A stretch of DNA of 29,375 nucleotides from Octopus sinensis (Eukaryota): positions 1 through 29,375 of the forward strand of contig NW_021832953.1 of NCBI RefSeq assembly GCF_006345805.1. Reading direction: 5' to 3'. The notes beneath the pieces are model-generated. The model saw only the letters and a list, made by a program, of their open reading frames with translations. It searched no databases and was not told the origin of the DNA. The translations under genes were made by a program, and so were the position numbers. Of this stretch, positions 1-29,375 are shown piece by piece (the first letter of the stretch is position 1; the number at the start of each line of letters is the position of its first letter).

Positions 1-260
1 CGACGACGACCACGACGGACGACGAGGCGGAGGAAACGACGACGACGACCACGACCACGACGGCGACGACGACGACGGCGGAGACGACGCGACGACGGCG
101 GAGACGACGACGACGACGGCGGAGACGACGACGGACGACGACGGCGGAAACGACGACGACGACGACGACGACCACGACACGACGGCGACGACCACCACGA
201 CGACGGCGAGACGACGACGACGGACGACGGCGGAGACGCGGCGGGGTGGCGGCGGTGGTC
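1..260. repeat. Degenerate GC-rich trinucleotide repeat (GAC/GGC/CAC units)
   Basis: Imperfect (CGA)n/(GAC)n with GGC, CCA and GAAA interruptions. Composition changes abruptly to AT-rich DNA after ~265. May be low-quality sequence. Confidence 0.85.
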
Positions 261-525
261 GTCTGCTTTTAATGGAGAATCATGATTATGAAAGTCTCTG
301 CTTTCGGACCAGACATTCCTATACATACATGCATGCGTATATATATATATATACATATTATACATGCATATATACACACACACAAACATACATACTTATA
401 GCCTTATTTCTATACATACATTCCTAAATATGTGTGGTATATATATATAAACACATGTATATATACTGTATATAAATATACACACACACACAAAGAGAGA
501 GTGTTGATGAATGTTACAACAATAA

Positions 526-582
526 GTGTTAGTGTGTAGAATGCAATGTATGCGATGCAGGTTCGATTCCCGGGCGAAGCCA
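526..582 (+). pseudogene. Degenerate tRNA-derived remnant (tRNA-Gly-like pseudogene or SINE head) with a (CAA)n/(GAA)n tail
   Basis: Intact B-box/T-arm GGTTCGATTCCCGGGCG at 560-576. A-box-like GTTAGTGTGTAGAATGC upstream. Anticodon arm not reconstructable. Followed by simple repeats. Confidence 0.35.
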
Positions 583-644
583 TTTACAACAACAACAACA
601 ACAATAAGAAGAAGAAGATTGAAGTTTAATATTTCTGGAAATAT

Positions 645-2342
645 TTATTTGTCAAAATAAAAGAAAGCAAAAGATTGACGTCCAGGAATAATTCCAAAAA
701 CCATCAAAGAATTGTCTGAAACATCCAAACCAAGAACTTCAGAGACTTCATTATCATCCCCTCTGAGGAGTAAATATTTTGGATTATATTTTAATCCCCG
801 GATTTCATCATCTTCAGATGTTTCCTCTTCAATATGTCCAGGTATTTCGTAAATATTGTTTCTTGTATCTGTTATATAAACATATTCACCAATTATGGTC
901 AGACGAGGTCTTGCAATATAATATTCCGGACCATAAAACCTTCCTTTTTCTATTCTTATCCTCCTCACCAAAGACTTTTCCCTGAACCATTCCACAAAAC
1001 ACAAAACTTCCCACCATCCAGACCACTCCTTCTTCTTCATCTCCCTCCTCAAAACAACAACATCACCAAAAGATGTGACTCCCACACCATCCAACACCCC
1101 TTCTTCTCCCTCCATCCTTCCCCATCTCCTCATCTCCCCACGACACACTTCATCTTTACATTTCCCATCTTTGATATCAACCACATCCACATAATAAGGG
1201 TCAAAGATGTCAAGGTCTTTGCAAAAAAGTATAATCCTTGTTGTTCTTCCATATTCTTTGGTATTTCTTGTGTCTCTCTTCTTGAGTTATGTCTCTAATA
1301 TAATGACCACCACACACGAGTTGATTGTCGTGTATTTATAAATCCTGTTGTAGTATTTCTCAGTTCTGATGGTTTTTAAACGACGGAGATCCCTGTTGAA
1401 GACCCTCATTTCTCTCCAAAGGCGACAATGAAACATTCCTCTGTCCACCGACATATGTCCAGTGGTGGTCGTTGTTGTTGTTCATGTTGAAGTATGTCCA
1501 CTGTTGTTGTTGTTGTTCTGATTAATGTGACACTTTCTCGAAACATCAACACACTCACATTCTCATCTAACTTTATTAGTTTACTGTTCCGGTCCCTAAT
1601 GTCCATCAAATCATAATCAACAGGTTCCTCGAATGCAGGAATGGAAAAAGGGACCATTGCTGTCCTATATGGAAGTCTCCTCACTGATATTCATCAATTC
1701 CTGAATTATTAATCTCCGCTATGTAATTACCACATCTCACCTTTAATCTACCTTTACCAATTATTTCACCTGATTTACCTCTTCTTCTTCCTCCTCCATC
1801 TCCATCTCCTCCTCTGTATTCCAATTTATTAATTAATTCATTACTGAATATTTCCTTGTTCGTTTCAGATGTAATGGAAGGGAAACGAAGACCAGAATCA
1901 AGATTTAATGACGACACAGATTCCAGAATGTTCACTTGGTCCCCATCAATCTTTATGCAATGACATTCAATCAATTCACTATGTACACACCAGTAAATAC
2001 CTGCCACTTTTCTCCCTATTACACATAAGGGCCATGGGAGAACTCGACAAACTTGAGATGTCTTCAAATCTTCTCCATTCAGTTGAAATATTTCTCTCCT
2101 TTTAGGAACTGTGACCATTATGTGTGATTCTTGTGTAAAACACACACCACCAACTAAACTTGCAACATTTCTGTGACATAGCAACTGGCCATCTTCATCG
2201 ATATTTTTAATATTTCCATATTGGCTTTTTCACACACAACTGTCTTTCCTTCCTCAGAGACATCAAAATCTTTTACTTGGACAGGACATTCGTCTGTTTG
2301 TAAACGAGCAACCGGGAAGCTGTCTCGATTCACCATAAACAA
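645..2342 (-). CDS. Fragmented C-terminal segment (propellers 5-6) of the same protein
   Basis: Motifs VKDFDVSEEGKTVVCE, GVCFTQESHIMVTVPKRREIFQL, DICRWTEECFIVAF, LDGVGVTSFGDVVVL and RLTIIGEYVYITDTRNNIY. Roughly 6 frame changes. Confidence 0.75.
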
Positions 2343-5300
2343 CCCTTCACATACATATCAATTCATCTCTCTCCATTGGGGCTTCCAACAAACCTTGGTC
2401 CTTTACAGTCTATACTGGAGAATTCTACTTCATCTTTATAAATTCTTTTATTTAAAAATATTCTCTTGTATTCCCCATTCTGGGTCAAACACAAAATGTT
2501 TCGATATTCAGATGGACCTAAATATTTCTCCCACTCACCATAAATGTACAAAAAACTGTCATCAATTGTCATCCTGTCATCACTACCAAAATAATCCTCC
2601 ATGTAGTGTCTGACTGAATGTAAATATTGACCACCACTGTTGAAGAAAATGATGAATCTCAAGTTTAAGACAATGATGACATCTTCATCAGTAACTTTAA
2701 TATCCCGGATTATATCAGAACAATTTCCATCTTCGTCTCTTCTTATTAATGGTTCAGGTATGTCTATTTTATTTATTTCCTTCACACTCGAATGTATTTC
2801 ATCAATATCAACAAAATGCAAATGTCTTCCATCTCTCTTTTCACTCAAAACCAGTTGATTATTTGATAAAGAAGCCACACAATAATATTTATTTCTCGTT
2901 TGGTAAATTACCATCGACAATGGAAATTCCACTTTTAATGTCCACAGTTGGGGTTTATTAGAAAGATCCCAGTTCGTAATGACCAGTGTGTTTGACTGCC
3001 ATCGACACATTTTAATATTATAATAAACATTCACTTTGATTGAATCCAAAAGCTGACCATCCAATGTGAATATCTTAATGTTTCCATTCTCCTCGTCCCA
3101 TCCTGCAATCAGATTATTTTCAGTAAGAACCAAACGATTAATCTCCGCTGGTCCTTTGTCTCCCAAATGTTTAGGGAGAGGAATATGCCTGGCTTTATCA
3201 GAAACTGTCAGGTCCTGTAGATATAAAGTGGAAGACAACATTTCACTGAGAGAAATGTGTCTGGAAAATACATCCACCAGGTCGATATAATAATTAAGTT
3301 GATTATTAGTAACGAGATCATTAACCAACAAATTCTGATCGTTTATGGCAAACATACGGCTTCTGTCTATCAGAAAAACAGACGTTTGGTCAATAGATCC
3401 ACCTTGGAGACTGAGGGGACGTTTCACTTGGGACATTAAAACACTGGGGACCATCTGACAAACGCCATGACCACCACACCTATTCTAGTGTGTACTGAAA
3501 AGCTTTTCCCCTAGTAACAATTAATAGCTTTTCTGTTTCCTTGTCTACTGATAATGATTTCACAAACACAGGGATATTAATTGTCTTAATTACTTCAACT
3601 TGATTATAATATTGATGGCTAAAATGTCTAAATGTGATGGTTTATCACAATAACAAACAATTTCACATTCACCCATCTTACACACCTGTACATAAGGCTG
3701 CCTTAATTTTACACTTCTCACTGTCTTTGATAGGTTTCGATGACCCTTAATTGTTTCTGTAGGGGTAATGTGACCCCTATATGATTAGAATCCCATCGAC
3801 ATATATCTGTGGCTGTAGACGGCAGAGATAATCTGGACACAATGTCTCCTTCCTCAGAAATGTACAACAAGCAATCATGGTTGATGTCAGACACCACCAA
3901 CTGTCCATTGGACAGATTACATATTTCGCCAATGACAAGTTTTTGGTCATTCTCCTTTTCTTTGAGTCGTAGATTTAGATTTCTGATGTAAGGATTTTTA
4001 ATGGGTAAAAGGCAGCCAGACGACCGGTCTTGATACTTGTAAAGAAGAACCCTGTTGAGTTGAGTGTCCGGGACATAAAGAGTTCCTTGGAAAACAGCAA
4101 TGTGAGGGTGAACAGGGAAAGGCAGTTCCCACTGCCATTTCATTTGTCCATATAGATCGTAACATCTGAGAATAGAGTTTCTCCTGAAGAGGACATAGAA
4201 ATAAACATTATCAGAGTAGATGTGATGAGGGTAGCCATAGAATGGAAGGTATTTTTGAAAAAGTTCTTCACCACATGTGGAATACAATACCATTTTATTT
4301 TCGTTTCCATCTACGACTACAAAATTAATTGGAGTTGCAGCAATGCTGACATTATGATGTCCCAGAGAAATTCTTTCTGCGATGTCAACTTTATCTTCGT
4401 TGATCAATAAGATATGGACCTCGCTTTTGTTTTCAGTGGTGGTCACAGCCAGACACTTATTTGATACAATATGACATATTTTCATGTAACCAGTTTGCAC
4501 CTTTATTAAAGGGCCTTTTCTTAGTTCAGGACAGGTGATATACTGAAATCCTTTCATTTCACAATAAAATACCAGGAATCTGTTTGCGTTTATTCTACAA
4601 CAGAAAGAAGGAAGCTCAAGGAAAACTGAATTATTTTGGTTAATTATTTCCCCGTTATCAGTGAATAATTTAGCTTTCTTGTTTTTGTAAATTATTAATA
4701 TAGAAGATGTAGACATAGGTAGAATATTTGTAATGTTGTAGCAATCCTCAATATAAATATAGCTGTTCAATGTTGGGGTCCATAGCTGGAGGTTATGTGA
4801 CTGCCTGGGCCAAAAGTCTTCATTTGTTCCAATGATATGAAGGACATCAAAATAATCGGTTACAAAAATGTTTTCTCTGCCAACAGAAATATGGCGGCAT
4901 TTCATGCCAATTCCTCTTGTTGTCACAGCACCTGTACCTGATATCCGATAAATAATATGTCCCTGAAGGACATAAAAATGGTTTTGGTACACAGAGATGT
5001 GGCTTGGAATGTCCAGGGAATTGGTATCCACCTCAAATAATTGCTGGCCATCCACATTGTAACAGGTAACCCTGTTAATATTGGAAAAGGATACTAAGAG
5101 TTTATTTTGTGCTCCTACAGCAATATCTGAAGGGGTTTCTTTCGTTATGAATTCGTATTTTATTCTATTCTCTTCCCAGTCAATGACGTATATGGTCTGA
5201 CCAAACATTTCTACACCTATAAGCGTAGAATGTTCCAAATAAGAAACCAAGATTAATCCTAGCTGAATTCTTTTGATTCCCAAACTTAAAGGGTTGATAA

Positions 5301-6157
5301 TAAGAATCATCTTTCGAAATGGGAGGGTGGCCAGGACTGTGTCTTCACTGATTCTGGTAAAATCAGTGACAGAAGATGAGCAACGAACATCGTTTCTGTT
5401 GCCGTCTCTTGTTACACAACATATTGTCATAAAGTGGCGGGAATATGTTACAATTCCCCCTTGTATGACAACAATATTGGATATTGGGTTGCTTAAGTCT
5501 TCACCAGATTCCTCAATCTCTACTTCTCTGGTCACAACTGGCCGAAGAGGACGAAATTTTGTGGTTACTTTTGGTGGTTCAATGGTCTTGTGGTTGTATG
5601 GGTTACAGGTGACATAAATGTCAAAGAGTCTTTGTTGAAACCAATCAAGGTTTAGGTGAACAAAATCATTATTTTGTTTTGCAAATTCCAGAAATCTTGG
5701 CATTTTACGTTTGATATTACGTAAAATTCGAGATCCATTTAAACCCAGAGAGTCCATGTGATTACATTTATCCTTTACATAATCTATAAACGTATTGATG
5801 TGGTCTGTTTTGATTAGTGTTCGGTAACATGTCACAATATGAAGAAAACTTGGTAACATGGACTTTTCCTGTTCTTTAGATTTCTTTGTGTCTTTTCTTT
5901 CCTGTTCTTCTGTTTTCTTTGTGTTTTGTGTGTGTAATATTTGGGTAAGATTTGGTGTAGTTTCCTTATAAATTGCTGTTGTATCACAGACTGTGGCAGG
6001 AATGAGAGCCAACATTTTGTTTTCTTCATTAATCTTCTCCATTTTATGAATATAGAATTATTATCTTTTTCTGTTAAATATATTCTTTTCTGTGGATTTT
6101 GTTCTTCCTTTCGAATACATTTTATCTCTTCAAAATTCACTAATTTTTACGTGAAAG
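645..6157 (-). CDS. Giant terminal exon (~1,840 codons, frameshifted in this sequence) encoding a linker plus six tandem divergent NHL/TRIM-like beta-propellers
   Basis: Co-oriented ORFs 6140-5832, 6042-3718, 3454-2363, 2342-2154, 2184-1681, 1684-1406 and 1190-645 join through short open bridging frames, e.g. VIE+NLSKTVRSVKLRQPYVQVCKM, YNQVEVIKTINIPVFVK, VCEK+SQYGNIKNIDEDGQLL and AFG+REMRVFNRDL. The blade motif recurs six times. Splice acceptor ctttcattttatttcAG at 6159-6158. Stop TAA at 647-645 overlaps AATAAA. Intact gene versus pseudogene is not resolved. Confidence 0.8.
2363..3454 (-). CDS. 363-aa segment of the same protein (end of propeller 3 and propeller 4)
   Basis: Motifs INRLVLTENNLIAGWDEENGNIKIFTLDGQ, KMCRWQSNTLVIT, IRDIKVTDEDVIIVL and RMTIDDSFLYIY. 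Confidence 0.85.
   Translation of the reverse strand: MVPSVLMSQVKRPLSLQGGSIDQTSVFLIDRSRMFAINDQNLLVNDLVTNNQLNYYIDLVDVFSRHISLSEMLSSTLYLQDLTVSDKARHIPLPKHLGDKGPAEINRLVLTENNLIAGWDEENGNIKIFTLDGQLLDSIKVNVYYNIKMCRWQSNTLVITNWDLSNKPQLWTLKVEFPLSMVIYQTRNKYYCVASLSNNQLVLSEKRDGRHLHFVDIDEIHSSVKEINKIDIPEPLIRRDEDGNCSDIIRDIKVTDEDVIIVLNLRFIIFFNSGGQYLHSVRHYMEDYFGSDDRMTIDDSFLYIYGEWEKYLGPSEYRNILCLTQNGEYKRIFLNKRIYKDEVEFSSIDCKGPRFVGSPNGER
3718..6042 (-). CDS. 774-aa uninterrupted segment of the multi-propeller protein (linker, propellers 1-2, start of 3)
   Basis: 2.3-kb stop-free frame. Motifs DFTRISEDTVLATLPFRKMILII, PSDIAVGAQNKLLVSFSNINRVTCYNVDGQ, PHIAVFQGTLYVPDTQLNRVLLY and DICRWDSNHIGVTLPLQKQLRVI are typical of NHL/TolB-like blades. 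Confidence 0.9.
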   Translation of the reverse strand: MEKINEENKMLALIPATVCDTTAIYKETTPNLTQILHTQNTKKTEEQERKDTKKSKEQEKSMLPSFLHIVTCYRTLIKTDHINTFIDYVKDKCNHMDSLGLNGSRILRNIKRKMPRFLEFAKQNNDFVHLNLDWFQQRLFDIYVTCNPYNHKTIEPPKVTTKFRPLRPVVTREVEIEESGEDLSNPISNIVVIQGGIVTYSRHFMTICCVTRDGNRNDVRCSSSVTDFTRISEDTVLATLPFRKMILIINPLSLGIKRIQLGLILVSYLEHSTLIGVEMFGQTIYVIDWEENRIKYEFITKETPSDIAVGAQNKLLVSFSNINRVTCYNVDGQQLFEVDTNSLDIPSHISVYQNHFYVLQGHIIYRISGTGAVTTRGIGMKCRHISVGRENIFVTDYFDVLHIIGTNEDFWPRQSHNLQLWTPTLNSYIYIEDCYNITNILPMSTSSILIIYKNKKAKLFTDNGEIINQNNSVFLELPSFCCRINANRFLVFYCEMKGFQYITCPELRKGPLIKVQTGYMKICHIVSNKCLAVTTTENKSEVHILLINEDKVDIAERISLGHHNVSIAATPINFVVVDGNENKMVLYSTCGEELFQKYLPFYGYPHHIYSDNVYFYVLFRRNSILRCYDLYGQMKWQWELPFPVHPHIAVFQGTLYVPDTQLNRVLLYKYQDRSSGCLLPIKNPYIRNLNLRLKEKENDQKLVIGEICNLSNGQLVVSDINHDCLLYISEEGDIVSRLSLPSTATDICRWDSNHIGVTLPLQKQLRVIETYQRQ

Positions 6158-6447
6158 CTGAAATAAAATGAAAGCTTTATTAGTTTTGTGAAAAGCTTTT
6201 GATAAAATAATATTTACTTGATTCATTCAAAGAATTTCAAGGAAAACACACATTTCATTAAATATATTAAACAATTGTTTATTTGACAGTGAAGTTAAAC
6301 ATTTAAACTGTTTACAATGGAATAATCATTAGAAATAAAACTTGAAGATATAAATACACCATTATCTTTATTGACTGAATATAAGTGATGGTGAAAAGTT
6401 TTGTAGAATAAATATTTTGTTGAGGTTATTTCTACAGATATTATCGG

Positions 6448-6636
6448 TAGAAATTATAGCCAGGACTGATTTCCTGCTACAACATTTCATATCGAAATGT
6501 CAGACGGAAACAAACAATGAGATCAAAGAGAAAAACATCTGTTTTTTGTTCTCATTGTGTATCTCATTGTTTGTTTACATCTGACATCTCGATAGGAAAG
6601 GTTTTAGCAAAAAATCAGAGCCAACTATAATTTCTA
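6448..6636. mobile_element. Palindromic MITE-like element with ~75-bp imperfect terminal inverted repeats, intronic
   Basis: Left arm tagaaattatagccaggactgatttcctgctacaacatttcatatcgaaatgtcagacggaaacaaacaatgagat matches the reverse complement of the right arm (atctcattgtttgtttacatctgacat...ctataatttcta) at about 80% by eye. TA at both ends. Confidence 0.75.
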
Positions 6637-6846
6637 TGGAATATCAATAGAATAATGTGAAAAACACTGCTAACAAAGTAGAATGTGGTGTTGACTTCTA
6701 AAACGATTTAATATATTTTACAGGAATTTATGGTTGCATAATGAAATACCACGTCCCTACAAATCAGGAATATAAGTATTATTAATAATTATATGCACTG
6801 GAAATGATGTGACAGTCATGGTTGGCTTGGTTTCCATCATATTTAC

Positions 6847-7044
6847 CTGGATTCACAGATACGAATAAAGCTGGAGATGAAACTGTTCTTAACCTGACAA
6901 ATGCTGTAAATCTCTCGACATTTCAATATAATCCACACAATTATCATACACAACATTGATTAACTCGGAAAGCTTATCCAAAGATAGGCTTTCATATAAT
7001 CACACTGATAGACAGCATGTTGAGAGGATCGTTATTATTTGTTG
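6847..7044 (-). CDS. Candidate internal exon of the propeller gene (jelly-roll-like: ...ELINVVYDNCVDYIEMSRD(F)TAFVRLRTVSSPALFVSVNP)
   Basis: Acceptor aatcAG (7046-7045) and donor CCAG|GTaaat (6846-6845). 198 nt, phase 1 to phase 1. Needs three 1-nt insertions (net zero frame change) to be open. Confidence 0.5.
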
Positions 7045-7519
7045 CTGATTGAGATCATAAAGATTGGTTAATGAATAAGCCCAATTAATGAAAGGTAGGT
7101 TCATCTTAATTATCTTTAATATAAGGGACAATGTTTGGGTAGCAATGAGAAAGATGTGTTTGTATGAAAAAGGGGTTTGGCAGGTGAGTGTGTTTTGTTT
7201 GTGTTAGGTGAGGAGTTATAACTTGGTGTAGTTATTATGAAGTATTGGGGGTTTAATGAGGTGGATTAGGAAATATTGGTGGGGTGTTTAATGACATTCT
7301 GGTGACCCATCATCATCAGAATGATCCTCCACCGCCTCCTTGGTCTATGAAATAATGACTGTTACTCTATTGACCCCAGGAAGAATGAAAAATAAAAGAG
7401 ACCTTCTTCAGGATATACATACATATATATGTATATATGATAGAATGAATGTGTATAATATATACACAAGGATGCACATATGTATATTTATACATCCATA
7501 CGTCTGTATGTATGTATGA

Positions 7520-7685
7520 TGATCATCATTTTACCCCCACTTTCCATGCTGGAATGGGTTGGATGGTTCAAAGAATATCTTGCCTGAAGTTACATTTTCT
7601 GGTTTCTTTCTACAGCTTGGATGCTCTTCCTGACACCAACCACTGCACAATGTGCACTGGATGCATCTTTTGGCACCATCACTAG
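7520..7685 (-). mobile_element. Old degenerate RTE 3'-end fragment
   Basis: catcatcatttt...ttccatgctggaatgggttggatgg...ctacagcttggatgctcttcctgacaccaaccact resembles the reverse complement of the RTE terminus at 28370-28533. Confidence 0.55.
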
Positions 7686-8119
7686 AGGCGATCGCCATGT
7701 CTTTGACAAAAGTAAATCTCTGGGTGTGACATATGCCTTGGGATGTGTGAGAGATCTAAGGTAATAAATATATGAAATGGAGTGGTTGAGTGTTGGGGAG
7801 AGACTCAGGTAGGTCCAGTGACCTCCCTAGTTTCATTGGAAGAATGGTGAAGAGAAGAGATTTACTGCCAATCTTTGTCACAGCAGTAAGATAGTAGAGT
7901 AAAAAGAAGAAGAGAGAGAGTGATTGAGAGATGAAGATAGAGGTAAGGGTGATAGGGGCGTGACAGTAGGGACTCAAGGTCCAAGAGTTGTCACTCATCA
8001 AACTGGTGTTTGGAGGTCTGGGAATATACCTCCAAAGAACCAGTTTGATAAATGCTAATAAACGAAACTTTCGGATCTTGGGTCACTTTTGTTACTTCTG
8101 CTAAATATTTATATATATA

Positions 8120-8487
8120 AATCAAAATCAAAATCCAAGTCAATCAACATCAATGGAAATTGTAGTTGTGATACCAGTGCCGGTGGTATGTAAAAGAACC
8201 ATCTGAACGTGACCGTAGCCAGCGCCGCCCGACTGGCCTTCGTGCTGGTAGCACATAAAAAGCACCATCCGATCATGGCCATTGCCAGCATCGCCTGGCC
8301 CCCGTGCCGGTGGCACATAAAAAGCACCCACTACACTCACGGAGTGGTTGGTGTTACGAAGGACATCCAGCTGTAGAAACTTTGCCAGATCAGACTGGGC
8401 CTGGTGCAGCCTTCTGGTTTCCCACACCCCAGTTGAACCGTCCAACCCATGCTAGCATTGAAAGCGGATGGTAAATAATGATGATGA

Positions 8488-8488
<1 letters not shown>
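8120..8488 (+). mobile_element. 5'-truncated RTE LINE 3'-UTR copy with (GAT)n tail
   Basis: (CAAAAT)n, then GGTGGCACATAAAAAGCACC subrepeats, then ccaacccatgctagc...gatgatgat. Collinear with the reverse complement of 28652-29100. Confidence 0.85.
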
Positions 8489-8531
<43 letters not shown>

Positions 8532-9171
8532 TACATATATATACCTTCACATACCCATGTACAAATATTTGTGTCTATGTATGTTTATAGATATGAATCA
8601 ATGAACGACAAAAGAACAAGAGTTACGTAGACACCTTCATTAGCTTCCAGCTGTTTCTGCTACAGGAAGCAGTGAACTCGAGCTGAGTGTGTGTGCGCGT
8701 AGGTGTCTGTGCATTTGTTTATGTTTGCAATCTCTTTTAAGTTGCTCCAAACAGAAACATCTGTCAACCAATCACACCCACCTTGGAAGACATGGGAAAT
8801 AAGAACTTTTGTTCTTGCAAAATGGTTTTGGGTGAGCAATAGGAAGGCTGTCTGTAAAACAATGCTTCAATAATATATTCACCTAACCCATGCTAGCATA
8901 CAAAATCAGATGTAATATCAAACATAAGTAAACCCATGTTTATACATTCATATACTTTTATGCATACATAAACACATACACACGTGTGTGTGTGTGCATC
9001 TGGTGTTAAGAAGATCATCCAGCTGTAGAAATCTTGCCAAATCTTTCATTGGAGCTCAGCAATGTCCTCTGGTTCACTGCTTCCTCGTCAACTGTCCTAC
9101 CCATGCCAGTTAGGGAAAATGGATGTCAAAACCTTTATAATATATCAGATGATGTATTTTCTCTCTCATAA

Positions 9172-9204
9172 TTTTGTTATTTATAATATATATATTATAT
9201 ATAT

Positions 9205-9286
<82 letters not shown>
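9172..9286. repeat. (TA)n microsatellite
   Basis: Direct inspection. Confidence 0.95.
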
Positions 9287-9287
<1 letters not shown>

Positions 9288-9331
9288 GTCCAACCCATAC
9301 TAGCATGGAAAACGGACGCTAAACGATGATG

Positions 9332-9362
<31 letters not shown>

Positions 9363-9700
9363 GTTAGTATCATCATCATCATCGTTTAACGTCTGCCTTC
9401 CATGCTAGCATGGGTTGGACGATTTTGACTGAGGGCTGGCAAACCAGATGGCTGCTTCAGGCTCCAATGTTTATCTGGCAGAGTTTCTACAGCTGGATGC
9501 CCTTCCTAACGCCAACCACTCCGAGACTGTAGTGGGTGCATTTTACATGCCAGTCAGGCAGTACTGGCAACGACCTCGCTCGAATGGTGTCTTTTACGTT
9601 CCACTGACACGGAAGCCAGTTAACCACTCTGGCAACGATCACGCTTGGATGGTGCTCTTAGCACCCTACTAGCCCAGGCACAAGTGCCAGTAAGGCGACG
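9287..9700. mobile_element. Two RTE 3' ends tail-to-tail: short + tail (9287-9337) and longer - copy (~9369-9700)
   Basis: cgtccaacccatactagcatggaaaacggacgctaaacgatgatgat, then catcatcatcgtttaacgtctgccttccatgctagcatgggttggacg. Confidence 0.8.
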
Positions 9701-9714
9701 TGTATATATATATA

Positions 9715-10060
9715 TTCTTTTATTCTTGTACTTGCTTCAGTCATTTGAGTGTGGCCATGCTGGAGCACTGCCTTTAGTCAAACAAATCAACCTCAGGACT
9801 TATTCTTTCTAAGACCAATACTTATTCTATTGGTCTCTTTAGCCAAATTGCTAAGTTACAGGGATGTAAACATACCAATATTGGTTGTCAAGCTCTGTTG
9901 GGGGAGAAGCAGAGACACATAAATATATCTGATGGGCTTCTTTCAGTTTCCGTCTAACAGATCCACTCACAAGGTTTTGATTTGCCCAATGTGCCATGCA
10001 ATGGGACTGAACCCAGAGCCATGTGGTTGGCAAGCATGCTTCTTACCACACAACCACTCT
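9715..10060 (-). mobile_element. tRNA-derived SINE (family 1), near full length
   Basis: On the minus strand: head AGTGGTTGTGTGGTAAGAAGC...GGGTTCAGTCCC (A/B boxes), a microsatellite spacer, and tail gtgctccagcatggcc...actgaagcaagtacaagaataaaag. Homologous to 14160-14490. Confidence 0.85.
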
Positions 10061-10191
10061 TGTGCCCTTGCCCCCACTGCTTCTAATTCTTGTCACCTCC
10101 CACCCCACATTACCATTCCCCCTATACGTTGTCTCTCATAATATATATATATATGTTATGTATGTATATATATGTATATATATATATATAA

Positions 10192-10247
<56 letters not shown>

Positions 10248-10255
10248 CATACATA

Positions 10256-10633
10256 TCTCTCTCTATATAAACGGCAGTTTGTCTGTGTGTGTTTCTGTGT
10301 GTCTGTTAGGTTGTACCCTCACCCTGACCACGGCTTTCAACCTATTCTGATGAAACTTGACACACACATAGCCCAATGTCATAATTCAAAACTAACGCAG
10401 CGAAAATTTTGAAAAGTTCCCCCAGTTCTGAAAAAAATCGATAAATTCGACATGGGGTCGTCGAGAATCAGAAACACAAACCACAGACTGTCTAGGGGAC
10501 GCAACTCCACCTTTTTAACTCTCAAAAATAAATTTACCAAAATTTTTTTCCATTATTTTGCTATATAACTCTCTAAAAATGCTTTATAGTTATTTCCCTT
10601 ACAAACCCGAGCAACGCCGGGCGATACTGCTAG
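10256..10633 (+). mobile_element. Non-autonomous Helitron
   Basis: 5' a|TCTCTCTCTATATAAAC. Subterminal hairpin cccg-agcaacgc-cggg (10606-10621). 3' CTAG|t. Inserted between A and T with no TSD. Confidence 0.85.
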
Positions 10634-10690
10634 TATATATATATATATATATATATATTATGTATGTATATATATATATATATGTATATA

Positions 10691-11572
10691 TTGTATTCCT
10701 TTATTTGTTTCAGTCAATTGACTGCAGCCATGCTGGAGCACCGCCTGTAGTCAAATATAAATGGACCCCAGTTCTTATTCTTTGTTTTGCCCAATACTTA
10801 TTCTATCAGTCTCTTTTGCCAAATCGCAAAGATACAGGGACGCAAACCCACCAAAATCGGTTGTCAAGCAAAGCTGGGGGACAAACATAAACACGAACAT
10901 ATACACACACACATATATATATATAATCGAAATTGAACCAAATTCGATGACTGGCACCCGTGCCAGTGGAGCGCTAACAGCACCATCCGAGTGTGATCAT
11001 TGCCAGAGCAGCTGTCTGGCTCCCATGCTGGTGGCACATGAAAAGCACCATTTGAGCGTGATCGTTACCAGCATTGCCTCATCGGCACTTGTGCTGGTGA
11101 CACAAAAAATGATTCGAGCGAGGTTGTTGCCAGTGCCACTGGACTGGCTCCTGTACAGGTGGCACGTAAAAGGCACCATTTGAGAGTGGATGTGGCCAGT
11201 ATCGCCTGGATGGCCCTTGTGCCAGTGTAACGTAAAAGCAGCCAGTACACTCTCGGAATGGTTGGCATTAGGAAGGGTATCCAGCTATAGAAACTCTGCC
11301 AGATGATGAGATTGGAGCCTGTGCAACCATCTGGTTCGCCAGTCCTCACTCAAATTGTCCAACCCATGACAGCATGGAAAGCGGACGTTAAAAACATGAT
11401 GATGATGATGATGATATCGGGCTTCTTTCATTTCCATCTACCAAATCCTCTCACAAGTCTTTGGTTGACCTGAGGCTATAATAGTAAACACTTGCTCAAA
11501 GCATCACGCAGTGGAACTGAACCCGGAACTATGTGGTTGGGAAGTAAGCTTCTTACCACACAGCCACTCCTG
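10691..11572 (-). mobile_element. SINE family 1 copy split by an RTE 3' fragment (tail 10691-~10900, head ~11417-11572)
   Basis: Tail and tRNA-like head flank the insertion in the correct order and orientation. Confidence 0.75.
10926..11415 (+). mobile_element. 5'-truncated RTE 3'-UTR copy with (GAT)n tail, nested in the SINE
   Basis: Starts cgaaattgaacc (as at 27700). GGTGGCACGTAAAAGGCACC subrepeats. Ends ggaaagcggacgttaaaaacatgatgatgat. Confidence 0.85.
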
Positions 11573-12274
11573 TGTGTGTGTATATATATATATACACCAC
11601 AGATTCACAAACCAAAAGATCCTGACTCCATACGGATTTATAGTGGCAGAGCTGATGCTGGGAATGGCCAATGAGCTGGTGTTGACAAACAACAAAACAC
11701 AACAGAAGCACAGTGGCAGTGACCGGATGGGTGTCTTTGAGACCAGAGCCTTAAACGGCTGAAAAAAGTGGAAGGGTCAACTACAACAGTTGTTGCAGAC
11801 GACTTGATAATATAAACAAAGAGAAGAACGATGAAAGAGGGAGGAAATGGTGAATGAAGAGGAGGCATGTAAATAAACTGGGTCTACATTGATGGAAAAT
11901 AAGTTGAAAAAACAGCATCAGAAGATCTGACCTCTCTGGCTGTGTATTTAAAATCAAAAGAGGTCAACCAGATGACATAAGATATAGAATGACTTGGAGA
12001 GATTTGAAATCTGGAGGAGCCTTTCTCTCTACTTGTGTAACCCCTGGCAATGTCTTGCACATAGAAAGAAAGAAGTGGTTGAAGAGGAGGAAGAACAACA
12101 ATGATGACAAATCTACTCCAGTACTTGACTGGTTCTTTATCAATCATAATATAAAGTAAAGCTGACCTCACTAGGTATTGAACTCAGGGCACCAGAGCAG
12201 ATACTGGAAACAGTCTTTTAGTAAAATGTGTGAATGCCTTTGCCAACTGACCCCTTTTTACATGAATAAGTTCA

Positions 12275-12462
12275 CTTGTTTAACTGTTTGATTTCTATGA
12301 ATATATTATTGCTTGAGAGAGCATCATTAGAGAAACATAACCAGGTCGTACCTTGGCCAGGTAATAACAAATGATTAATTACATTATTTACAGGTGCATG
12401 TTCGTTGGTATATCTGATGTTACCTTGGAATTGTTTAATTTTTAGACAATTCTCTTGGTTAA
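12275..12462 (-). CDS. Candidate exon: VNQENCLKIKQFQGNIRYTNEHAPVNNVINHLLLPGQGTTWLCFSNDALSSNNIFIEIKQLNK
   Basis: Strong acceptor tttgtatatttctttaAG (12464-12463). 62 open codons in AT-rich DNA. Phase-1 donors AAG|GTaaca (after 12424) and AAG|GTacga (after 12352). True 3' end uncertain. Absent from the ORF track because it lacks an early start codon. Confidence 0.45.
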
Positions 12463-12771
12463 CTTAAAGAAATATACAAATTTATAACATAGATTATTAT
12501 TATTAAAAATACAATATTTAAATGTAATTTGTAAAAATATATTAAAAATACAATCATTTTAAATTTAATAGGATGTTTAACTTTCATAATTCCGAAATAC
12601 AATTTATAAAGTTGAAATATTGAATCATTAAAATTATTTTTATAAACAGTAAATATATCTAAAATGAAAGAAATACATTTGTTTAAAATATATTAAAACT
12701 ATGATTTCCATTTTTGATTTTTACCGAAAGTTAATTCTTGTCTAGCAATGCTATAGTCAAAACTTTCTAAC

Positions 12772-12895
12772 CATGACCCTCCCATAAGTTGTCATGATTG
12801 AATATATTTTTAGGGGCATTTTAGGGACTTTGCTCTTTGTTTGTAATAGAGTGAATAATAACTGCAGACAATGTGAAGTAATTCTCAGAAGCCAT
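12772..12895 (-). CDS. Candidate first coding exon: MASENYFTLSAVIIHSITNKEQSP*NAPKNIFNHDNLWEGH
   Basis: Polypyrimidine acceptor ...tatttttatcAG (12901-12900), ATG at 12895, and phase-1 donor CATG|GTtaga. One in-frame TAA (12823-12821) lies in CCC-T-AAAA and is removable by a paired homopolymer miscount. Confidence 0.4.
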
Positions 12896-14159
12896 CCATC
12901 TGATAAAAATATCGAAGATGGTGAGAAAACATATTTAATGCATTGCACATTAAAATGTTGATGTAGGATAAAGATGTGCTGAGAGAGAAAATATATGTTG
13001 TCACCAAATTGTTTAATATTTAAACAATTCTTCTTGTTTGCTTCAAGATATAAAATAGAAATGAAATCACCAGAACAATTCCATTTATATACAAAGTTTA
13101 ATATTGAAATAAAAACTCAGTTTAAAACATTTCAATTAGTAGAATCATTAGAATTGTATTAGTACTGACACTTTGTGTTCTGGGTTCAAATTCTGGCATG
13201 GTCAGCTTTGACTTTTATTATGCAGGGGTCAATAATTTAAATACTAGTTTGAGGTGGTAGAATTAAATATTGGACACGATGCCTTCCAGTAGGTAATGTG
13301 GTTCTTTATGAACTGAGTTCAAATCCCATTGTGGCCACCCTATGTTGCAGACTAAATCTATCACCAAATTTCACACCAAAAGCTGGCCCCTGAGCTACTT
13401 TTAGTAGAGGATTTCTCTTTTGTGTGCATTCACGTTAGGCCTCTTGTTTTGAGAATGTCTTTCTCCCACTCACCACTGTCGAAGACCCTAGAAAAAGAAA
13501 GGGTTATATGCAGGGCCGTTCTTGACTAAGCTTTTAAAGAATTAAGTTTATGAAAAACAGCCAATTAATTTATCTGCCATGAAATTAATTTGCAAATTTT
13601 AAATTTCACTTGAGACTTAGAAATCCACTTTAAACTACGTAAAATGATGTATCCTTAGATGAACATTTCCATCAAATAGTTTTGACATAGTTATAACACA
13701 ACCATACTTTATATTCTGGAAATGAAAGGTTTTACGTGTGATGTGACACTGCAAAATGTTTAAACACGTCTAGTCTATAGATGGTGGTGTGCAAATAAAA
13801 CAATATCTATATAACAGTATATTTATGTTTGAAATAAGTCTAATGAATGTTTAGCAATGTAAATGTGGTGGTAAATTGTGTGTTAAATAAAAGGAGAAGA
13901 ATATTATTTACCAGGGTTGGTTATTGGGTTTTGATACTGGCTTGAAGTCTTTCTGTCTCAGAAATATTCTGTGAGTCTGCTTCGCTCGAACAGCAATGAA
14001 GATATGGCAACAGTTAAGAGGATACTTATAAATATCCGGGAGTAGTAGGCATTGCCTCCTCATGTGTGTGGTGTGTGTATACATCTTTGTGTATGTATAT
14101 ATAGATGGATATACACATACATACATGTCTGTGTGTATATACATTTCTATGTGTGTATA

Positions 14160-14490
14160 GGTTTGGGAGGGCTCTGTAGTAAGTAGATTGCTTACCAACC
14201 ACATGGCTCTGGGTTCAGTCCCACTGTGTGGCACCTTGCACAAGTGACTTCTACTATAGCCTGGGGCCAACCAAAGCCTGTTGTAGTAGATTTGGTAGAT
14301 GGAAACTGAAAGAAGCCCATTGTATATATATGTATGTGTCTGTGTGTATATGTCCCCCATAGCTTAGCAGTTTAGCAAAAGAGACTGATAGAATAAGTAC
14401 TAGGCTTACAAGAAAAAATCGGGGCCGATTTGCTCAATTAAAAGCAGTGCTCCAGCATAGCCATAGTCTTGTTAGAAATAATAAAGAAAT
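14160..14490 (+). mobile_element. tRNA-derived SINE (family 1), full length
   Basis: B-box GGGTTCAGTCCC, core GTGGCACCTTGCACAAGTG, TATG spacer, tail gtgctccagcatagcc and an A-rich end. Confidence 0.85.
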
Positions 14491-14819
14491 TTTCCTGAAA
14501 TAACATACAACCTTCTCATAAATACACACACATATATATAGATATGCTTATTTTTATATACGTATGTATATATATGTGTGTATATATATACACATACACA
14601 CTCACATGTTTATATATACACATGTATGTATATATAATATATATATTTGTGTATATGTCTAGTAACACAACTATGGTGTTACTGTTGTGAAACCGGCATT
14701 TCTTATGCTTGAAGAATTTTGGTATTGGTCTGGAATCCAACAGCCCAGAGCTCAGGTTGGGTTTCTCTGCAATAATCTACCAGGAACTAACTATATGTAT
14801 GTGTGCACATATGTATATG

Positions 14820-15500
14820 TATTCTCTTATTCCTTACTTGTTTCAGTAATTTGATATGGTCATGCTGGAGCACCACCTTTAGTAGAAGAAATCGATCCGA
14901 GGCCTTACTCTTTGTAAGCTTAGTAGTTTTTCTATTGGTCTTTTTTGCTGAACTACTAAGTTATAGGGGTGTAAACACAGCAACACTGGTTCTCAAACGA
15001 TGGTGAGGGTGGACAGTCACAGATCAATCATCAATATATATATATATGACAAAAATGCACACGGATTTTTTTGTCAGTGAACGGTCTCGGATTTTAGCGA
15101 CGAAAATATTTTGACAATTAAACTTAAATGTTGAAGTGAATCGACGGCTTTTGTGTTTTCTTGAATGGCTTATAACACCTCCACGCTGCAATTGTGATAT
15201 ATAATATATACACACAACACACAAATACACATGCACTAGTACAGATTAAACACCTTCATAATTGCACTCATATATTTATCACACACACACACACACCACA
15301 CACCACACAACACACAACATATATATATATACAACCACACACTCATATATTCAGGATGGACTTCTTTCTGTTTCTGTCTACCAAAGCCACTCACAAGCTT
15401 TGGTTATAGTAGATGACACTTGCTCAGGTGCCACACGGTGGGACTGAACCTGGAACCATGTAGTTGGGAAGCAAGCCTCTTATCACAAAGACACTCCTGT
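14820..15500 (-). mobile_element. SINE family 1, interrupted by ~300 bp of other repeat and microsatellite
   Basis: Tail 14820-15025 and head 15357-15500 (ggtgccacacggtgggactgaacc). Confidence 0.7.
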
Positions 15501-15794
15501 TGTTATTTGGATTCGATTTTCACTTCCTCCCTCTTAAGATCTCAAAATCCATTTTGAAATAATTCCAGTTGTTTCCAACTGATAAAGCATTCATTTACAT
15601 TTACTCAACAACTGAAGGGTTTTGTTTACACATTGGTCCCCAAAATGCAAGTATTCACATCCTCACCACCACCGCCACCACAAAAAAACACCCCACTCTC
15701 ATCATCATCATCATCTTATTCATTAGTTTCAGCTCTCATTTATTAAAAATATAATGCTTTGTGTATTGTTTTTGTTTTCCTGTACACCACCTCA

Positions 15795-15845
15795 TTCTTT
15801 CCTCTGTCTCTCTCTTCCTCTCTTTCTCTCTCTCTCTCTTTCTCC

Positions 15846-15876
<31 letters not shown>

Positions 15877-15922
15877 CCTCTCTCTCCCCCTCTCTCTCTC
15901 CCTCTCTCTTCTCTCTCTCTCT
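15795..15922. repeat. (CT)n microsatellite
   Basis: Direct inspection. Confidence 0.95.
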
Positions 15923-17009
15923 TCAAATATCACTCTGAATCATTGATCCTTGTTGTTCTTTTGATTTCGTTTCCCTCCCTCCCTCTCAACATCTAACAAT
16001 CTGCTTTTGTGTCACAATGGCTAAGCTGCCTTTAGACAAAAATAAATATAATTGAAACCTCTTTGCAACTGATAACACATTCATTTACAGATTCGGGGTC
16101 ATCTCAAGGGTTTTGCTTTTAAAACCCTTAGAAACTGTGGTTTTTCTAATGAATATGCATGTTCTGTATAAATTTCACTTTCTTCAGTCTGGATGCAAAT
16201 TTACACCACACCACCACCACCAACAACAACAACAACAGCATTATCACCTTCATCATCATCACATCACCATCACAATCATTGTGTTATTTTGAATTTATTA
16301 ATATAATTTATTTATTCTATTTTTATTTCCGTTCACTGATTAAAAAGGTGAAGCAGCACCTTTGGGTGTTTTCCTTTTTCCTATCAGAATACAATCTTGG
16401 ATGTTTTCATATATTCATAAGTTCAATTAGAGGTGAATTTCGCCTTAGTTAAGGGATGGCACCATTCAAGGAGTTGCTGGTTAAATACCTAACATGTTTA
16501 GGGAAATGATAGGAAAATGGGATATACCAATACTATATTTGCATACACATGCATAAACTAAGAATATGCAAATGAAACTAATAAATTATAGTAACTAAGG
16601 AGTTTATATACAATTATAAATATTTAGGGGTGAAAAAAGTATTCTTAGTTTATGCAAGTGAATGCAAATATAGTATTGGTATATCCCATTTATGTTCATT
16701 CGAAATCAAATAAATGAAGAATTATGACACATCACGAATATTTATTTGCCCACCACTGTATGTATATATTGTTTGTCTGTGGTTGTCCACCCCATTGCTT
16801 GACAACCGATGTTGGTGTGTTTACATCCCTGTAACTTTGTGGTTCAGCAACAGTGAACCACAATACATATTAGTATTGACCTCTAGTGTAACGTCACGGC
16901 CATGCAGGGGCACCACAGTATCATCATATTCTCTATCTATCTCTCTATCTTTCTATCTTTCTTTCTATCTATTTATCTAACCATCCATCTGTATAGATAT
17001 ATAAACACT

Positions 17010-17420
17010 ATTTATTCTTTTACTTGTTTCAGCAATGGGACTGTGGTCATGCTGGAGCAATGCCTTAAGGGCTTTAGCCAAACAAATCGACTCCAGGGCT
17101 TACTCTTTGAAAGCTTAGTACATATTCTGGCAGTCTTTTTTACCGAATGAAATTACAGGGATGTAAACACACCACCATCAGTTGTCAAGTTATGATGAGG
17201 GTGGGAGGGAGGCTGACACACAGACAGGCACACACATGCACATGATCTATATATATATATATATTTATGTCTGATGGGCTCACTTCAGTTTCCATCTGAC
17301 AGGTCCACTTACAAGGCCCGAGGTCAAAATAGAAGAGAATTGCCCTAGGTGCCATGCAGTAGGACTGAACACAGAACCCTGTGGCTGAAAGCAAACTTCT
17401 TACCACACAGGAACACCTGT
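17010..17420 (-). mobile_element. SINE family 1 preceding module A
   Basis: Tail ttacttgtttcagcaatgggactgtggtcatgctggagca and head ggtgccatgcagtaggactgaacacag. Confidence 0.75.
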
Positions 17421-17499
17421 GCTTATACATTTGTGGAGCACACAACATGTTATATATATATATATATATATAATATATAATATATATATATATAACACA

Positions 17500-17626
17500 C
17501 ATATAATGTGTTTATTATGGTAGTTTGACTTTAATATTCCCTCGTAGTGTGAAGCATTTTATGTCTGGTAATGCCCTGATATATAAACATATATATATTA
17601 AATATATGTTGTATAGTTAGAATGAT

Positions 17627-17669
<43 letters not shown>

Positions 17670-17800
17670 TATAATGTGTTTATTATGGTAGTTTGACTTT
17701 AATAGTCCCTCGTAGTGTGAAGCATTTATGTATGGTAATGCCCTGATAATAAACATATATATATGTAAATGTATGTTGTATAGCTAGAATGATGGATGTA
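17500..17800. repeat. Local direct duplication of ~150 bp (2 copies)
   Basis: acacatataatgtgtttattatggtagtttgactttaata.tccctcgtagtgtgaagcattt occurs at ~17496 and again at ~17666. Confidence 0.85.
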
Positions 17801-17817
17801 TATATATATATATATAT

Positions 17818-18640
17818 CCATTCGTATGCTCCCAGTCATCTCCCAAATACATTCGTAAACTATGACAAGATATACTCTGACATGCGGTTCCATTCCTTCT
17901 CTCTGCCGATTATATTCGTAGTCTCGTTATGTTGATTTGGGGGCATCAGTCTCACAGATTTTATTTTAGAAATCCACCCCATACGTATTCAGTTAGTCTC
18001 TTGTACTGAAGCACAAACCAAATCTAGACATATATTTTGGGAAGGGACCCTTGTGAAAAAATATGCAATGCATTCATATAACTGTTGTTTCTAGCAAACT
18101 TTGTATTTAAGTTTGTGTCTGTAACTAGTTTTTTTGTTGTATTAATTACATTTTAATAATTAAATGCAAATTAATGCCTAATTAAAAATATAATTAAAAG
18201 TATGACATATAAAATGCAACTGAATGCAAGAGCTGCTAGTAATAGCAGCCAAATTTACAGAGAAAACAGCCCCATATTGTCTCACGTAACTCCATACATA
18301 GTTATATAGCTAGAGTTGCTTGAAATAGCAGCCAAATGCCCCTCCAATCCACTGTACTTCTGAAATTAGCTACAGTTTAAAATTCTACGCCTGTTTGTCA
18401 TGCAAAACAAATCCAATACAACAGGTCCATTAAACTGTATCATTTCATATGCTAGAAACAACAGCAAGTGTTTAGCAAAAATATATACAAAGACGGACAA
18501 AGAAAAACTGGGAGGAAAGCAAAAACCAAAAAGATCGAAATATATAATGTATCAATGTTAAATGTACTTGCTAGAATAGCAGCCAAAAGAAATTGAATCA
18601 CAGCTGTCTATCTATCTATTTGTCTGTCTGTCTGTTTGTC
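17818..18640. repeat. Triplicated module, copy A
   Basis: Collinear with 19240-20165 and 21470-22325 (shared ttccattccttc.tctgccga, ggcaccagtctcacagattttatttcag, ggtccattaaactg, atgctagaaacaacagcaag). Confidence 0.85.
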
Positions 18641-18652
18641 TCTCTATTTATA

Positions 18653-18699
<47 letters not shown>

Positions 18700-18717
18700 T
18701 ATATATATATATATATA

Positions 18718-18995
18718 CATTCTTTTATTCTGTACTTTATTTATTCTTTTATTTGTTTCAGTTATTTCACTGTGGCCCTGCTGGAGCACCACCTTACTGG
18801 GTTTCTGTCAAACAAATCTTGTAAGTTTAGTACTTATTCTATCAGTCTCTTTTGTCAAATCAAAGTCACAGGGACATAAACAGACCAACATCGGTTGTCA
18901 TACGATGGGATGTGTGGTGTAGGGTAGACACATACAAATGAATATGTATATATATATAGATATGAATATGTATGTATATGTATATATATATATAC

Positions 18996-19043
<48 letters not shown>

Positions 19044-19200
19044 GTTATGACGGGCTTCTTTCAGTTTCCATCTAGCAGATCCACTCACAGGCTTTGGTTG
19101 GCTTAAGGGTCATTTAAAAGACACTTGCCTAAGGTGCCCACACAGTAGGATTGAACCTGGAAACATGTGGTTGGGAAGCAAACTTCTTATGACAGAGCCT
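18718..19200 (-). mobile_element. SINE family 1 preceding module B
   Basis: Tail, (TA)n spacer and head (ggtgcccacacagtaggattgaacc). Confidence 0.75.
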
Positions 19201-19239
19201 GGCCGATACCAGTTTGCATTACTGGTACCTGTGTCGACT

Positions 19240-20165
19240 CGTTTCTTCCCGATTGTCTTCCCACACACATTCCTAAATGACACCAAGGTATACTCCAACA
19301 TGTTGGTTCCATTCCTTCCTCTGCCGATTTTACTCGTTGTCTTGTTGTTTCTGTCAATTCTGGGGCACCAGTCTCAAGGATTTTATTTCAGAAAATCGAC
19401 CCCAAACATATTCCCTCCGTCCCTTCTACTCAAACAACAAACTAAACCTAGGCACAAAGCTTTGGAAAGGAGACTTTATAAAAAAATATGTGATACATTC
19501 CTTTAACTGTTGTTTCTCTAGCTTCAACTTGTATTTAATTGTGCATTTGTAACTATTTTATAGACTTGCTGCTAGAAATAGCAGTCAAAACTCACTGAAT
19601 CACAGCTGTCTATCTATCTATTTGTCTTATATGGTTTTCCAGTTTTTGTATTAATTTCTTTGGAATAATTAAATGGAAAATGAAGTCTAATTTAGAAAAG
19701 AAAACGAAATCATGATGTATAAGAAGTAAATGAAAGCAAGGGCTGCTAGAAATAGCAGCCAAATCTACGTCGAAACAGCATCATACTGCCTCACGTAACT
19801 CCATCCATATTTATATATGAGCCATAAAAATTGAAGCCAATCAAAATGATAGCTAGATTTGTTTGAAATAGCAGCCTAATGTCCCTCCAATCTGCTGTAG
19901 TTCTGAAATTAACTTCAGTCTATAAATTCTACACCTATTTGTCACGCAAAACAAGACAAATACAAAGGGTCCATTAAACTGAGACGTTTCCTATGCTAGA
20001 AACAACAGCAAGACTCGAGCAAAAATATATGCGAAGAAGGATACAGAAAATACTGAGAGGGAGGCAGAAAGAAAAGACATTTAAATATAGAATGTTTCAA
20101 TGCTTAATGGATGCCAGAGTTACTGCTAGAAATAGCAGCCAAATCTCACATCTGTCTGTTTATCT
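19240..20165. repeat. Triplicated module, copy B
   Basis: Same collinear anchors as copy A, with two internal insertions. Confidence 0.85.
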
Positions 20166-20169
20166 ATCG

Positions 20170-20351
20170 AAGGGGTCCCAACCTTTTTTATGCCCTGCAC
20201 CCTTAAAAACCTTTATATGTTCTCACACCCCTTCAAGTAATAGTTTATATAAAATAAAGGTGCCCGGAGCAATTGCCGAATTTGACCCCATATAAATCCA
20301 GCCCTGCTCGCACCCCCAAGCGGTGTGTGCACCCCTGGGTGGGAAACCCTG
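20170..20351. mobile_element. hAT-like MITE (degenerate)
   Basis: Ends aaggggtcccaacc ... gggtgggaaaccctg resemble CAGGGGTTCCCAACC-type TIRs. No clear 8-bp TSD. Confidence 0.5.
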
Positions 20352-20664
20352 CATCTAAATATATTACATTCTTTGTTTCTTTTACTTGTTTCAGTTATTT
20401 GACTGCGGCCATGCTGGAGCACTGCCTTAAAGGGTTTTAGTCAAACAAATCGACCCCAGGATTTATTCTTCGTAAGCCGAGGACTTATTCTATCAGTCTC
20501 TTTTGCCAAACTAACTTAAAGGGTTGTAAACAGACCAACATAGGTTGTCAAGTGATGGTTATGTGGGGTGGGGTTCAGATCTATACACACATGAATATAT
20601 ATATTATATATATTATATATATATATACACACACAGATATATACACTCACACATATATATATAT

Positions 20665-20880
20665 CTATTGTACTATAGGCACGAGGCCTGAAAGTTTGGC
20701 GGGGGGGGGGTGTCGAGTTGATAACATTAACTCCAATGTTTCACTGGTACTTCATTTATTGACCCTGAAAGGTTGAAAGGCAAAGTTGACCCTTACGAAA
20801 TTTGAACTCAGAATATAGTGACAGGTGAAAAACCGCTAAGTACTTTGTCCGGTGCACTATCAATTCTGCCAGCTCACCTC
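20665..20880 (-). mobile_element. tRNA-derived SINE (family 2)
   Basis: Minus-strand head gagctggcagaattg...ctgagttcaaatt and core ctttgcctttcaacctttcagggtcaataaatgaagtacc. Related copy at 22645-22850. Confidence 0.7.
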
Positions 20881-20894
20881 TCTCTGTGGTGTGT

Positions 20895-20895
20895 G

Positions 20896-20950
<55 letters not shown>

Positions 20951-20978
20951 TATATATATATATCTATATAATATATAT

Positions 20979-21031
<53 letters not shown>

Positions 21032-21042
21032 TAATATATATA

Positions 21043-21082
<40 letters not shown>

Positions 21083-21095
21083 TGATATATATATA

Positions 21096-21187
<92 letters not shown>

Positions 21188-21210
21188 ATATATATATTAT
21201 ATATATAGTA
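20895..21210. repeat. Long imperfect (TA)n microsatellite (~315 bp)
   Basis: Direct inspection. Confidence 0.95.
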
Positions 21211-21469
21211 TGTATGTATGGGTATAAATATACGATGGGCTTCGTTTAGTTTCCGCCAACCAAATTCTACCCACAAGGCTTTGGTTGGCCAGATGCTGTA
21301 GTAGAAGACACTTGTCCAAGTTGTCATACAGTGGGACTGAACCCCCGAGTGTGTGGTTGGAAACAAGCTTCTTACCACACAGCCACACCTGTATGTGAAT
21401 GCATGTTGTATAGTTAGATGGAGGGAGATATATAATATATAAGTACAAATGTATATACATAGATATCAA

Positions 21470-22325
21470 TCCATTCGTTTGTTCCCAGTCGTCTTCCCTC
21501 ACACACTCCTAAACGATGCAAAGATATTCTCCTAAATGTGGCTTCCATTCCTTCCTCTGCCGAATACATCCATACTCTTGTTGCTTATGCTGATTTAGGG
21601 GCACCAGTCTCACAGATTTTATTTCAGAAAACCAACCCCCATCCCCTATACATATTCACTCAGTCTCTTCTACTGAAGCACAAACTTTACGTAGACACAC
21701 GTTTTTGGAAAGGAAACTGTGTAAAAAGAAACATGAAATACTTCTATATAGCTGCTGTTTCTAGCATATGTAATTGTGTGTTTGTAACTAGTTTTGGTTG
21801 TTGTATTAATTTCACTGTAATACTTAAATGCAAATTAAAGTTTAATTTAATGAGAAAATTAGATTAATCATGTGTAAAATGCAAACGAATGCCAGAGCTG
21901 CTAGATATAGCAGCCAAATCTACGTTGAAACAACATCATACCGTCTCTTCTAACTCCATACATATTTATATATTAGCTGATGAAAGCTGAAGTGTACATG
22001 ATAGCTAGAGTTGTTTGAAATAGCAGCTAAATGCCCCTCCAATCTACTGTTCTTCTGAAATTAATTGCAGTTTATAAATTGTACACCTATTTGTCACACG
22101 ACACAAATCCAATACAACAGGTCCATGAAACTGAGACATTTCATATGCTAGAAACAACAGCAAGAGTTTAGCAAAAATATATGCAAAGACGGACACAGAA
22201 AACGAGAGAAGGATGCAGAAAAAATAAGATCTAAATATATAACGTATCAATGCTTAATGTACAGTAGACCTGCTGCAAGAAATAACAGCCAAATCTCACA
22301 GCCATCCATCTATCCATTTGTCTGT
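21470..22325. repeat. Triplicated module, copy C
   Basis: Same collinear anchors as copies A and B. Confidence 0.85.
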
Positions 22326-22583
22326 TACTCTCTTTTCTTCTCAGAATTTGGGAGCAGAAATTTTCCTTGTAATCTTCACCCACATCGACATTCAGTCCCA
22401 GGGCACCCATGGAGACTTCCGCTTTCTACCATACACATATGTGATCATTCTTTGTCTAAAGAAAACAAGGCCTGGAATTCTAGTAGAGGCAACTAATTGA
22501 CTCCAACGACCCTGCGTGTGAACGATTCTGTCACCTCATCGGCTTATACACACACACACACATACTATAACAGATCTATCTAC

Positions 22584-22616
<33 letters not shown>

Positions 22617-22644
22617 TCTCTCTCTCTCTCTAATTCACTTTTTA

Positions 22645-22849
22645 CTATTAGCACAAGGCCTGCAATTACTGTGGGCAACTAATCAATTACTTCATCCTTA
22701 GTATTTGACTGGTACTTAATTTATTGACCCTGGAACGATGAAATGGATAAATCGACCGAGGCAGAACTTGAACTCACAACATGAAGCTATACAAAATGCG
22801 ATTAAGCATTTCCTCCAGCATGGCAACGATTCTACCAATTTCCCCACTG

Positions 22850-22850
<1 letters not shown>
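22645..22850 (-). mobile_element. SINE family 2, older copy
   Basis: agcacaaggcctgcaa...ggtacttaatttattgaccctggaacgatgaaa...ttgaactcacaac, homologous to 20665-20880. Confidence 0.65.
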
Positions 22851-22886
<36 letters not shown>

Positions 22887-23317
22887 ATAGCAACAATAAT
22901 ATATATCAATATAGTTGTACTAATACATCTCCTTCTAGAAATAGCAGTCAAATCTCCTGAAATCACACATCATACTGTGTAATATCTGAGGGGATTATCT
23001 GCAATGAAAGTAGGCTCGTTGGAATTACCAATTAATTACAGCGTACTCTCTTATGTGTGTCTGATGAGGCCATGCAGGACCCGTATCTGGTGACTAGACC
23101 ACTTTCGGTAAATGTCGATTTAACCCGTCCCCTTAAAATTTCTGGCGTGGATGAGGAACTATAATTCTTTTTGAGGTCTGGGAGTCACTTCTTGTATATC
23201 TGTGAATATAGTTGTATCGATATTTTCTCTTGCAGAAATAGCAGTCAAATCCCTTTAAATCACACATTATACTGTGTAATGCCTGAAGGAAATATTTGCA
23301 TTGTGACTCAGTTTGTT

Positions 23318-23348
<31 letters not shown>

Positions 23349-23660
23349 ATGAGCGAGTGAAAAAGAAGGAGCTATATGGAGGGATCGATGGAATAAATAC
23401 AAGGCTTAACACAAAGATGTACTGGGTTCAATTCTTCGACTAGAAATTCTTCAAGGTGTTGCTCCAGCATGGCCACAGTCTAATGTCTGAAACACGTTAA
23501 AGATAAAAGATACACACAGACACAGGCATACTTTTATGCATTTGTTTTGCCGGATTCTTCATGTGAAGTTGCGTGTTGAAAGAGACATTGTTGTATTTCA
23601 TGATGGTCATGTCCTTTCTTTCATTACATAATAAATAGAGAGAGAGAGAGAGAGACAGAC

Positions 23661-23692
<32 letters not shown>

Positions 23693-23777
23693 CCGTTATA
23701 GTGTGTGTGTGTGTAGTTTGTAAAATCTCACAAAGTAAAGTGAGTCAGCACATCAAAGTGGCTGCTGAAGGTTACTA

Positions 23778-24240
23778 CTAGTTTAACCCCAGGCAGATTC
23801 TCCACTAGCGGGTTATCGCTGCTACACTGCACCCTTTATATACAATATCTTGTTAGCAGTGGTGGGGAGGGGGGGTCGTACCTCAGTAAACTTTCAGATT
23901 AACACCCGCACGATTTTCGCCAAGAAAGAAAAAAACTCGAATTTTTTTTGCATGGAATGAAGTACCCTGACCTCCAAATATGCTGGAAATCACTTATTAT
24001 GGTTCAGAAGAAAAGGGTGCCACGACGGGGACGCACTCCCACCCCATTCCCAAATCATTGGAAATTATTATTTTTGGTTTTTGTCGGATGAATTCCTGTG
24101 ACTTATTATGCTACAAAACCCTTTTTGGGGTCTGCAAAACGGGGTGAGTTGAGGCGGAAGCCTTGGAAATTGTACCCACTCCCAACATTTTACAGAAATA
24201 AATTTTCCAGAGAGTGAATTACATGGTTCGTTATTAAATA
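23778..24240 (-). mobile_element. Possible non-autonomous Helitron-like element
   Basis: Minus-strand end ...cctggggttaaaCTAG|t with a GC-rich subterminal segment. 5' end lies in a TA tract. Hairpin is imperfect. Confidence 0.35.
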
Positions 24241-24256
24241 TATATATATATATACA

Positions 24257-24950
24257 TCTCTTTTATAAAATCCTTTCTGTCTGTCTGCGTGTCTTCTAGG
24301 ATCTCAGGCATCCTCCATCCGATTGCACTCAAATTTGATATGTAGATACCAATGGTATCAGGGCATGTATAAGTCTTTAAAAATTACAAAAATCGATTCC
24401 AGGTGAGAATGTGATCGATAAATCCGTGGGAACGTGCATTTGTACATGCAAGTACATTAGCTGTTGCGATCGATACTACGCATACGCGAGAAAATTGCAC
24501 GTGCAGTTTGCGCAATAAAGCCGGCTGGCTTGAAATAATGCCACAAAATGCAGTATATTTAAGAGACCAAAAAAGTAAGATGCAAAAGAGATATTTTCTC
24601 CAAACTTGGCATGAAGGAAGGAAAAACTATTTTGTTTCTGAAGAAGTCTTTTCTTTTTTTTCTTTGCCTTAATTTCGTTTAACAAAACCAAAAATTTTAT
24701 TGAAATAAAGGCATGCTTAATTATTTTTTAATGAAAAGAAAACACAAATTGCTTTTTATTCAAGGAAGAAAATATAATTTTCTTGTTAATAAATGATTTT
24801 CCATGTTTGTGTTCTCCCAGTCTACAGACTTATCATTTCTGGTACTTTAAACTCTTCGGTTGCATATTTGGGTGAATAAAATCGTTTTTCTTTGGAATAG
24901 AAAAAAAGTCTATCTTTATTTCTTCTTTTGCTGGTGTCTCAAATTTAGGT
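24257..24950 (+). mobile_element. Non-autonomous Helitron-like element, 3' end not found
   Basis: 5' a|TCTCTTTTATAAAATCCTTTCTGTCTGTCTGCGTG parallels the start at 10256, and ccgattgcactcaaatttgatatg parallels cctattctgatgaaacttgac. No CTAG or hairpin located, so the right boundary is approximate. Confidence 0.5.
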
Positions 24951-25074
24951 TAAATCAGTGCTTCTCAAAGGGGTGGCCTATGGGACTGTCAGACAAGTTG
25001 TTTTGAGACAATTTGGTTTAAATGTTTGACAACTCAGCACCATCCATTGGACAGGGAGTGGGGCATTTTGCTCG

Positions 25075-25324
25075 TATATACATGTGTGTGTGTGTGTATA
25101 AATATATATATATGTGTGTGTGTGTATATATATATATGTGTGTGTGTGTATACATATATATGTGTGTATGTGTGTGTGTGTGTGTATACATATATATGTG
25201 TGTATGTGTGTATATATATATGTGTGTGTGTGTGTATACATATATATATGTGTGTGTGTGTGTATATATATGTGTGTGTGTGTGTGTATGCCTGTGTATG
25301 TGTGTGTGTGTATACATATATATA

Positions 25325-25397
<73 letters not shown>

Positions 25398-25488
25398 TCA
25401 TATATATATATTCCTGCATATATATACATGTGTATATATATATGCATATATATCTATTCATACATATATATGCATATATATACATGTA

Positions 25489-25530
<42 letters not shown>
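25075..25530. repeat. Compound (TG)n/(TA)n microsatellite
   Basis: Direct inspection. Abuts the RTE 5' truncation point. Confidence 0.95.
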
Positions 25531-25533
<3 letters not shown>

Positions 25534-27537
25534 AAGGCCTGGAAGAACGGTGGTAGCAGGGAAGGGTATCAGACTGCCAGAAGGGAAGCTAGGAGACAGG
25601 TCTATCTAGCCAGAGGGGAAGCAGATAAGAGAAAATTTGCCAATGTCCTGCGCCGTGAGGATGAAAGACTTGAGGTATTTCGTGTTGCAAGACAGTGTGG
25701 GAGAGAGAATCGTGATGTGGTAGGAGAGAAATGTGTTCGCATGGAGGATGGTTCACTTGCGCTAAATGAGGATGCAAAGAGAGAGCTTGGAGACGCCACT
25801 ATGAAAGTTACTGAATGAGGAAAATGAATGGGATAAAGAGAGTCTGCCGAATGTTGACCCTACAGAGGGACCAGCTATCCGAGTTGATAGTTCCGTGGTA
25901 GCTAAGGCAATTAGAAGCATGAAGACAGGGAAAGCCCCAGGCCCATCAGGAATTACTGCAGAGATGCTCAAAATATCTGGCAGTGTCGGCTATAACCTAG
26001 TCACCCGTATAGTCAACCAGGTGATACACGAAGGAGTCATACCCAATGACTGGTGCAGCAGCATACTAGTCAACTGCTACAAAGGTAAAGGTGATGCCCT
26101 AGATACAATAATTACAGAGGTATCAAGCTGTTGGATCAGGTAATGAAGGTTACGGAGAGGGTCATAGCCCAACTAATTAGAGAGAGAGTTAGTTTAGATG
26201 AGATGCAGTTTGGGTTCGTGCCAGGAAAAAGTACCACTGATGCTATATTCCTGGTAAGGCAGCTGCAGGAGAAATACCTAGCCAAAGATAAGCCCCTGTA
26301 CCTGGCTTTCGTTGACATGGAGAAAGCTTTTGATAGGGTCCCCCGATCCCTTATCTGGTGGTCAATGAGGAAACTAGGGATAGATGAATGGCTGGTGAGG
26401 ACTGTGCAAGCCATGTACAGAGATGCCGTAAGTAAGGTTAGGGTTGGCAACATGTACACAGAAGAATTCAAAGTAGAGGTTGGGGTCCACCAGGGTTCAG
26501 TACTCAGCCCCCTCCTATTTATCATAGTACTCCAGGCAATTACGGAGGAATTCAAGACAGGCTGTCCCTGGGAGCTCCTCTACGCTGACGACCTTGCTCT
26601 TATTGCTGAGTCACTATCAGAACTGGAGGAGAAGTTCCAGGTGTGGAAGGAGGGTTTAGAATCAAGGGGCCTTAGAATCAACCTAGCTAAAACCAAAGTA
26701 CTAATAAGTAGAAAGGTAGACAATCCACAAATATCTTCAGGAAGATGGCCTGCTCGATCTGTAGAAAAGGTGTGTAGGTAGAAACTCTATAGATGTACCC
26801 AGTGTAAGCTATGGACACATAAGAGGTGCAGCAATGTCAAAGGTACGCTAACTGGGAAGATAGTTTTTGTATGTGGCAGATGCTCGGGAGCATTAACCTC
26901 CGAAAATCTGCAGAAAACAACTTCCGTCACTTTCCAGGGGGAAAAACTAGAAGTAGTTGATAGCTTCCGTTATCTAGGTGACCAAGTCAGTAGTGGGGGT
27001 GGGTGCGCTGAAAGTGTAACTGCTAGAATAAGAATAGCCTGGGCAAAGTTTAGGGAGCTCTTACCTCTGCTGGTGACTAAAGGCCTCTCGCTCAGAGTAA
27101 AAGGCAGACTGTATGATGCGTGTGTACGAACAGCCATGCTACATGGCAGCGAAACATGGGCTGTGACTTCTGAGGACATGCGTAAGCTCGTGAGGAATGA
27201 AGCCAGTATGCTCCGATGGATGTGTAATGTCAGTGTACATACTCGACAGAGCGTTAGCACCTTGAGAGAAATGTTGTACCTAAGAAGCATCAGTTGTGGT
27301 GTGCAAGAGAGACGATTGCGCTGGTATGGTCATGTGGCGAGAATGGATGAAGATAGGTGTGTGAGAAAGTGCCAATCCCTAGCAGTTGAGGGAACCCGTG
27401 GAAGAGGTAGACCCAGGAAAACCTGGGACGAGGTGGTGAAGCACGACCTTCGAACTTTAGGCCTCACTGAGGAAATGACCAGAGACCGAGACCTTTGGAA
27501 ATATTCTGTACGTGAGAAGACCAGGCAGGACAAGTGA
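25531..27537 (+). CDS. LINE ORF2 remnant: reverse transcriptase with internal PHD finger (frameshifted)
   Basis: [98 protein letters not shown]. About 6 small frameshifts. Confidence 0.92.
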
Positions 27538-27629
27538 GCCCAGCCCACTTATGAATGCCTTTCCTCCCTTGGACACAAAGACCGGTTGAGGCAAGCGAAG
27601 TCGATATAGAACCTCATCCGACGACAGAC

Positions 27630-28245
27630 ACCCATCCCAACCCCCCATGCTTGCGAAGACATGTTGGGGCAAGCGAAATCGAAATCGAAATTGAAACCGA
27701 ATTGAACCAGCCAGGATCCCTGGCCTGGTGGTACGTAAAAAGCACTATCCGACTCGGGGCCGTGGCACGTAAAATACTCCAATGCGACCGTACGACAGGC
27801 ACCCATGCCAACCCCCTTTGCTTGTGAAGACATGTTGGGGCAAGCGAAATCGAAATCGAAATCGAATTGAACCAGCCAGGATCCCTGGTCTGGTGGTACG
27901 TAAAAAGCACTATCCGACTCGTGGCCGTGGCACGTAAAATACTCCAATGCGACCGTACGACAGGCACCCTTGCCAACCCCCTTTGCTTGTGAAGACATGT
28001 TGGGGCAGCGAAATCGAAATCGAATTGAACCAGCCAGGATCCCTGGTCTGGTGGTACGTAAAAAGCACTATCCGACTCGTGGCCGTGGCACGTAAAATAC
28101 TCCAATGCGACCGTACGACAGGCACCCTTGCCAACCCCCTTTGCTTGTGAAGACATGTTGGGGCAAGCGAAATCGAAATCGAATTGAACCAGCCAGGATC
28201 CCTGGTCTGGTGGTACGTAAAAAGCACTATCCGACTCGTGGCCGA
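27630..28245 (+). repeat. Tandem array of ~3.7 units (171/165/158 bp spacing) in the RTE 3' UTR
   Basis: Anchor gaagacatgttgggg at 27655, 27826, 27991 and 28149. Confidence 0.95.
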
Positions 28246-28651
28246 TGCCAGCACCGCCTTGACTGGCTTCCGTGCGGTGGCACATAAAATACACCAATCT
28301 GACCGTGGCCGTTGCCAGCCCCGCCTGGCACCTGTGCAGGTGGCACGTAAAAAGCACCCACTACACTCACGGAGTGGTTGGCGTTAGGAAGGGCATCCAG
28401 CTGTAGAAACATTGCCAAATTAGACTGGAGCCTGGTGCAGCCTTCTGGCTTCCCAGAACCCCGGTCGAACCGTCCAACCCATGCTAGCATGGAGAACGGA
28501 CGTTAAACGACGATGATGATGATGATGATGATATTCATACGTATGCTCACACACACATATATATATTCATAAATATATGTATGTATATATATATATATGT
28601 ATGTATGTATATATTCATACATTTACTCACACACACACACACCCACACACA

Positions 28652-29375
28652 TATCATCATCATCATCATCATCATCATTTAGCATTCGCTTTCCATGCTA
28701 GCATGTGTTGGATGGTTCAACTGGGGTCTGGGAAGCCAGAAGGCTGCACCAGGCCCAGTCTGATCTGGCAGTGTTTCTATGGCTGGATGCCCTTCCTAAC
28801 GCCAACCACTCCGTGAGTATAGTGGGTGCTTTTTATGTGCCACCCGCACAGGTGCCAGACGGAGCTGGCAAACGTCCACGGATGGATGGTGCTTTTTACG
28901 TGCCACCGGCACGGGGGCCAGGTGAGGCTGGCAACGGCCACGAACGGATGGTGCTTTTTACGTGCCACCAGCATGGAGGCCAGTCGGGGTGGCGCTGGCA
29001 ACGGCCACGATCGGATGGTTCGCTTACTTGTCACCGGCACTGGTATCACAGCTGCAATTTCCATTGATGTTGATCGACTTTGATTTTGGTTCTGCTTTCT
29101 GATATCTGATTTGATTTGGTTTGATTTTGAATTTGATTTTTTGATTTTTTGATTTTTGATTTTCAATTGCCTCAACGGGTCTTCACAAGTGGAGTTCTGT
29201 GTCCCAAGAAGGAAAGGTATGTATAAGTCGACTGGCTACATACCAGGTAGAGGCCACGGGTTATGGTCTCACTAGTCTTGCTGGGTCTTCTCATGCACAG
29301 CATACTTCCATAGGTCTATGTCTCTAGTCATTTCCTTGGTGAGACCTAAAGTGCTTCACCACCTCATCCCAGGTT
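28652..29375 (-). mobile_element. Second RTE LINE 3' end (related subfamily), running off the window
   Basis: Minus strand encodes a degenerate ORF2 end (TWDEVVKH...KEMTRDIDLWKYAVHEKTQQD*), then a single cttgtgaagacccgttgaggcaa, (CAAAAT)n, subrepeats and a (GAT)n tail. Confidence 0.9.

What the first reader, a model, noticed from the sequence alone, without database searches (positions are those of the whole stretch)
645..5400. Six tandem divergent NHL-type beta-propellers encoded by one ~5.5-kb exon
Seen: one blade signature (D/K/G-h-C-x-h ... hh-V-T-hP-x-x-K/R-x-h-x-hh, followed by a second C/H-containing blade) recurs at ~5365 (DFTRISEDTVLATLP), ~4605 (FCCRINANRFLVFY), ~3808 (DICRWDSNHIGVTLP), ~3014 (KMCRWQSNTLVITN), ~2150 (GVCFTQESHIMVTVP) and ~1460 (DICRWTEECFIVAF). 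Spacing is 690-865 bp, or about 230-290 aa, roughly one 6-bladed propeller each. Known: TRIM-NHL proteins, including the expanded mollusc TRIM-like families, usually carry a single C-terminal propeller. Inference: a six-propeller array of about 1,600 aa without introns, with units too diverged to align at DNA level, may be a lineage-specific multivalent receptor or scaffold (immune, RNA-binding or sensory). Automated annotation would split it into 6 or more small genes.
Basis: partly seen in the sequence, partly recalled or inferred. Interest (0 to 1): 0.82.

Follow-up and report, generated by a model that had tools for sequence, protein, structure and literature searches.

The report
Octopod six-propeller NHL-like giant gene
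The region holds one frame-broken copy of an undescribed, octopus-only family of intronless ~5.4-kb genes encoding ~1,800-aa intracellular proteins made of six tandem NHL-like beta-propeller units, two of which diversify rapidly between copies, as binding surfaces of recognition proteins often do.

Summary
The six motif strings sit on the minus strand within 1-2 bp of the stated positions. They mark strands A-B of blade 2 in six homologous ~210-320-aa units. Unit profiles align in register (hhalign 84-96% probability; unit 5 is weak).

Window 6042-645 (-) is colinear, without introns, with intact octopod paralogues. Seven family members checked are single uninterrupted exons. AlphaFold2 gives all-beta blocks (pLDDT 70-90) separated by disordered linkers, and Foldseek finds multi-propeller proteins. 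A generic-unit profile hits the NHL domains of TRIM2, TRIM3, Brat, TRIM71, Thin and Mei-P26 (E 1.7e-10 to 2e-3). Pfam NHL stays below threshold.

Caveats: units 1, 2, 4 and 6 have about 6 blades, unit 3 about 5 and unit 5 about 4. No RING or B-box is present. The window copy has 12 frame-shifting indels, all after codon 767. Their spectrum looks more like long-read consensus error or very recent damage than old decay.

New here: the family is found only in Octopoda, with dozens of copies on one small chromosome. Single-copy members are under purifying selection (dN/dS 0.39-0.45). Clustered copies show dN/dS above 1 in units 4 and 6 only, and they are recombinant mosaics.

Function is inferred, not shown.

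The parts
645..6042 (-). Whole coding unit of one family copy. ATG at 6042, stop at 645-647. Colinear with intact 1,798-aa paralogue P0058, but broken by 12 frame-shifting indels.
   Evidence: ORF chain; tblastn colinearity with P0002, P0023, P0027 and P0001; alignment to the intact single-exon L009 at 96.5% DNA identity; start MEKINEE... and end ...FAFFYFDK are conserved in paralogues.
5545..6042 (-). N-terminal region (~165 aa): disordered Lys/Glu-rich start followed by about five predicted helices. Hypervariable and swapped between paralogues. Not related to the repeat units.
   Evidence: AF2 helices 46-145 with low pLDDT; no hhalign match to any unit; mean entropy 1.07 among cluster paralogues; alternative N-termini in P0005 and L010.
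4795..5544 (-). Unit 1: NHL-like beta-propeller, about 23-24 strands (6 blades). Intact in the window.
   Evidence: AF2 pLDDT 80-90 for residues 171-405; motif at 5320-5364; dN/dS 0.14-0.57.
4015..4794 (-). Unit 2: NHL-like beta-propeller, about 22-24 strands (6 blades). Intact in the window.
   Evidence: AF2 residues 424-669; motif at 4564-4605; hhalign to U1, U3 and U4.
3925..4014 (-). Disordered linker between units 2 and 3.
   Evidence: AF2 pLDDT below 50 for residues 672-703.
3164..3924 (-). Unit 3: about 5 blades, plus a Gly/Ser-rich length-variable spacer and a conserved ~45-aa low-confidence segment. In the window it carries four 1-bp deletions (3738, 3611, 3491, 3477).
   Evidence: AF2 on the intact paralogue, residues 105-313; motif at 3763-3807; lesions; linker expansion DGSISS in L001 and P0002.
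2298..3163 (-). Unit 4: about 6 blades. Hypervariable between paralogues (dN/dS 1.4-3.6). In the window it has one 1-bp deletion near 2349.
   Evidence: AF2 residues 354-636 of the paralogue; motif at 2972-3013; dN/dS; entropy patches; lesion.
1622..2297 (-). Unit 5: short unit of about 4 blades, interrupted by a disordered Gly/Arg-rich insert. The most conserved unit between paralogues. In the window: -1 at 2219, a compensating +4 at 2037 and -1 at 2024, and -1 at 1691.
   Evidence: AF2 residues 660-780 and 837-869; motif at 2104-2148; entropy 0.12; lesions.
648..1621 (-). Unit 6: about 6 blades with an inserted helix. Hypervariable (dN/dS 1.1-6.6). In the window: -1 at 1417, -1 at 1331, +1 at 1230.
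   Evidence: AF2 residues 891-1199; motif at 1418-1459; hhalign U4-U6 95.5%; dN/dS and entropy; lesions.

Best explanation
Window 645-6042 (minus strand) is one copy of an undescribed gene family found only in octopods. An intact member is a single intronless ORF of 5.0-5.7 kb. It encodes a ~1,660-1,925-aa protein with no signal peptide and no membrane segment. The protein has a variable helical N-terminal region followed by six tandem, mutually homologous, NHL-like beta-propeller units joined by short disordered linkers.

Shown: the architecture, the single exon, the octopod restriction, purifying selection on single-copy members, and excess amino-acid change confined to units 4 and 6 in the clustered young copies.

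Inferred: the protein works as an intracellular multivalent binding platform. Units 1-3 and 5 would provide constant contacts or a frame. The loops of propellers 4 and 6, and the N-terminal region, would carry diversified recognition surfaces for RNA or protein ligands, as NHL propellers do in TRIM-NHL proteins. The cluster evolves by tandem duplication, recombination and diversifying selection.

The copy in this window carries 12 frame-shifting indels in its 3' 57%. Whether it is really disabled or mis-assembled is unresolved. The lesion spectrum leans towards consensus error or very recent damage.
For: Colinearity and no introns.

Six homologous units.

All-beta blocks of four-stranded 36-45-aa blades at pLDDT 70-90. 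Multi-propeller structural matches (IFT-A, UTP21, DDB1, LRP2/LRP4) at probability 1.0.

NHL class: whole-family profiles hit TRIM71, TRIM2, TRIM3, Brat and Thin at 8e-5 to 3e-3. The generic-unit profile hits TRIM2 1.7e-10, TRIM3 1.5e-9, Brat 2.5e-7, TRIM71 7e-7, Thin 1.5e-6 and Mei-P26 2e-3. Pfam NHL is hit in 4 of 30 units, best 2e-4, and DUF5128 '6-bladed beta-propeller' at 5e-4. A bivalve RING + B-box protein aligns to blades 1-2 of unit 3 at 31% identity, including the motif.

Restriction to Octopoda.

Functional genes: O. vulgaris / O. bimaculoides orthologue pairs are intact, with dN/dS 0.39 and 0.45, and have no TM or signal peptide.

Diversification: unit 4 dN/dS 1.4-3.6 and unit 6 1.1-6.6 in all 10 pairs of five copies, against 0.14-0.7 for units 1 and 5. 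Pooled dN>dS gives P 0.007-0.05 in four of the five pairs tested. Variability falls in patches that lie mostly between predicted strands.

Mosaicism: L010 has dS 0.7-0.9 in the N-terminus + unit 1 but ~0.04 in units 2-6.
Against: No Pfam family reaches its gathering threshold.

The strongest PDB score is to a repetitive WD40 protein, reached by summing a single-blade match 13 times. The NHL E-values are also sums of weak per-blade matches.

Blade counts come from DSSP strings only. I had no coordinates, so ring closure and the number of separate propellers (especially for units 3 and 5) are not verified. Mean pLDDT is only 65-68.

There is no transcript, protein or ligand evidence.

dN/dS above 1 between recombining paralogues can be inflated by gene conversion from diverged donors. 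The P values are modest and the pairs are not independent.

The window copy as assembled cannot make the full protein.
Confidence: 0.72

Rival explanations
1. The window copy is a genuine pseudogene: a dead tandem duplicate decaying by small deletions. The family may be real, but this locus is junk.
For: There are 12 frame-shifting indels relative to the intact L009. The syntenic O. vulgaris locus L001 is broken too (11 frame-shifters, split into three gene calls), whereas L009 (0) and L002 (1) in that same assembly are clean, so errors there are not uniform. Overall dN/dS among copies is 0.85-1.06. Many fragmentary gene models lie in the cluster.
Against: No substitution-type stop codon occurs in ~1,740 codons, where ~5.6 are expected (P 0.0035). 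One-base deletions outnumber one-base insertions 18 to 1 across the two loci (P 0.01 against a 70:30 expectation), and they mostly sit in 2-4-nt homopolymers. No lesion is clearly shared between the window and L001. The window also shows three times more 1-bp gaps than L001 in non-coding flanks, at the same density as in the gene. Window-versus-L001 substitutions carry selection signatures (unit 1: 8 synonymous / 5 nonsynonymous; unit 4: 4 / 42), so the divergence was not neutral. The O. vulgaris assembly is ONT-based (PMC10700109).
Confidence: 0.4
2. The units are propellers of another class (WD40-like or YWTD-like), or a new class. The NHL resemblance would then be convergence of a common 'xGxhhVxD..N..hhhh..xG' blade pattern.
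For: The top PDB score is to WD40 protein 2ymu and its designed derivatives (1.5e-19). Foldseek's best hits are WD40 tandem propellers and YWTD arrays. Pfam NHL is sub-threshold.
Against: The WD40 hit is a single ~35-aa blade match repeated 8-13 times, each with independent E around 100. Six different natural TRIM-NHL propellers are hit and no other natural WD40 comes close. Units are ~250 aa with about 6 blades of ~40 aa, not 7 blades over 300 aa or more. There are no EGF modules and no signal peptide, as a YWTD array would need. Foldseek on whole multi-domain models favours whichever target spans several propellers, so it cannot rank classes.
Confidence: 0.15
3. The ORFs are several separate small genes, or exons separated by short introns at the frame changes.
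For: Automated annotation of the syntenic locus calls three genes. The window's ORFs lie in different frames.
Against: Intact paralogues read straight through every junction as one exon. The junctions differ from intact copies by single bases, not by intron-like inserts.
Confidence: 0.02
4. The multi-copy intronless ORF belongs to a mobile element or virus-derived sequence rather than a host gene family.
For: It is intronless, multi-copy and clustered, and the flanks are rich in repeats, including a reverse-transcriptase fragment at 26131-26781.
Against: No transposase, RT, integrase or capsid domain lies in or next to the ORF. Single-copy members are kept at syntenic chromosomes in three Octopus species under purifying selection. 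Copies share flanking DNA, as segmental duplicates do.
Confidence: 0.03

Closest known systems
TRIM-NHL proteins (TRIM2, TRIM3, TRIM71/LIN-41, Brat, Mei-P26, Thin): C-terminal six-bladed NHL propeller
   Same: Blade sequence pattern and length; about six four-stranded blades per ~250-aa unit; intracellular; profile similarity to six solved NHL domains; a helical region precedes the propellers.
   Different: Six propeller units instead of one. No RING, B-box or filamin domain. Pfam NHL stays below threshold. Encoded by one intronless exon. Found only in octopods.
Expanded mollusc TRIM-like RING + B-box + propeller proteins (example: Potamilus streckersoni KAK3588083.1, P0050)
   Same: It also belongs to a lineage-expanded family.
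   Different: It has a single (partial) propeller behind a RING and B-box. The match is marginal (E 9e-4 in the exhaustive search), so common origin is a lead, not a result.
LRP/megalin YWTD propeller arrays
   Same: Several six-bladed propellers strung along one polypeptide. Among the best Foldseek matches to the 1,200-aa model.
   Different: Those are extracellular, separated by EGF modules, carry the YWTD blade motif, and have many introns. Here there is no signal peptide, TM segment or EGF.
Multi-propeller WD40 scaffolds (DDB1/CPSF160 with three; EML5/6 with six, from my own knowledge)
   Same: Several propellers in one intracellular chain acting as a binding platform. Foldseek matches at probability 1.0.
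   Different: Those are seven-bladed WD40-type propellers, in ancient, conserved, single-copy genes. Here the units are about six-bladed and NHL-like, and the genes are young, clustered and diversifying.

Membership tests
NHL repeat propeller (Pfam PF01436; fold of the TRIM-NHL C-terminal domain) | Sequence match to the NHL repeat model at or above Pfam's gathering score | tested here: not met
   No NHL hit on the window pieces or on whole paralogues. When scanned unit by unit, 4 of 30 units hit PF01436, best E 2e-4, below threshold.
NHL repeat propeller (Pfam PF01436; fold of the TRIM-NHL C-terminal domain) | Profile-level similarity to solved NHL domains | tested here: met
   Generic-unit profile: TRIM2 1.7e-10, TRIM3 1.5e-9, Brat 2.5e-7, TRIM71 7e-7, Thin 1.5e-6, Mei-P26 2e-3. 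Whole-family profiles: 8e-5 to 3e-3. These scores are sums of weak per-blade matches.
NHL repeat propeller (Pfam PF01436; fold of the TRIM-NHL C-terminal domain) | Six four-stranded blades of ~40-45 aa closing into one ring | tested here: inconclusive
   Strand counts from AF2 DSSP: units 1, 2, 4 and 6 have about 22-24 strands, unit 3 about 20, unit 5 about 16; blades are 36-45 aa. No coordinates were available, so ring closure was not checked.
TRIM-NHL protein family | N-terminal RING, B-box and coiled-coil (tripartite motif) ahead of the propeller | tested here: not met
   No RING or B-box is found by Pfam in the window pieces or in full-length paralogues. There is only a low-confidence helical region. 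It should not be filed as a TRIM.
WD40 propeller | WD40 repeat signature and typically seven blades | tested here: not met
   No WD40 Pfam hit at threshold; only isolated weak hits to WDR90, CFAP43 and ELP1 propellers. The 2ymu score is one blade match summed 13 times. Units have about six blades.
YWTD / LDL-receptor class B propeller array | Secreted or membrane protein with YWTD blades and flanking EGF modules | tested here: not met
   No Ldl_recept_b or EGF Pfam hits. No signal peptide or TM-grade hydrophobic segment. The resemblance is structural only.
Pseudogene (status of the window copy) | Disabling lesions that are real, plus neutral evolution since disablement | tested here: inconclusive
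   12 frame-shifters are present. However, there are no nonsense codons (P 0.0035), the 1-bp indels are deletion-biased 18:1 in homopolymers, the same gap density is seen in the flanks, and dN/dS by unit is non-neutral. Raw reads are needed.

The most novel reading that the evidence does not exclude
Octopods evolved their own intracellular recognition-receptor family. It would be a retrogene-like, intronless six-propeller NHL array whose fourth and sixth propellers and N-terminal module are diversified by positive selection and recombination within a tandem cluster. On this reading it is a variable sensor of foreign or self RNA or protein (innate immunity, transposon or virus control, or RNA regulation in a lineage known for heavy RNA editing).
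Probability: 0.25. Interest if true: 0.85.

Novelty: new variant of a known kind. Interest (0 to 1): 0.62.

Why it matters
NHL propellers are known as single C-terminal RNA- or protein-binding modules. I found no description of six of them in one chain, encoded without introns, multiplied to dozens of copies on one small chromosome and restricted to octopods. Every database entry is 'uncharacterized' or 'hypothetical'.

Selection differs by domain: units 1-3 and 5 are constrained, while units 4 and 6 change faster than silent sites. That is the pattern of families whose job is variable recognition. It gives a concrete, testable handle on a cephalopod-specific innovation.

In practice, the result also shows how such genes are fragmented or lost in annotation, because long-read consensus errors or real lesions break the giant exon.

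Tried and rejected
BLASTP of the window's pieces against each other was too weak to prove a repeat.

Pfam on the pieces and on whole paralogues gave nothing at threshold. The PF23381 tag precomputed for P0010 was not reproduced.

Foldseek on the two whole models confirms multi-propeller folds but cannot rank propeller classes, because long multi-propeller targets win.

A 2-bp deletion that looked shared between the window and L001 when L002 was the reference was not reproduced against the fully intact L009. I therefore dropped it as evidence of inherited disablement.

The 257-bp 'insertion' in L001 was suspected to be a transposon. It is a Ser/Gly tandem expansion of the linker, also present in frame in P0002.

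The overall dN/dS of ~0.9 first read as neutral decay. The per-unit analysis showed it to be a blend of constraint and excess change.

Rfam and tRNA scans of the window found nothing. Literature searches found no description of the family.

I did not read the broken copy through its stops. The window's intact 774-aa piece and intact paralogue ORFs were used instead.

The third word-indexed protein search was not spent on the bivalve lead, because that relative shares no 5-residue words with the units.
Full report
WHAT IS IN THE WINDOW

The window is eukaryotic DNA: AT-rich, full of microsatellites, with a reverse-transcriptase fragment. The minus strand between 6042 and 645 carries a chain of ORFs of 774, 363, 62, 167, 92 and 181 aa that keep changing frame. 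Within this one sequence the recurrence is statistically weak: BLASTP between pieces gives at best E 0.002 over 38 aa.

ONE GENE, ONE EXON

The 774-aa piece finds only uncharacterized proteins of Octopus vulgaris, O. sinensis and O. bimaculoides. The paralogues read continuously through every junction of the window's ORF chain, down to the same C-terminus. tblastn places them colinearly on 6042..648 with abutting segments and no room for introns.

Gene models of eight family members are each exactly 3 x (aa+1) bp long, that is, single exons. They are P0023 3915 bp, P0038 5139, P0039 5025, P0041 5742, P0043 4989, P0052 5043, P0055 5025 and P0058 5397 bp. One model (P0061) adds upstream exon(s) but keeps a 1,889-codon main ORF.

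An exhaustive HMMER scan of 1.8 billion cluster representatives found 22 clusters. All were octopod (Octopus species, Argonauta hians) except one marginal bivalve protein. A family-profile search found 69 proteins, again all octopod, including intact 1,783-1,903-aa copies.

SIX HOMOLOGOUS UNITS

The motif is conserved at all six positions in members only 34-44% identical to the window. I cut the family alignment at the motifs and compared unit profiles with hhalign. The matches are in register:
- U1-U2: 86% probability, 142 columns
- U2-U3: 84%
- U2-U4: 92%
- U3-U6: 93%
- U4-U6: 95.5%, 151 columns, P 1.6e-8
- U5: weak (27% to U2), but still in register

The N-terminal ~200 aa matches nothing. 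MAFFT aligns 30 unit sequences in one register.

FOLD

AlphaFold2 on the window's intact 774-aa piece, using the family alignment, gives four regions:
- a low-confidence helical N-terminus
- residues ~171-405: about 24 strands, pLDDT 80-90
- residues ~424-669: about 22-24 strands
- a disordered linker at 672-703, then the start of a third all-beta domain

Blades are 36-45 aa with four strands each.

For the rest of the protein I used an intact paralogue (L002) as the target. The model shows unit 3 with about 20 strands, unit 4 with about 23, unit 5 with about 16 and a ~55-aa disordered Gly/Arg insert, and unit 6 with about 22 plus one helix. So four units look six-bladed, unit 3 about five-bladed and unit 5 about four-bladed. 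I had no coordinates, so ring closure is unverified.

Foldseek matches both models to tandem or multi-propeller proteins (IFT-A, UTP21, DDB1, LRP4, megalin) at probability 1.0. TM-scores are low, because the relative orientation of the domains differs.

PROPELLER CLASS

Pfam finds nothing at threshold. Whole-family profiles searched against PDB sequences return almost only NHL domains: TRIM71, TRIM2, TRIM3, Brat and Thin, at 8e-5 to 3e-3.

The generic-unit profile gives TRIM2 1.7e-10, TRIM3 1.5e-9, Brat 2.5e-7, TRIM71 7e-7, Thin 1.5e-6 and Mei-P26 2e-3. A repetitive WD40 protein and its designed derivatives score higher, but only by summing one ~35-aa blade match 8-13 times.

When the 30 units are scanned one by one, Pfam NHL is hit in 4 (best E 2e-4) and '6-bladed beta-propeller' DUF5128 in 1.

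The marginal bivalve hit is a RING + B-box protein. Its propeller aligns to blades 1-2 of unit 3 at 31% identity, including the motif.

I therefore call the units NHL-like. The protein is not a TRIM, because no RING or B-box is present.

SELECTION AND FAMILY DYNAMICS

Two single-copy members on large chromosomes are intact in both O. vulgaris and O. bimaculoides, with dN/dS of 0.39 and 0.45. They have no signal peptide or TM segment. These are functional intracellular proteins.

Most other copies sit on one small chromosome: O. vulgaris OX597841.1 (29 Mb), with counterparts on small O. sinensis and O. bimaculoides records. Copies there are 96-97.5% identical at DNA level.

Their overall dN/dS is about 0.9-1.2, but this is a blend. 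In all ten pairs of five copies, unit 4 has dN/dS 1.4-3.6 and unit 6 has 1.1-6.6, while unit 1 has 0.14-0.57 and unit 5 has 0.4-0.7. Pooled dN>dS in units 4+6 gives P 0.007-0.05 in four of the five pairs tested.

Across about 20 cluster proteins, variability is concentrated in the N-terminal region (entropy 1.07), unit 4 (0.67) and unit 6 (0.58). It falls in patches that lie mostly between predicted strands. Units 2, 3 and 5 are nearly invariant.

One copy (L010) joins a very diverged N-terminus + unit 1 (dS 0.7-0.9) to near-identical units 2-6 (dS ~0.04), so the copies are recombinant mosaics. The unit 3-4 linker varies in length through Ser/Gly tandem expansion.

STATUS OF THE WINDOW COPY

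Against the intact L009, the window has 12 frame-shifting indels: ten 1-bp deletions, one +4 and one +1. All lie after codon 767. The +4 at 2037 and the -1 at 2024 compensate each other.

L001 (O. vulgaris) is syntenic with the window over ~15 kb at 95-98% identity. It has 11 frame-shifters at different sites. Its neighbours L009 and L002 in the same assembly have 0 and 1.

For real decay:
- The broken state is seen in two assemblies.
- Lesion density differs greatly between neighbouring copies in one assembly.

For artefact or very recent damage:
- No nonsense codon is present, where 5.6 are expected (P 0.0035).
- One-base deletions outnumber one-base insertions 18 to 1, in short homopolymers.
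- The window shows the same 1-bp gap density in non-coding flanks, three times more than L001.
- Window-versus-L001 substitutions are not neutral: unit 1 has 8 synonymous / 5 nonsynonymous changes, unit 4 has 4 / 42.
- The O. vulgaris assembly is ONT-based (PMC10700109).

I cannot settle this without reads. I put the chance of a real pseudogene at about 0.4.

HOW IT MOST LIKELY WORKS (INFERENCE)

The protein would be an intracellular multi-propeller platform. Conserved propellers 1-3 and 5 would give a constant frame or constant partners. The loops of propellers 4 and 6, and the N-terminal module, would carry diversified recognition surfaces. By analogy with NHL domains, which bind RNA or peptides on one face, the ligands could be RNAs or proteins.

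The cluster's tandem duplication, recombination and domain-restricted excess of amino-acid change resemble the evolution of recognition or immune-type families. None of this is shown experimentally.

COMPARISON AND NOVELTY

The nearest known kinds are the single NHL propellers of TRIM-NHL proteins and the expanded mollusc RING/B-box propeller proteins. By architecture, the closest are multi-propeller scaffolds (DDB1; EML5/6 from my own knowledge) and the extracellular YWTD arrays of LRPs.

The combination here was not found in the searchable literature: six NHL-like units, no TRIM module, one giant exon, octopod-only, clustered and domain-specifically diversifying. All database entries are unnamed. 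I rate it a new variant of a known kind.

LIMITS

- MSAs are shallow (18-23 sequences) and mean pLDDT is 65-68.
- No coordinates were available.
- dN/dS was computed pairwise with Nei-Gojobori counts, on recombining paralogues.
- No expression data were available.
- Absence outside Octopoda rests on annotated proteins only.

Noticed in passing
window 2298-3163 and 648-1621 (units 4 and 6); loci L001, L002, L009, L010: Excess amino-acid change is confined to two units. dN/dS is 1.4-3.6 (unit 4) and 1.1-6.6 (unit 6) in all ten pairs of five cluster copies, against 0.14-0.7 in units 1 and 5. The variable residues form patches that lie mostly between predicted strands.
   Followed up: yes
L010:21544-27211 versus L009:10001-15397: Paralogues are mosaics. 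The N-terminus + unit 1 are highly diverged (dS 0.7-0.9), but units 2-6 are nearly identical (dS ~0.04). This implies recombination or gene conversion inside the cluster. P0005 also carries an alternative N-terminus.
   Followed up: partly
window ~3440-3500; L001:12569-12825: The Gly-rich spacer inside unit 3 (before the conserved segment that leads into unit 4) varies in length. L001 and P0002 carry a ~250-bp DGSISS-type Ser/Gly tandem expansion that is absent from the window and from L009.
   Followed up: yes
window 645-3740 versus 3741-6042: All 12 frame-shifting indels of the window copy lie in the 3' 57% of the gene (P about 0.001 if uniform). L001 likewise has 10 of its 11 after codon 831. 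The reason is unknown; it could be regional polishing failure or recent gene conversion of the 5' part.
   Followed up: partly
O. vulgaris OX597841.1 (29.2 Mb), 9.26-10.44 Mb; O. bimaculoides CM046628.1 (18.6 Mb): Most family copies lie on one small chromosome-scale record in each species. L001, L009, L010 and L002 span at least 1.2 Mb of it. A few conserved single-copy members sit on large chromosomes (OX597815.1, OX597822.1).
   Followed up: partly
window 277-644 (3' flank of the gene): About 365 bp downstream of the stop codon is 90-96% identical in the window, L001, L002, L009 and L010, so the duplicated segments include flanking DNA.
   Followed up: partly
window 26131-26781 (+), with 27073-27537 (+): A reverse-transcriptase (RVT_1, E 6e-30) ORF fragment of a non-LTR-type retroelement, in a GC-richer stretch (46-52% GC against ~36% elsewhere).
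   Followed up: partly
window 8152-8488, 9369-9660, 11126-11418, 28209-28528, 28657-28973: A ~300-bp interspersed repeat occurs at least five times in both orientations in the window and several times in L001 (72-92% identity). ARAGORN found no tRNA gene and there was no Rfam hit anywhere in the window. The element is unclassified.
   Followed up: partly
window 10023-10890, 17185-17502, 18593-18922, 20818-21502, 25018-25818: Long TA/TG/CA-type microsatellite tracts produce spurious 'YIYIYI' / 'CVCVCV' ORFs. These are not genes.
   Followed up: no
P0046 (331 aa) and P0094 (953 aa), found: Some gene models fuse ankyrin repeats (plus a C3HC4 RING in P0046) to a fragment of this family. They could be real chimeras or annotation run-ons. 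This was not examined.
   Followed up: no
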